This document shows positions 1 through 64,000 of a DNA stretch of 64,000 nt, piece by piece. The stretch covers positions 1,248,001 through 1,312,000 of the forward strand of contig CAXXWS020000002.1 in NCBI GenBank assembly GCA_963665325.3, in the 5' to 3' direction. The position numbers and the translations under genes were made by a program. This stretch comes from Alphaproteobacteria bacterium (lineage in GTDB: Bacteria > Pseudomonadota > Alphaproteobacteria > Bin95). The first letter of the stretch is position 1. The number at the start of each line of letters is the position of its first letter. Under the pieces are notes generated by a model, which ran no database searches, was not told the DNA's origin, and saw only the letters and a program-made list of their open reading frames with translations.

Positions 1-642
1 GACGCCGGCGCGGAAGTGGCGGCGACAGGGACGAAACCTCGCGATGCCTATGAAAGCGACCTCGACGGGATAGAGTTCCACACCGTCGACGTCGGCGACG
101 AAGACCAGCGGCGGGCGCTTGCGGGCCGGTTCGACCGGCTGGACGTGCTGATCAACAATGCCGGGATGGTCGCTTACCGGCGGGCGGAATACGAACCGGA
201 GACTTTCCGGCAGGTCCTTGAGGTCAATCTCGGCGCCGGGCTGCATCTGGCGACCCTGCTGCACGACAGGCTTGCCGCGCGTCCCGGCTCGGTCATCAAC
301 CTGTCCTCGATGACCGCCTTCTTCGGCAGCCAGGGCAACCCGGCCTACGGGGCCAGCAAAGCCGCCATCGTGCAGATGACGCGCACGCTGGCTGTCGGTT
401 GGGGCGGGGACGGTATCCGCGTGAACGCCATCGCGCCCGGCTATGTCCACACGCAGATGACCGACCGCTTCAAGCAAAACACCGAAGCCGACCGGGCTAT
501 CTCGGCGCGAACGCCGCTGGGCCGCTGGGGCTCGCCCGATGACATGGCGAAGGTGGCACTCTTCCTCGCCTCGGACCTCGCCGGCTTCGTTACAGGTCAG
601 ACGCTCTCCGTGGACGGCGGCTTCGGCTGCGCCATCGGGTGA
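1..642 (+). CDS. SDR family NAD(P)-dependent oxidoreductase, 5'-truncated by window edge
   Basis: Frame is open from base 1 (DAGAEVAATG...). Has NNAG, catalytic YGASK and IRVNAIAPG motifs, and C-terminal TGQTLSVDGG. The N-terminal TGxxxGIG lies outside the window. Confidence 0.9.
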   Translation, partial: DAGAEVAATGTKPRDAYESDLDGIEFHTVDVGDEDQRRALAGRFDRLDVLINNAGMVAYRRAEYEPETFRQVLEVNLGAGLHLATLLHDRLAARPGSVINLSSMTAFFGSQGNPAYGASKAAIVQMTRTLAVGWGGDGIRVNAIAPGYVHTQMTDRFKQNTEADRAISARTPLGRWGSPDDMAKVALFLASDLAGFVTGQTLSVDGGFGCAIG

Positions 643-648
643 CGGCGT

Positions 649-3024
649 TCAGCTGCTCCGGTGCGCGTCCCGGATCGCCCGCCACACCCGCTCGGGCGTT
701 AGCGGCATCTCGATATGGCGGACGCCCAAGTCCCTCAGCGCATGGCAGACGGCATTGACGACGAGGCCGAGCGCTGGGGTAGTGCCGCCCTCGCCGCCGG
801 GGCGGATGCCGAAGGGATGCGAGCTTGCCGGGACCTCGGTTATCAGCGTGCGGATTGGCGGCACCGTGTCGGCGCGCGGCATGGCGTAGTCCATGAACGA
901 GCCGGTGAGAAGCTGGCCGTCCTCCGGCGTGTAGCGGACCTCTTCCATCAACGCCTGGCCAAGCCCCTGCGCAATCGCGCCCTGCGCCTGACCGTGCAGG
1001 ATGAGCGGATTGACGGCGAGGCCCACATCGTCGAGTGCGGTCCAGGCGGCGACACGCACATACCCCGTCTCGGGATCGACCTCGACCTCGCAGACATGGG
1101 CGCCGTAGGGATAGCCGCCCGACCGGTCGGTGATGTCGCCGACGCCTTCCAGCAGCCCGTTGGTAAGCGCGGCCGCTTCTGCGAGGTCGATGCTGGCGCC
1201 GCCCTCGGCGTGGAACGCGCCTCCGCGCCAGGCGACGTTCTCCGGCGCGGCCTGGAGCGCATGGGCGGCTACGGCCTTGCCCCGTTCCAGCAACGCCGTG
1301 ACCGCCTTGTCGATGGCGATACTGGCGAGCCGCATGGACCGGCCCGAATGGGAGCCGCCGCCGACCGATACGCGCTCGGTATCGTTGCAGATGTAGCGGA
1401 TGCGCTCGAACGGCACGTCCAGCCAGTCGGCAGCCAATTGCGGGAAGCTGGTCTCGTGGCCCTGGCCGCTGCTCATCGTGCCGACGACGAGCTCTATCGT
1501 GCCGTCCGCCAGCGCCCGCAGTTCTGCCCGCTCGCGGGGAATGCCGCTCGTCACCTCGATATAGTTCGCAATCGCGATGCCCCGGCAGAGCCCGCGCGCC
1601 TCGGACCGCGCTCGGCGCGCCTCGAATTCCCTCCAGTCCGCCGCTTGGAGCGCCCGATCCATGGCAGCGACATAGTCGCCGCTGTCATAGGTAACGCCGA
1701 CCCCGTTGGTGAACGGCATCGCTTCGGAAGAGACAAGGTTGCGCCGGCGCAGCTCGACCCGGTCGAAGCCGTGCTCGTCGGCCGCAAGGTCGATCAGCCG
1801 CTCGATCATGTAGATGGCCTCGGGCCGGCCGGCGCTGCGATAGACCGCCGTTGGCGCCATGTTGGTGAGCGCTGCGTGGCCGCGGAAATACACGGCGGGA
1901 ATGCGGTAGGTCCCCTGCATCATCGAAAGGCCCTTGCGCAGCGGCCAGAAATAGACCGAGTAGGCGCCGAGATTGAGCGTGTTGACGCCCCGGAGCGCGA
2001 GAAACTTGCCGTCTTCGTCAAGCGCCAGTTCGGCCTTGGAATGGAGGTCCCGGGCCTGGTAGTCGGAGAGGAAACACTCGCTCCGGTCGGCGGTCCATTT
2101 CACCGTCCGTCCTGTTCGCCGCGCTGCCCATGGCATCAGTGCGAATTCCGGCGAGAAGGCGTTCCTCGTGCCGAAATTGCCGCCCATATCCCCGAAGACC
2201 GCCCGGCAGTTCTCCACCGGCACGTCGAGCGTGAGCGCAAGCCGCTCGCGCGTTTGCACGGCGCCCCGCCCGGAAGCTGCGCGCAGGGTGTAATGGTCCG
2301 CAGAGGGATCGTACTCGCCGACCACGGCGCGCGGCTCCATGGGCGCGCCATTGACGCGGTGGACATGGCTTTCGAGCGTCACCGCATGCGCAGCATTCTG
2401 GAATGCGGCATCGGCTGCTTCCCGGTCGCCGACTTCGCAGGTCAGCGCCAGATTGTTCGGGCAATCGGGCCAGAGCTGCGGGGCGCCATCGGCCATGGCG
2501 GCGCGCGCGTCGGTCGAGGTCGGCAGGATTTCGTAGTCCACCCGGACCAGCTCGCCGGCATCGGCCGCGATGGCCGCCGTCTCCGCCACGACCAGCGCCA
2601 CAGCTTCGCCGCAATAGCGCACGATGTCGACCGGGAGCGGAAGGTTCGGCGTCACGGTGACCTCAAAGCCTTCCGGCAGGCGCAATTCGACATCGGGCGG
2701 GCCGGTCCAGTCCGGGTTGTGCGGAATCGGCCCGATACCGTCGGCCGCCGCGTCCGCTCCGGTCAGCACCGCCAGCACACCCGGCAGGGCGGCGGCGCAC
2801 GCGGTGTCTATTCCGCGGATGCGCGCATGGGCGTGCGGAGAACGCACCATGAAGGCATGGGCCAGACCGTCGGGCGCAAAGTCGCTTGCAAAGCGGCCGT
2901 GGCCGGTGACCAGCCGCCTGTCCTCCACACGCCTGCGCGCCTTGCCGATCTCCTTGCCGCCGGCTCCGGTCGTCGTCCCGGTTGCCTTTTGCTCTCCGTC
3001 CAACGCCCTGCCTCCCCCGCGCAT
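649..3024 (-). CDS. Xanthine dehydrogenase/CoxL-like molybdopterin-binding large subunit
   Basis: RVEDRRLVTGHGRF, RSPHAHARI, GGNFG, YRSAGRPEA, GQGHET, GSFMDYAMPRA and GGEGG motifs. Exact start uncertain. Confidence 0.9.
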   Translation of the reverse strand: MRGGGRALDGEQKATGTTTGAGGKEIGKARRRVEDRRLVTGHGRFASDFAPDGLAHAFMVRSPHAHARIRGIDTACAAALPGVLAVLTGADAAADGIGPIPHNPDWTGPPDVELRLPEGFEVTVTPNLPLPVDIVRYCGEAVALVVAETAAIAADAGELVRVDYEILPTSTDARAAMADGAPQLWPDCPNNLALTCEVGDREAADAAFQNAAHAVTLESHVHRVNGAPMEPRAVVGEYDPSADHYTLRAASGRGAVQTRERLALTLDVPVENCRAVFGDMGGNFGTRNAFSPEFALMPWAARRTGRTVKWTADRSECFLSDYQARDLHSKAELALDEDGKFLALRGVNTLNLGAYSVYFWPLRKGLSMMQGTYRIPAVYFRGHAALTNMAPTAVYRSAGRPEAIYMIERLIDLAADEHGFDRVELRRRNLVSSEAMPFTNGVGVTYDSGDYVAAMDRALQAADWREFEARRARSEARGLCRGIAIANYIEVTSGIPRERAELRALADGTIELVVGTMSSGQGHETSFPQLAADWLDVPFERIRYICNDTERVSVGGGSHSGRSMRLASIAIDKAVTALLERGKAVAAHALQAAPENVAWRGGAFHAEGGASIDLAEAAALTNGLLEGVGDITDRSGGYPYGAHVCEVEVDPETGYVRVAAWTALDDVGLAVNPLILHGQAQGAIAQGLGQALMEEVRYTPEDGQLLTGSFMDYAMPRADTVPPIRTLITEVPASSHPFGIRPGGEGGTTPALGLVVNAVCHALRDLGVRHIEMPLTPERVWRAIRDAHRSS

Positions 3025-3097
3025 GACGTCATTCTTGGCATTGCCGAACGCTCCGGCAATGATGCGCTTCGTCCCGCCTCACAAATGGAGTGTCCCG

Positions 3098-4078
3098 GTG
3101 AAGGTCATCGACTCGCATGCCCACTACGTTCCCCAGACGGTGTTCGACACGCTGGCCCGGGGAGCCGCCCGTTTCGACGGAGTCGAATGCCTGCATGAGG
3201 ACGGACGATTCCGCCTTGCCTTCGGGGGAAGGGAACCGACGCGGCCGGTCAATCCGAAGCTGCGCGAAGCCGACGAGCGCCTGGCCTGGATGGACAAGCA
3301 GCGCCTCGACCGGCAGGTGGTCGCGCCCTGGACCGACAGCTTCGGCTACGAACTGGACGGCGGGACGGGGGCAGACTGGAACCGCTTCTGCAACGAGGCG
3401 CTTTGGCGGGCCTGCGAGGGCGAGGAACGCTTGATACCGCTGGCGGGTGTGCCGCTCCAGGATGGCGAGGCCGCCGCGGAAGTGCTCTGTGAGGCGCTCG
3501 ACCACGGCTTTCGCGGCTTCATGATCGGCACGCAGCCCGGGGGCGATTCGGGTGTGCTCGACGACCCGTCTCTTGAGCCCTTCTGGGCGGCAGCGCATGA
3601 GCGAGGGGCCGTGCTCTACATCCACCCGATGTATGTGACGAGCGACCCGCGCGTCGTGGATTACGACATGGTCAATGCGGTCGGCAGGCTGGCGGACACC
3701 ACAGTGGCCGTGGCGCGGATTCTGTTCTCGGGCCACGTCCTGAAATATTCTGGCGCCAGGCTGATCCTGAGCCATGGCGGCGCGGCGCTGCCCTTCGCGC
3801 TCGGCCGGCTGGTTAGGAACGTGCAGGCCCACCCGGGCCAGTATGCCGATCCGGCGGAAGGCCTCTCGCGGCTCTATGTGGACAGCTGCGTGTTCCGGCC
3901 GGACGCGCTCCGTTTCCTGGTAGACCTGATGGGCGCGGAGCGCGTGATGCTCGGCTCCGACTATCCCTTCCCCATCGGTGATCCCGCGCCCCGCAAGGTC
4001 GTGGACGACACGCCCCTCACCGATGCCCAGCGAGTTGAAATTCTGTCCAACTCGACCGCGCGTTTGCTCGGGTTATGA
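3098..4078 (+). CDS. Amidohydrolase family protein (ACMSD/decarboxylase-like)
   Basis: GTG start after GGAG. IDSHAH metal motif, YIHP, SHGGAALPF, MLGSDYPF. Confidence 0.88.
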   Translation: MKVIDSHAHYVPQTVFDTLARGAARFDGVECLHEDGRFRLAFGGREPTRPVNPKLREADERLAWMDKQRLDRQVVAPWTDSFGYELDGGTGADWNRFCNEALWRACEGEERLIPLAGVPLQDGEAAAEVLCEALDHGFRGFMIGTQPGGDSGVLDDPSLEPFWAAAHERGAVLYIHPMYVTSDPRVVDYDMVNAVGRLADTTVAVARILFSGHVLKYSGARLILSHGGAALPFALGRLVRNVQAHPGQYADPAEGLSRLYVDSCVFRPDALRFLVDLMGAERVMLGSDYPFPIGDPAPRKVVDDTPLTDAQRVEILSNSTARLLGL

Positions 4079-4137
4079 GGTGATATTCCGACAAACCGCA
4101 CTAGGTTCCAAGAAATAGCTACCGTAGAGGCCGGACG

Positions 4138-5721
4138 ATGCATCAAGGCTGGATCAGGGCCGTCAGTGTCGAGGAGCTTCGCCGCACGGGCCGGACGGTC
4201 TTCCGGCTGGACGGCCGCCAGATCGCGCTCTTCGATACCGCGAAGGGCATCCGCGCCTGCAACAACCGTTGCCCGCACGAGGGCTATCCGCTGCGCGAAG
4301 GTACGCTCGACAGGGACTGCCTGCTCACCTGCAACTGGCACAATTGGAAGTTCGACCTAGAGACGGGCGAGAACCAGCGCGACGGCGACCGGCTGCGCGT
4401 CTATCCGGTCGAGGTTCGGGCTGGCGAAGTGTGGATAGAGATCGTCGACCCGCCGGTCGAGGAACAGCTCGCGAAATCGCTCGAGGACCTGAAGCAGGGC
4501 TTCCTCGACCATGACTACGAACGACTGGCGCGCGAGATCGCCCGCATCGTCGGCCTCGGCGTCGATCCCGCGATCGCCGTCAAGGAAGCGATACGCTGGT
4601 CGTATGACAGGCTGGAGTTCGGCTGGACCCATGCCTATGCCGGCACGGCGGACTGGCTCGCGCTCCACGACGACCACGCGGACGAGTCCGAGAACCGCCT
4701 CATCTGCCTCCTGGAGGCCATCGGCCACATGGCCGAAGACACCCTGCGCGAGCGGCGCTACCCCTATGCCGAAGGCGTTGAGGCATGGGACGAGGAGGCT
4801 TTCTGCCGCACGATCGAGGAGGAAGACGAGGCACGCGCCATTCGCCTGACGCGCGGTGCGGTTGCAACCGGGGACGCATGGGGCGCCATGGAGCGCGGAC
4901 TGGCCCGCGCCGCGCTCGCCCATTATGCCGGTTTCGGCCATTCCGCGATCTATGTGGCCAAGGCCGGCGCGTTGATCCGCCGGCTTGGCGAGGATATCGC
5001 CGAGCCCGTCCTTGTTTCACTGGTGCGGGGGCTGGTGTCGGCGTTCCGCGAAGACCTGATTCCGGAATTCAGGGGCTATGGCGCGGCACTGGAAGGTTTC
5101 GGATCGAAGCCCAACGGATCGGCGCCCGCGCCCGCGGACTATGCCGGGCTCAACGCCAACAAGGCAGTCGCCTTTACCGCCGAGCATGGCGCCGCGCCTA
5201 CGCTGGACCTCTTCCGCAGCCTGCTCGGCGCCAACGCGCTCAACATGGCGCGCTTCGACCTCCGGCATCTGGACGACCTCGACCAGCCTTACGGCAGCGA
5301 TTTCGGCTGGCTCGACCTGACCCATGGCCTGACCTTCGCCGAAGCGGTGCTGGGCCTCTGCTCCCGGTATCCCGAACTGTGGCCGTCGGGACTGCTGCAG
5401 ATGGCCTGCTTCTCCGGCCGCAACATCGGGCGCCAGGACGAGATGGTGGACCCCGACGATTGGATGGTCTCGGATCGCGACGCCTTCTTCGCGGAGGCGG
5501 AGAGCAGGCTCCTGGACCACGGCCAAGATCGATACATCGTCTCCGTTCATCTATTGAAGACCGCGTCTTCCGTGCGCAACCTCCTGGCGTTCGGCGAGAC
5601 CGGTCGATCCGGCGAACTGGCGCTCGCCGCACTCAACCGGCTGCTGCATTCGCCGGTGCGCCGGAAGATGGTGCGTCGCACGGCCCGACAGGCCATGCGC
5701 TTCGTCGAGGTCGATATCTAG
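4138..5721 (+). CDS. Rieske [2Fe-2S] domain fused to a ~420-aa uncharacterised helical region
   Basis: N-terminal CPHEGYPL...CNWHNWKF Rieske motif (NirD/ferredoxin-like). C-terminal region not recognised. Confidence 0.8.
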   Translation: MHQGWIRAVSVEELRRTGRTVFRLDGRQIALFDTAKGIRACNNRCPHEGYPLREGTLDRDCLLTCNWHNWKFDLETGENQRDGDRLRVYPVEVRAGEVWIEIVDPPVEEQLAKSLEDLKQGFLDHDYERLAREIARIVGLGVDPAIAVKEAIRWSYDRLEFGWTHAYAGTADWLALHDDHADESENRLICLLEAIGHMAEDTLRERRYPYAEGVEAWDEEAFCRTIEEEDEARAIRLTRGAVATGDAWGAMERGLARAALAHYAGFGHSAIYVAKAGALIRRLGEDIAEPVLVSLVRGLVSAFREDLIPEFRGYGAALEGFGSKPNGSAPAPADYAGLNANKAVAFTAEHGAAPTLDLFRSLLGANALNMARFDLRHLDDLDQPYGSDFGWLDLTHGLTFAEAVLGLCSRYPELWPSGLLQMACFSGRNIGRQDEMVDPDDWMVSDRDAFFAEAESRLLDHGQDRYIVSVHLLKTASSVRNLLAFGETGRSGELALAALNRLLHSPVRRKMVRRTARQAMRFVEVDI

Positions 5722-5855
5722 CCCGCAATCGATATGGACGGATTGCGGATGCCCGGGTTCCGGCGTGTAATGCCTCCGGGAGGATGCCGCAGCGGCAGCG
5801 TTTGCTGGCCGGCAATGCGGCCGAATCCAGCCAGAACCCGGAAGGAGACCGGACC

Positions 5856-7451
5856 ATGCAGACCTCACCTCGTAACTGGTTGGCCCGAAGGGCGCGGGGC
5901 ATTGTGCCGGCGGCTGCGCTCGGCCTCGCTCTCGCCTTCCCGGCGGCAGGCCAGACCGAGCTCAATGTGGCCATTCACGCCGACCTGAAGAACATCGACC
6001 CGATCTGGACCACCGCGCTCATCACCAGCAATCACGGCTATGCGGTCTACGACACGCTCTTCGCCACGGACGCGGACTTCAACGTCCAGCCGCAGATGGC
6101 CGAGGGCTACACGGTCAGCGACGACGGTCTCGCCTACACCATCACGCTCCGGGACGGTCTCAACTGGCATGACGGGACGCCGGTTACCGCAAAGGATTGC
6201 GTGGCCTCCATTAACCGCTGGGGACAGCGCGACGTGTTCGGGCAACTCCTCCTCGACCGGACCGACAGCATCGTGGCGGCGGATAACCGCACAATCGTGC
6301 TGACCCTGAAGGAACCGTGGGCGTTGGCCATTGCCGCCCTCGGCAAGAAGAACGCGAACGTTCCCTTCATGATGCCGGAGCGGGTCGCGATGACGGACCC
6401 GCATGAGCAGATCAAGGAGATGATCGGCTCGGGACCCTTCAGGATCCTGGAGGACGAGTGGGTGCCGGGCAGCAGGGTCGTTTACGAGAAGAACGCCGAC
6501 TATGTGCCGCGCAGCGAACCCGCAAGCGAGACGGCGGGCGGCAAGGTCGTCCATTTCGACCGCCTCGTCTGGCAGTACATTCCCGATGCGCAGACCACCG
6601 CGAACGCGCTCGTCGCGGGCGAGATCGACCTGATCGAGAACGTCCCGGCCGACCTTGTGCCGCAGCTCAACGCTGCCGAAGGCATTGCCGTGGAGCCGAC
6701 CGACGGGCTCGGATGGCAGCCTTGGCTGGTGATCAACCACCTGCATCCGCCCTTCGACAATGTGAAGGCCCGCCAGGCCCTCCAGCTCATGGCGGACCAG
6801 GCTACCTACCAGCTGGCGAACAGCTCGCTGGAAGGCTCGTGGCGCACCTGTCCGGCGATGTTCATCTGCGACACGCCGCATGCCAGCGAACTCGGTTCGG
6901 AGCGGCTCATGCAGCAGAATATCGAGGCGGCGAAGAAGCTGCTCGCCGAGTCCGGCTATAACGGCGAGCCCGTCGTTCTCCTGCACCCGACCGACATCCC
7001 GCAGCTTCACTCGGCGAGCCTGGTGAGCGCCGCGCTCCTCAGGGAAATCGGCGTCAATGTGGACGACCAGGCGATGGACTGGTCCACCCTCACCTCGCGC
7101 CGCGCTGAGAAGAAGGCGCCGGCCGACGGCGGCTGGAACCTGTTCCACACGGCATGGCCGGCAAGCATGCTGCTCAACCCGATGATGCATAACGGCGTTT
7201 CCGGCGCGTGCGACGCGGCGTGGTTCGGCTGGCCCTGCGACGACGAGCTCCAGGAGCTCAGGGCGAAGTTCTCCAGAGAATCCGACCCGGAAATGCTGGT
7301 CACGCTTTCCCGGCGGATGCAGGAGCGCGCGATGGAATATGTCACCTACATTCCTCTGGGGCAGTATTTCTTCTACCGCGCCTACCGGGACGAGTTGAGC
7401 GGCGTCATCAAGTCGACCGACGCCTTCTTCTGGAACATCCGGAAGAACTAG
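5856..7451 (+). CDS. ABC transporter substrate-binding protein, family 5 (peptide/nickel type)
   Basis: AGGAG RBS, signal peptide, DPIWTTA, VYDTLFATD, LRDGLNWHDG, IGSGPF, C-terminal FFWNIRK. Confidence 0.92.
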   Translation: MQTSPRNWLARRARGIVPAAALGLALAFPAAGQTELNVAIHADLKNIDPIWTTALITSNHGYAVYDTLFATDADFNVQPQMAEGYTVSDDGLAYTITLRDGLNWHDGTPVTAKDCVASINRWGQRDVFGQLLLDRTDSIVAADNRTIVLTLKEPWALAIAALGKKNANVPFMMPERVAMTDPHEQIKEMIGSGPFRILEDEWVPGSRVVYEKNADYVPRSEPASETAGGKVVHFDRLVWQYIPDAQTTANALVAGEIDLIENVPADLVPQLNAAEGIAVEPTDGLGWQPWLVINHLHPPFDNVKARQALQLMADQATYQLANSSLEGSWRTCPAMFICDTPHASELGSERLMQQNIEAAKKLLAESGYNGEPVVLLHPTDIPQLHSASLVSAALLREIGVNVDDQAMDWSTLTSRRAEKKAPADGGWNLFHTAWPASMLLNPMMHNGVSGACDAAWFGWPCDDELQELRAKFSRESDPEMLVTLSRRMQERAMEYVTYIPLGQYFFYRAYRDELSGVIKSTDAFFWNIRKN

Positions 7452-7531
7452 ACAGCCGTTGCCGCCGTCCGCCCGTCGCTCCGAAAATGGGGTGGCGAGC
7501 GGGCGGCTATACGGCGCTGGAGAACGAAGCC

Positions 7532-8944
7532 ATGCAGGACGAGGACCTCTGTTTCCGCTCCGCGACGGATCTCGCGGCGGACATTCGCAGCCGCCGCCTC
7601 TCGCCGGTCGAGCTGGCGCGCGCGGTAATCGCCCGGATCGAGGCGCTCAATCCCGCTCTCAACTGCTTCTGCACGCCGACGCCCGAGATCGCGCTGGAGC
7701 AGGCGCAGGCGGCGGAAGAGGCGGTCATGCGCGGCCGACCGCTCGGGCTGCTGCACGGCATTCCCTATTCGATCAAGGACCTTCAGCCGACCAAGGGCGT
7801 GCGCACCATGCGCGGCTCCAAGATCTTCGAGCACAACGTCCCCGAGGACGACACACCCCTTGAGAGGCGCCTCCAGGGCGCCGGCGGCGTGTTTCTCGGC
7901 AAGACGACGAGTCCCGAGTTCGGCTGGAAGGGCGCGACCGACAGCCCCGTCACCGGTATCACCCGCAACCCCTGGAACCTGGAGCGCACGCCAGGAGGCT
8001 CCAGCGGGGGTGCGGCGGCCCAGATTGCGGCGGGGCTCGGGCCGCTCGCCCAGGGCGGCGACGGCGGCGGCTCGATCCGCATACCGTCTTCCTTCGCAGG
8101 CATCTTCGGCATCAAGCCGACGATCGGCCTGGTCCCCTATTTCCCGATGCCGCATAACGGCCTCCTGTCCCATCTCGGCCCGATGACGCGCACCGTATCG
8201 GACGCGGCGCTCATGCTGAGCGCGCTCTCCGGCTACGACCCGGCCGACCGCTTCAGCCAGCCCGGTCCGCCGCAGGATTTCCTTGCCGGCCTGCATGACG
8301 GGGTGGCGGGCGTCAGGGTGTTCTGGAGCCCGACGCTCGGTTATGCCGAGGTGGACCCGGAGGTCGCGGAGGCGACGGCGCGGGCGGCTGCCCGTTTCGC
8401 GGAACTCGGCGCCGAAGTGGAGGAGGGCGATCCCGGCCTCGGCAATGCGACCGACTTCTTCATCGTGCTCTACCAGAGCGCCGTCGCGGGCGGCCTCGTC
8501 CAGTATCTCGACGAATGGGAGGCCGAGATGGACCCGGGCCTCGTGCATATGGTCCGCCGCGGCATGGAATACAGCGCGGTCGACTACGTGCAGGCCCGCA
8601 TCGAGCGGCTCGCCTTCTGCGACCGGCTGGCCCGGTTCTTCGAGACTTACGACCTGCTCCTCACGCCCGCGACCGCCGTCCCCGCATTCCCGGTCGGGCA
8701 GGTGGCGCCAGAGCCGGGCCGCTTCGAGGCGGAAGACCTGTTTGCGTGGACGCCGTTCAGCTTCCCGTTCAACGCGACCGGCAATCCGGCTGCGAGCGTG
8801 CCATGCGGATTCACCCGGGATGGGCTCCCGATGGGGCTCCAGATCGTCGGACGCCTCCATGAGGACCGGCGCGTATTGCAGGCCGCCGCCGCATTCGAGC
8901 GGATTGCGCCCTGGGCCGACCGCCGGCCCATGCTGCAGGCCTAG
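7532..8944 (+). CDS. Amidase signature family protein
   Basis: GIPYSIKD, GKTTSPEFG, TPGGSSGGAAA, DGGGSIRIP. Confidence 0.93.
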   Translation: MQDEDLCFRSATDLAADIRSRRLSPVELARAVIARIEALNPALNCFCTPTPEIALEQAQAAEEAVMRGRPLGLLHGIPYSIKDLQPTKGVRTMRGSKIFEHNVPEDDTPLERRLQGAGGVFLGKTTSPEFGWKGATDSPVTGITRNPWNLERTPGGSSGGAAAQIAAGLGPLAQGGDGGGSIRIPSSFAGIFGIKPTIGLVPYFPMPHNGLLSHLGPMTRTVSDAALMLSALSGYDPADRFSQPGPPQDFLAGLHDGVAGVRVFWSPTLGYAEVDPEVAEATARAAARFAELGAEVEEGDPGLGNATDFFIVLYQSAVAGGLVQYLDEWEAEMDPGLVHMVRRGMEYSAVDYVQARIERLAFCDRLARFFETYDLLLTPATAVPAFPVGQVAPEPGRFEAEDLFAWTPFSFPFNATGNPAASVPCGFTRDGLPMGLQIVGRLHEDRRVLQAAAAFERIAPWADRRPMLQA

Positions 8945-8983
8945 CGCGGGACCCCTTCGGGCTGGAATGGAAGTCCGGCTGTC

Positions 8984-9119
8984 CCCTTCGACAAGCTCAG
9001 GACAGGCTCCTTCGATACGCCGCTTCGCGGCTACTCAGGATGAGGGATTTTCCGAAGCCCCGCCCGGTCCTTCCCCTCACCCTGAGTAGCGCCCGCGCCA
9101 GCGGGTGCGTATCGAAGGG
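8984..9119. repeat. REP-like palindromic doublet between convergent genes
   Basis: CCTTCGATACGC..CTACTCAGGATGAGGG (9009-9046) is inverted relative to CCCTCACCCTGAGTAGC..GCGTATCGAAGG (9074-9118). An extra partial unit CCCTTCGACAAGCTCAGGA begins at 8984. Confidence 0.8.
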
Positions 9120-9130
9120 CGGCCGCCGCT

Positions 9131-9757
9131 CTAGTAGATCGTCTTCTCCAGCTCTGCCGAATAGGCGCGGTCCCAGGCTGTCGCCTCGAACTCGCCTTCC
9201 GTGTCCAGGGCCTGCATGATCTGGCCAAGCGTCGGCAGGGAGTCGCGGGGCACGCGCGTTTCCGGGCGCCAGAGACGAGAGCGGACGAGCGCTTTCGGAC
9301 ACTGGATATAGACCCGGTCCACGGCGATCGAGAGCACGCTGCGCGGCAACTGCCCCCTCATCTCGAATCGCTTCAGCAATTCCGGGTCGGTGCCGATGCG
9401 CGCGCGCCCGTTGATGCGCAGCGTCTCGCCCACGCCGGGAATGAGGAAGAGCAGCGAGACGCGCGGGTCCCGGACGATGTTGCGCAGGCTGTCGAGCCGG
9501 TTGTTGCCGCGCCGGTCGGGCAGCAGCACGGTCTTCGGGTCCTGCACCTGGACGAACCCCGCCGGGTCGCCGCGCGGGCTGCAATCGAGCCCTTCCGGCC
9601 CGACCGTCGCCAGCACCGCGAAGGGCGCCGCGTCGATGAAGGCGCGGTAATGGTCGGAGATGTGGTCGATTTCCTTGAGGATCGCGCGCCGCTTGGGAGG
9701 CATCTCGTAGAGCGCCTCCAGTTCGGCTTCGCTCTCGATCCATCCGTTCGACTGCAT
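9131..9757 (-). CDS. Pyridoxamine 5'-phosphate oxidase-like FMN-binding protein (MSMEG_1061 type)
   Basis: DCSPRGDPAGFV, LPDRRGNNRLDSLRNI, ETLRINGRA, QCPKALVRSRLW. Confidence 0.9.
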   Translation of the reverse strand: MQSNGWIESEAELEALYEMPPKRRAILKEIDHISDHYRAFIDAAPFAVLATVGPEGLDCSPRGDPAGFVQVQDPKTVLLPDRRGNNRLDSLRNIVRDPRVSLLFLIPGVGETLRINGRARIGTDPELLKRFEMRGQLPRSVLSIAVDRVYIQCPKALVRSRLWRPETRVPRDSLPTLGQIMQALDTEGEFEATAWDRAYSAELEKTIY

Positions 9758-9789
9758 GGCGTTTCCTTCCCTGGGCAGGGTCCCGTCCA

Positions 9790-10710
9790 TCATGCCATCG
9801 GCATCCCGGAATGGACGCTGCGGGAGTTTGCGATTTCGAAGAACTGGCCGGAAAGCGACGGCATGGCGATGTCCCCTATCGTTTCCGGCGTCCAGTTGCC
9901 GTTGCGGTGGACCGTGCGCACCGGGCGGGAATGGCCGTAGAGCGTGAGCTCGCCGGCGCGCTGGTGGAACACCTGGCCGTTGACATAGCCTGCGTCTTCC
10001 GAGGCAAGGAATGTGCAGAGCGGCGCGATGGCGTCCGCCCGGCTGAGGGTCAACCGCTCGTCCCGGATCGCCGCGGCCTTCGGGTCCTTGGGCGCCGGCA
10101 CGCTGCGGGTCATGCGGGTATCGGCCGAGGGCGCGATGACATTCGCGGTGACATTCTTCGATGCGTTCTCCATGGCCACGATGCGCGCAAGCGCGACGAT
10201 GCCGAGCTTGGCCGCGCCGTAATTCGCCTGGCCGATATTGCCGAGCAGTCCGGAGGTCGAGGAGACCATGATGATGCGCCCGTATTCCTGCTCGCGGAAC
10301 AGGTTGATCGCTGCCCGGTTGACATTGAAATGGCCGGTGAGATGAACGTCGATGACCGCCTGCCAGTCGTCCGGCGACATCTTGTGGAACATGCGGTCGC
10401 GCAGAATGCCGGCGGGATTGAAGACGATATGCAGCCCGCCGAATTCGTCGCGCGCCTGCTGCACCATGTCGAGGCAGTTCTCGAAACTCGCGACCGAGCC
10501 GAAATTCGCGGCCGCCCGGCCTCCCGCCGCCCTGATCTCGTCCACGATCGCCTGGGCAGGGGTTTGGTCGCCGCCCTCGCCGCCACCGCCGACGCCGGGA
10601 TCGTTGACAATGACGCTCGCGCCGTTCGCCGCCATCATCTTTGCGACTTCAGCGCCGACGCCGCGTCCCGAACCGGTGCAGATCGCAACCCGCCCATCCA
10701 GCATTCCCAT
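9790..10710 (-). CDS. SDR family oxidoreductase (3-hydroxyacyl-CoA dehydrogenase/MFE-2-like)
   Basis: TGSGRGVG, AGILRDRMF, GNIGQANYGAAK. Confidence 0.9.
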   Translation of the reverse strand: MGMLDGRVAICTGSGRGVGAEVAKMMAANGASVIVNDPGVGGGGEGGDQTPAQAIVDEIRAAGGRAAANFGSVASFENCLDMVQQARDEFGGLHIVFNPAGILRDRMFHKMSPDDWQAVIDVHLTGHFNVNRAAINLFREQEYGRIIMVSSTSGLLGNIGQANYGAAKLGIVALARIVAMENASKNVTANVIAPSADTRMTRSVPAPKDPKAAAIRDERLTLSRADAIAPLCTFLASEDAGYVNGQVFHQRAGELTLYGHSRPVRTVHRNGNWTPETIGDIAMPSLSGQFFEIANSRSVHSGMPMA

Positions 10711-10833
10711 AGAACCGTCTCCCCTCGCTGTTTGCCGCGGCCTCACGCCCCGCCGGGATTGTCGGGCCTGTCGCCCCGGCTGTCAAAACCGGCGGCGGCC
10801 GCTTCCGCCCCCTTGTCTTGGGGAGGCCCCGCG

Positions 10834-11240
10834 ATGTGTCATGAAATGTCATGCGATGTCATGAGGCCCACCCCGGCAGGATGTGATGAAGTGTCATGTT
10901 TCGTCATGTTCCGGCGTGCTGCGCGGCCTCCGCCCGTCCTGCCGAAGCTTCGTTCGCCCCTGTCCCGCATGCCGTTCCTCCATCGCGTTTCGTTCCACTC
11001 CGTTCCGCTCTGCCCGCCGCCGATGCTCCGGCTGGGCGGAACCCTTTTCCGCGCGTATCGCGCGCGCGAGGCGCAGGGCACATTTCTCCCGCGCGTTTCT
11101 TCAGGTTTTTTTCGCGCCGGCGCGAACCGGAAGGCGAGGCGGCCCCGCCGGATGCCGCTTCCTTCCTCCTGGTCTATTGTAGCACTGTTTTTCTGAGATC
11201 AAGCCTATTGAAGGACTTATTTCAAAAAAACATGAACAAG
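10834..11240 (-). repeat. Dispersed ~400-bp non-coding element, copy A (promoter, conserved blocks, phased CATGACA repeats)
   Basis: Colinear blocks shared with 61578-62010. 43-nt block 10965-11007 vs 61868-61910 (3 mismatches); 19-nt block 11148-11166 vs 61650-61668 (1 mismatch). TGTCATG-type heptamers at 10837, 10847, 10857, 10882, 10892 and 10902. Confidence 0.8.
11176..11203 (-). promoter_or_regulatory. Putative sigma70 promoter of element copy A
   Basis: On the minus strand, CTTGATC...TG-C-TACAAT (extended -10). Spacer is short (15 nt from TTGATC). Confidence 0.45.
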
Positions 11241-11400
11241 ACTTCGCTTCCGGACAGCGCCGGCGCGAGCCGAAACGCGGCGTAACGGCCTGAGTCATCC
11301 GCAACGGCCGCGATCTGGCTGCCGCGGCGAGGACTGCACCTTCGGCCGAGCCGGGCAAGCAGGCCTTCGCGAGCCTGCCTGCTGCTGCCGATTACCCGTC

Positions 11401-12096
11401 TCAGAAACGGAACAGGAGCCCCACTTCCAGACTGTGCGCCCCGTAACTTGCCTCGATACCGTCGAAATCGGCGTCCGAGGTGGCGAAGTAACGGTAGCCA
11501 AGCCGGACGTCCGTATTGTCCGACATCGGATAGGAGAGCCCCGCCATCAACTGGAAGCCAGTCACGACATCGCTCTCCGAAACCTCCGGGGTGGTAACGG
11601 AGTCGCCGTCGCTGTCAAACGTAGTTGCGTCGAATGAACCTTCATGCTGAACGATACCTACCCCTGCGCCGATATACGGACGCACACCCCACGACACCTC
11701 GAAGTCCACGAAACCGTTCGCCATCAAGCTGATCGAGCGCAAGTCTCCCGGAAGGGGGATGTTGGTGTCCACGGAAACAGTGCTTCCGCCCTCGGACACG
11801 CTGACGCCGGAAAGGTTGTCCCATCCCGTATTCCGGTAGCCGAGTTCGATTTCGCCGCGCAGCCCTCCCGAAGCAACATAGCCGACGGCGGCGGTCAGGC
11901 CGATGCCGCCGTCCATTTCGATCTCGCTCCCGATAGTCGAACCGTCGATTTCAGCCGATAGGCTGGAATCGGTAGGCACCACGTACATCCCGCCTATCGA
12001 TGCATAGAAACCGGAGCTGTCCGATTGCGCAGCCGCCGTCACCGGCGCGAAGGCGAGCGCACCGAAGATTGCAAAGGTCCGGATTCTCACTTTCAT
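11401..12096 (-). CDS. Outer-membrane beta-barrel protein (OmpA-like/Ail/opacity type)
   Basis: Signal peptide, alternating aromatic beta strands, RGEIELGYR, PYIGAGVG, LGYRYF, C-terminal Phe. AT-rich upstream region. Confidence 0.88.
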   Translation of the reverse strand: MKVRIRTFAIFGALAFAPVTAAAQSDSSGFYASIGGMYVVPTDSSLSAEIDGSTIGSEIEMDGGIGLTAAVGYVASGGLRGEIELGYRNTGWDNLSGVSVSEGGSTVSVDTNIPLPGDLRSISLMANGFVDFEVSWGVRPYIGAGVGIVQHEGSFDATTFDSDGDSVTTPEVSESDVVTGFQLMAGLSYPMSDNTDVRLGYRYFATSDADFDGIEASYGAHSLEVGLLFRF

Positions 12097-12311
12097 GGAA
12101 TTCTCCTGAAGCCTGTGTTGGATCGTTTGAGCCGCCGCCCCTTGAAAGGGGTGCGACGAAGCATGAAATACTATAATAGATATACTAAATGAACATATCT
12201 ATAGAATTAATATTCATTTCCATTACGATCGCACCCCTTCGGCGGATTTGACAACCGGGGCCTACATTCCCCGTCCACCGCCATCGCCACGAACGCCGCA
12301 ACAACCCAACC

Positions 12312-12449
12312 CCCTTCGCCTCCGAACGCGCGCGGGTCGAACACCTGTTCGCCCTATACGAAAGGATGCGCGCGCCGCTGGAGGCGGGGATGCGGGGGAA
12401 ACGGCGGCGGCAGGCTCTTGGCCGGACGGGCCCTCGGCGGGGGCATTAA
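12312..12449 (+). pseudogene. C-terminal fragment of an MmeI-like type IIL restriction-modification methyltransferase
   Basis: Translates as PFASERARVEHLFALYERMRAPLEAGMRGKRRR...stop, resembling the C-terminal tail of MmeI-like enzymes as recalled. No start codon or homologous upstream sequence. Confidence 0.6.
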
Positions 12450-12487
12450 TGTATTGATTCTGTATATTTTTGACGCAAATTGGGAAA

Positions 12488-12751
12488 ATGGCCTTCGAAT
12501 TCGACCCGGACAAGAGCGTGGCGAACGAGGCGAAACAGGGCATCGGCTTCGACGATGCACAGGCGTTGTGGGACGACCCCTGGCTGCTCGAAGCGCCGGC
12601 GCGGACAGTCGATGAGCAGCGTTTCATAGTCGTCGGAAGGATCGGAGGGCGACATTGGTCGGCAATCTGCACGCGCCGCGGCGACCGCATACGGCTTATC
12701 TCGGTGCGCCGCGCCCGCAAGGAGGAGGTGGAACGCTATGAAAGCGCATGA
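12488..12751 (+). CDS. brnT: BrnT family type II toxin
   Basis: FEFDPDKSVANEAKQGIGFDDAQALW...IRLISVRRARKEE. Overlaps the antitoxin start. Confidence 0.88.
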   Translation: MAFEFDPDKSVANEAKQGIGFDDAQALWDDPWLLEAPARTVDEQRFIVVGRIGGRHWSAICTRRGDRIRLISVRRARKEEVERYESA

Positions 12752-12962
12752 ATTCGACCGCGCATTCGACGACGCGGAGGATGTGAGCGCGCATGTGGAC
12801 TGGTCCGGAGCGCGTCGGGTCAATCTGGGGACCAGGCGGGTCAATGTGGACTTCCCGGCCTGGGTCGTCGCCGCTCTGGACCGGCAGGCGAGGCTGCGCG
12901 GCGTTCCCCGGCAGTCGCTCATCAAGCTCTGGATCGCCGACCGGCTGGAAAACCTCGACTGA
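12738..12962 (+). CDS. brnA: BrnA/CopG-family antitoxin
   Basis: EFDRAFDDAED...RRVNVDFPAWVVAALDRQARLRGVPRQSLIKLWIADRL (ribbon-helix-helix). GGAGG RBS. Confidence 0.88.
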   Translation: MKAHEFDRAFDDAEDVSAHVDWSGARRVNLGTRRVNVDFPAWVVAALDRQARLRGVPRQSLIKLWIADRLENLD

Positions 12963-13153
12963 GCCCGCGCCGCCCACCCGGAAGCAAGCCGGGCGGAGTT
13001 CTAGGACCCCGAAACCTCGGCCACGCACGCTGCAACCTGGATCGAGTCGACGGTTGCCTCACTTCTTCTTCGGCGGCGGATCCGAGGCCCTGCGCGCCCA
13101 TTCCGGCGGAGGGGGCGGTGGCGACGGGGCCGCGCGCGGGAACCGGCAGCCGC

Positions 13154-15112
13154 TCAGACGTCCAGTTCGCCCGCGAATTCGGCGTTTGCCTGGATGAAGG
13201 CGAGGCGGTGGCGGGGGTTGCGGCCCATCAGCCGTTCCACCGTCTCCAGCGATTCCTCCGGCTCCAACTCCACCCGCAGCAGGCAGCGGCGGTCCGGGTC
13301 CATGGTGGTCTCGCGAAGCTGGCCGGGCGGCATCTCGCCGAGACCCTTGAACCGCGAAATCTCGACCTTGCGCCGGCCCTTGAAGGTCGACTCCATCAGC
13401 TCGATCCGGTGTCCGTCGTCGCGCGCATAGGCGGTGGTTCCGCCCGCGCTCAACCGGTAGAGCGGCGGACGGGCGAGGTAGAGGTGCCCTTTCTCGATCA
13501 GCTCCGGCATCTCGCACAGGAAATAGGTCATCAGCAGCGAGGCGATATGTGCGCCGTCCACATCCGCGTCCGTCATGATGATGACGCGCTCATAGCGCAA
13601 CTCTTCGTCGCAATAGTCCACGCCGGTGCCGCATCCGAGCGCCAGCTTCAGGTCCGCGATTTCCCGGTTAGCGCGCAGCTTGTCGTCCGTGGCGTTCGCG
13701 ACATTCAGGATCTTGCCGCGCAAGGGCAGGATGGCCTGCGTCTCGCGCCGGCGCGCCTGTTTCGCGGACCCGCCTGCGGAATCGCCCTCGACCAGGAATA
13801 TCTCCGTGCCGTCGCGCTCGCGCCTGGAGCAGTCGGTGAGCTTGCCGGGCAGGCGCGCGCGCCGGTTGCCGTTGGCCTTGCGCTTGAGGTCCCGCTCGTC
13901 GCGCCGGCGCCGGCGCTCCTCCGCGCGCTCGACGGCGAAGGCGGCGACCGCGTCCGCGGCGGCGGTATCGGCCGCGAGCCAGTGGTCGAACCGGTCCTTG
14001 ACCGTCTGCTCGACGAGGCGAAGCGTTTCCGGGCTTTCCAGCTTTTCCTTGGTCTGGCCCTGGAATTGCGGGTTGCGGATGAACACGGACAGCATGACGC
14101 CCGCGCCGCCAATGGCGTCTTCCGCATTGATCCGGCTCGCCTTGCGGTTGCCGACACGCTCGCCATGGGCGCGCAGGCCCCGCATCAGCGCCTGGCGCAG
14201 GCCGGCCTCGTGGCTGCCGCCGAGCGCCGTGGGAATCGTGTTGCAATAGGTGTGGGAGAAACCTTCGCCGTCGGCGAGCCAGGCGATCGCCCATTCGACC
14301 CTGCCGGCGCCTTCCGGGAAATCCGCCTCACCGGTGAAGGCACGGTCCGCGATGCGCCCCCGCTCCCCGGTCGAAAGGTCGAGGAAATCCGCGAGGCCGC
14401 CCGGAAAATGCAGTTCGGCCTCCGCAGGCACCTCGGAATTCGCCGCCAGCCAGTGCGGATCGCAGCGCCAGAGAATGCGCACGCCGCCGAACAGGCAGGC
14501 CTTCGACCGGGCCATCCGAAACAGCCGCTCGGGCCGGAACCGGACTGCGCGACCGAAGATGTCCGTGTCGGGCCTGAAGCGCACCGTCGTGCCGCGCCGG
14601 TTGCGGGAAATCCCGACCTTCTCCAGCTGTGAGGTCGGCTCGCCCCTAGCGTAGCTCTGCCGCCACAATATGCGGTCCCGCGCCACCTCCACGACAAGTT
14701 CCGCCGCCAGCGCGTTGACGACCGAAACGCCGACCCCGTGCAGGCCGCCGGCCGCGCGATAGGTCCTGTCGTCGAACTTGGCGCCGGAGTGGAGCGTCGT
14801 CATGATGACTTCCAGCGCCGACCGGCCGTCGAATTTGGGGTGCGGTTCGACCGGGATGCCGCGCCCGTTGTCCCGGACCTCGACCCAGCCTTCGCTGTCC
14901 AGCGAGAACTCGATGCGGTCGGCATGACCCGCAATCGCCTCGTCCATGGCGTTGTCGAGCAATTCTGCCGCAAGATGGTGCAGCCCGGATTCGTCGGTCG
15001 ATCCGATATACATCCCCGGCCGCCGCCGCACAGGCTCCAGACCCTCGAGCACCTCGACATGCTCGGCGGTGTATTCGTCGTCGACTGCGGCTTGCTGGAA
15101 CAGATTCGCCAT
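13154..15112 (-). CDS. parE: DNA topoisomerase IV subunit B
   Basis: LEGLEPVRRRPGMYIG, DNAMDE, GGLHGVGVSVVNAL, EGDSAGGSAKQAR, PLRGKILNV, MTDADVDGAHI, RFKGLGEM. Length ~650 aa without the GyrB insert. Confidence 0.93.
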   Translation of the reverse strand: MANLFQQAAVDDEYTAEHVEVLEGLEPVRRRPGMYIGSTDESGLHHLAAELLDNAMDEAIAGHADRIEFSLDSEGWVEVRDNGRGIPVEPHPKFDGRSALEVIMTTLHSGAKFDDRTYRAAGGLHGVGVSVVNALAAELVVEVARDRILWRQSYARGEPTSQLEKVGISRNRRGTTVRFRPDTDIFGRAVRFRPERLFRMARSKACLFGGVRILWRCDPHWLAANSEVPAEAELHFPGGLADFLDLSTGERGRIADRAFTGEADFPEGAGRVEWAIAWLADGEGFSHTYCNTIPTALGGSHEAGLRQALMRGLRAHGERVGNRKASRINAEDAIGGAGVMLSVFIRNPQFQGQTKEKLESPETLRLVEQTVKDRFDHWLAADTAAADAVAAFAVERAEERRRRRDERDLKRKANGNRRARLPGKLTDCSRRERDGTEIFLVEGDSAGGSAKQARRRETQAILPLRGKILNVANATDDKLRANREIADLKLALGCGTGVDYCDEELRYERVIIMTDADVDGAHIASLLMTYFLCEMPELIEKGHLYLARPPLYRLSAGGTTAYARDDGHRIELMESTFKGRRKVEISRFKGLGEMPPGQLRETTMDPDRRCLLRVELEPEESLETVERLMGRNPRHRLAFIQANAEFAGELDV

Positions 15113-15159
15113 CGGGTCCGTTCGGGTCGAAGCGGTCACGCCTCCCGTTACTCCCGATT

Positions 15160-16713
15160 CTAGCCCGGGTTCAATGCCGAATCCGGCAGGTTTCTACCGG
15201 GAGATCGCGCGTAAGCAGCAAACCGCACGGCTTCTTCCGCCGCGCGCATCAGCGCCCGCGCCTTGTCCCAGCTCTCGCGATATTCCATTTCCGGGTCGCT
15301 GTCGGCGACGACGCCGACTCCGGTCTGCACATAGAGCACATCGTCCTTCACCAGCGCGGTGCGCAGTGCGATGCAGGTATCCATCGAGCCGTCCGCCGCG
15401 AAATAGCCGATGCAGCCGGCATAGACGCCGCGCTTCTCCGGCTCCAGCTCATCGATGATCTCCATGGCGCGCACTTTCGGCGCGCCGGAGACCGTGCCCG
15501 CCGGAAAGCCCGCTACCAGCGCACCGATGGCGTCATATCGCGGGTCCAGGTCGCCCTGCACTTCGGAGCCGATATGCATGACGTGCGAGTAATATTCGAT
15601 CTCGAACTGCTCCGTGACCTCGACGCTGCCGATGCGGCTCACCCGCCCGACATCGTTGCGGGCGAGGTCCAGCAGCATCAGGTGCTCCGCGACCTCCTTC
15701 GGGTCGCTTAGCAGTTCCGCGGCGAGCCGGCGGTCTTCGGCGGGGTCCGTCCCTCGCGGGCGGGTCCCGGCCAGCGGCCTGATGGTGACACGGCCGTCGC
15801 GCACCCGCACCAGGATTTCCGGGCTTGAGCCGACGATGGAGAAGGCGCCGAAATCGAGATGGAACAGGAAGGGCGACGGGTTGAGGCGGCGCAGCGCGCG
15901 GTAGAGCGCGAAAGGGGGCAGGGCGAAATCGATGGAGAAGCGTTGCGCCGGAACGATCTGGAACGCGTCGCCGGCGTGGATGTAGTCGCGCGCGGTTTCG
16001 ACGACCTCGTGGAACCGTTCCCTGGTCATGTTGGAGCGCGGCGTTGCGTCGGCCAGCGCGGCGGGCGCGCTTTCCCGGCGGTCCACGGCGGCGCCTTCCA
16101 GGTCGGCGAGCGCCGCTGCAAGCCGCTCCTCGGCGTGAAGCCAGGCGGTGTCGGCGGCCATCCCGTCCTCGGGCCAGACCGGCGTCACCAGGGTAATTCG
16201 ATCCTCGATCAGGTCGAACACCGCCATGACGGTCGGGCGCAGGAACAGGCCGTCTGGAATGCCGATCGGATCCGGCGGCTCGTCCGGCAGATGCTCCATG
16301 AGTCGCACCATGTCGTAGCCCATGTAGCCGACCAGCGCGGCCGCCATCGGCGGCAGGTCGGCCGGAAGGTCGTCGATGCGGCACTCGTCGATCAGGTCGC
16401 GCAGCGAGTCGAGCGCGCCCTTGCCGCACGGCTGGAAACGGTCCGGGTCGTCCAGCGCATCCCGGTTGATCTCCGCCTCATCGCCCCGGCAGCGCCAGAT
16501 GATGTCGGGGTCGCGGCCGATGAAGGAGTAGCGGCCGCGGATGGCGCCGCCCTCGACCGATTCGAGCAGGAAGCAATGCGACCGTCCGGCGGAAAGCTTT
16601 AGCATTGCCGAGACCGGCGTTTCGAGATCGGCCACCAGTGTGGTCCAGACCAGTTGGGGACGGCCGGACCGGTAGCGTGCCTCGAAAGACGGAAAGTCGG
16701 CGGGCTCGAGCAT
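15160..16713 (-). CDS. trpE: Anthranilate synthase component I
   Basis: DLETPVS, LLESVEGG, NPSPFLF, PLAGTRPRG, EHLMLLDLARND, FPAGTVSGAPK. Confidence 0.95.
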   Translation of the reverse strand: MLEPADFPSFEARYRSGRPQLVWTTLVADLETPVSAMLKLSAGRSHCFLLESVEGGAIRGRYSFIGRDPDIIWRCRGDEAEINRDALDDPDRFQPCGKGALDSLRDLIDECRIDDLPADLPPMAAALVGYMGYDMVRLMEHLPDEPPDPIGIPDGLFLRPTVMAVFDLIEDRITLVTPVWPEDGMAADTAWLHAEERLAAALADLEGAAVDRRESAPAALADATPRSNMTRERFHEVVETARDYIHAGDAFQIVPAQRFSIDFALPPFALYRALRRLNPSPFLFHLDFGAFSIVGSSPEILVRVRDGRVTIRPLAGTRPRGTDPAEDRRLAAELLSDPKEVAEHLMLLDLARNDVGRVSRIGSVEVTEQFEIEYYSHVMHIGSEVQGDLDPRYDAIGALVAGFPAGTVSGAPKVRAMEIIDELEPEKRGVYAGCIGYFAADGSMDTCIALRTALVKDDVLYVQTGVGVVADSDPEMEYRESWDKARALMRAAEEAVRFAAYARSPGRNLPDSALNPG

Positions 16714-16737
16714 CGCTGGCTGCTTCCGGAATGCCGG

Positions 16738-18597
16738 TCAGTTGAACTGGGCGATCAGGTCGTGGTTGATCACAACCCCGAACCGGTCCTGCAGCGCAGC
16801 GTGGAATTGCTGCCGGATGTCCTCGACCATTTCCGCGGAAAGCTGCTCTCGTATCGCCTCGATCTTGTCCTCGGAGTAGGGCGGGGGATCGATGCTCTCG
16901 ACGACCGCGACCGCATAGCCGTCCGCAATGCGCGCCACGACGACCTCCCCGCGTTCGGCCGCGAACACGGCGTTGACGACCTCGCGGGACAGGCCGGCCT
17001 CCGGCTTTGCCTCCGTGCGGGTGAACTGCCCGGTCTCCTCCACCGTCCGCCCCTCGGCCACGGATGCAGGCGTGCGGCCTTCCCGCAGTCTTGCTGCGAG
17101 CGCGTCGGCCTTCGCCTTCGCCGCCTCGTCCAGGCGCGCAGCACGCCAGGCCGCCAGCACCAGCGGCCTTGCTTCCTCGAACGGGCGCACGGCCGGCGGC
17201 GTCTCGCTTTCCACCCGAAGCACGAAATAGCCGCCGTCCCCCAATTCGCCCAGAAGGCTGTCTTCTCCGACCGGCGTGGAGAAAGCCGTCCGCAGGAAGT
17301 TCGGTTCGGCCGGCAGGCCCTCCGGCTGTTCTCCGGCACGGTCGAGACCGGAGCCATCCACGGCGGCTATCGTCAACAGGGACAGGTCGAGCGCACGTGC
17401 AGCATCCTCGAAGCTCGCGCCTCCGCCCAATTGGTCGTCGAGGTCGTTCGCAAGCTCCGCCAGCCGTTCTATCGCGATCTCCCGCGCGACCTCCCTTTGC
17501 AGCCCCTCGCGGACGTCCTCGAACGAAATCGTCGTTTCCCCGGTTACCTGGTCGACGGCGAGCACATGCCAGCCGAGCGCCGTCTGCACAGGGCCGGTGA
17601 CGCCCTCTCCGTCAAGTGAGAAGACCGCGTCCGCCAGGGCAGCCTGGGGCAGCTGGCTGCGCGAGACCGGACCGAGATCGCTGACCGTGCTGCCGGCGTT
17701 CCCGGCCGCCGTTTCCAGTTCGGCACCGGTCGCAAGCTGCGTCATGAACTCCTGCGCCTTCGACTCGTCGTCGAACAGCACCTGCCGGACGCGCCGGGTC
17801 GCCGGGACTGTGAAGTCGGCGATACGAGCGTCGTAGGCTTCCCGCACCGCGTCCGGGTTGGCCTCCACCCGGTCCAGCCACCGGTCGGGGTCGAGCACGA
17901 TCGCCGTCACGGCCCGGTAGGCGGGCGCCATGAAGTCGTCCTTGTTGTCCTCGTGCCACGCGCGCAGTTCGGACTCGCCGGGGTCGTCCGGGAGCGCGGC
18001 TTCTTCCGGGACACGGAGCAGGACCGCCTTGCGGGTCTCTTCGCGGTAGCGGTGGATCGCTTCGGCCATGCTCCGGGAGGCCTGGACCGGGCGGCTGATC
18101 GAGCGGTCGACCTGGCGTCGCGACAAGTCGCGGCGGAGCATGGCGACGAACTCGCCCTCGCTCAGCCCGTTGGTCAGCAGTACGCGCTCGAACAGCGCGC
18201 GGTCGAAACCGCCGAGGCGGCCGCCGAAATTCGGGTCTTCCTCGATGGAACGGCGCACCTGGCCGTCTCCGACCGCAAGGCCGAGCCGGCCGGCTTCGAG
18301 CTCAACCAGCCGACGGCGCACCAATGCCTGCACGACTTCTTCCGGCAGTCCGAACCTTGCCGCCATTTCCGGCGTGACATTGCCGCCCAGACGCCGGCGC
18401 AACTGGTTGAACTGCCGGGAGTAATCGCGCCTGAATTCTTCGGCGCCGATCTCGGTCTCGCCGACCTTCGCCACGGCGTCTTCCACTTCCGGCGACAGAT
18501 AGTCACCGACGCCCCAGGCGGCGAAGCTCAGGATCAGGAGGGCGAAGAGGATTTTGGCGAGCCAGGAGGCGGCGCCTTTTCGGAGCGAGGTCAGCAT
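16738..18597 (-). CDS. ppiD: PpiD-like periplasmic chaperone (SurA N-terminal domain, parvulin-like)
   Basis: N-terminal TM ILFALLILSFAAWGVGD, rotamase-like GPVQTALGWHV. Usual position upstream of trpE. Confidence 0.85.
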   Translation of the reverse strand: MLTSLRKGAASWLAKILFALLILSFAAWGVGDYLSPEVEDAVAKVGETEIGAEEFRRDYSRQFNQLRRRLGGNVTPEMAARFGLPEEVVQALVRRRLVELEAGRLGLAVGDGQVRRSIEEDPNFGGRLGGFDRALFERVLLTNGLSEGEFVAMLRRDLSRRQVDRSISRPVQASRSMAEAIHRYREETRKAVLLRVPEEAALPDDPGESELRAWHEDNKDDFMAPAYRAVTAIVLDPDRWLDRVEANPDAVREAYDARIADFTVPATRRVRQVLFDDESKAQEFMTQLATGAELETAAGNAGSTVSDLGPVSRSQLPQAALADAVFSLDGEGVTGPVQTALGWHVLAVDQVTGETTISFEDVREGLQREVAREIAIERLAELANDLDDQLGGGASFEDAARALDLSLLTIAAVDGSGLDRAGEQPEGLPAEPNFLRTAFSTPVGEDSLLGELGDGGYFVLRVESETPPAVRPFEEARPLVLAAWRAARLDEAAKAKADALAARLREGRTPASVAEGRTVEETGQFTRTEAKPEAGLSREVVNAVFAAERGEVVVARIADGYAVAVVESIDPPPYSEDKIEAIREQLSAEMVEDIRQQFHAALQDRFGVVINHDLIAQFN

Positions 18598-18702
18598 GTG
18601 GGGGCCGGGCCGGTGGAGAGAAGCCGCGCATCATAGGCAGCCGCCGAAATGCCTGCAACGCAGCCTTGCCGCTGCGGCGGCCGGCGACCGGTATTCTCCG
18701 CG

Positions 18703-19464
18703 CTACTGGACCAGCGGTGACTCCGCCGCGGCGATGTCGAAGCCCGATATGCGGGCGGATCCGGCGAGCAACTGGACATATTGCCGGAAGGCGCGGCGCC
18801 ACGACGCCTCCTTCAGATAGTCCGCAATCTTCTCCGAAACGGCCTCATAGGGCAGCGACCGGCCCTCCACCCGCTTGTCCACTCGCACGACATGGATGCC
18901 GTAGCGCGTCTTCACCGGAACCGGCGAGAGCTGGCCGTCTTCGAGATTGAAGAGGAAGGTCTCCATCTCGGGAACCGAGTCGCCGCGCGAAAGCTGGCCC
19001 AGCCGGCCGTCATTGTGTTTCGAGTCGCAAGCCGATTGCGCCCGGGCGATTTCGCCGAAGCGCTCCGGCGAAACGGACAGCAGCTCGATCAACTCCCCGG
19101 CCAGAGCCTCGGCCCGAGCGCGCTCGTCCGCGTCATCCGGTGCTGCGGGCAGCAGGATATGCGCTGCCTCGACCAGGTCGGGACTGCGGAAGCGTGACGG
19201 ATTGTTGTCGTAGTAGCGCCGGCACTCCGCCTCCTCGGGCGCGGGAATGTCCACCTCGCGCTCGATCACGGTCCCGATGGCCGCTGCCTCGTCCGACAGG
19301 TCGAGCCCGATAGCGCCGGCCCGATCCAGAAGGAGGGACTGGATTACCAGCCACTCGGCCGCGGCGCGCCGCGCCGCGCCGGCATTCTCCGCCGGGTGGT
19401 ACTGCATCTCGCGCAGTATCTCGTCCTCGTCGATACAGCGGTCGTTGACGCGGATCGTGACCAT
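18703..19464 (-). CDS. Parvulin-type peptidyl-prolyl isomerase (NifM-like, nar-associated)
   Basis: EMQYHPA, AAHILLPA, SACDSKHNDGRLGQL, PVKTRYGIHVV. Directly after narI. Confidence 0.88.
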   Translation of the reverse strand: MVTIRVNDRCIDEDEILREMQYHPAENAGAARRAAAEWLVIQSLLLDRAGAIGLDLSDEAAAIGTVIEREVDIPAPEEAECRRYYDNNPSRFRSPDLVEAAHILLPAAPDDADERARAEALAGELIELLSVSPERFGEIARAQSACDSKHNDGRLGQLSRGDSVPEMETFLFNLEDGQLSPVPVKTRYGIHVVRVDKRVEGRSLPYEAVSEKIADYLKEASWRRAFRQYVQLLAGSARISGFDIAAAESPLVQ

Positions 19465-19471
19465 GACCGGT

Positions 19472-20176
19472 TCAGGCCGCGCGGCGGCCGTCGCGGGTGC
19501 GCACCACCTGATATCCGCGCCGCCCCAGATAGCCGAAGGGCGCGCTCCAGATATGGACCAGGCGGCTGAACGGGAAGACCAGGAAAATGGTGAGGCCCAG
19601 GAAGATATGCGCCTTGTAAACCCAATGAACGCCCGCCGCATAGACCGCCGCATCGGCCTGGTAGGTGACGATCTTCTGCGCCCACAAGGACAGGGCGACC
19701 ATGACCTCGCCTCCTTCCCTGTGCGCCCACGAGAACGGCAGGCTCGCCAGGCCGAGCACCAGTTGCAGCCACAGCAGGACAAGAATCGCAATGTCCATCG
19801 CGCTCGACGTGGCGCGGATCCGCGGGTCGAACAGCCTGCGGTGCAGAAGCATGGTGAGGCCGACAAAGCAGACGATGCCGAAGATGCCGCCGGCGACGAT
19901 GGCAAGCACCTGCTTGACGCCGGAGCTCATGCCGAAGGCGTGATAGATGTCCTTCGGTGTCAGCAGGCCGACGAAATGCCCGAGGAACAGCAGCAGGATG
20001 CCCACATGGAACAGCACGCTGCCCCAGATCAACTGTCGTCGCCGCAGCAATTGGCTTGACCCGCTGCGCCAGGTGTACTGCTCCCGGTCGAAACGGATCA
20101 GGCTTCCAGCCAGGAACACCGTCGCCGCCAGATACGGGTAGTAGCCGAAGACGAGGATGTGGAACCAGTCAGCCAT
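19472..20176 (-). CDS. narI: Respiratory nitrate reductase gamma subunit (cytochrome b)
   Basis: FGYYPY, RFDREQYTWRSGSSQLL, LFHVGIL..GHFVGLLTP, FPFSRLVHIWSAP. Confidence 0.95.
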   Translation of the reverse strand: MADWFHILVFGYYPYLAATVFLAGSLIRFDREQYTWRSGSSQLLRRRQLIWGSVLFHVGILLLFLGHFVGLLTPKDIYHAFGMSSGVKQVLAIVAGGIFGIVCFVGLTMLLHRRLFDPRIRATSSAMDIAILVLLWLQLVLGLASLPFSWAHREGGEVMVALSLWAQKIVTYQADAAVYAAGVHWVYKAHIFLGLTIFLVFPFSRLVHIWSAPFGYLGRRGYQVVRTRDGRRAA

Positions 20177-20884
20177 GGTCATGCTCCGTCCTGTCCGGTT
20201 CAGGCGGGCGGGGGGCGACCGCGAGCTCCGCCATGCGGTTGAGGGTATCGCGGGCCACGGCGCAGCCGCCGTCCGGCGCGCCGTCGAAGGCCGGCGCCTC
20301 CTCCCATTCCTTGTCGAGTTCCGCCGCTTCCTCTTCCAGCGACTTGTCGTGCTGCAGCAGGCTCTCGACCGTGGCCCGGTCGGGCTTCCGGGCGGCCAGC
20401 TCCTCAAGCGCCTTGAAGACGCCGGCATAGTCGCTGCGACGCCGTTCCAGCCGGACGCGGATCGCGGCGAGGATATGGGCAACGTCTGACAGCAGCTCGG
20501 CGGCCTCCCTCGGCTCGACCAGGGACAGGAACTCCAGGAACAGCGGCAGGTAGTCGGGCAACTCGTTGGCGTCGATGCTGTAGCCGTTGGCCTCGTAATG
20601 CGACGCAAGATTGACCATCGCCTGGCCGCGGTCGCGGGACTCCCCGTGGATATGCTCGAACAGGTGCAGGGACAGGCTGCGCGAGCGATCGAACAGCCCG
20701 ACATAGGCCTCCTGGGAGGCCAGCGGGTCCTCGAGGAGCAGCTTCCAGGCCAGCCGGCCTATCGTGGCGCGGGCGGATTTCGACAATGCCCGCTCCGCCT
20801 CGAGCATGGCGGCGATGTCGCCGGCCGACCCGGCCAGTTCGGCAGTCGGGTACTGCAGCAGCGCGCCGAGAGCCCGGTAGATCA

Positions 20885-20888
<4 letters not shown>
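20169..20888 (-). CDS. narJ: Nitrate reductase molybdenum cofactor assembly chaperone
   Basis: LLQYP, YVGLFDRSRSLSLHLFEHIHGESRDRGQAM, ELPDYLPLFLEFL. ATGA overlap with narH. Confidence 0.95.
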
Positions 20889-22425
<1,537 letters not shown>

Positions 22426-22429
<4 letters not shown>

Positions 22430-25400
22430 TCCGCCGCCTCCATTGCCGGACCCCGATAGGGGCCTTCCATCCAATCGACCGAGTGCATCTTGCGCACGAT
22501 CACGAATTCGTCGCGGTTCGAACCGACGGTGCCGTAATAGTTGAAACCGTAGGACAGCTGAGCGTATCCGCCGACCATGTGGGTCGGCTTGACCGTCGCG
22601 CGGGTCACGGAGTTGTGGATGCCGCCGCGCCCGCCGGTCACCTCGCTGCCGGGCACATTCACGATCTTCTCCTGCGCGTGGTACATCAGCGTCATGCCCT
22701 CCGGCACGCGCTGGCTGACCACCGCGCGGGCGACCAGGGCGCCGTTCGCGTTGTAGGCCTCGATCCAGTCATTGTCCTCGACGCCGATCTTGCGGGCGTC
22801 GGTTTCGCTCAACCAGACGATGGGTCCGCCGCGCGAGAGCGTCAGCATCAGCAGATTGTCGGTATAGGTGCTGTGGATGCCCCACTTCTGGTGCGGCGTG
22901 ATGAAATTCAGCACGACCTGCGGGCTGCCATTGTCCTTCTCGCCGATCAGCGGCTCGATCGTCTTGGTGTCGATCGGCGGCTTGTAGACGCACAGCTGTT
23001 CGCCGAAGGCCTGCATCCACAGATGGTCCTGGTAGAGCTGCTGGCGCCCGCTGAGGGTGCGCCAGGGAATCAGCTCATGCACATTGGTATAGCCGGCAGT
23101 GTAGGTGACATGCTCCGACTCGACCCCGGACCAGGTGGGCGAGGAGATGATCTTGCGCGGCTGGGCCTGCAGGTCGCGGAAGCGCAGCTTGTCCTCCTCG
23201 CGCGCCGCCGCCAGATGCTCGTGGTCGCGCCCGGTCGCCTTGCCGAGCGCCGCCCACGCCTTGACCGCCACATGGCCGTTGGTCTCCGGGGCCAGCGCCA
23301 GAACGACCTCGGTTGCGTCGATGTCGGTCTCGATCTTCGCGAGGCCCTTCGAGACGCCCTCCTCACGCACCTTGCCATTAAGCTGCTTGAGGAACTCGAC
23401 CTCTTCCCCGGTATCCCAGCCGATGCCCTTGCCGCCATTCCCGGCCTTCGTCATCAACGGGCCGAGCGCGGTGAACTTCCTGTAGGTGCTGGGATAGTCG
23501 CGCTCGACCACCACCATGTTCGGCATGGTCTTGCCCGGCACCGCTTCGCATTCGCCCTTCTTCCAGTCTCTAACTTCGGTCGCCTGCGCCAATTCCATCG
23601 GCGTGTCGTGCAGGGTCGGCACAAGCACGAGGTCGCGCTCCACGCCGAGCTCGCCTTCCGCGACCTCCGAGAACTTCTTCGCGATTCCCTTGAAGATCTC
23701 CCAGTCGCTTCGGGACTCCCAGACCGGATCGACCGCAGCCGAGAGCGGGTGGATGAAGGGGTGCATGTCGGAGGTGTTGAGGTCGTTCTTCTCGTACCAG
23801 GTCGCCGTCGGCAGCACGATGTCCGAATAGAGGCAGGTGGTGGACATGCGGAAGTCGAGGGTGACCAGCAGGTCGAGCTTGCCTTCCGGGGCGTCGTCGT
23901 GCCACGCGACCTCGGCCGGCTTCCTGTCGCCGGTCTCGCCGAGCTCCTTGCCCTGCACGCCGTGCTGGGTGCCCAGCAGGTGCTTCAGGAAATACTCGTG
24001 GCCCTTGCCGCTGGAGCCCAGCAGGTTGGATCGCCAGACGAACAGGTTGCGCGGCCAGTTCCTCGGGTCGTCGGGGTCCTCGCACGACATTTGCAGCGAG
24101 CCGTCCTTAATGCCGGCGACCGCCGCCCCGACCGGGTCGTCCTCGCCCGCGGCCTTGGTCACCTCCAGCGGATTGGTCGCCAGTTGCGGCGCGGAGGGCA
24201 GCCAGCCCATACGCTCCGAACGGACATTGAAGTCGATCAAATTCAGCGCCTTCCAATCGCCTTCCGGCGCCAGCGGCGAGACGATCTCGTCGACGGACAG
24301 CTTCTCGTAGCGCCACTGGTCGGTGTGGCTGTACCAGAACGAGGTGCTGTTCATCTGCCGCGGCGGCCGGTTCCAGTCCAGCGCGAAGGCGAGCGGCAGC
24401 CAGCCGGTCTGGGGCCTTAGCTTTTCCTGCCCGACATAGTGCGACCAGCCGCCGCCGGATTTCCCGACGCACCCGCACATCACCAGCATGTTGATGATGC
24501 TGCGGTAGATCATGTCCATATGGTACCAATGGTTGAGGGCGGCTCCGACGATGACCATCGAACGGCCCTCGGTCTTGTGCGCGTTCTCGGCGAACTGGCG
24601 CGCCACCGCGATCACCTTGTCGCGCGCGACCCCCGTGATGCGTTCCTGCCATGCCGGGGTATAGGGCACGTCATCGTCGAAGCTTGCCGCCACGTTTTCG
24701 CCGCCGAGGCCGCGGTCGAGCCCGTAATTGGCGACGAACAGGTCGTACACGGTGGCGACCGGCGCCTCGCCGTCCGCCGTCCGGATCTTCTTCACCGGCA
24801 CGTTGCGCCACAGCACGTCGTCATGGTCGGTGCCGGCGAAATGGTCGTGCTTTGCGTTGCCGAAATAGGGGAAGCCGACCCTGGCCACCTCGTCCCGGGC
24901 GTGGATGAGGCTCAGTCGCAGTCTTGTCTCCGCGCCGTTCGCGCCGTCTTTCTCCTCGATATTCCACTTACCCGCCTCGCCCCACCGGAAGCCGATAGAG
25001 CCGACCGGACAGACGAGCGCATCGTTCCGCTTCTCGTCGATGGCGACGGTCTTCCACTCGGGATTGTTGGACTGGCCCAGCCCTTCCGGCAGGTCGGAGG
25101 CGCGCAGCATGCGGTCCGGCACATACCCGCCGTCCACCTGCCGCAGCCTCACCAGGAACGGCATGTCGGTGTAGCGGCGGCAATAGTCCTCGAAATAGGG
25201 ACTCCGGCCTGCGAGGTGCCATTCCTTGAGGATCACATGGCCCATCGCCAGCGCGAGCGCGGCGTCGGTACCCTGCTTGGGGTTGAGCCAGATATCGGCG
25301 AATTTCGACGCCTCGCTGTAGTCGGGCGTCACCGTCACGGTCGTCGCGCCCTTGTAGCGGACCTCGGTCATGAAGTGGGCGTCGGGCGTGCGCGTCTGGG

Positions 25401-26169
25401 GCACGTTCGAGCCCCACATCATCAGGAAGGTCGAGTTGTACCAGTCGGCGCTTTCCGGCACATCGGTCTGCTCGCCCCAGGTTTGCGGGCTGGAGGGCGG
25501 CAGGTCGCAGTACCAGTCGTAGAAGCTCATGCACACGCCGCCGATCAGCGACAGGTAGCGCGAGCCGGCGGCATAGGAGACCATCGACATGGCGGGTATC
25601 GGCGAGAAGCCGATGACGCGGTCGGGCCCGTGCCTCTTGATAGTATAAACATTGGCGGCCGCGACGATCTCGTTGACCTCTTCCCAGTCGGAGCGCACGA
25701 AGCCGCCGAGCCCCCGCACCCGCTGGTAGTCCCGGCGCTTGCCGTCGTTCTCGACAATCGACGCCCAGGCGGCGACCGGCGCCATGGTCTTGCGCGCTTC
25801 GCGCCAGTGCCGGACCAGCCGGCTGCGTACCAGCGGATATTTCAACCGGTTGGCGCTGTAGATGTACCAGGAATAGCTGGCGCCCCTGGAACAGCCGCGC
25901 GGCTCGTGATTCGGCAGGTCGGGGCGGGTCCGGGGATAGTCGGTCTGTTGCGTCTCCCAGGTGATGATCCCGCCCTTGACGTAGATCTTCCAGCTGCAGG
26001 AGCCGGTGCAGTTCACTCCGTGGGTCGAGCGCACGATCTTGTCGTGCTGCCAGCGCGCCCGGTAGGAGTCCTCCCAGCCGCGGTCCTCGTTGGTGACGAT
26101 CCCGTGCCCGTCCGCGAAGGTGTCCACTGTCTTCCTGAAGAAGGTCAACCGGTCCAGGAAATGGCTCAT
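22426..26169 (-). CDS. narG: Respiratory nitrate reductase alpha subunit
   Basis: MSHFLDRL, RSTHGVNCTGSCSW, SFYDWYCDLP, 1247 aa, C-terminal GFNYYGTVGSNRD. Confidence 0.98.
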
Positions 26170-26182
26170 CGGATTCGCCTCC

Positions 26183-27790
26183 TCACGGATTCTTCACGTA
26201 GGCGTTCTTGCGCAGATAGAACCACCAGTTGATGGCGATGCAAACCAAATAGAAGGCTGCGAAACCATAGAGCGCGTATTCCGGCGTCGTCGCCTTGATC
26301 TGCTCGCCGAACACCTTGGGGATGATGAAGGCCCCGTAGGCGGCGACGGCGGACGTCCACCCGAGAACGGGACCGGCCTGCACCCTGTCGAAAACGATGG
26401 CGATGGTGCGGAAGGTGGAGCCGTTGCCGATTCCGGTCGCGGCGAACAGAACCAGGAACAGGACCAGGAAGGGCAGGAAATAGTCTTCCGGCGTTTCCGA
26501 CGCATAGGCGAGCGACAGGAAATACGCCACGCCAAGCGCACACGCGATCATGACGACGGAGACGATCTGCGTCACCAGCGCTCCGCCGAGGCGGTCGGAG
26601 ATCATGCCGCCGATCGGACGGATCAGCGCGCCAATGAACGGGCCGGTCCAGGCGTACATCAACGCGCTCGGCCCGTTGGGGTTCACCGTCGTGTGCGTCA
26701 TGACGCCATCGACCTCGATATGCTGGAAGCCGAACACGACCTTGATGGCGAGGCCGAAGGCGGCGGCGTAGCCGATGAACGAGCCGAAGGTCATCGTGTA
26801 GATGACCGTCATCGCCCAGGTGTGCTTGTTCCTGAAGATTGCATATTGCCGGTCGAGACTCTGGCGGATAGTGCCGGGGATCATCCGCAAGGCGAAGACC
26901 GTGGCCGCGATGACGAGCGGCAGCACGATCCATTTGCTCAGTTCCAGCCCGGAACCGCCGGCATTCTCCGGCAGCAGGAGCCACAGCCCGATTGCCGCGG
27001 TGACCAGCCCGATGGCAAGCATGCCCAGGATCTTGCCGAAGGCGCCGGCCGTGGAGCCGAGCCCCGGCGAGACATGCTCCGCCGTGATGTTGTTCATGGC
27101 GAACCAGGCGGCGATCACCAGCGGGACCAGGATGGCCACCCAGATATAGCCCGCATTGTGAATGTAGGTCTCCGTTCCCGCCGGGATCTTGCCGACCAGC
27201 GTCCCGGAACTGTTGGCGAGGATGAGCGCGGAGCCGCCGAACACGCCCACCGTCATGACCAGCGGCACCAGTATCTGCATGGTGGTAACGCCGAAATTGC
27301 CGAGGCCGGCATTCATGCCGAGCGAATAGCCCTGCACGTTCTTGGGGAAGAAAAAGGAGATGTTCGACATGGACGAGGCGAAATTGCCGCCGCCGAAGCC
27401 GGAGAGCAGCGCCATGATCTGGAATTGCCAGAGCGGCGTCTCCGGGTCCTGTAACAGGAGCCCGGTTCCGGCCGCGGGAATGATGAGAAGCGCCGTCGTC
27501 AGGAAGATCGTGTTTCGGCCGCCGGCGATGCGGATGAAGAAGGAGGAGGGGATGCGCAGCGTGGCGCCGCTCAATCCCGCGATGGCGGCAAGGGTGAAGA
27601 GTTCCCCCTGCGAGAAGGGGAACTTCAGGTTGATCATCTGGACGGTGATGATTCCCCAGTAGAGCCAGACCGCGAAGCCGCAGAGCAGACAGGGAATGGA
27701 AATCCAGAGGTTGCGCGTCGCGATGCGCTTGCCCTCTGTATTCCAGAATGCCTCGTCTTCCGGGTCCCAGCTCGTCAGGTTCCTGGCCAT
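26183..27790 (-). CDS. narK2: NarK2-type nitrate/nitrite antiporter
   Basis: WDPEDEAFW, RNLWISIP, GFGGGNFASSMSNISFFFP, GIGNGSTFR. Confidence 0.9.
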   Translation of the reverse strand: MARNLTSWDPEDEAFWNTEGKRIATRNLWISIPCLLCGFAVWLYWGIITVQMINLKFPFSQGELFTLAAIAGLSGATLRIPSSFFIRIAGGRNTIFLTTALLIIPAAGTGLLLQDPETPLWQFQIMALLSGFGGGNFASSMSNISFFFPKNVQGYSLGMNAGLGNFGVTTMQILVPLVMTVGVFGGSALILANSSGTLVGKIPAGTETYIHNAGYIWVAILVPLVIAAWFAMNNITAEHVSPGLGSTAGAFGKILGMLAIGLVTAAIGLWLLLPENAGGSGLELSKWIVLPLVIAATVFALRMIPGTIRQSLDRQYAIFRNKHTWAMTVIYTMTFGSFIGYAAAFGLAIKVVFGFQHIEVDGVMTHTTVNPNGPSALMYAWTGPFIGALIRPIGGMISDRLGGALVTQIVSVVMIACALGVAYFLSLAYASETPEDYFLPFLVLFLVLFAATGIGNGSTFRTIAIVFDRVQAGPVLGWTSAVAAYGAFIIPKVFGEQIKATTPEYALYGFAAFYLVCIAINWWFYLRKNAYVKNP

Positions 27791-27841
27791 CTCTTCCCCT
27801 TTTCCAACCGGGCCGGCTCCGCCGCTGGCGGAAACGGCCCG

Positions 27842-29167
27842 TTATGCGGTTCCGGGCGGCGGCTCCGGCGCCTCCGGGACATCGCTGAGATAGCGTTCGT
27901 CGGCCAGTGCCGGGTGGCGGCGGCGCTCCATCAGGCGGATCGCCACATGCATCCAGACCGTGCTGACCAGAACGATCGCGAACAGCAGCATGAAGGAACT
28001 GGTCCAGACGCCGAACCAGTCGTTCAGGATTCCGAAACTGATCGGCAGAATGAACCCGCCGAGCCCCCCGATCATGCCGACCAGCCCGCCGACCGACCCG
28101 ACATGGTGGGGGTAGTAGACGGGAATATGCTTGTAGACGGCGGCCTTGCCGAGCGACATCACGAAACCCAGCACAACGCTGAGGATGACGAAGGCCGGCA
28201 GACCGATCCCGAAGGTGAACTGAATTGGCCCGGTAATGCCGTCGACCGTGTATTGCGTGCGCGGGTAGCTCATGGCGAACAGGCAGACCAGCGACACGAT
28301 GAACGTCAGATACATGACGAAGCGTGCGCCCCATTTGTCCGACATCCAACCGCCGAGCGCACGGAAAATAGAACCGGGCATGGAATAGGCGGCCGCCAGC
28401 ATGCCGGCGGTCGCAAGCGACAGGTCGTAAGCGCCGACGTAGAAGCGCGGCAGATATGAAGCGAGCGCCACGAACCCGCCGAACACGAAGAAATAGTAGG
28501 TGGCGAACCGCCAGACCTGCATGTTCTTCAACGGCGCAAGCTGTTCCCTGGTCGACACCGGCCGGTGTCCCTCGCGCTTGCGTGCCACCTGCGCCGGGTC
28601 CGGCTTGGCCAGGAAATAGAATCCGACCGCCGTCAGCGCCAGCACCACCGCGTAGATCTGCGCGGTCTGCTGCCAGCCGAAAGCCAGCACCAGGAACGGT
28701 GCACCGAAATTGGTAACCGCCGCGCCGACATTGCCGACACCGAAGATGCCGAGCGCCGTGCCCTGGTGCTCCTTGTCGAACCACTGCGAGGTGTAGGCGA
28801 TGCCGACGATGAACGACCCGCCGGCCAGCCCGACGCCGAGGGCGGCGATCAGGAAGACCTCATAGGTCTGCACCGAGGACAACAACCAGCAGGCGACCGC
28901 CGTTGCCAGCATTTGCACGGGAAATACGAGGCGGCCGCCATACTGTTCGGTCCATACGCCAAGAAAGATGCGGCTGACGGACCCGGTAAGGACGGGCGTT
29001 GCGACCAGGATTCCGAATTCTGTCTCGGAGAGCCCGAGATCCTGTTTGATCTTCACGCCGATGATCGAGAAGATCGTCCAGACCGCGAAACATACAGTGA
29101 AAGCAAAGGTGCTTAGACCGAGCGCTGTGTGCCGGTCGCCACGGGTGACTTCTGTCAGGTCGGGCAT
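27842..29167 (-). CDS. narK1: NarK1-type nitrate/proton symporter (MFS)
   Basis: AFTVCFAVWTIFSIIG, GLAGGSFIVG, GIFGVGNVGAA, SLGKAAVYKHIP. Confidence 0.9.
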   Translation of the reverse strand: MPDLTEVTRGDRHTALGLSTFAFTVCFAVWTIFSIIGVKIKQDLGLSETEFGILVATPVLTGSVSRIFLGVWTEQYGGRLVFPVQMLATAVACWLLSSVQTYEVFLIAALGVGLAGGSFIVGIAYTSQWFDKEHQGTALGIFGVGNVGAAVTNFGAPFLVLAFGWQQTAQIYAVVLALTAVGFYFLAKPDPAQVARKREGHRPVSTREQLAPLKNMQVWRFATYYFFVFGGFVALASYLPRFYVGAYDLSLATAGMLAAAYSMPGSIFRALGGWMSDKWGARFVMYLTFIVSLVCLFAMSYPRTQYTVDGITGPIQFTFGIGLPAFVILSVVLGFVMSLGKAAVYKHIPVYYPHHVGSVGGLVGMIGGLGGFILPISFGILNDWFGVWTSSFMLLFAIVLVSTVWMHVAIRLMERRRHPALADERYLSDVPEAPEPPPGTA

Positions 29168-29215
29168 GAACCGAGGCTCCCGACTTCGGGACGGCTGAAT
29201 TCGTACCTGGCGGCG

Positions 29216-29257
29216 AACATAACCGGCGGCGCGGATGCATCCAATGACTTAGGTCAA
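29216..29257 (-). promoter_or_regulatory. FNR/CRP-family-dependent class II promoter of the nar operon
   Basis: TTGAC-ctaa-GTCAT (29257-29244) and -10 TATGTT (29221-29216). The box centre is ~41.5 nt upstream of the inferred TSS at ~29209. Confidence 0.7.
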
Positions 29258-29404
29258 GAGGTTCGTCGTTTGAAGATGGGGGGCGCCAATATCCACCCAC
29301 CCGGCCGGCGCCGCTGCACGGGGCATTTCCGCGACTCGGAGCCGCGTTGAATCCGGCGGCGGAAAGAATAGGTTCCCCGCATCCGCCAGACAGTGCGATA
29401 CGCA

Positions 29405-30556
29405 ATGAAACCCTCCGTCCGCCCTGCCAATCCGAACTTCTCCTCCGGGCCGTGCACCAAGCGGCCGGGATGGTCTCCCGCCGTGTTGTCCGGAGCCCTG
29501 GTGGGGCGCTCCCACCGCTCCGCGCCCGGCAAGGAAAAGCTGGCGGAAGTCATAAACGCCAGCCGCCGACTGCTCGGCATGCCCGAGGACTGGCGGCTGG
29601 CGATCGTGCCCGCCTCCGATACCGGCGCCGTGGAGATCGCCCTCTGGTCCCTGCTCGGCGCGCGCGGCGTCGATGTGCTGGCATGGGAGAGCTTCGGCGC
29701 GAGCTGGGCACTGGATGTCCGCACCCATCTCGGTATCGAGGATGTGCGCCTGCTTGAGGCAGAATACGGTGGCCTGCCGGACCTTTCGGAAGCGGACCCC
29801 GACCGCGACCTCGTATTCGTGTGGAACGGCACCACTTCGGGCGTCTGTCTGCCCGACGGCGACTGGATTGCGGAAGACCGGCGCGGCCTCGCGATCTGCG
29901 ATGCGACCTCGGCTGTGTTCGGTATCGACATGCCGTGGTCGAGGCTCGATGTCGTCACCTGGTCGTGGCAGAAGGCCATCGGCGGCGAAGGGGCGCACGG
30001 CATGCTGGCGCTCGGTCCGCGCGCAGTCGAACGGCTTCTGGCCTACACGCCGCCCCACCCGTTGCCCAAGGTTTTCCGTTTGGTGCGCAACGGCGCGCTG
30101 ATCGAAGGCGTCTTTCGCGGCGAGACGCTGAACACGCCGTCCATGCTGTGCGTCGAGGACGCGCTCGATGCGCTGGCATGGGTGGAAAGCGTCGGCGGAG
30201 TCGCCGGGACTGTCGCCCGGACGCAGACCAACGCCGCCATCATCGGCGAATGGGTGGCCCGGACGGGCTGGATCGGCTTCCTCGGGCGCGACCCGGCGGC
30301 GCGCTCGCCGACCTCGGTTTGCCTCGCGATTGCCGATCCCCGGGTGGCCGGCCTATCGGAGGACCGGCGGAGGGCCTTCGTGCAGGAGTTCGCGGCGCGT
30401 CTCGACGCCGAAGACGCCGGCCGTGACATCGCCAACCACCGCGACGCCCCGCCGAGTCTGCGCATCTGGGCCGGCCCGACGGTCGAACGCACCGACCTGG
30501 AGGCGCTCATGCCCTGGCTCGACTGGGCCTTCGAGGCCGAGGTCGCGAGGCTCTGA
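29405..30556 (+). CDS. serC: Phosphoserine aminotransferase (Methanosarcina/alphaproteobacterial type)
   Basis: RPANPNFSSGPC, GRSHRS, PASDTGA, WNGTTSGV, SWQK, NTPSMLCVED. Confidence 0.95.
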   Translation: MKPSVRPANPNFSSGPCTKRPGWSPAVLSGALVGRSHRSAPGKEKLAEVINASRRLLGMPEDWRLAIVPASDTGAVEIALWSLLGARGVDVLAWESFGASWALDVRTHLGIEDVRLLEAEYGGLPDLSEADPDRDLVFVWNGTTSGVCLPDGDWIAEDRRGLAICDATSAVFGIDMPWSRLDVVTWSWQKAIGGEGAHGMLALGPRAVERLLAYTPPHPLPKVFRLVRNGALIEGVFRGETLNTPSMLCVEDALDALAWVESVGGVAGTVARTQTNAAIIGEWVARTGWIGFLGRDPAARSPTSVCLAIADPRVAGLSEDRRRAFVQEFAARLDAEDAGRDIANHRDAPPSLRIWAGPTVERTDLEALMPWLDWAFEAEVARL

Positions 30557-30564
30557 GCGCGCCG

Positions 30565-32142
30565 ATGAAGAAGGTGCTGATCGCCGACCGGCTGAGCGCG
30601 CGCGCCGGCGAGATCCTGAGCGCGGCCGGCCTGGAAGTGGTCGTGGCGCCCGGCCTTTCCCCCGAAATGCTGTCGGGGCGGCTGGCGGGCGTCCACGGCC
30701 TCGCGGTGCGCTCGGCGACGCAGGTTACGGCGGGCCTGCTCGATTGCGCGCCCGATCTTGAGGTGGTCGGCCGCGCCGGCATCGGCGTGGACAATATCGA
30801 CATCGCGGCGGCGACAGAGCGCGGCGTGGTCGTGATGAACACGCCTTACGGCAATACAGTCACCACGGCCGAGCATGCGCTCGCGCTCCTGTTCGCGCTC
30901 GCGCGCCAGATACCGGCGGCGGACCGCTCCACGCAGGCCGGCAAGTGGGAGAAGTCCCGCTTCATGGGCAGCGAGATTGCAGGCAAGACGCTCGGTGTCG
31001 TCGGCTGCGGCAATGTTGGCGCCGTGGTTTGTGCCCGCGCCCGCGGACTGGCGATGCGGGTGCTGGTGTTCGACCCCTTCGTATCGGAAAGCCGGGCGCG
31101 CGACCTGGGCGCCGCCAAGGTGGAATTCGAAACCCTGCTTGCCGAATCCGATTTCGTCACCCTGCATACCCCGCTTACAGACCGGACGCGCGGCATGATC
31201 GATGCGGACGCGATCGGCCGGATGAAGCCCGGGGTGCGCATCGTCAATTGCGCCCGCGGCGGCCTCGTCGTCGAGGCGGACCTCTGCGCCGCACTCGACA
31301 GCGGCCATGTGGCCGGCGCGGCATTCGATGTCTTCGAAATCGAGCCGGCCGAGGAGAGCGACCTGTTCGGCCGCGAGAACGTGGTGGCGACCCCCCATGT
31401 CGGGGCGTCCACGGCGGAAGCGCAGGAAAATGTGGCGGTCGAGGTAGCGGAGCAGATGGCCGCCTTCCTCAATACGGGCGCGGTCGTGAACGCCCTCAAC
31501 GCGCCGTCCGTGACCGCCGAGGAGGCGCCGAGGCTCAAGCCCTATATGGGCCTTGCCGATGCGCTGGGACGCTTCGTCGGGCAGATTTGCGACGATGCGA
31601 TCACCGGTATCGACATCGCCTGGCGCGGCGACTTGGCGCGACTGAACACCCGCCCGCTCTCCGGCCTGGTGCTACAGGGCGTGCTGTCGAGCCAGCTCGA
31701 CTCGGTCAATATGGTGAACGCGCCGTTCGTCGCCCGCGAGCGGGGCATCGAGGTCCGCGAAAGCTCGACCGGGGAGGCGGACGGCTACCGGGCCCTGATC
31801 GAGGTCCGGGCGGCCATGGGCGAGCGCAGCCGCACCGTTGCCGGCACGCTCTTCGGAGACCGGCTGCGGCTCGTGCGGGTGCAGGACATCCATTTCGAGG
31901 CGGCATTCGGGCCGATCATGCTCTTCCTCAGGAACCACGACCGGCCGGGCGTCATCGGCAAGATCGGCACTATCCTGGGCGAGGAGGGCGTCAACATCGC
32001 CAATTTCCACCTCGGCCGGCCGGTGTCCGGCGGGCATGCGCTCGCGCTCATCGAAATCGACGAGGACTGCCCGGAACGGGTTCTGGACCGCATCGACGCC
32101 CTGCCGGACACCATTGCCCGCCCTTTGGTCCTCCGGTTTTGA
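30565..32142 (+). CDS. serA: D-3-phosphoglycerate dehydrogenase
   Basis: GRAGIGVDN, GCGNVG, NCARGG, TPHVGAST.EAQ, C-terminal ACT domain (DRPGVIG). Confidence 0.96.
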   Translation: MKKVLIADRLSARAGEILSAAGLEVVVAPGLSPEMLSGRLAGVHGLAVRSATQVTAGLLDCAPDLEVVGRAGIGVDNIDIAAATERGVVVMNTPYGNTVTTAEHALALLFALARQIPAADRSTQAGKWEKSRFMGSEIAGKTLGVVGCGNVGAVVCARARGLAMRVLVFDPFVSESRARDLGAAKVEFETLLAESDFVTLHTPLTDRTRGMIDADAIGRMKPGVRIVNCARGGLVVEADLCAALDSGHVAGAAFDVFEIEPAEESDLFGRENVVATPHVGASTAEAQENVAVEVAEQMAAFLNTGAVVNALNAPSVTAEEAPRLKPYMGLADALGRFVGQICDDAITGIDIAWRGDLARLNTRPLSGLVLQGVLSSQLDSVNMVNAPFVARERGIEVRESSTGEADGYRALIEVRAAMGERSRTVAGTLFGDRLRLVRVQDIHFEAAFGPIMLFLRNHDRPGVIGKIGTILGEEGVNIANFHLGRPVSGGHALALIEIDEDCPERVLDRIDALPDTIARPLVLRF

Positions 32143-32218
32143 GCGGGACGGTCCGGCGTGCAACATTCCGGCCAAACCGTGTAGCCTTGGGGCGGCGAAA
32201 GTTTCCGTCGGAGACCCG

Positions 32219-32425
32219 ATGAAGCGGATGCGAGAGTTATCGAATAGCAAGGGTCGGGGCGACACCGAGGTAGTGCGGCCCGAAGACGAGCCGGTGGTCG
32301 ACGCCGATCTCGACGATGGCGAAGCGAAGCTCTCTGCCTTCGGCATGTGGAAGGACCGCGACGAACTGGCCGACGTCGGTGCCTGGGTCAGGAATCTGCG
32401 CCGGGGCCGTTTCGATGCCTTCTAG
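32219..32425 (+). pseudogene. Orphan or degenerate type II antitoxin (Phd/VapB-like C-terminus)
   Basis: AFGMWKDRDELADVGAWVRNLRRGRF resembles antitoxins that precede PIN toxins. No toxin follows; a MITE end starts at the stop codon. Confidence 0.5.
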
Positions 32426-32565
32426 AGCGAAGTCCTCTCGGATTGCGCCCGGTCTTGGACCGCACCGGAAGTCGTCACCCCGGCCCCCGAGCCGGGGTCC
32501 ATCTCCCGGCCTGCGGGCCGGATGGCCGTGGCGGAGCTGGGCCCCGGCTCGGGGGCCGGGGCGAC
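32423..32565 (+). repeat. Diverged, truncated copy of the REP-containing MITE (family 1)
   Basis: TAGAGC end, 51-nt arm of the same length as in the other copies, then GTCACCCCGGCCCCCGAGCCGGGGTCCA and inverted GGGCCCCGGCTCGGGGGCCGGGGCGAC. Confidence 0.75.
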
Positions 32566-32572
32566 ATTCTCG

Positions 32573-33697
32573 ATGACCGACCGGGCTTTGCTGCCGGCGG
32601 GACTGCGCGATGTCCTGCCCCCTGACGCCGCGTTCGAGGCGGCTGCCGAAGCGCGGCTGCTGGAGCTGTTCGCGCTGAACGGCTATGAGCGGGTGGATCC
32701 GCCGCTTGCCGAATTCGAGACGAGTTTTCTCGCGGACGAGGGCGCCGCGATCGCGGCCGATACCTTCCGCATCATGGACCCGGTTTCGCAGCACATGCTG
32801 GCGCTGCGTTCCGACATGACCCTCCAGGTGGCCCGGATCGCACGTACCCGGCTCGCCGGCGAGCCCCGCCCGCTGCGGCTTGCCTATGCGGGACAGGTGT
32901 TGCGGGTCGGCGTCTCCCAGCTTCACGCCGAACGCCAGGTGGCCCAGGCCGGGGTGGAGCTGATCGGCGCGGAAAGCGTGTCGGCCGACGCCGAGGTCGC
33001 ACGGCTTGCCTTCGAGGCTCTGGAAGCGCTGGGCGTGCCGGAGGTGAGCATTGACCTCGGCGCGCCGGCGTTGGTGCGGGCGCTCCTCGGCGACGCAGGG
33101 CTAGAAGACGATACGGCGCTCGGCGACGCGCTGGGCCGCAAGGATGCCGCGGCAGTCGCTGCGCTGGCCGGTCCGCCTTTCCCGGCCCTGATGGCCGCGA
33201 CCGGCCCCTGCGAGGTGGCGGCGCCGGCGCTGGCGTCGCTCGACCTGCCGGCGGAAGCGGGCGCATTGCGGGACCACCTGCTTGAAGTCGCGACAGCGGT
33301 GGCGGCGGCGGCCCCGGGTCTCCGGATCACCATCGATCCGGTGGAGCACCGGGGGTTTCAATATTATTCGGGCGCGGCTTTCAGTCTGTTTGCGAGCGGC
33401 GGCCGCGGCGAAGTCGGACGGGGTGGCCGCTACCGCGCCGAGGGCGAGGCGGGCACGGGGGTCACCCTCTATCTCGACGCCATCCATCGCATGTTGACGC
33501 CGCCTGCGCCGCGTTCCCGCCTCTTTCTGCCCTATGGCACGGACGGTGCGGAACGCCGGCGCTGGCAGGCCGACGGCTGGATTACGGTGCAGGCGCTCGC
33601 GCCGGCAGACGATGAGGAAGCCGAAGCGCGCCGCCTCGGTTGCGCCTACCTGCTGGGCGCCGGCGGCCTCGAACCCCTGGACGGAGACCCGCAATGA
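32573..33697 (+). CDS. hisZ: ATP phosphoribosyltransferase regulatory subunit
   Basis: [46 protein letters not shown]. Directly upstream of purA. Confidence 0.92.
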
Positions 33698-34983
33698 CCA
33701 ATGTGGCTGTCATCGGCGCGCAATGGGGCGACGAAGGCAAGGGGAAGGTCGTGGACTGGCTCGCCGAGCGGGCCGATGTCGTGGTGCGCTTCCAGGGCGG
33801 ACACAATGCCGGCCACACCCTGCAGGTCGCCAACGAGACCTACAAGCTGTCTCTGCTGCCGTCCGGCGTGGTGCGGGGCACGCTTTCGATTATCGGCAAT
33901 GGCGTGGTCGTGGACCCGTGGGCGCTGATGGAGGAGATCGAGCGCCTGCGCGGGCAGGGCGTTCCGGTTTCGCCCGAAATGCTCCGCCTGGCGGAAAACG
34001 CAATCCTGATCCTCCCCTTCTATGGCCGGGTGGACCAACTCCGGGAGCAGCGGCGGGGGAAAGGCGCCATAGGCACGACCGGGCGCGGCATCGGCGTCGC
34101 CTATGAAGACAAGGCCGGGCGACGCGCGATCCGCGTCGCCGACTTGTATGACGATGCGACGCTCCGGGAAAAGGTCGGCCATCTGCTCGAGCACCACAAT
34201 GCCTTGCTGCGGGGCTGGGGCGCAGACGAAATTGCGCCGGAAGAGCTCATTGCCGGTCTGGAACAGGTTCGCGAACCGCTTGCTCCCTATGTCGATTGCG
34301 TGTGGGAGCGGCTGGATGCGCTGCGGCGATCCGGCAGCCGGATCCTGTTCGAAGGGGCGCAAGGTATCCTCCTCGACGTCGACCACGGCACTTATCCGTT
34401 CGTCACGTCCTCGAACACGGTCGCGGCTGCCGCCGCGGTCGGCAGCGGCGTGGGGCCGGGTGCTGTCGGCTATGTGCTCGGTATCGCCAAGGCCTATACG
34501 ACGCGCGTCGGCGGAGGCCCGTTCCCCACCGAATTGCATGATGAGGTGGGGGCGCGCCTGGCGGAGCGAGGCAGGGAGTTCGGCACTGTCACCGGCCGGC
34601 CGCGGCGGTGCGGCTGGTTCGACGCTGCGGCTGTGCGCCAGGCGGTTAGCCTGTCGGGCATGGCCGGTATCGCGCTCACCAAGCTCGATGTGCTGGACGG
34701 AATCGAGAGCCTTGAAGTCTGCACCGGATACCGTATCGGCGACCGCATGCTCACCCGCCTGCCTGCCAGCCAGGCAGACCAGGCGGCGGTCGAACCGGTT
34801 TACGAGCGGCTGGAAGGCTGGTCGGAAAGTACCGCAGGCGCTACGGGCTGGGCCCAATTGCCGGCTACGGCGGTCAAATATGTCCGGCGCGTGGAGGAAT
34901 TGATCGGCTGTCCGGTCGCGCTGCTGTCCACGGGGCCGGACCGCGAGGCGACGATAGCGATGTACGATCCGTTTGCCGACTAG
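33694..34983 (+). CDS. purA: Adenylosuccinate synthetase
   Basis: [47 protein letters not shown]. Confidence 0.98.
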
Positions 34984-35247
34984 CCCGCATTTCTCACCAG
35001 GGTCACAGTCTGCGTCGCGTCCAGGCGTTCGATCCGCAAGGAGCGGGCCGAAAAGCGTAGCATAGCCTAAGGTTGAAGCCCGCGACGACGCGGGGGGGCG
35101 TCTGGACGCGACCCGAAGGGCGGCGCTGTCGGGCCGACAGGCTGCGTCGATCCGCTTGCCCGATGCCCCGCATCGCGCTGCGCGTCTCTCCTACCCTGAC
35201 GGCCCGACAGCGCCGCGCAGACCATGACCCTAGTGAGAAATGCGGGC
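34983..35247. mobile_element. 265-bp MITE (family 2) with 32-bp TIRs and TA duplication
   Basis: GCCCGCATTTCTCACCAGGGTCACAGTCTGCG (34983-35014) is inverted at 35216-35247 with 3 mismatches. TA on both sides, two long internal hairpins, no transposase. Confidence 0.85.
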
Positions 35248-35546
35248 TAAGCGGCCGCTTCGCGCTTGGCCTTCGCTTTCTCGATGCGGCGCTTGATACG
35301 CCGCGCTTCGACGGTCAGCTTCGAGTCGGACCGGCCGAGCAGGAAGGCGTCGAGGCCTCCATTGTGTTCTACCGTGCGCAACCCGTGACCCGAGACGCGC
35401 AGCCTCACCGATTCACCGAGCGTTTCGCTCAGCATGGTCCTGGACTGCACGTTCGGCAGGAAGCGCCGGCGCGTCTTGTTGTTGGCGTGACTGACATTGT
35501 TGCCGGTCATCACCCCCTTGCCGGTGATCGCGCAGCGCCGCGACAT
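35247..35546 (-). CDS. rpmB: 50S ribosomal protein L28
   Basis: [32 protein letters not shown]. Confidence 0.98.
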
Positions 35547-35591
35547 CGCATTTCACTCCTTGCCGGAACCCGTCTCGCTCAGAACGCGGCT

Positions 35592-35620
35592 GTATAGGGA
35601 CGCCGCCGAAACGGGTCAAG
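35592..35620 (-). promoter_or_regulatory. Sigma70 promoter of rpmB
   Basis: CTTGAC-N17-CTATAC, matching the alphaproteobacterial consensus, ~45 nt upstream of the ATG. Confidence 0.75.
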
Positions 35621-35630
35621 CGCCCGCGCG

Positions 35631-36449
35631 TCAGCCGCCCAGTTCCCGGGAGCGGTTGGCGGCAGCGGCAACCGTTCGCCGCATCAGAACCGCCAGGCCG
35701 TCATCCGCCATGAGCACGTCCAGGGCGGCAGCCGTCGTCCCGCCGGGACTCGTGACATTGCGCCTCAGCGTGTCCGCATCCTCCGGCGACCGGTTCAGCA
35801 ATTCCCCGGCGCCGGAAACGGTTGCGCGGGCCAGGCGCATCGCCATGTCCGGCGGCAGCCCTTCGCGCTGACCTGCCGCGGCCAGCGCCTCGACCAGATA
35901 GAACACGTAGGCGGGACCGCTGCCGGAGACGGCCGTCACCGCGTCCATGGCCGTCTCGTCTCCCAGCCAGACGACCTCGCCGACGGCCTCGCAGATCGTC
36001 TGGCAAAGCGCCATCTGTGCGGGATCGACACGCCGGTTGGCCGTGAGCGCGGTAATACCGCGGCCGACTGCCGCCGGCGTGTTAGGCATGGCGCGGACTA
36101 TGGCTGCGTCCCGGCCCAGAATATTCTGGAAGAACGCGATCGGGGTCCCGGCGGCTATGGAGAGGAACACCGGTGCCGCATGCCCCGTATATCGGCGGTA
36201 GACCGGAACGACATCGTCCATGACCTGAGGCTTGACCGCGAAGATTACCGCGTCCGGGCGTACACGGTCGGTGACATTTTCAAGCGCCTCCGTGATATGG
36301 ACTCCGGGCTTGCCTTGGAATTCGCGCGTCGCCTTGTCTTCCGGCTCGACGACCACGATCTGGTCGGCGAAACGCTGTTCCAGCCAGCCCGTCAACATTG
36401 CGCCGCCCATCTTGCCGCAGCCGACAAGGATCAGGTTGGGAGTACTCAT
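35631..36449 (-). CDS. proC: Pyrroline-5-carboxylate reductase
   Basis: GCGKMGG, AVKPQ, RAMPNTP, TAVSGSGPAY, VTSPGGTT. Confidence 0.96.
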   Translation of the reverse strand: MSTPNLILVGCGKMGGAMLTGWLEQRFADQIVVVEPEDKATREFQGKPGVHITEALENVTDRVRPDAVIFAVKPQVMDDVVPVYRRYTGHAAPVFLSIAAGTPIAFFQNILGRDAAIVRAMPNTPAAVGRGITALTANRRVDPAQMALCQTICEAVGEVVWLGDETAMDAVTAVSGSGPAYVFYLVEALAAAGQREGLPPDMAMRLARATVSGAGELLNRSPEDADTLRRNVTSPGGTTAAALDVLMADDGLAVLMRRTVAAAANRSRELGG

Positions 36450-36940
36450 GCCTCGCCTATCGGATGGATCATGGCGGCGGCCACTGCCTTGGCCGGCGGC
36501 TTGCCGCCCCATAGTGCATGTTGGAACGCGGGGTAGAATTGGTCCAGCCCGTTGGTGGCGGCCAGCAACACGTCCTCGAACAATTCCCTGGTGGCCGAAA
36601 CGCCGCGCAGGGGGACCGCATGGCGGAAACAAAGCGCTCCTGCATCCCGGTCGAAGCAGAAATGTCCCATCGCCAGGATGTCGTTGGCATAGGCCAGCAT
36701 CTCCAGCAGCGGGTTCTTCCCTTCCAGGGGCACTGGCAGCCGGCACGCCGCGGCGACCTGCACGACAGCTGGGCGGGCGTGCCAGGCGGCGCACAACGAC
36801 GTCTCGCCCCAGCTTCCCTGAAGCTCGGCGGTAATCGTCCGGGAGTCATCGCGGCTGTAGGCCCAGTCTTGCGCCCGGGCGATGTCTTCGACCAGGTCGA
36901 TCGGGTTCGCAGCCCCGTCATGAGTCCGTCGTACAAGCAT
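36446..36940 (-). CDS. YbjN domain-containing protein
   Basis: NPIDLVE...LAMGHF...FRH...FYPAFQ. Usual alphaproteobacterial neighbour of proC. Confidence 0.8.
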   Translation of the reverse strand: MLVRRTHDGAANPIDLVEDIARAQDWAYSRDDSRTITAELQGSWGETSLCAAWHARPAVVQVAAACRLPVPLEGKNPLLEMLAYANDILAMGHFCFDRDAGALCFRHAVPLRGVSATRELFEDVLLAATNGLDQFYPAFQHALWGGKPPAKAVAAAMIHPIGEA

Positions 36941-37115
36941 GGGTTCTTCAATACATCACAACATGTCGTATTGCCATCGGCTAGATACCGCAATTTGTGG
37001 AAAAATTTGGCGTCTGCGATTTCCCGGGGAGCAGATTTGGCAGGAGGTTCCGCGGCGTTGTCATGCCCGCGAGACGGGCTATATTCGCCGAATACGGGGA
37101 AGCAGGCGCGTGTCG

Positions 37116-37769
37116 ATGAGCGAATATGCCGTCCAAAGGGCGAATATGGTGGAATGCCAGTTGCGTGCCGGCCGCGTCTCGAATTCGGCCTTGCTCGATG
37201 CGATGGGCGGTATTGCGCGCGAGGACTTCGCCCCGATAGCGTTGAAGCCCGTCGCGTATGTCGATGAAGACCTGCTGTTCGAAGGCCGCGTTATGGTCGA
37301 GCCGATGGTATTCGCGCGCCTGTTGCAATCCGCCGAGCCCGGCCCGGATGACTATGTCCTCGACGTCGGTCCGGGCCTTGGTTACTCGAGCGCTGTCCTG
37401 GGCCGGGTTGCGAGCGCCGTTGTGGCTCTGGAGAGTGACGGGGACCTGGCGGAACGTGCGCGGAAGGCGTTGGCGGCGGCCGACAGCGATAATGTCGTGG
37501 TGGTCGAAGGACCGCTGGAAGCCGGCTATGCGGAGGAAGCGCCGTTTAATCTCATCGTCATCGAGGGCGCCGTCGCGGCAGTTCCGCCGGCGCTTGTCGA
37601 CCAGCTGGCGGAAGGCGGACGGCTGGCGGCGGTCGTGCGGTCGGGCAGCGGCCTCGGGCATGCTACGATCTTTTCGAAGCGGGGCGGCGTGGTTTCCTCC
37701 CGCACCGTCTTCGATGCCGGCACCCCCTATGTTGCGGGCTTCGAGCCCAGGCAGGAGTTCGTGTTTTGA
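37116..37769 (+). CDS. pcm: Protein-L-isoaspartate O-methyltransferase family protein
   Basis: RANMVECQLR, AYVDED, VLDVGPGLGYSSA, QLAEGGRL, C-terminal FVF. Confidence 0.9.
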   Translation: MSEYAVQRANMVECQLRAGRVSNSALLDAMGGIAREDFAPIALKPVAYVDEDLLFEGRVMVEPMVFARLLQSAEPGPDDYVLDVGPGLGYSSAVLGRVASAVVALESDGDLAERARKALAAADSDNVVVVEGPLEAGYAEEAPFNLIVIEGAVAAVPPALVDQLAEGGRLAAVVRSGSGLGHATIFSKRGGVVSSRTVFDAGTPYVAGFEPRQEFVF

Positions 37770-39172
37770 AGGTTCGACGGTTCCGGCGTGCGTGTCTTCC
37801 GGCCGTGGCGGCGCTTGCGCTCGTTCTGCCTGCGGCTGCCTCGGGCGGTACGTTGCTGGAGGCGATGGCGAAGGCCTATGTCGCGAACCCGCAGCTGGAA
37901 GCCGAGCGTGCGCGCCTGCGCGCCACCGACGAAGGCGTACCCCAGGCGCTTTCCGGCTGGCGGCCGACCGTAACGGCCAGAGGCAGCGTCGGCTACGGGA
38001 GATACAACAGCAAGAGGCGTCAACCCGTAACGGGCTTTGACGAAAGCACCGAATCGCGGAATCCGTCGAGCATCCGTCTCGAAGCGACGCAGCCGCTCTA
38101 TGAAGGGGACCGGAGGACGGCGAGATTGCGGGCGGCCAAGCACCGCGTTTCGGCCCAGCGGGCGCGGCTTCTTGCGGTCGAGCAGACCGTTTTCCTCAAT
38201 ACGGGCTTGGCTTTTATGGACGTGGTCCACGATCAGGCCGTGGTCGAGCTGACCGTCAACAATGTCAGTGTGCTGCAACGGCGCCTCCAGGCGGCGCGGG
38301 ACCAGTTCGAGGTCGGCGAGGTTACGCGCACCGACGTGGCGCAGGCGGAGGCGCGCCTCGCGCGAGCCATCGCCGAGCGCGTGTCCGCCGAAGGCCGGCT
38401 GGAAACCTCGCGCGCCAACTATCAGCGTGTCGTCGGCGAGCTTCCGGCCCGGCTCGACGCGCCGCCGCCGCTCGCCGCCCTGCCGCAGACGAAGGAAGAG
38501 GCGGTCGAGGCCGCATCGCGGGATAATCCGGAGGTGGCGGCGGCCTCTTTCGACGAGCGCGCGGCGCTGGACGACGCAGAGGCGATCCGGAGCGAATTGC
38601 TGCCGAGGGTGAACCTGGTCGGGACCGTCTCGCATGCAGCCGATGCCAGCGGGCGCGGCACCCGGAACAACGATGTGACGGTCGCGGCCACGGTTTCGGT
38701 GCCGCTCTACGAAGCCGGCAACATTACCTCCCGCCGGCGCGCGGCCATCGAAACCGCTTCGCGCATGCGCGCCGTGACCGAAGACCGCCGTCGCGTCGCA
38801 ATCGAACAGGCGGTTCGAGCATGGGAGAGCCTTACATCCGCGCAGGCCCGACTGGAGTCGCTGATCACGGAGGTAAGGGCGTCCGAGATTGCGCTAGACG
38901 GCCTGCAACAGGAAGCCGAGGTCGGCACCCGGACGCTGCTCGACGTCCTGGACGCGGAACAGGACCTGCTCGATGCCCGCGTCAATGTCGTGCGTACGAA
39001 ACAGGCGGAAGCCGTCGCCAGCTACCAGCTGGCTGCGGCGGCGGGGCGCCTGACGGTGGAAATCCAGCAGGTGCCGGTGGCGCCATACGATTTCCAGGCG
39101 AACTATGACCGCGTTCGGACCCTTCGGTGGGACCCGGGCGCGATATTCGGCGGAGGTCGGAAAAATGAGTGA
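37766..39172 (+). CDS. tolC: TolC family outer membrane protein
   Basis: Signal peptide, RFEVGEVTRTDVAQAEAR-like motif, EAEVGTRTLLDVLDAEQ. TTG start uncertain. Confidence 0.92.
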   Translation: MKVRRFRRACLPAVAALALVLPAAASGGTLLEAMAKAYVANPQLEAERARLRATDEGVPQALSGWRPTVTARGSVGYGRYNSKRRQPVTGFDESTESRNPSSIRLEATQPLYEGDRRTARLRAAKHRVSAQRARLLAVEQTVFLNTGLAFMDVVHDQAVVELTVNNVSVLQRRLQAARDQFEVGEVTRTDVAQAEARLARAIAERVSAEGRLETSRANYQRVVGELPARLDAPPPLAALPQTKEEAVEAASRDNPEVAAASFDERAALDDAEAIRSELLPRVNLVGTVSHAADASGRGTRNNDVTVAATVSVPLYEAGNITSRRRAAIETASRMRAVTEDRRRVAIEQAVRAWESLTSAQARLESLITEVRASEIALDGLQQEAEVGTRTLLDVLDAEQDLLDARVNVVRTKQAEAVASYQLAAAAGRLTVEIQQVPVAPYDFQANYDRVRTLRWDPGAIFGGGRKNE

Positions 39173-39614
39173 GCCTGCAGGCGGCGCCGGACGCGGCGAG
39201 GACGAGCGGACCATGGAGGAGATCATGGCAACCATTGGCAAAGCCGTCTCGGACGAAAGCGGAGTCGAAAAGCCTGCGGAGCTGGAGGCGGACGCTGAAG
39301 ACGACATTCTCGAACTCGTGGACGAAGTGCCGCCGGAAGAGGATGCCGACGCAGGCGCCGGGGAGGAGTTGATCTCCACGTCCGTTGCGGCCGCTTCGGC
39401 GGAGGCGTTTGCAGGCCTGGCCAAGGCGGTCGAGCAGGGTGAGTCCGATGCGCGGCGGCTGCCGGTGCGCGAGGGCGGCGAGACCATAGAAGACATGGTC
39501 CGCGCCATGCTGAAGCCGATGCTCAACGAATGGCTCGACACGCACTTGCCCGGCATCGTTGAGCGTCTGGTCGAAGAAGAGATTCAGCGCCTGTCGCGGT
39601 CCGGCCGGCGCTGA
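39165..39614 (+). CDS. popZ: Polar organizing protein PopZ (DUF2497)
   Basis: [10 protein letters not shown]-terminal helix, acidic linker, [37 protein letters not shown]. Between tolC and valS. Confidence 0.9.
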
Positions 39615-39649
39615 CAGCGCTTTTCCCCGTCCGACAAAACGGATTCCCC

Positions 39650-42271
39650 ATGCTGGAGAAGACCTACCGTTCCGACGCGGTGGAAGCGCCGCGCTATGAC
39701 GCCTGGGAGCGCGCCGGCGCCTTTGCCGCGGGCGTGAAGACACGCGCCGAGCCCTACACGATCATGATGCCGCCGCCGAATGTGACCGGCAGCCTGCATA
39801 TGGGCCACGGCCTGACCTTCACGCTCCAGGACATCCTGATCCGCTATCACCGCATGAGGGGCCGGGACGCGCTCTGGCAGCCCGGCACGGACCATGCCGG
39901 GATCGCGACGCAGATGGTGGTGGAGCGCCAGCTCGACGGGGAAGGGCTCAGGCGGACCGATCTCGGACGGGAGAAGTTCGTGGACCGGGTGTGGGAGTGG
40001 AAGGCGGAGTCGGGCGGGCAGATTACCCGCCAGCTGCGCTCGCTCGGCGCGTCCGCCGACTGGGCGCGCGAGCGTTTCACGATGGACGAGGGCCTGTCGA
40101 AAGCGGTCGCAAGGGTCTTCGTGCAGCTCTACCGGGAGGGCCTGATCTACAAGGACCAGCGGCTGGTGAACTGGGACCCGGCGCTGGAGACCGCGATTTC
40201 CGACCTTGAGGTGCAGCCGACCGAGACCGACGGCCACCTCTGGTACATCCGCTATCCCGTCGAAGGCAGGGACGGCGAGAGCCTTGTCGTCGCCACGACG
40301 CGGCCGGAGACGATGCTGGGCGACACGGGCGTGGCCGTCCATCCGGACGACCCGCGCTACCGGCACCTGGTCGGCGGCCACTGCATCCTGCCACTGGTGG
40401 GCCGCCGGATTCCCATCGTGGCCGACGCCCATGCCGACCCGGAACAGGGCTCGGGCGCGGTCAAGATCACGCCGGCGCACGACTTCAACGACTTCGAGGT
40501 CGGGCGGCGGCACGCGCTGGAGACCGTCAACATCCTCGACCGGACGGCGCACCTGATCGACTCCGTGCCGGAGGCCTATCGCGGCCTGGAGCGCTTCGCC
40601 GCACGGGAGCGCGTGGTCGCCGATCTTGAGGCGGCGGGGGTGCTGGAGCGCGTGGAGCGCCACCGCCACACGGTTCCCTATGGCGATCGCGGCGGCGTGC
40701 CGATCGAGCCCTATCTGACGGAACAGTGGTACGCCGATGCCGAGACGCTGGCGAAACCGGCGATCGAGGCGGTCGAGACCGGACGCACGCGCTTCGTGCC
40801 GGAGAACTGGGCCAAGACCTATTTCGAGTGGATGCGCAACATCCAGCCCTGGTGCATCTCGCGGCAGCTCTGGTGGGGGCACCGGATTCCGGCCTGGTAC
40901 GGTCCGGAAGGTTCGGTGTTCGTCGCCGAGACTGAAGCGGAGGCGAGGGCGGAGGCCGAGGCGCGCTTCGGGTCGGGCGTGGAATTGCAACGCGACCCGG
41001 ATGTGCTCGACACCTGGTTCTCATCCGCGCTCTGGCCGTTCTCGACGCTGGGTTGGCCCGAACCCGTGCCGGAGCTCGACCGCTACTATCCGGGCGACGT
41101 GCTGGTGACGGGCTTCGACATCATCTTCTTCTGGGTCGCCCGGATGATGATGATGGGCCTGCATTTCATGGGCGATGTGCCGTTCCGCACCGTCTATATC
41201 CATGCGCTCGTGCGCGACCAGCAGGGCGCCAAGATGTCCAAGTCGAAGGGCAATATCATCGACCCTCTGGACATGTGCGCGAGCTACGGGGCCGATGCGC
41301 TGCGGTTCACGCTGGCCGCGCTCGCTGCGCCGGGCCGCGACATAAAGCTCTCCGAAAGCCGCGTCGCGGGCTACCGCAATTTCACCACCAAGCTCTGGAA
41401 CGCCGCGCGCTTCTGCGAGATGAACGGCTGCGCGCCCCGGCCAGGCTTCGATCCCATGGCGGTTGAGGAAACCCTGAACCGCTGGATCGTCGCCCGCACC
41501 GTCGAGACGCGCCGGCAGGTGGAGTCGGCGATGGACGCTTACCGCTTCAACGAGGTGGCGGATGTCCTCTACCGCTTCGTCTGGGGTGAGTTCTGCGACT
41601 GGTTCATCGAGTTCGCCAAGCCGGTATTTGCAGAAGGCGGCAAGGCTGCGGAAGAAACGCGGGCCGCCGCTGCATGGGTGCTGGACCGCATATTGCGGAT
41701 GCTGCACCCGCTGACGCCGTTCGTGACCGAGGAGTTGAACGAGGCGCTCGGGCTGGTCGAGGGCGGGCTGATCGGCGCGGCTTGGCCCGACGACGAGGCC
41801 GGGGAGGCGCCAGCCGAGATCGACTGGGCCATATTGCTGATTTCCGAGGTTCGCCGGGTTCGGTCCGAACTCAATGTCCCGGCGGGCGCGAAGATCGATG
41901 CCGTGCTTGTCGGCGCTGATGGCGAAGTTGCCGCCCGCGCAACACGCAACGAACCGCAGATCCTGCGCCTGGCGCGGCTGGAAAGCCTGAGTGCGGGAAC
42001 GGCGCCGGCGGGTTCGGTCGAGGTGGCGCTGCCCGGCGCATCTGTTGCGCTCAAGCTTGCCGAGGTGATCGATTTCGGCAAGGAGCGCGAGCGCCTGGAC
42101 CGGGAAATGGCGCAGTTGGATTCCAGAATCTCCGGCATCGACAAGAAGCTCTCCAATGAGCGCTTCCTGACCCGCGCCCCGGCGGAGGTGGTCGAGGACC
42201 AGAGGGAGCAGCGCGACGAACTCGCCGGCCGGCGCACAGCTCTGGAAGGGGCACTCGCCCGGCTCGGCTGA
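39650..42271 (+). CDS. valS: Valine--tRNA ligase
   Basis: [41 protein letters not shown]-terminal coiled coil. Confidence 0.98.
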
Positions 42272-42274
42272 CGC

Positions 42275-43435
42275 CTATCCCTCTTTCCGGAACGGCGCGA
42301 AGTCCGCGAGGAACTCGATTTCCTCGCCGACGGCATCCCGCTCGCGTTCGAGATAGTCGGCGACCGCGCGCCGGAAATTGCGGTCGGCGATCCAGTGCGC
42401 GCTGTAGGTCTCGACGGGGACGTAGCCGCGCTGGATCTTGTGCTGGCCCTGCGCGCCGGCCTCGACCCGGGCCAGGCCCTCGCGGATCGCATAGTCGATG
42501 GCCTGGTAGTAGCAGGCCTCGAAATGCAGGAAGCGGAAGCGCGTGTCGCAGCCCCAATTGCGGCCGTAGAGCGTATCGGCGCCCCGCATGTTGAGGGCGC
42601 CGCAAACGATCCGTCCCTCGCGCCGGCCGACGATCAACACCGTCCTGTCGGCCATCGTCTCGTGCAGCCGGAAGAAGAAATCGCGCGTGAGATAGGCGCC
42701 GCCCCATTTCCGGTCCACGGTATTGCGGTAGAAGCGGAAGAACGTGTCCCAGTGGTGTTCTTGGAGATCGTCGCCGGTGAGCGCCTCGAAGGTGAGGCCC
42801 CATTCCTCCAGCTTCCGACGCTCCTTGCGGATGGTCTTGCGCTTGCGCGAGTTCAGCGCGTTCAGGAAGTCGTCGAAGGTCCCGTAGCCGTCATTGTACC
42901 AGTGATATTGCTGGCCGAGGCGCTTCAGGAAGCCGAATTCGCCCAGATAGTCCCATTCTTCCTCCGGCAGGAAGTTCACATGGACCGAGGACACGCCGGC
43001 CCGCCTGCCGACCTCCACCATGGCCGAGGCGAGCGCCGCACGCGCCTGTTCGGCGAAAGTGCCGGGGCGCACCAGAAGGCGTGGACCCGGCACTGGCGAG
43101 AACGGTACGGCGCTCAGCAGCTTCGGGTAGTAGTGGCCGCCGGCGCGCTCATAGGCATGCGCCCAGCCATGGTCGAAGACATATTCCCCGTAGCTGTCGC
43201 CGCGCATGTAGAAGGGAGTGACGCCCGAAACCTGGCCCGCCTCGTCCTCGACGACGAGATGTTGCGGCGCCCAGCCGGTGTCGGACCCGACAGCGCCGCC
43301 GTCTTCGAGCGCCTTCAGGAAGGCATGCGAAACGAACGGATTGCCGTCTCCGGCGCAGGCGTCCCAGTCCTCGGCGGAAACGGCGTCAACGCCCGACGCG
43401 ATACGAACGGAGATCGGTTCCTTGCCGTCGGGCAC
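42275..43435 (-). CDS. GNAT/FemAB-like protein (DUF482)
   Basis: NPFVSHAFL, SYGEYVFDHGWA, YYPKL, LYGRNWG, HFEACYYQ, GAQGQHK. Confidence 0.9.
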   Translation of the reverse strand: MPDGKEPISVRIASGVDAVSAEDWDACAGDGNPFVSHAFLKALEDGGAVGSDTGWAPQHLVVEDEAGQVSGVTPFYMRGDSYGEYVFDHGWAHAYERAGGHYYPKLLSAVPFSPVPGPRLLVRPGTFAEQARAALASAMVEVGRRAGVSSVHVNFLPEEEWDYLGEFGFLKRLGQQYHWYNDGYGTFDDFLNALNSRKRKTIRKERRKLEEWGLTFEALTGDDLQEHHWDTFFRFYRNTVDRKWGGAYLTRDFFFRLHETMADRTVLIVGRREGRIVCGALNMRGADTLYGRNWGCDTRFRFLHFEACYYQAIDYAIREGLARVEAGAQGQHKIQRGYVPVETYSAHWIADRNFRRAVADYLERERDAVGEEIEFLADFAPFRKEG

Positions 43436-43440
43436 GGGCT

Positions 43441-43905
43441 TCAGTCGATCTCGAACACGGCATCGACCTCGACTGCGAAGCCCATCGGCAATGCAGGCGC
43501 GCCGACGGCGAAGCGGGCGTGGCGGCCCTTGTCGCCGAAGATTTCGACGATGAGGTCCGAGGCGCCGTTCACGACCTGGGGATGCTGGACGAAATCCGGC
43601 GTGCCGTTGACGAAGCCGCCGAGCTTGACGACCCGAACCACACGGTCGAGGTCGCCGCCGCAGCCGGCCTTGGCCTGCGCGATGAGGTTGAGCGCGCAGG
43701 CCCTCGCGGCCGCAACGCCTTCCTCGAGGCCGAGATCGTCTCCGAGGCGGCCCTTGTGGACGCCCTGGTTATTGCCCGAAACCTGTCCCGCCACGAAGAG
43801 CAGGTTGCCGCTCCTGACCCAGGGCACGTAGTTGGCGGCGGGCGCGGGCGCCTCGGGCAGTTCTATGCCGAGTTCGGCGAGGCGGGCGTCGATCTTTCCG
43901 GCCAT
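43441..43905 (-). CDS. RidA/YjgF family protein
   Basis: PAPAANYVP, VVKLGGFVN, NGASDL, GRHARFAVG. Confidence 0.92.
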   Translation of the reverse strand: MAGKIDARLAELGIELPEAPAPAANYVPWVRSGNLLFVAGQVSGNNQGVHKGRLGDDLGLEEGVAAARACALNLIAQAKAGCGGDLDRVVRVVKLGGFVNGTPDFVQHPQVVNGASDLIVEIFGDKGRHARFAVGAPALPMGFAVEVDAVFEID

Positions 43906-43934
43906 GAACGGGACTCCGTATGGGGGCTTGGGGG

Positions 43935-45326
43935 TCAGGAGGCCGGCGCCGGCCTCGGGTCGATAGCCGGCAGCGCGCCGACCGCGGCTTCGATGAGGCG
44001 CCCGGCGGCAATCGCCATGTCCTCGCGCCGCGTCGGGGCCACGATCTGGAGCCCGGCGGGCATGCCTCCCGGCGTGAGGCCGGCCGGGATCGCGAGGATC
44101 GGGCAGGAGGTCAGCACCGTGCCCCAGCATTGCTGGAACCAGGGCGGCGGCGCTTCGGACCATTCGTCCACCCGGGCGCCGCGTTCCTCGACAGAAAAGG
44201 CCGTGCAGCAGACTGTCGGCATGACGATTACATCGACCTGTTCGAAGGCGTCGGACAGCCGCTGGAAGACGGCCGCGCGCTCTCGTTCGGCCCAAATGAA
44301 ATCCTCGGCTGTGAGTCCCTGCGCAAAGTCGAGCAGCAGACCCAGCACGCGCTCCAGGCTTTCCCGGTTTTCGGCGATGAAGTCCGCGCGCTCGATCAAG
44401 GTGTTGTGCCCGATCATTACCGAGAACAGGCGAGACATGTCGCCGAAATCGAGCGCGATGGGTTCCACCGGGACATCCAGCTTCGCGAGCGCGGCCTCGA
44501 CGACGGCGGCTACGTCCGGCTCGACGCCGCCCAGGCCGATATCCGCGACATAGCCGATCCGGGAGGGCCGCTTGCCCGCCGTGCGGAACGAGGCGGCGGG
44601 ATCGGGAAGGCTCAGGGGATCGCTTGCCAGGTGGCCCGACATGGCGTCGAGGAAGAGGGCGATATCGCCCACCGAGCGCGCCATCGGACCCTGCACCGAC
44701 ATCGGGTTGAAGCAGCGGTGGGAATGGGTGCGTGGCACCCGTCCGGGGCTCGGGCGCAGGCCGCAGACGCCTGCGAAAGCGGCCGGGATGCGCAGACTGC
44801 CCCCGATATCCGAGCCGTGCGCAAGCGCCACCTCGCCCGCCGCCAGCGCCGCAGACGCGCCGCCCGACGAGCCTCCCGGCGTCGTTTCGAGGTTCCACGG
44901 GTTGCGCGTGTGGCCGAAGACACGGTTCGTCGTCACCGGCATCATGCCCATTTCGGGCGAGTTCGATTTGGCGACGACGATGCCGCCGCGCGCCTCCAGC
45001 CGGGTCACGAGCGGGTCGGACCTGTCCGCCACATTGTCGGCATAGAGCGGGCAGCCATAGGTGGTGCGCATGCCCTCGACGTCGATCAGGTCCTTGATGG
45101 CGATCGGCAGGCCGGCGAGCAGGCCCCGGTCGCCGGGTGCAATGTCCTGCATCCGCCTCGCTTCGTCGCGAGCGCGGTCGAATCGATGCAGCGGCAGCGC
45201 GTTCACCGCCCCGTCCACGGCCTCGATGCGGGCTATGGATGCGTCCACAAGCTCCAGCGGCGACACTTCGCCCGCCGTCAGCCGGCGAACCGCCTCCTCC
45301 GCAGACAGCTCCCAGAGTTCGGCCAT
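43935..45326 (-). CDS. Amidase signature family protein
   Basis: GLPIAIKD, KSNSPEMG, TPGGSSGG, GSDIGGSLRIP. Confidence 0.92.
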   Translation of the reverse strand: MAELWELSAEEAVRRLTAGEVSPLELVDASIARIEAVDGAVNALPLHRFDRARDEARRMQDIAPGDRGLLAGLPIAIKDLIDVEGMRTTYGCPLYADNVADRSDPLVTRLEARGGIVVAKSNSPEMGMMPVTTNRVFGHTRNPWNLETTPGGSSGGASAALAAGEVALAHGSDIGGSLRIPAAFAGVCGLRPSPGRVPRTHSHRCFNPMSVQGPMARSVGDIALFLDAMSGHLASDPLSLPDPAASFRTAGKRPSRIGYVADIGLGGVEPDVAAVVEAALAKLDVPVEPIALDFGDMSRLFSVMIGHNTLIERADFIAENRESLERVLGLLLDFAQGLTAEDFIWAERERAAVFQRLSDAFEQVDVIVMPTVCCTAFSVEERGARVDEWSEAPPPWFQQCWGTVLTSCPILAIPAGLTPGGMPAGLQIVAPTRREDMAIAAGRLIEAAVGALPAIDPRPAPAS

Positions 45327-45380
45327 GGGACTCTCCCCTCGCAAGGCCGCTACTATAGCCCGAAAGCGGGAGGGAGGAAC

Positions 45381-47564
45381 GTGGCAGGCAGGCGCGAGGA
45401 TGCCCGGCTCATCACCGGGCGGGGCCGCTATCTGGATGACATCGAGGTTCCGGGAGCGCTCTGGGCGGCGTTCCTGCGCAGTCCGCATGCCCACGCCCGG
45501 ATCCGGGCGGTGCAAGGCAACGGGGTCGAAGTCTTCACGGCGGCGGACATTCCGGAGCTAGAGGGACTCCGGCCCTACCAGCCCGCGAACATGCAGACGG
45601 GCGAACCCTTTGACTGGGAACCGCAACCCCTGCTGGCGCGGGACGTCGCGAGCTATGCGGGCCAGCCGGTCGCGTTCGTGACCGGCCGGACGCCGGAGGA
45701 GGCGCTGGATGCGGCGGACCGGGTGCAGGTCGTCTATGAGGCGCTGGACCTGGAGCCGGAGAAGACTTGTATCGACTGGCGGACCGGAGATGCGGCCGCC
45801 GTCGAGGAGGCCTTTTCGCACGCGGCCCACAGGGTCGGGATCGCGCTCCTGAACCATCGCGTGGTCATCAACCCTATGGAGCCGCGCGGTGCCTGCGCAT
45901 CTTACGATCCGGCCGACGGGCGCTATACGCTCAGGCTCTCCAGCCAGAACCTGCACGTCAATCGCGACCATGCGGCGATGTGCCTGGGCGTGGAGCCGGC
46001 ACGGGTGCGCTTCATTGCAGAGGATGTAGGCGGCGGGTTCGGCGTCAAGAATTTCGCCTATCCCGAGCATGTGCTGCTGCTCTGGGCCGCGCGCCGGCTG
46101 GGCTGTCCGGTGCGCTGGACGGCGACGCGATCCGAGATCTTCCTGAGCGACCACCAGTGCCGGGGCCAGCGCGCCGAAGCCGAGCTGGCACTGGATGGGG
46201 AAGGGCACTTCCTCGCGCTCAGCGTATCGAGCACGGCCAATGTCGGCGCCTGGCTCGGCAATGTCGCGGGCGGCGTGCAGACGGGGCAATTCGTCCATCT
46301 GGCAGGCACGGTCTACGCCATTCCGGCGGTCAGCCTGCATATCCGCGCGGCGCTGACCCACACGCCGCCCGAAGGCGTGACTCGCGGGCCGGGCTTCGCC
46401 GAAATGGTGAACATCCTCGAACGCCTGATCGACAAGGCGGCGGCCGAAACCGGTATGACTCGGGAAGAGCTTCGCCGGCGAAATCTCGTATCCCGCCTGC
46501 CGATGACCAATGCGCTCGGCTTCACCGTGGACAGCGGCGCGTTCACCGAGGCATTTGCGCTGGCGGAGCGACAGGCCGAAGGGTTTGAAGAACGGCGCCG
46601 GCAAAGCGAGGTGGAAGGCCGGCTCCGGGGCCTGGGCTTCGCCTGCCACATCAAGGCCACCGGCGGTTTCCCGGAGGAGAATGTCGAACTGCGCTTCCAC
46701 GAGGACGGCCGCATCGACCTTGTGACCGGCACACAGCATATCGGCCAGGGACACGAAACCACCTTCCCGGAAATCGCGGCCCGCTGCCTCGACCTGCCGA
46801 GCGACGGCATCCGGCTCGTCCAGGGCGACACGGACGAGATCGCCATGGGAGGCGGCCACGGCTCCTCGCGTGCGACCTACATGGCCGGCACGGCGATTTT
46901 CCGTGCGAGCGAGATCGTCATCGAGAAGGGGCGGGCGCTGGCGGCGGACCGGCTGGAGGCGGCGGAAGCGGATATCGAATACGAAGCGGGCGGTTTCCGG
47001 GTCGCCGGCACCGACCGGGCGGTCGGCCTGTTCGAACTCGCCGGAGACGGCGCGCTAGACACTTACTACCACTGGGCGCGGGAGTGGATGACCTTCCCGA
47101 ACGGCACCCATCTGGCGGAAGTCGAGATCGACCCGGAGACGGGTGCCGTACGCCTGGTGCGTTACGCCGCCTTCGACGACTATGGCGAGCATATCGACGA
47201 CGCCATCGTCGCCGGACAGGTGCACGGCGCCATCGCGCAGGGCGTCGGCCAGGCGCTGCTGGAGGAAGCGGTGTTCGAGGCGGAGTCGGGCCAGCCGCTG
47301 ACCGGCTCGTTCATGGACTACGCGATGCCGCGCGCCGACGACCTGCCGTCCTTCGATGTCGCGTTCACGCCCACGCGGTGCACGACCAATCCGCTGGGCG
47401 TAAAGGGCTGCGGGGAGGCCGGCGCCGTCGCCGGTTATCCCGCCGTCACCAACGCCATTCTCGATGCGCTGGCGCCGCTCGGCGTAAGGAACTTCGACGG
47501 CGCAGCGACGCCGTTCCGCATTTGGGAAGCGATCCGCAGGGCAGAGGAAAAAATGCGGCTGTGA
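45381..47564 (+). CDS. Xanthine dehydrogenase/CoxL-like molybdopterin-binding large subunit
   Basis: GTG after GGAGG. REDARLITGRGRY, RSPHAHARI, VGGGFGVK, TRGPG, GQGHET, GVKGCGEAG. Confidence 0.9.
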   Translation: MAGRREDARLITGRGRYLDDIEVPGALWAAFLRSPHAHARIRAVQGNGVEVFTAADIPELEGLRPYQPANMQTGEPFDWEPQPLLARDVASYAGQPVAFVTGRTPEEALDAADRVQVVYEALDLEPEKTCIDWRTGDAAAVEEAFSHAAHRVGIALLNHRVVINPMEPRGACASYDPADGRYTLRLSSQNLHVNRDHAAMCLGVEPARVRFIAEDVGGGFGVKNFAYPEHVLLLWAARRLGCPVRWTATRSEIFLSDHQCRGQRAEAELALDGEGHFLALSVSSTANVGAWLGNVAGGVQTGQFVHLAGTVYAIPAVSLHIRAALTHTPPEGVTRGPGFAEMVNILERLIDKAAAETGMTREELRRRNLVSRLPMTNALGFTVDSGAFTEAFALAERQAEGFEERRRQSEVEGRLRGLGFACHIKATGGFPEENVELRFHEDGRIDLVTGTQHIGQGHETTFPEIAARCLDLPSDGIRLVQGDTDEIAMGGGHGSSRATYMAGTAIFRASEIVIEKGRALAADRLEAAEADIEYEAGGFRVAGTDRAVGLFELAGDGALDTYYHWAREWMTFPNGTHLAEVEIDPETGAVRLVRYAAFDDYGEHIDDAIVAGQVHGAIAQGVGQALLEEAVFEAESGQPLTGSFMDYAMPRADDLPSFDVAFTPTRCTTNPLGVKGCGEAGAVAGYPAVTNAILDALAPLGVRNFDGAATPFRIWEAIRRAEEKMRL

Positions 47565-47666
47565 ACCGGTTTATGCGGCGGTTGGGCCTGTTCTACTCGA
47601 CCGCGTTCGATTATTGTGCCCGCGGTTGCGCAAGATGCCGGCCGGTCCACAGGAGAGTCTGGCGAT

Positions 47667-48671
47667 ATGGTCGATTCCTTACCGGGAATAGCTCCCTTTT
47701 CGGTGTTCGTCGTCGTCGTGCTGGTGTTCGCCGTGGCGCTCGTCTTCATGGGCGTCAAGACGGTGCCGCAGGGCTTCGAGTTCACCGTCGAGCGTTTCGG
47801 GCGCTACACCCGGACGCTTACGCCCGGTCTGCACCTGATCGTGCCCATCGTGGACCGCATCGGCCAGCGCCAGAATGTGATGGAGCAGGTGACCGACGTG
47901 CCGTCGCAGGAGATCATCACCCGCGACAATGCCATGGTGACTGTGGACGGCGTGGTGTTCTTCCAGATCCTGGACGCGGTGAAAGCGTCCTACGAAGTGC
48001 GTCGCCTTGAACTCTCGACCCTCAACCTGACGATGACCAACATCCGGACGGTGATGGGCTCGATGGACCTCGATGAGCTGTTGTCGCAGCGCGACAAGAT
48101 CAACGCCGAACTGCTGAAGGTGGTGGACGAGGCGACCGCACCCTGGGGCGTCAAGATCACCCGAATCGAGATCAAGGACATCACGCCGCCCGCCCAATTG
48201 GTGGATGCCATGGCGCGCCAGATGAAGGCGGAGCGGGAAAAGCGCGCAGTGATCCTGGAGGCAGAGGGCGTGCGGCAGGCCGAGATCTTGAAGGCCGAAG
48301 GACAGAAGCAGGCCGCGATCCTGGAAGCGGAGGGCCGGCGGGAGGCTGCGTTCCGGGACGCTGAAGCGCGCGAACGCGAGGCCGAGGCCGAAGCCCGGGC
48401 TACCGAAATGGTCTCGAAAGCCATCGGGGAAGGCAATATCCAGGCGATCAACTATTTCGTCGCCCAGAAATACGTCTCCGCGCTGGAAGGCATAGGCAGC
48501 GCTCCCAACCAGAAGATCGTGTTGATGCCGCTTGAGGCTTCGGGCGTTATCGGCGCCGTCGCAGGGCTGACGGAAATCGCCAGGGAGGCCTTCGGTTCCG
48601 ACGGAGAGGCCGCACCGCCCGCCGCCCGCCGGCGTCGGGGCTCGGTGCCGCCTTCCGGTTCCGGCGCCTGA
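47667..48671 (+). CDS. SPFH/Band 7 (QmcA-like) membrane protein
   Basis: N-terminal TM, VERFGRY, QEIITRDNAMV, WGVKITRIEIKDI, RQMKAERE. Confidence 0.92.
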   Translation: MVDSLPGIAPFSVFVVVVLVFAVALVFMGVKTVPQGFEFTVERFGRYTRTLTPGLHLIVPIVDRIGQRQNVMEQVTDVPSQEIITRDNAMVTVDGVVFFQILDAVKASYEVRRLELSTLNLTMTNIRTVMGSMDLDELLSQRDKINAELLKVVDEATAPWGVKITRIEIKDITPPAQLVDAMARQMKAEREKRAVILEAEGVRQAEILKAEGQKQAAILEAEGRREAAFRDAEAREREAEAEARATEMVSKAIGEGNIQAINYFVAQKYVSALEGIGSAPNQKIVLMPLEASGVIGAVAGLTEIAREAFGSDGEAAPPAARRRRGSVPPSGSGA

Positions 48672-48681
48672 GGCGGGGCCG

Positions 48682-49167
48682 ATGGAGTCGTTTGCACTAG
48701 AGGACATCTCCTACTGGCACTGGCTGGCCTTCGGCGTATTCCTGATGCTGGTGGAAATCCTGGTTCCGGGCGTCGTCTTCCTCTGGCTGGGAATCGCCGC
48801 GGTCTTGACCGGCTTGCTGCTTGCTGTCGTGCCGGACACGGGCTGGCAGGCTCAACTGGTCGTTTTCGCCGTTCTGTCGGTAGCGGCAATCTTCTTCGGG
48901 CGCCGCTTTGTGGCTTCGAGGCAGAGGCCGACCGATCATCCGACCCTCAACCGGCGGGGCCGCAGCATGGTCGGCACGCGCGCCATTCTCCGCGATCCGA
49001 CCGTCAGCGGTCGCGGCCGGATACGCATCGGGGACACGATGTGGGCGCTCCGCCTGGCATCGCCCGAGGGCGAACTCCCGGCAGACACCGAAGTGACGGT
49101 CGTTGAAGTGGACGGCGTGACGCTCGTCGTCCGCGAAATCCCCGAGGAGGCCGTCGAAGACGGCTAG
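48682..49167 (+). CDS. NfeD family protein (YbbJ-like)
   Basis: WHWLAFG..LVEILVPG..LWLG, LNRRG, RIGDTMW. Usual partner of SPFH genes. Confidence 0.9.
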   Translation: MESFALEDISYWHWLAFGVFLMLVEILVPGVVFLWLGIAAVLTGLLLAVVPDTGWQAQLVVFAVLSVAAIFFGRRFVASRQRPTDHPTLNRRGRSMVGTRAILRDPTVSGRGRIRIGDTMWALRLASPEGELPADTEVTVVEVDGVTLVVREIPEEAVEDG

Positions 49168-49254
49168 AGTGGAATCCATTCGAATTGAACCGCAACTGGA
49201 ACCGAACCCAAAACCGTCACCCCGGCCCCCGAGCCGTGTGTGGACGCCTCCCTG

Positions 49255-49500
49255 GATGCAAGCAGTTTTTTCGGCTTGGTCGGGCCTATGCGGTCAGGCG
49301 GAGTCGTGTGTCCGGTTTCCCTTGTGCGGCACTTGAGTTGCCGCGGGCCAGTATGGAGATACGCGGATCGGGTCCATATCGGGGTCATGCGCTCGCGGCG
49401 CGCCGGCTCAGCCTGGTTTTCCCGATCCCGTCTCATTGACCGTTTGCCCTTACCCCTTGCCTCGGCCTGCCTGCATCCTCCGACGGCTCGCCGCACCGCC
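49255..49500 (-). ncRNA. Predicted bridge/seekRNA of the IS1111 element
   Basis: Stem 49365-49372/49421-49428 encloses CGGGGTC (49380-49386) and CCGGCTC (49403-49409), which match opposite strands of target GAGCCGGGGTC. TCGTGTGT (49304-49311) matches the circle junction. RNA ends unknown. Confidence 0.72.
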
Positions 49501-49503
49501 TTC

Positions 49504-50535
49504 TCAGGCGGCTGCGGGAGCCCGGTAGGTCTCCTTCTTCACGGCCAGCGCCCACAGGATGCGCGCCATGCGATTGGCGAGCGCGACGGCGACCAGCTTG
49601 CGCTTCCCTGGCTTGCTCGCCAGCAGGCGCGCCAGCCAGGGATCGTTGCACTTGCCCCGGCGGATGGCGTTCTGGATCACCGACATCGCCCCGACCACCA
49701 GCAGGCGGCGCAGGTCCTTCTGGCCCATCTTCGAGATCTTGCCGAGCCGCGGTTTGCCGGCTGTACTGTGCTGGCGGGGCGTGAGGCCGAGCCAGGCAGC
49801 GAAGTCGCGCCCCTTGCGGAAGGTTTCGAGCGGCGGGGCCAGGGCCTGGAGCGCCAGCGCCGTGACCGGCCCCACCCCCGGCACGGTCATCGCGCGGGCC
49901 GCCTCCTCGTCCTCGCGCGCGGCGGCCCGCAGCGTCCGGTCCAGCTCTCTGACCTTCCCGTCCAGCTCGGCGATCCGTTCCAGCAGCAGTGCCCCCATCT
50001 CGTGCGTCAGCGCCGGCAGAGACGCCCCCTCTTCGCCCTCAAGTGCCCAGGCCAGACGTGCCACATGCGCCGGCCCCTTGGGAGCTACAAGGCCGAACTC
50101 CGCTAGATGGCCCCGCAGCGCGTTGATCGTCTGCGTGCGCTGGCGCACCAGAAGCATGCGCACCCCCAACTGCATCGCCCCCGCCTGGCTCTCCTCGCTC
50201 TTCACCGTCACGAAGCGCATGGTCGGGCGCTGCGCCGCCTCGCAGATCGCCTCCGCGTCCGCCGCGTCGTTCTTCTGCCGCTTCACATAAGGCTTCACAT
50301 AAATCGGCGGGATCAGACGAACCTCATGGCCCAGCTTGCCGATCTCGCGGCCCCAGTAATGCGCACCCCCGCACGCCTCCATCGCAACCGTGCAGCGAGG
50401 TTGAGACAACAGAAACGCCAGAACCCGACCCCGCGACAGCTTGCGACGGAACGCCACCGAGCCGTCCGAATACGCGCCGTGCATCTGAAAGCTGTTCTTC
50501 GACAGGTCCACCCCGATGATGCTAACCTCCTTCAT
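49504..50535 (-). CDS. IS110 family DEDD transposase/recombinase
   Basis: GVDLSK, MEAC and KNDAADA (DEDD), VPGVGP, WLGLTPRQHSTAGK (catalytic Ser region), VALANRMARILW. GGAGG RBS. Appears intact. Confidence 0.96.
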   Translation of the reverse strand: MKEVSIIGVDLSKNSFQMHGAYSDGSVAFRRKLSRGRVLAFLLSQPRCTVAMEACGGAHYWGREIGKLGHEVRLIPPIYVKPYVKRQKNDAADAEAICEAAQRPTMRFVTVKSEESQAGAMQLGVRMLLVRQRTQTINALRGHLAEFGLVAPKGPAHVARLAWALEGEEGASLPALTHEMGALLLERIAELDGKVRELDRTLRAAAREDEEAARAMTVPGVGPVTALALQALAPPLETFRKGRDFAAWLGLTPRQHSTAGKPRLGKISKMGQKDLRRLLVVGAMSVIQNAIRRGKCNDPWLARLLASKPGKRKLVAVALANRMARILWALAVKKETYRAPAAA

Positions 50536-50748
50536 TGGATGCCTCCTTCCCATTGGGGGTTTCAACAACACCACCATGGCACATTGCGATGCCGTCGGAT
50601 GGAGGCGTCCACCCTATCGGGGTCCAGAACCGCCTTCGAAATTTGGTGAAGCTCCGGTAGGCTGGACCCCGGATCTCCGCTCCGCTCCGTCCGGGGTGAC
50701 AATTGAGGCTGCGCCTTCGACTTCGTTTCAACTCGAACGGACCGTGCT

Positions 50749-52044
50749 CTAGCCGGGCGGTCCCAGGCGGCGCACCCGGATTGCCAGAATTGCGGCCTCT
50801 GCGCCGTAGCCGGCCATCCAGGCGGCTAGTCCGATGACGGCGCCGTTGCCCCCCGGCAGCAACAGGGAGATCGCTGCAACCAGAGTGGCGGCGAAAACGC
50901 GGCCAAGCCCCGAAACCGCGAGCGCGCCTGTAACCCTCGCGCCCGCAAGCATGCCGCGAAAGACTGCCGACAGGCCCCAGAAGGCGGCCATGAGGAATGC
51001 AAACTGCATGGCCGGGGCGCAATAGGCTTCCAGCGCCGGCTCCAGGCCCATGGCGTCGGAAAGGACAAGGCGGTCCAGCGGTGTGTGGAACAGGAGCAGG
51101 GCGACAGCCCCGAAGAACAGCATCTGCTGCCCGGCAAACTTCAGTATCACGCGCCTGTCTTCGATTCGGCGCACGAGCGTCTGGGCGCTTTGCACCAGAT
51201 TGCGCAGCGGACTGAGCATCAGGCCCGCCAGGCCGTATACGATTGCGAACGCGGCGAGCGCCAGGTCGGGATTTGGAAGCCGGCCGAGGAACACGCTGAT
51301 GGCGAAGACCATCCCCATCTCGGCCGAGGTATTCAGCATCAAAGGCCAGGAAAAACGCCATTGCGCTCTCACGGTCGGCGGCGCTTCGCCGTGTTCGGGC
51401 AGTCCGGCATAGATGCGCCGGGCGAAGAAGACCGCTACCGCAGTCTCGCAAAACATGGCGAAGACCAGCGCACCGGCGCCGACTGCAGCTCCCTCCAGCA
51501 CGAGCGGCAGTACGACGAGCGAGCCGGCGAGCGAGCCCAGCCGCGCGACAGTCGCCCAGGTGATGAAGATCGTCTTCTGTCCCATCATCAGCAGGCCGAA
51601 GGCGACCGACCGGCAGATCAGGATCGGGGCGCTGAGCGACAACAGGAAGGTCGCCGTCTTCGCCTCCGCGACCGCGGCGTCGCTGATTCCGAACAGCGTC
51701 TGGAACGCGAAATCGCCGATGGGCGTGAAGGCCAGCACCTGCGCGACGGCCCAGGGGACGGCCACGATGACGCCCATGAACCGCAGTAGATGTGCGAGAG
51801 CGCGGCGGCTGCGGAGGTAGGAAAGCGTCAGGAGCGAGCAGACTTCCGTGCCGCTGGCGATGGAATAGTAGAGCGTGAAGGCGCTGTGAAAGGCCGCGAG
51901 CACGATGCTGCTGTCATCCATGCGCGCGAGGAAAGCGTTGATGACCGTCTTCGAGATCATGTTGAGTTCGGTCATGAAAATGAGCGGAACGAAAAACCGG
52001 TAGCAGGTTCCTAAAGTGAGTCCCCCTGCTGCCGCCCCGCTCAT
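50749..52044 (-). CDS. MATE/MOP-superfamily-like membrane protein (ANKH-like)
   Basis: ~12 TM segments in two repeats, each starting (F/W)RF..PL. FFVPLIFMTELNMISKTVINAFLAR. Confidence 0.65.
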   Translation of the reverse strand: MSGAAAGGLTLGTCYRFFVPLIFMTELNMISKTVINAFLARMDDSSIVLAAFHSAFTLYYSIASGTEVCSLLTLSYLRSRRALAHLLRFMGVIVAVPWAVAQVLAFTPIGDFAFQTLFGISDAAVAEAKTATFLLSLSAPILICRSVAFGLLMMGQKTIFITWATVARLGSLAGSLVVLPLVLEGAAVGAGALVFAMFCETAVAVFFARRIYAGLPEHGEAPPTVRAQWRFSWPLMLNTSAEMGMVFAISVFLGRLPNPDLALAAFAIVYGLAGLMLSPLRNLVQSAQTLVRRIEDRRVILKFAGQQMLFFGAVALLLFHTPLDRLVLSDAMGLEPALEAYCAPAMQFAFLMAAFWGLSAVFRGMLAGARVTGALAVSGLGRVFAATLVAAISLLLPGGNGAVIGLAAWMAGYGAEAAILAIRVRRLGPPG

Positions 52045-52115
52045 GCGGCCATTAGACAGGCCGCATGCAAGCTTGCAAACTCCCGCCCGTTCCCCGTGCG
52101 CCGGAGGCTGCCTGC

Positions 52116-53231
52116 ATGATCGTCGAGCGAATCGAAGCCATTCCGATAGAAATTCCGCTGTCCCGCGTCTTCGGCGGCAGCGTCTATGCCGTGCCGAGCC
52201 GCTGCACGGTCATTACCCGGCTTACGCTCAAGGATGGACCGACCGCGGAAGTCTATAACGGCGACAACCGCTCCGAGGGCCGGGAAATCGCCCGGCTTGT
52301 GGAGGAGGTCCTGGCGCCGCTGGTGGTGGGGCAGGATCTGCGCGACTGGCGGCGTCTCTACGATGGCATGTTCGCCCGCGTGCCCGGCGCGGCCATGGCG
52401 CCGAAGCTGCTGCTGGAAGCAATCGCCTGCGTGGACAGCGCGGTCTGGGACGGGCTTGGCCGCACCTACGGGGTCAGCGTTGCGCGCCTGCTCGGCGGCG
52501 CGCGGGACTCGCTGCCGATCTTCTCGATCGGCGGCTACTACGAGGACGGGAAGACGCTGGACGATCTGGGCCGGGAAATGCGCCAGCTCCGGGAGTGGGG
52601 CATGGCGGGCTGCAAGGTGAAGGTGGGCGGCCTGTCGCCGGAGGAGGACGCGGAGCGCGTAACCGCATGCCGGGAGGGCGCCGGATCGGATTTCATGCTG
52701 GCCGTGGACGCCAACCGGGGCTGGGACCGGCGCGAAGCCGAACGTTTCGCGCGGCTCGTGGAGCCGCTCGACATTGCGTGGTTCGAGGAGCCCTGCCACT
52801 GGTTCGACGATGTGTCGGCGATGGCGGCCCTGCGCAACGCAACCTCGATCCCGATCAATGCCGGCCAGAGCGAGATCACCGCGCATGGCGCGCGCCGGCT
52901 GGTGGAGGCGGGCGCCGTCGATATGGTCAATATCGACGCTTCGGAATCGGGCGGGCCGACCGGCTGGCTGGATGCTGCTGCCATTTGCCGGCTGCACGAT
53001 GTGCAGATGACCCACCACGAGGAGCCGCAGATCGCGCTTCACCTGCTGGCCGCCACCTCCAACAGCTTTGCGGTGGAGTGTTTCGCGGACCCGGAACGCG
53101 ACCCGATCTGGCCCGGCATGTGGCTCGATCCGCCAGACCTCCGCGACGGCCGCCTGCATGTGTCGGACCGGCCGGGCTTCGGCATCCGGCTCGACCCCGA
53201 CAAGATCGCGGCCTTCAGGATCGACCGATGA
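52116..53231 (+). CDS. Mandelate racemase/muconate lactonizing enzyme family protein
   Basis: GCKVKVG (KxK), VDANRGW, WFEEP, AGQSE, PGFGI. Confidence 0.92.
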   Translation: MIVERIEAIPIEIPLSRVFGGSVYAVPSRCTVITRLTLKDGPTAEVYNGDNRSEGREIARLVEEVLAPLVVGQDLRDWRRLYDGMFARVPGAAMAPKLLLEAIACVDSAVWDGLGRTYGVSVARLLGGARDSLPIFSIGGYYEDGKTLDDLGREMRQLREWGMAGCKVKVGGLSPEEDAERVTACREGAGSDFMLAVDANRGWDRREAERFARLVEPLDIAWFEEPCHWFDDVSAMAALRNATSIPINAGQSEITAHGARRLVEAGAVDMVNIDASESGGPTGWLDAAAICRLHDVQMTHHEEPQIALHLLAATSNSFAVECFADPERDPIWPGMWLDPPDLRDGRLHVSDRPGFGIRLDPDKIAAFRIDR

Positions 53232-54040
53232 CGGGACAGTCCGGGCATGTCGAGGTCGGCGGCAACCGCTTTTTCTATCGCTGGGCAGGACCCGCCGCCG
53301 GCCCGGTAGTGATGATGGCGCATGCCATGGGCACCAGCCACCGCATCTGGGACCGGCAGGTGCCGGCCGTGGCGGCCCGACACCGGCTGCTGCTCTACGA
53401 CTGGCGCGGCCACGGCGCCAGCGATGCCCCGGAGGGGCCCTATTCGCTCGACGGCTTCGTCGCCGATGCCGTCGGCATCATGGACGCGCTCGGGGTCGAG
53501 CGGGTGACATGGGTCGGCATTTCCACCGGCGGCATGATCGGGCAGGGCGTGGCTATCGGGCATCCCGACCGCGTGCGAGCGGCGGCGCTCTGCAACACGA
53601 TGGCGCGCGCGACGCCCTGGTACCGCCAATGGGTCATCGAGCGGCAGGCGGTCGTGCGCGCTTCGGGCATGGCTCCGGTGTGGGAGATGACCCACAAGCT
53701 GTGGTTCTCCGACGCTTATGCGGATGCCGCCGGACCGGACTATGCCGCCGTCCGCGATGCCTTCACGGCGACGGACATTACCGGCTATCTGGCAGGCACC
53801 TCGGCGGTTGCGGAACTCGACTATCTGGACCGGCTGGGGTCCATCTCTTGTCCGGTCCTGGTGCTGGGGGCCGGCGACGATCCGGTGACGCCGCCCGACC
53901 GGGTCGACGAGCTCCGCGACGGAATTACCGGAGCCGAACTCGTCATGCTGCCGGGCCTGCGCCATTTCTCCAATGTCGAGGCGCCGGAGGCCTTCAATGC
54001 GCCGCTGCTGGCCTTTCTCGACCGGGTCAACCGCCCATAG
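53228..54040 (+). CDS. Alpha/beta hydrolase (3-oxoadipate enol-lactonase-like)
   Basis: YDWRGHGAS, GISTGG nucleophile elbow, DPVTP, HFSNVE. Confidence 0.88.
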   Translation: MTGQSGHVEVGGNRFFYRWAGPAAGPVVMMAHAMGTSHRIWDRQVPAVAARHRLLLYDWRGHGASDAPEGPYSLDGFVADAVGIMDALGVERVTWVGISTGGMIGQGVAIGHPDRVRAAALCNTMARATPWYRQWVIERQAVVRASGMAPVWEMTHKLWFSDAYADAAGPDYAAVRDAFTATDITGYLAGTSAVAELDYLDRLGSISCPVLVLGAGDDPVTPPDRVDELRDGITGAELVMLPGLRHFSNVEAPEAFNAPLLAFLDRVNRP

Positions 54041-55388
54041 CATTGAGGGCGACGCCGAGCGCCGAGCCGAGGGCGGTCACGGCCCCGGCGCGCGCAAGAG
54101 CCCGCCGCGACAGGAGCTGTCGGCCGAACCGCGCGGCAAGGCCTGTCCAGGCCCCGTCCACCGGCGGATTGACGAATATGACGAACGCGGCGAAGGAGGG
54201 GATTGCGCCCAGGACGAAGCCAACTCCATAGGAGCCGGTCCAGGCGAGCAGCCCGCCATAGATCGCCGGGTAGATCATCATGGCGATGGAGGTGAAGGCC
54301 AGCACGCCGCCCGTTATGCCTCCGACCTGGCCTTCGGGCGCAAGGCGCGCTGTTTCCGCCAGCAGGATGCCGTGCCAACTGAGAGCCGTCATGTTGAAGA
54401 CGACGGCGACGGCGGTGATTTCCCAGAAGGTCCACTCGACGCCGTAGAGCGCGGTTGCAACTGCCGAAAGCCCGGCTACCAGCCCGATGCCCGCCATGAT
54501 GATGCGTGGCGAAACGGCGCCGCCGCCGAGCGCGCCCCAGAGGATGCGCGCCCAGACAGCAGAGAACGATGCGATGGCGAAGGCGGAGCCGGCTTCGGCT
54601 TCCGAATAGTCCAGCCCGTCGATGAGGTAGAGGATGAAGAAGCCGGAAAAGATCGATTGCAGGCCACCGAACGCGAATGCCGCGAAGGACAGGTCGCGGA
54701 GCGGACGGATCGCCAGCACCGTCTTCAGCGTTGCCGGCAGGTCGCTGAAGGCGATCTTCATGTCGGGCCGGCGGTCGGCGTCGAAGAAGCTCCGGACCGG
54801 CTCCAGCGACACCATGACGGCGAAGACGATCAGGCAGGTGATGAACGAGGCGCCGTAAGGGCCTAACCGGACGGAGACGCCGAGCGTGTCCGAATAGAAG
54901 GCCAGCCCCAGCAGGAAGGGAATGAGCAGGCCGCCGATGAGTGCGCCGACGGGCACGCCCGTCTGCTTGATCGAGAAGACCAGCGGGGCGAGGCGCAGCG
55001 GCGTCACCCGCGCCAGGATATGGGAACTTGCGGGCGTCGAGACGGACGCGGCGCCCAGCAGCAACGCGCCAAGCGGGAACAGCCATAGCAGGCCGGACGC
55101 GGTCACCAGCAGGCTTGACCCCATCAGCAGCAGGGCGACCTGGCTCACCCGTAACGGGCCGTAACGCAGTATGAAGCCGCCGCAGCCGACCGCCGCGATA
55201 ATCGCCGCCACGTTCTGGAGGAAGAGGTAGAAGCCGAGCCAGGCCCGGGAGATGCCGAAGTCTTCGGCGATCTGGTCGGCCAGGATCGGAAGCGCGATCT
55301 GGCAGACATAGGAAAAGGCCTGCTGGACGAGCATGGCGACGGTCGCCGCCGCCATGATCGTGCGCGGGCTGAAGCGCGCGAGGTCCAT
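54027..55388 (-). CDS. MFS transporter
   Basis: 12 hydrophobic segments, TPASSHIL, FSIKQTGVPVG, RILWG. Confidence 0.88.
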   Translation of the reverse strand: MDLARFSPRTIMAAATVAMLVQQAFSYVCQIALPILADQIAEDFGISRAWLGFYLFLQNVAAIIAAVGCGGFILRYGPLRVSQVALLLMGSSLLVTASGLLWLFPLGALLLGAASVSTPASSHILARVTPLRLAPLVFSIKQTGVPVGALIGGLLIPFLLGLAFYSDTLGVSVRLGPYGASFITCLIVFAVMVSLEPVRSFFDADRRPDMKIAFSDLPATLKTVLAIRPLRDLSFAAFAFGGLQSIFSGFFILYLIDGLDYSEAEAGSAFAIASFSAVWARILWGALGGGAVSPRIIMAGIGLVAGLSAVATALYGVEWTFWEITAVAVVFNMTALSWHGILLAETARLAPEGQVGGITGGVLAFTSIAMMIYPAIYGGLLAWTGSYGVGFVLGAIPSFAAFVIFVNPPVDGAWTGLAARFGRQLLSRRALARAGAVTALGSALGVALNAMGG

Positions 55389-56455
55389 CAGCGTATGCGG
55401 ATGTTGACCGCCGCGCGCATCCCGGGCCAGACGGTCTTCTCCACCGCGGGAATGTCGATGAAAACCTGGATCTTGCGGGCTCCGCCGCGGCCGTTCGGCT
55501 CGCTGCCGCCCACGGTCGTGCGGCCGATTGCGCGCACCCGCCCCTCGAGGGTCTCGTCCGGCCAGGCGTCCAAATCGACTGCCACCGGCTGGCCGGGCCG
55601 GATATGGCGGATGTCGGACTCGTCGATGTCGGCCTCGATCCAGACCCGGTCGGGGTCGTGGATCAGGAACACAGGGTCCCCGTCCTCGACATAGGCGCCC
55701 GGATTGACATGGACCTCGTCGATGACCGCGCGGACCGGCGCGCGGATGTGCATATCCTCGAGTTGCCGGCGCGCCTGCTCCACGCCGACCGCGGTCTTGT
55801 CGATCTCCCGGTCGATGACCGCGAGCCGCGTCTGGAAGAGGCGCTCCCGCCCGGCGGTGCCCGACAGCTCTTCGGCTTCCCGCAGGTCCATGGCGATGCG
55901 GGTCTGGATATCGCGGAGCTTGCTTTCGATCTCCAGCAGTTCGTCCCGGGCCTCGTCGATACGACGCTGCGGCACGACATCCCGCCCGAGCCGCTTGTTG
56001 CGCTTGAGATTGTCCTCTGCGATCTGCTTGCGCCGCTCCAGCGTCGCCAGTTCGAGGCGCAGCAGCCGGACGGTTTCCTCCACGGTTGCGATCTTGTCGG
56101 CCAGTTCGGACTTGAACAGCGCCAGTTCCGCTTCCACCTGGCCGCGCTGGGCCTTTTGTTTTTCCAGTTCGGCTTCCAGCGCACGGAGGTCGAGCGCCGC
56201 GACAACATCGTCCATGTCGGCAAGCGGTGCGCCCTTGTCGACAATGTCTCCCTTGCGGACCCGGATCGCCGCGACGCGGGCGTTGACGCTGGAGGAAAGC
56301 AGGGTGAAATCCGCCGCAACCCGGGCATCGGGCTCATAGACATTGTGCCACCAGTGGATCGTCTCGTTGATGCCCACGGCGATCAGTGCCACCGGGACGG
56401 CAAGCAACAGGTAGCCATACGGTCGGCGGCGTTTCTTGACGGGGATATCGGCCAT
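55388..56455 (-). CDS. HlyD/EmrA family periplasmic adaptor protein
   Basis: N-terminal TM, lipoyl halves (VRKGDIVDKG / IRAPVRAVI..VNPGAYV), coiled coil, PGMRAAV. Confidence 0.88.
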   Translation of the reverse strand: MADIPVKKRRRPYGYLLLAVPVALIAVGINETIHWWHNVYEPDARVAADFTLLSSSVNARVAAIRVRKGDIVDKGAPLADMDDVVAALDLRALEAELEKQKAQRGQVEAELALFKSELADKIATVEETVRLLRLELATLERRKQIAEDNLKRNKRLGRDVVPQRRIDEARDELLEIESKLRDIQTRIAMDLREAEELSGTAGRERLFQTRLAVIDREIDKTAVGVEQARRQLEDMHIRAPVRAVIDEVHVNPGAYVEDGDPVFLIHDPDRVWIEADIDESDIRHIRPGQPVAVDLDAWPDETLEGRVRAIGRTTVGGSEPNGRGGARKIQVFIDIPAVEKTVWPGMRAAVNIRIR

Positions 56456-56553
56456 CGGCGGGGAATTATTCTATGCTGCGCGGGTGTCGCGCCTGACGGA
56501 ACCCTAGCACGGGCGGCGCGAGAAGCGAGACCGCGGGCGGAGAAACGACCCCG

Positions 56554-57408
56554 ATGACCGAAAGCGGCTGGCGCCAGGCGCCGTGGCCCGGCGGTGCGCG
56601 AATTGCGCTGTCGCTGGTGGTGAATGTCGAAGAGGGCGCGGAAGCGCGTATCGACGATGGTGACCCGTATCCCGAGCCCGTGGACGAGCTGGGCGCCAGC
56701 CCGAGGCGCGCGGTCCGCAATTACGGCAATGAGAGCAACTACGCCTACGGCATCAAGGCGGGCGCGCCCAGGGTAATGCGGCTGCTGGAGGACCGCGGGC
56801 TGAAGGCGACCTTCACGGCGGCCGCCGTGGCGCTGGAGCGCGCGCCGGAGCTTGCGTCCCGGATCGCGGCGGGGGGCCATGAGGTCTGCGCCCACGGGCA
56901 CCGCTGGGTGCATCAGTTCCGGATGGAGGAGGCACAGGAGCGGGCCTTCATAAGCGATGCCGCCGCGTCGATAGAGCGGACGACGGGCGCGCGTCCGAGC
57001 GGCTGGCTGTCGCGCTACCTGCTGACCCCGAATACGAGGCGGCTGCTGATCGAGGAAGGCTACGCCTACCATATGGACGATTATTCCGACGACCTGCCGT
57101 TCTGGCATGAGGAGCCGACGGGCCGGATCGCGGTCGTGCCCTACGCGCTCGACACCAACGACATGAAGATGTGGACCGACCCCGCCTATACGCCGGAACA
57201 ATGGTTCGACTATGCGCGGGAGAGCTTCGACCGGCTTTACCTCGAGGGCGTGAAGGGGGCGCCGAAGATGATGAGCCTCGGCGTGCATCTGCGGATTATC
57301 GGGCGCCCCGGCCGCATCGGCTGGCTGGAGCGGTTCCTCGACCATGTGCAGGAGCATGAGGGTGTGTGGGTGGCGTGTCGGCGGGACATAGCGGGCTGCC
57401 TGCCGTGA
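56554..57408 (+). CDS. Polysaccharide deacetylase family protein (PuuE allantoinase-like)
   Basis: VVNVEEGAE, ESNYAYG, HEVCAHGHRW, DDLPFW, PYALDTND, HLRIIGRPGR. Confidence 0.88.
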   Translation: MTESGWRQAPWPGGARIALSLVVNVEEGAEARIDDGDPYPEPVDELGASPRRAVRNYGNESNYAYGIKAGAPRVMRLLEDRGLKATFTAAAVALERAPELASRIAAGGHEVCAHGHRWVHQFRMEEAQERAFISDAAASIERTTGARPSGWLSRYLLTPNTRRLLIEEGYAYHMDDYSDDLPFWHEEPTGRIAVVPYALDTNDMKMWTDPAYTPEQWFDYARESFDRLYLEGVKGAPKMMSLGVHLRIIGRPGRIGWLERFLDHVQEHEGVWVACRRDIAGCLP

Positions 57409-58757
57409 GCGGGCTGTTCAGCCGGCTCGATGTGCCGGCCATGCTCCGGGACTACCCGATGGGGGCGGCCTTTCTCGATGGGCCGGCGGCACTTTCCCGC
57501 GATGCGCTGCGGGCGCTCCAGGAGCGCCGTTTCGCCCGCGTCATGGAACGCGCCTGGCAGGTGCCCTTTTACCGGGATCGCTGGGCCGCCGCGGGTATGG
57601 AGCCGGGCGACATTTCCGGTCTCGACGACCTGCCGCAGGTCCCGTCATTCTCCAAGGACGACTTGATGGCGAGCGTGGCCGCAGCCCCGCCTTTTGGAGC
57701 GTTCGACGGGCGCAGCGCGGAAAATTCCTTCGCTGTATTCCATACGACTTCGGGCACAACGGGCGTGCCGCAGCCCCTGTTCTACGGGGCCGAAGATCGC
57801 GAAATCCAGAACCTGCTGCTGGCCCGCGCCTATCGCCTGATGGGGCTGCGCGACGACGACATCGTCCACTCGGTCTATGGCTTCGGGACCGTCAATGGCG
57901 GCCATTATGTCCGCGAGGCCGTGACGCATTTCACCGACGCCTTGCTGGTGCCGGCCGGCACCGGGCGCGACATGCCGTCGGAGCAACAGGTCGAGACCAT
58001 GGCGCGGTTGGGCGCAACGGTGCTGGTCGGCTTCGGCGACTATGTCCGCCATCTTGCCGAGACGGCGCGGCGAAAGGGGCTGGCCGTTCCCCTGCGCCTC
58101 GTGCTCGGCCATTTCGGCCGCGACGACCGGCAATCGGTTTCCGACGCCTGGGGCGGGGCGGCGGTCTACGATTGGTACGGGGTGGGCGACACCGGCGTTA
58201 TCGCCGCCGAGAGCCCCAGCCGCAACGGCCTGCATATCTTCGAGGATGCGCATGTCGTGGAGGCGCTGGACCCCGAAACGGGGACACCGGTCGAGGACGG
58301 CCATGCCGGCAATCTTTGCGCCACCGTGCTCTTCAAGACCGGCATTTATCCCATAGTGCGCTTCGACACGAAGGACCTGACGGTGTTGTCGCCCCCGGAC
58401 CCGGCTTCCGGCATCGCATTCCGGCGCATGTCGGGGTTCGAGGGCCGGTCGGACAACATGGTCAAGCTGCGCGGCATCAATGTTTATCCGACGGCTGTCG
58501 GCGCGCTTCTGGCAGACAATGGGGCGCTGACCGGGGAGTATGTGTGCCGCGTGTTCCGCGTCGGCGGGCGCGAGGAAATGGCGGTTACAGTGGAGGTGCG
58601 CGAGACGAACGACCGTCTGGCGGAGGAGGTCGCCGAACGTCTGAGACGCGGCCTCGGCGTCCAGGTTGGAGTCGAACTCGCCGAGCCTGGCGGAACGGCC
58701 GCTCTCACGCAGATACGCGAACGGCAGAAGCCCCTGAGATTGATCGACGAGCGGTGA
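57405..58757 (+). CDS. Phenylacetate--CoA ligase family protein
   Basis: HTTSGTTG, DWYGVGD, RFDTKD, GRSDNMVKLRGINVYP. Confidence 0.88.
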   Translation: MSGLFSRLDVPAMLRDYPMGAAFLDGPAALSRDALRALQERRFARVMERAWQVPFYRDRWAAAGMEPGDISGLDDLPQVPSFSKDDLMASVAAAPPFGAFDGRSAENSFAVFHTTSGTTGVPQPLFYGAEDREIQNLLLARAYRLMGLRDDDIVHSVYGFGTVNGGHYVREAVTHFTDALLVPAGTGRDMPSEQQVETMARLGATVLVGFGDYVRHLAETARRKGLAVPLRLVLGHFGRDDRQSVSDAWGGAAVYDWYGVGDTGVIAAESPSRNGLHIFEDAHVVEALDPETGTPVEDGHAGNLCATVLFKTGIYPIVRFDTKDLTVLSPPDPASGIAFRRMSGFEGRSDNMVKLRGINVYPTAVGALLADNGALTGEYVCRVFRVGGREEMAVTVEVRETNDRLAEEVAERLRRGLGVQVGVELAEPGGTAALTQIRERQKPLRLIDER

Positions 58758-59992
58758 CATTCGCTCCCCAGTCGGACGGCGGTGCCGCCCGCGGAATTTA
58801 TCGCGGTTGGTGGGTCGCCGCGGGTTGCTTCGTCATGGCGTTTTACGCTTGGGGCGTCGGGTTCTACGGCCACGGTTTCTACATGGTCGTTCTGGGCCGC
58901 TCGACCGGTTGGTCGGCTGCTGTGCTGTCCAGCATGGTCGCGAGCTTCTGGCTGGCGAATGTCGTTGCCAGCCTGGCGCTCGGGCGGCTGACCGACAGAT
59001 TTGGCGCGAGCCCCGCGGTCGTTTACGGAACGCTCGCCATGGCGGCAGGCTGCTTCGGGCTGGCGGCATTCGAGGCCGGCTCCTTGGATACGCGCTGGCA
59101 GCTTTTCGCGGTCTTCGCCCTTATGGGCAGCGCGTATCCAGGTCTGGCCGCCATGGCTGTCAGCGCGTCCCTGGTCCCCTGGTTCAAGCGGAGGCTCGGT
59201 CTTGCTCTCGGTATCGCGTTGACCGGTGCGAGCGGTGGCGGTGCGGTCATGCCGCCGCTGTTGAACTGGCTCTCCGCCCGATACGGATTCGGCCCCGCCA
59301 TGACGGGGATCGGGGCTGTGCTCATCCTCTCGACATTGCCGATTGCGTTGTTTCTGGTCCGGCCGCCCAGACACCGGGAAGCAGCCAGCGAACTGGGCAC
59401 GACCGCCGCCGCCGCTGCGCGGGACAAGCCGCCGCCGGTGCGGTTCCTGGGCGACTTCCGGTTCTGGCTCATCACATCGGCCTGCAGCCTGTCGCTCGGT
59501 GCGCAGGTCGGTTTCCTGATGCACCAGATACCGCTGTTGCAGGGCGCTCTCGGGCTTTCCGGCGCGGCATTCGCGGTCAGCATCGCGGCATTGAGCGCGG
59601 CCGCCGGACGGTTTGTGCTGGGGGCATTGAGCGGCCGTTTCTCCCTGCCGGTTCTGGCCGCCGGCTGCTACCTGATCCAGGTGGTTGGGCTGCTGCTGTT
59701 GCTCGCCGGGGAACCGCCTGCCTTGCTCTTTGTCGCCTCGGCGATCGCAGGCTTCGTCATCGGATGCATCGTGATGCTGCCGCCGCTGCTGATCGTGGAC
59801 AGCTTCGGCGCGGAAGGCTACGGCACGGCATACGGGATCACAGCCGCCGCGATGTTCGTCATGGCGAGCCTGGCCACCGCCGCGAGCGGCTGGCTGTTCG
59901 AGGCGACCGGGGCTTATCGCTGGCCGCTGATCGCACTAGCGGGCCTGCATGTGCTGGCAAGCCTTCTGGTGCTGTGGCACGGTCGGCGATAA
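58754..59992 (+). CDS. MFS transporter (OFA/MCT-like)
   Basis: YRGWWV, GRLTDRFG, WFKRRLGLALGIALTGASGGG. Confidence 0.88.
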   Translation: MTFAPQSDGGAARGIYRGWWVAAGCFVMAFYAWGVGFYGHGFYMVVLGRSTGWSAAVLSSMVASFWLANVVASLALGRLTDRFGASPAVVYGTLAMAAGCFGLAAFEAGSLDTRWQLFAVFALMGSAYPGLAAMAVSASLVPWFKRRLGLALGIALTGASGGGAVMPPLLNWLSARYGFGPAMTGIGAVLILSTLPIALFLVRPPRHREAASELGTTAAAAARDKPPPVRFLGDFRFWLITSACSLSLGAQVGFLMHQIPLLQGALGLSGAAFAVSIAALSAAAGRFVLGALSGRFSLPVLAAGCYLIQVVGLLLLLAGEPPALLFVASAIAGFVIGCIVMLPPLLIVDSFGAEGYGTAYGITAAAMFVMASLATAASGWLFEATGAYRWPLIALAGLHVLASLLVLWHGRR

Positions 59993-60012
59993 CGAGCCGG
60001 CGAGACTGTTCT

Positions 60013-61263
60013 ATGAGCACCGACCTTTCCCTGTCCGAACTCCGTGAGGACTATGCCGCCGGGATTCTCGATCCGATTGCTGTCACGGAGGCTTATCTCG
60101 AACGGATCGAGCGGGAGAACCCCGACCTCAATGCCTATGTCACGGTGACGGCCGAGGCCGCGCGGGAGGGGGCGTCGGTGTCGGCGGCGCGCTGGCGGGC
60201 GGGAAAGCCGGCCTCCGCCATCGACGGCGCGCCCATCGCGGTGAAGGACAATATCGACATGGCCGGCGCCGTCACCACGAACGGCCTGCCGGGCGGCCGG
60301 CTTGCGGCGGCGGATGCGCCCGTTGTCGCGCGGCTCCGGGAAGTCGGCGCGGTGCTGCTCGGCAAGACCAATCTGCACGAGGCGGCGTTCGGCACGACAA
60401 CTTTCAACCCGCATTGGGGCATGACCCACAACCCGCATTGCGAGGGGTGGACAGCGGGCGGCTCCAGCGGCGGCTCCGGCGCCGCAGTGGCGGGCGGACT
60501 GGCGGTCGCCGCGCTCGGCTCCGACACCATGGGCTCGATACGCCTGCCGGCGGCCTATTGCGGCTGTTTCGGCCTGAAGCCGACCCAGGGCGCGGCACCG
60601 CTCGACGGCGTCGCGCCGCTCGCGCCGAGCTTCGACCATGTGGGGCCGCTGGCACGCACGGCCGAGGACGCGCTGGCCCTGCTGGAGGTTATGTCGGGCC
60701 GTCCGGCGGGTCCGGAGGGCAGCTGGCATCCGGTGCGGCTTGCGGCGTTCGACGCGGTTGCGCTGGAGCCCGAGGTGGAGGACGCCATGCCGGCGCTCGA
60801 CCTGCCGGCGTTGGACTGGCCCAGCTACGACCCTTCGGCGGCGCGCAAGGCGGCGCTGCTGGTTATTGAGGCGGAGGCCTTCGCGGCGCTCGGAATACCT
60901 GAGGGGGCGTCGGACGAATTGCGCGGCTTTCTGGACTACGGCGCGAAGCTGGCTCCGGAGCGGCTGGCGGCTACACGCGAGATGCTCCGGCCAATCCGGG
61001 AGGGCGCCGCGGAGCGCATCGGCGACGCCGTAATCATCGCGCCCGTTGCGACCTGCGGCCCGTTCCCGCGCTCGCGCAAGGCGCCCGCCAGCCAGGCCGA
61101 ATTGCTGGCATTCGCCAACCTCACCGGCCTGCCCGCGCTCGCCTTCCCCTGCGGGCGGATGGCGAACGGCATGCCCTTCGCCCTGCAGGCGATTGCGGGT
61201 CCCGGCCGGGAGGCGGCGCTGGTGGCGGCGAGCCGGGCGTTCGGGGCCGGGGTCCGGCATTGA
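60013..61263 (+). CDS. Amidase signature family protein
   Basis: GAPIAVKD, GKTNLHE, AGGSSGGSG, GSDTMGSIRLP. Confidence 0.9.
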   Translation: MSTDLSLSELREDYAAGILDPIAVTEAYLERIERENPDLNAYVTVTAEAAREGASVSAARWRAGKPASAIDGAPIAVKDNIDMAGAVTTNGLPGGRLAAADAPVVARLREVGAVLLGKTNLHEAAFGTTTFNPHWGMTHNPHCEGWTAGGSSGGSGAAVAGGLAVAALGSDTMGSIRLPAAYCGCFGLKPTQGAAPLDGVAPLAPSFDHVGPLARTAEDALALLEVMSGRPAGPEGSWHPVRLAAFDAVALEPEVEDAMPALDLPALDWPSYDPSAARKAALLVIEAEAFAALGIPEGASDELRGFLDYGAKLAPERLAATREMLRPIREGAAERIGDAVIIAPVATCGPFPRSRKAPASQAELLAFANLTGLPALAFPCGRMANGMPFALQAIAGPGREAALVAASRAFGAGVRH

Positions 61264-61367
61264 CAGACGCGCAGCAGGGCCTTCGCGGGCTGAGAATGGG
61301 GCCTCCGGCGGCGGCGATGCCTTTGGCGTGAAGGCGCTTCGCGGGCGGCAGCGTCGAGCCGGAGAAC

Positions 61368-61571
61368 TAGAGCACGGTCTGTTCGAGTTGAAACGAAGTC
61401 GAACGCGCAGCCTCAATTGTCACCCCGGACGGAGCGGAGCGGAGATCCGGGGTCCAGACTACCGGAGCTTCACCAGGTTTCGAAGGCGGTACTGGACCCC
61501 GGCTCGGAGGCCGGGGTGACAGTTTTGGGTTCGGTTCCAGTTGCGGTTCAATTCGCTTGGATTCCGCTCTA
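61368..61571 (-). repeat. Intact REP-containing MITE (family 1) with an empty IS1111 target site
   Basis: TAGAGC...GCTCTA ends, inverted pair of GTCACCCCGG..CCGGGGTCCA palindromes, uninterrupted GGACCCCGGCTC at 61494-61505. Confidence 0.88.
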
Positions 61572-61577
61572 AATTGC

Positions 61578-62010
61578 AGTTTGTTCAAATTATCGGAAAT
61601 ATTTCTTATTTTTCGCTTGACACCGTGAACACTCATGCCTAGATGAGGCGGAAGGAAGCGGCGTCCGGAGGTCGCTTCAACTCGCACAGACGCGAAAGAG
61701 CCGGAGAAACCGACGGGAGAAGCGCGCCCGCGCCCGAACCGTCACGCGCGTGGGTGCATGCATGCGCAATCAGGCGCGCGAACCGCGCCGGCGCCACACA
61801 CCCGCCCGCTCGCGTGCGATACGCGCGAATTAGGGTTCCGCCGCAGGTCGGCCGGCGGCGGCGCATACGGAACGGAGCGGAACGCAACGCGATGGAGAAA
61901 CGGCATGCGGAATACGGACGGACGGCGATGGGACCGGAGGCGCGGCGGACCATGACAAAACATGACATTTCCGCCGGGCTTCATCACAAAACATGACAAT
62001 TCATGACATA
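61578..62010 (+). repeat. Dispersed ~430-bp non-coding element, copy B
   Basis: Homologous to 10834-11240. CATGACA/CATCACA heptamers at 61951, 61961, 61982, 61992 and 62002. Confidence 0.8.
61616..61644 (+). promoter_or_regulatory. Putative sigma70 promoter of element copy B
   Basis: CTTGAC-N17-CTAGAT with an AT-rich upstream tract. Same architecture as the rpmB promoter. Confidence 0.65.
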
Positions 62011-62120
62011 TCGAAGGGGGGCTCCCCGCCCGGATTGCCGGGAGCGGCGCCTTCGTTTGGGCATCCGCATCGGTCCGGAGTAGAATCGGCCAGGTGCGGC
62101 ACGGATGCGGGGGGTCCTGC

Positions 62121-63347
62121 GTGACGGAACGATTGCCTTTCGACGGCCTCAGGGTCATCGACTTCACCCACGTCATCGCGGGGCCGCTGGCGACCTGCCA
62201 GCTTGCGATGCTGGGCGCGGATGTCGTGAAGATCGAGCCGCCGGGCCGGGGCGACCAGCTTCGGCGCATGGGCGGCGAGCCGGATCGCGCGAAGGACGGA
62301 ATGAGCGGCGGTTTCCTCGCCATCAACGCCGGCAAGCGCTCGCTCGCGCTGGACCTGAAGCAGCCGGAAGGCCGCGATGCGGCGCTCAGGCTGGTCGCCG
62401 GGGCCGACGTGGTGACGGAGAACTTCCGCCCTGGCGTGATGGAGCGGCTGGGGCTGGGCGCGGAGGCGGTGCGGGAGCTCAACCCGCGCGCGGTCTATTG
62501 CTCGCTCTCGGGCTACGGGCGCCACCCGGACTGGGCCTGGCGTCCGGCCTACGACCACATCGTGCAGGGCGTGGCGGGCGCCATGTGGACGCAGGGCGAG
62601 GAGGGCGAGCCGCCTGCCAAGATCGGCTTCCCGATGGCCGACACGGCAGCCGGCTATGCCGCTTTCACGGCCATCTGCGTCGCGCTGATCGAGCGGAACG
62701 CTACCGGCCGGGGCCGGCATATCGATGTGTCGATGACCGCCGCCACGCTCGCCATGATGGCGACGCCGGTTTACGGCTTCCTCGCGACGGGGCGCCTGCC
62801 GGCGCGGATCGGCAACACGGCCTTCTCGGGTTCGCCGGCTTCCGGCACTTACGAGACGGCGGACGCGCCGGTGGTGCTGACCGCGAACACCGAGGCGCAG
62901 TTCCGCGGCCTCTGCGCCGCACTCGGGCTAGAGGGCCTTGCCGATGCCTCCGATCCATTGTCCTGGCGCGACCCGGACGTGGACCTCTCCCATGTGCGCG
63001 GCGCCATCGCGGCCTGCGTCCGGAAGAAGGACGCCGCCCACTGGGAGCGGGTGCTGAACGAGGCGGGCGTGCCGACCGGCAAAGTGCGCACTGTGCCGGA
63101 GGTGTTAGCGGAAGCGTGCATCGCCGAGCGCGGTTTCGTTTCCGACATCCCGGATCCGGCCCAACCTGGCGAAAGCTTCAAGGTCCACGGCGCGCCTTAC
63201 GCCTTCGACGGCGAGACCCCTGCGCCGTCGGGCCCGGTGCCGCATCTGGGCGAGCATTCGCGCGTGCTGCTCGCCGAAGCGGGCTTCGACGCTGCAGAGA
63301 TCGACGCCCTGTTCGCGGCCGGGACAGTGGAGGAGATGCAGGCATGA
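62121..63347 (+). CDS. CaiB/BaiF family III CoA transferase
   Basis: IDFTHVIAGP, LGADVVKIE, NAGKRS, ENFRPG, PAYDHIVQ, PHLGEH. Confidence 0.93.
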   Translation: MTERLPFDGLRVIDFTHVIAGPLATCQLAMLGADVVKIEPPGRGDQLRRMGGEPDRAKDGMSGGFLAINAGKRSLALDLKQPEGRDAALRLVAGADVVTENFRPGVMERLGLGAEAVRELNPRAVYCSLSGYGRHPDWAWRPAYDHIVQGVAGAMWTQGEEGEPPAKIGFPMADTAAGYAAFTAICVALIERNATGRGRHIDVSMTAATLAMMATPVYGFLATGRLPARIGNTAFSGSPASGTYETADAPVVLTANTEAQFRGLCAALGLEGLADASDPLSWRDPDVDLSHVRGAIAACVRKKDAAHWERVLNEAGVPTGKVRTVPEVLAEACIAERGFVSDIPDPAQPGESFKVHGAPYAFDGETPAPSGPVPHLGEHSRVLLAEAGFDAAEIDALFAAGTVEEMQA

Positions 63348-64000
63348 CGCTCAGAAAGCCGCTCGACCATCCGAGCGTCTGGCGGCGCGACGACATGGCC
63401 GGGCGGGACGACTGGATTCGTGTCTTCTCGGATGAGGAACTGGAGGAGATTCGCGCCGCGCTCCCGCGCCGCTTCGGCGCGCCGGGCTTCGGCAAGGCGG
63501 ACTTCCCGCTGCCGGTGCTGGGTCCGCGTCTCGTGGAGATGGTGGACGAGCTGGAGAACGGGCGCGGCTTCGTGGTGATGCGCGGCCTCGACCGGCTGGG
63601 GCTCGATCCGCAGGGCCTCCGCGATGTCTATTGGGGCCTTGCCCGGCATATGGGGCGGACGATCTCGCAGAACTCGACCGGCGCGCTCATTGGCGAAGTG
63701 TTCGATCGGGGCCTCGACTACGACGACAACAATGTGCGCGGCCACACGACCAATGCGGAGATCGGACCGCATTGCGACACGGCGGATATCGTCGGTCTGC
63801 TTTGCGTCCATCCGGCGGAAGAGGGCGGAGAGAGCCTGATTGCCTCATCGGGGGCGATCTACAACGAGATTCTCGCCACCGCGCCGCATCTGGTCGAGGC
63901 GCTGGCGGCCGGCTTCCGCATCGACCTTGCAGGCAAGGGGCCGACAGGGGCGGCCGACGAGGTGACGCGCTCGCGCATCCCCATCTACTCCTGGTACGAG
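63344..64000 (+). CDS. TauD/TfdA family Fe(II)/2-oxoglutarate dioxygenase, 3'-truncated
   Basis: Not in the ORF track because it runs off the end. ATGA overlap with the CoA transferase. FPLPVL..ELENGRGF..SQN..PHCDTADIVGLLC..GGES (HxD motif). Confidence 0.88.
   Translation, partial: MTLRKPLDHPSVWRRDDMAGRDDWIRVFSDEELEEIRAALPRRFGAPGFGKADFPLPVLGPRLVEMVDELENGRGFVVMRGLDRLGLDPQGLRDVYWGLARHMGRTISQNSTGALIGEVFDRGLDYDDNNVRGHTTNAEIGPHCDTADIVGLLCVHPAEEGGESLIASSGAIYNEILATAPHLVEALAAGFRIDLAGKGPTGAADEVTRSRIPIYSWYE

Follow-up and report, generated by a model that had tools for sequence, protein, structure and literature searches.

Results

Anatomy of the element

The window, i.e. the whole stretch of 64,000 nucleotides analysed here, carries on its minus strand an element of the IS1111 group, in which the transposase gene is flanked by a left end of 82 nt and a right end of 267 nt. 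The features recognized were the following.

49237–50619, minus strand: whole IS1111-group element, delimited by its three genome copies and by comparing junctions with empty sites
50536–50617, minus strand: left end, 82 nt, from the sequence
50613–50617, minus strand: left-end terminal extension ATAGG, 5 nt, from the sequence
50601–50612, read on the minus strand: left subterminal inverted repeat GTGGACGCCTCC
49504–50535, minus strand: transposase/recombinase gene, 343 aa, from Pfam, NCBIfam and alignment with proteins of solved structure
49237–49503, minus strand: right end and 3' non-coding region, 267 nt, encoding the predicted guide RNA
49240–49251, minus strand: right subterminal inverted repeat
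49237–49239, minus strand: right-end terminal extension ACA, 3 nt

The element was 1383 bp long, with one copy of the CG core included (50618–50619); for this measure the second CG (49235–49236) was assigned to the target. The genome search gave three copies, one on each of three replicons and 100% identical over 1383 bp; this identity speaks for very recent movement of the sequence in just this form. The 12-bp subterminal inverted repeats (GTGGACGCCTCC/GGAGGCGTCCAC), with extensions of 5 and 3 nt, were within the range of the IS1111 group, whose subterminal inverted repeats have 7–17 bp and whose terminal extensions are short. Two further traits fitted the group: the non-coding DNA was longer downstream than upstream of the gene (267 vs 82 nt; the preliminary description had given ~265 nt downstream), and insertion was site-specific, without duplication beyond the shared core. 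Together with the DEDD and Transposase_20 domains, these traits bear out the IS1111 assignment made in the preliminary description, whose coordinates all agreed with the sequence.

At least six genomes of the same genus had the flanking genes 12–31 bp apart, with neither the repeat nor the IS between them. A megablast search of a plasmid collection returned no copy spanning at least 80% of the element, only partial 74–83% matches, either labelled 'IS110 family transposase' or unannotated.

The recombinase

The gene starts with an ATG at 50535, with a GGAGG 6 nt upstream; an alternative longer reading frame extends to 50577. Its 343 aa are inside the 330–350 aa range described for IS1111 transposases (PMC11187229, in extract). 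We found both Pfam domains of the family, PF01548 (DEDD_Tnp_IS110, E 3.8e-13, residues 8–147) and PF02371 (Transposase_20, E 3.7e-21), and a full-length match to the NCBIfam equivalog NF033542, 'IS110 family RNA-guided transposase', with 303.6 bits against a cut-off of 140. The DEDD transposase looks intact, as in the preliminary description.

The closest solved structures by phmmer were the bridge recombinases ISCro4 (9t56) and IS621 (8wt6). The residues D10, E53, D90 and D93, in the motifs GVDLS, MEACG and NDAAD, matched those of ISCro4 in position, in an N-terminal alignment of low score. The C-terminal motif read G250-L-T-P-R-Q-H-S-T258-A259, with the Thr kept and an Ala replacing the Gly. 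In a motif census of 82 relatives, T-A occurred in two, the window element and L009, and S-G or T-G stood at this position in 72. Full recombinase activity is not guaranteed with this replacement; TA is described as occasional at the S/T-G position of IS1111 transposases (PMC11187229, in extract).

Target site and host repeat

The element interrupts a host repeat, of which an uninterrupted copy lies elsewhere in the window.

49164–49236, unstranded: left part of the interrupted 206-nt host repeat, with the target half ...GAGC-CG (plus strand)
50620–50752, unstranded: right part of the interrupted 206-nt host repeat, starting with GGGTCC and holding the second, inverted REP-like hairpin
61367–61572, unstranded: uninterrupted 206-nt host repeat, in opposite orientation
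61496–61517: target hairpin ACCCCGGC/GCCGGGGT within the uninterrupted repeat

All three copies shared one orientation and one target, GGACCC-CG-GCTC, and were bordered on either side by the CG core (49235–49236 and 50618–50619 in the window); empty sites carried a single CG. Comparison with the empty target GGACCCCGGCTC at 61494–61505 confirmed the site proposed earlier, GAGC[CG]GGGTCC with CG at both junctions. The perfect 12-mer occurred in the genome at 22 empty and three occupied sites. There were also 104 sites with one mismatch, and all three copies were nonetheless in the perfect 12-mer. The GATC variant of the site was present 20 times in the genome.

The target forms the 5' arm of a GC-rich hairpin (8-bp stem) that is dispersed in ~25 copies, often inside the 206-nt composite repeat, where two inverted copies of the hairpin lie 34 nt apart. 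As read from the site listing, 18 of the 22 empty sites were followed by the other arm of the hairpin. The preliminary description had called the target a REP palindrome, and this label is roughly right. The hairpin with its inverted copies is REP-like; the copy number is low next to that of P. putida, for which over 800 REPs are cited, and no RAYT (Y1 transposase) gene was found: PF01797 had no match in this 100%-complete genome and matched in 6 of 14 control genomes.

Predicted guide RNA

The 3' non-coding region was folded and aligned with its relatives, which gave a target-binding arm and a donor-binding arm within one scaffold.

49285–49453, minus strand: conserved RNA scaffold, 169 nt, whose outer stem encloses the target- and donor-binding arms, from the alignment
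49365–49428, minus strand: target-binding arm with stems P1 and P2, an internal loop with two target guides, and P3, from fold and alignment
49365–49372 with 49421–49428, minus strand: stem P1, GGATCGGG/CCCGATCC
49414–49416 with 49374–49376, minus strand: stem P2
49389–49401, minus strand: hairpin P3, GCGC-loop-GCGC, between the two guides
49403–49411, minus strand: 5' target guide, from the sequence and family complementarity from the core to RT+6
49377–49386, minus strand: 3' target guide, from the sequence and family identity from LT-5 to the core
49304–49310, minus strand: 3' donor guide CACACG(A), equal to the right-end hexamer in most of the family
49353–49357, minus strand: UCCAU, candidate 5' donor guide facing the extension of the left end (weak)
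49256–49261, minus strand: TTGCAT, a putative -35-like hexamer

The minimum free energy fold of the non-coding region contained the stem and the hairpin of the preliminary description (z = -2.35; 4 of 200 shuffles folded as well). The two loop segments noticed then were also in place, CGGGGTC at 49380–49386 and CCGGCTC at 49403–49409, with the GCGC hairpin between them. As RNA, the 5' target guide GAGCCGG (49403–49409) is complementary to the element top strand C-CG-GCTC, and the pairing reaches nine pairs (to 49411), one of them G:U. The 3' target guide GACCCCG (49380–49386) is identical to the top strand GACCC-CG and therefore pairs with the bottom strand; the AUA that follows it (49377–49379) is identical to nt 1–3 of the left end. 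The two guides, GAGCCGG 5' and GACCCCG 3', overlap on CCGG. This is the published order of IS1111 seekRNAs, in which the segment complementary to the top strand lies 5' of the one for the bottom strand and both overlap at the insertion point (PMC11187229, in extract).

When the 267-nt region was shuffled 5000 times with dinucleotides preserved, 288 of the shuffles also gave core-containing sense and antisense matches of at least 7 nt, because the site is G + C-rich and centred on the palindrome CCGG. The two 7-nt matches in the window element alone are weak, marginal evidence, and become convincing only with the family data.

Guide and target covariation in the family

The family set comprised 82 elements, namely 80 loci, the window element and L004; from L093 no anchored element was obtained. 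Sixteen of the 82 were left out because an inverted-repeat anchor was missing on one side or on both, owing to a contig boundary or to divergence of the ends, and another five (L020, L022, L070, L076 and L084) for wrong anchoring, so that 61 remained. Six of these had flanks shorter than 10 nt, and the other 55 were collapsed to 46 distinct target loops.

Homologous loops tracked their own insertion sites, as the preliminary description had expected of a guide. Over the 46 distinct loops, the longest exact match of the 5' guide averaged 6.9 nt with its own flank and 3.6 nt with those of others, and the corresponding values for the 3' guide were 5.6 and 3.2 nt. None of 10,000 loop–flank re-pairings reached the observed match sum; given the kinship of the relatives, such shuffle counts are not probabilities. 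By position, identity of the 3' guide to LT-5..-1 and the first core base was 0.80–0.91 for own flanks vs 0.25–0.46 for others, and at the second core base it was 0.96 for both. Complementarity of the 5' guide to the positions from the core to RT+6 was 0.72–0.91 vs 0.44–0.58.

Close relatives carried compensatory changes. L009 combined the guides GATCCGG and GGCCCCG with the site AGGCCC-CG-GATC; L091 and L092 had GGCCCCG with GGGCCC, and TTGAGCCGG with GCTCAAG. The exact match to the own flank was at most 4 nt for the 5' guide in 12 of the 46 loops and for the 3' guide in 17. Some of these poorly matching loops had single mismatches, and some had flanks that did not fit at all (e.g. L052, L065 and L069).

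Predicted RNA scaffold and donor arm

The scaffold alignment had 54 distinct sequences and 30 pairs. In it 89.7% of the cells were paired, vs 24–41% in slid controls, and 175 cells had double changes, vs 11–39 in the controls. Both sides had changed in 20 of the 30 pairs, and none of 500 shuffles reached the observed values. Rfam release 15, searched in E-value mode over 48900–50900, gave no match to a bridge-RNA family; its sole match was a chance miRNA-like one inside the transposase gene (E 0.86).

The predicted 3' donor guide CACACG(A) consists of the last base of the inverted repeat, ACA and the core CG (plus the first base of the left end), and corresponds to the top strand of the circle junction. 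Across the family this hexamer equalled the right-end hexamer, i.e. end plus core, in 56 of the 61 elements, which had 13 distinct hexamers. The family core was NG, with C, T or A before the G. A handshake-like extension of this guide into the right target flank was considered and rejected, as it fitted L037, L038, L053 and L057, but not L027, L040 and L083.

The candidate 5' donor guide UCCAU could pair at four of five positions in the window element, the exception being a C·A opposite base 3 of ATAGG. This pentamer was mostly conserved in the family, and covaried only at LE4 (1.00 for own ends, 0.69 for others) and LE5 (0.74 and 0.49).

Predicted circle junction and RNA-library data

Once the element is circularised, TTGCAT would stand 17 nt upstream of CACGAT, a hexamer made of the last 2 nt of the right end, the core and the first 2 nt of the left end. 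A TTGC-type hexamer was present in 58 of the 61 elements, with a spacer of 17 in 57 of the 58. TTGCAT-N17-CACGAT may therefore be a junction-promoter-like arrangement that would form only on circularisation. A sigma-70 scan of 49100–50750 found no promoter-like site in the integrated copy, and a terminator scan of the same positions gave a single terminator-like site, within the gene, which is not above the level in shuffles.

RNA libraries were available as contigs from four runs, in which strand, ends and level are unreadable. One 163-nt contig was identical to 49319–49481; it was unstranded and had a depth of 2.3, so DNA carry-over is possible. The cover of the element was patchy, with this stretch and parts of 50121–50583, and its gaps carry no information.

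A sister element in the same genome

The same genome carries L004, a 73% relative with target loops unlike those of the window element. These loops predict the site AATAA-TG-CTCCAC, which is non-palindromic and occurs empty eight times in the genome. The core of L004 was TG, with a deviant TC at the right junction; an alternative core GA with shifted ends was ruled out by the family geometry and the eight empty sites. This target is found ~21 nt in from the terminus of a different mobile element, a member of the IS21 family. Going by their titles, reports on other elements are said to describe insertion at the terminus of another transposon, Tn21. L004 likewise aims at a transposon terminus, although that of an IS21-family element and not of Tn21, and the likeness concerns L004, not the window element.

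Discussion

Proposed mechanism and alternatives

Very probably, 49237–50619 is an IS1111-group member (IS110 family) that is intact and was active recently, and that is predicted to encode a bridge RNA (seekRNA) of ~170 nt. From the observed anatomy, site specificity, guide–flank covariation and fold covariation we infer how it would work. The 3' non-coding region would produce an RNA with two arms, to be bound by the recombinase. On the target arm, GAGCCGG would pair with the top strand at the core and right half, and GACCCCG with the bottom strand at the left half and core; jointly they would specify GGACCC-CG-GCTC, the 5' arm of the dispersed hairpin. On the donor arm, CACACG(A) would match the right end and core, and UCCAU would face the extension of the left end. 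If the element behaves like ISEc11, ISPa11 and IS621, excision would yield a circle in which the -35-like TTGCAT is 17 nt from CACGAT. Circle junction and target would next recombine by strand exchange at the CG core, carried out by the recombinase–RNA complex, whose guides may be programmable.

A very different reading is that the protein alone picks the target, for example by recognizing the hairpin, with the loop matches due to chance and the non-coding region being a 3' UTR or a terminator. The guide RNA is indeed a prediction, and the shuffles show how readily two core-containing 7-mers arise at this site. However, chance matches leave the covariation of the 46 distinct loops with their own flanks unexplained, as well as the compensatory single-base changes in close relatives and the conserved, covarying fold. 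A protein that reads hairpins also does not account for L004, whose different loops predict a non-palindromic site found empty eight times, and RNA dependence was shown by published experiments on ISEc11, ISPa11 and ISKpn4 (PMC11187229, in extract). We find this reading scarcely credible. Somewhat more weight, though still little, goes to the view that only a short seekRNA is used, its target arm serving also in excision through the target-derived flanks, and that the match of the donor guide to the element stems from conserved ends, not from base pairing. An 82-nt RNA was sufficient for movement, and donor flanks had to change along with the guide (both PMC11187229, in extract); the low covariation of the 5' donor pentamer points the same way. 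In 56 of 61 elements, by contrast, the donor hexamer tracks the right end through 13 different hexamers, even at the variable core base and at the final base of the repeat, and without pairing this is hard to explain. We therefore regard a short RNA without donor pairing as unlikely.

The element could also look intact and be immobile, a fossil of a recent burst crippled by its T-A or by the mismatch between ATAGG and UCCAU. The rarity of T-A, shared only with L009 among the 82, would fit such a loss, as would the C·A opposite the third base of the left-end extension and the 22 perfect sites that are still empty. Yet both features are in place in all three identical 1383-bp copies on three replicons, and TA is known as an occasional variant in IS1111 transposases (PMC11187229, in extract), so that we judge immobility quite improbable.

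Relation to known systems

The RNA-guided mechanism of IS110/IS1111 elements has been in print since 2024, and IS1111 members that target REPs, ISPa11 among them, have been described (PMC11187229, in extract). The window element adds one more clean instance of that mechanism and leaves its principle unchanged. Compared by description, it shares with ISPa11 of P. aeruginosa, for which a seekRNA was shown, the DEDD recombinase, the subterminal repeats, the downstream non-coding region, the top-strand match placed 5' of the bottom-strand match, and insertion at a fixed point of a repeated extragenic palindrome (PMC11187229, in extract). Host, target and RNA sequence differ, and the target repeat here has ~25 perfect sites in a genome in which the RAYT gene was not found. 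ISEc11 of E. coli/Shigella has the same architecture, and its circle with a junction promoter, its essential downstream non-coding region and its reprogrammable guide were described in the same source (PMC11187229, in extract). Its own target is linear and non-palindromic, whereas that of the window element is one arm of a hairpin, and its promoter was shown to be active, whereas the junction promoter proposed here is read from the sequence.

IS621 and ISCro4 belong to the same protein family (phmmer E 1.4e-7 and 2.5e-9, respectively, in the C-terminal domain) and follow the same logic, with two loops that each read both strands around a 2-nt core. The core of IS621 is CT; that of the window element is CG, and NG across its family. 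As members of the IS110 group, IS621 and ISCro4 differ in having the RNA upstream of the gene, inverted repeats of 2–3 bp and a reversed guide order (PMC11187229, in extract).

The NCBI family model NF033542 already carries the name "RNA-guided transposase". A literature search for kin of the element in Rhodospirillales gave nothing specific; ISfinder and the 2024 supplementary tables may already list the element or a near-identical one.

The possible novelty lies in a naturally active, Thr-Ala and CG-core bridge recombinase, from a compact subfamily of Alphaproteobacteria in which a four-segment code is legible from natural variation, and in one genome with two diverged systems for different repeats, one aimed at a REP-like hairpin and the other at the terminus of an IS21-family element. 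In this code the 5' target guide would span the core plus 6 nt, the 3' target guide 5 nt plus the core and the 3' donor guide 4 nt plus the core, with the first core base variable. We give this reading about an even chance. If true, the subfamily would offer ready-made orthogonal scaffolds with differing cores.

Of practical value are the well-bounded element with three identical copies, the known empty sites and the differently targeted sister in the same genome. The ~46 natural guide/target pairs delimit the programmable positions of the predicted RNA in this subfamily, and the natural variation of the first core base and the rare Thr-Ala nucleophile motif have descriptive value. For annotation, neither the host repeat of 206 nt nor the 'intergenic' stretch of 267 nt should pass as anonymous non-coding DNA.

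Anatomy of the element and its recombinase

The window element is an IS1111-group insertion sequence with the following parts:

49237-50619, minus strand, whole insertion sequence (1383 bp)
50617-50536, minus strand, left end (82 nt)
50535-49504, minus strand, recombinase gene (343 aa; GGAGG 6 nt before the ATG)
49503-49237, minus strand, right end (267 nt)
12-base subterminal inverted repeats GTGGACGCCTCC / GGAGGCGTCCAC, with 5 nt between repeat and left tip and 3 nt between repeat and right tip

The recombinase carried the Pfam domains DEDD_Tnp_IS110 (E 3.8e-13) and Transposase_20 (E 3.7e-21), and scored 303.6 bits against NCBIfam NF033542, “IS110 family RNA-guided transposase” (cut-off 140). 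Its only relatives among solved structures were the bridge recombinases ISCro4 (9t56, E 2.5e-9) and IS621 (8wt6, E 1.4e-7). The motif residues were D10, E53, D90 and D93. In the C-terminal motif, GLTPRQHS-T258-A259 (codons 49759-49764), Thr-Ala replaces the conserved Ser/Thr-Gly. Among the 82 elements of the family set described below, 38 had TG, 34 SG, two TA (the window element and L009, a close relative) and two SS; one gave an odd match and five lacked the motif.

IS1111-group elements with a seekRNA or bridge RNA were characterised in 2024, including the REP-targeting ISPa11 (PMC11187229). The features of gene, protein and ends given above fit the group as defined in two papers from that year (PMC11187229, PMC11208160). 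The element is a well-documented member of an already known kind, and may already be listed in ISfinder or in the supplementary tables of these papers.

Relatives and conserved geometry

Scanning genome contigs for relatives gave 454 confirmed elements. The best 80 of the 454 (47–90% amino-acid identity), the window element and L004, its sister element in the same genome, formed the family set. Both inverted repeats were anchored in 61 of the 82; 16 without an anchor and five wrongly anchored were left out. The geometry of the 61 was constant: flank, 2-nt core, 5-nt extension of the ATGGN type, repeat, then at the other end repeat, 3-nt extension of the ACA type, core and flank.

Core dinucleotides at the left / right junctions of the 61 anchored elements
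TG / TG: 34 elements
CG / CG: 14 elements
TG / CG: 6 elements
AG / AG: 5 elements
TG / TC: 1 element
CG / GG: 1 element

The TG/CG elements were L027, L028, L031, L056, L063 and L073, and the RNA segments of the first four specify CG. This pattern is suggestive of insertion events in which site and donor differed at the first core base, each junction retaining a different base.

The genome carrying the window had seven full-length IS110-family genes above the NCBIfam cut-off. Besides L004 and the three genes of the window type, they comprise a pair (C1:1707031 and C1:1919388) and a single gene at C4:880018. Relatives at 74–78% were present in at least 11 and at least 14 copies in two same-genus genomes, G003 and G018, respectively. 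Others, at 48–70% amino-acid identity (L015, L016, L020, L022, L035, L070, L083, L085 and L088), came from bins labelled Chloroflexota, Longimicrobiales, Terriglobia, Myxococcota, Acidobacteriota, Thermoflexales and Phycisphaerae, reflecting either spread by horizontal transfer beyond Alphaproteobacteria or errors in binning. L015 and L017 target nearly the site of the window element, CTGGACCC-CG-GCTC/GATC.

Guide segments covary with insertion sites

The preliminary description had reported a stem, two 7-nt segments, a GCGC hairpin, an empty site at 61494-61505 and CG at both junctions; all its coordinates agree with the sequence. Taken alone, the loop matches of the window element are weak evidence for guides. 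Dinucleotide shuffles of the 267-nt region gave both a sense and an antisense match of at least 7 nt through the core in 288 of 5000 cases, because the site is G + C-rich and centred on CCGG.

For the family, the loop between the conserved stems was excised and compared with the flanks (46 distinct loops). The longest exact complement of the 5′ segment averaged 6.9 nt in its own right half versus 3.6 in the flanks of others, and the longest match of the 3′ segment 5.6 nt to its own left half versus 3.2. None of 10,000 loop–flank re-pairings equalled the observed total, so the covariation that the preliminary description had proposed to look for among homologues is present. By position, the 3′ segment copies the left target flank (LT-5 to LT-1) and the first core base (0.80–0.91 own versus 0.25–0.46 others). 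Own and others scored equally high at the second core base and at bases 1 and 2 of the left end, i.e., these positions are conserved. The 5′ segment complements the core to position 6 of the right flank (RT+6; 0.72–0.91 own versus 0.44–0.58 others, offset optimised for both). The fit was not general: in 12 of the 46 loops the exact match of the 5′ segment did not exceed 4 nt, and in 17 the same held for the 3′ segment.

Compensatory changes in guide and site are seen among close relatives. L009 (90% amino-acid identity) has the guides GATCCGG and GGCCCCG and the site AGGCCC-CG-GATC. In the same-genus L091 and L092, the GGCCCCG guide goes with GGGCCC; their 5′ guides, CCGAGCCGG and TTGAGCCGG, go with GCTCGG and GCTCAAG, respectively.

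Putative donor segments and predicted RNA fold

A third segment, CACACG (49305-10), equals the last inverted-repeat base, ACA and the core. In 56 of the 61 anchored elements the corresponding hexamer matched the right end of the same element, with 13 different hexamers represented. The fourth segment, UCCAU (49353-57), faces the left-end extension. Most of it is conserved, with covariation at two positions only, and it has a one-base mismatch to the ATAGG of the window element. As in the IS1111 seekRNAs reported in PMC11187229, the top-strand complement precedes the other target segment, and the two overlap at the insertion point.

A 169-nt scaffold (49285-49453) was alignable in 54 distinct sequences. 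RNAalifold recovered the target arm and the donor hairpin; the outer stem and the stem closing the donor loop, added afterwards, hold too. The fold has 30 pairs, with 89.7% paired cells versus 24–41% when partners were slid, and 175 double-change cells versus 11–39, values reached by 0 of 500 shuffles. The covariation of guides and flanks, this covarying fold and the donor hexamer support and extend the original interpretation of an RNA-guided IS1111-type recombinase.

RNA-library support for the predicted guide RNA is thin. One 163-nt contig was identical to 49319-49481, at a depth of 2.3. Other contigs (runs X1, X2 and X7) share only a 42–45-nt scaffold near 49412-49456 and then diverge, as expected of relatives with other loops; one has a loose end resembling the loop of L010-type relatives. 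The communities sampled thus seem to contain relatives with different guides as well.

Proposed mechanism and possible junction promoter

By analogy with the published systems, the window element would most likely excise as a circle. In the recombinase–RNA complex, the target arm would pair with both strands of the site and the donor arm with the circle junction, strand exchange taking place at the CG core.

A TTGC-type hexamer was found in 58 of the 61 right ends, and in 57 of these 58 carriers (57/61 elements) exactly 17 nt before the junction hexamer, in which the core stands between the two final bases of the right end and the two initial ones of the left end. In the window element, TTGCAT (49256-49261), a −35-like box, would thus be followed by N17 and CACGAT. 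Judging from the sequence, we infer that this promoter-like arrangement exists only at the circle junction; no such site was seen in the integrated copy. The Pjunc promoter of ISEc11 is likewise junction-formed, as described in PMC11187229.

Copies, insertion sites and the host repeat

The genome has three copies of the window element, identical across 1383 bp and each on a different replicon. All three sit in GGACCC-CG-GCTC in a single orientation, and 22 perfect 12-mers remain unoccupied. None of the 104 one-mismatch sites was occupied, including the 20 copies of the variant with GATC for GCTC.

The site forms the 5′ arm of a hairpin with an 8-bp stem, ACCCCGGC-N6-GCCGGGGT. By our reading of the site listing, the other arm follows 18 of the 22 empty sites, and 10 of the 22 fall inside a 206-nt composite repeat. 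BLAST placed this repeat in 23 segments of the genome, of which 12 measure at least 150 nt. It carries two such hairpins, inverted to each other and 34 nt apart. Two copies lie in the window:

49164-49236 + 50620-50752, 206-nt host repeat interrupted by the window element
61367-61572, empty copy of the 206-nt host repeat

The target had been described as a host REP palindrome. It is one arm of a dispersed hairpin, for which “REP-like” is a fair description; since the 100%-complete genome yielded no Y1/RAYT gene, membership in the classical REP/REPIN class is not established. The repeat is bounded by CTAGAG...CTCTAG, and with these similar, inverted ends it looks like a MITE.

The interrupted copy sits precisely between two convergent genes, from stop codon to stop codon, both stops being within its terminal CTAG (TAG at 49165-67, and TAG read from 50749-51). 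In at least six same-genus genomes these genes are 12–31 bp apart and the repeat is missing from the corresponding spot, which indicates that the repeat, and then the insertion sequence, inserted in this lineage.

A solo fragment, L005 (G000:C1:1733445-1733620), matches the left end and first codons of the element at 91% identity and has no adjoining gene body. It is probably what remains of an older copy.

The sister element

L004 (G000:C5:113347-114745), a 73% nucleotide relative on another replicon, is present in one copy only. Its loops, quite unlike those of the window element, predict the site AATAA-TG-CTCCAC, found empty eight times (e.g., G000:C1 near 1129510). A repeated 2.55-kb element contains the predicted site, ~21 nt inward from its left end. 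This element encodes IstA-like and IstB proteins and therefore belongs to the IS21 family; four other copies were found at ≥98%. L004 itself resides within a degenerate copy; at its right junction it has TC instead of the TG of the guide and the empty sites. Its target loop (L004:1546-1740, minus strand) has a perfect 23-nt tandem duplication that spans the P3 hairpin and the beginning of the 3′ guide and may have inactivated the RNA or may be a step in guide turnover.
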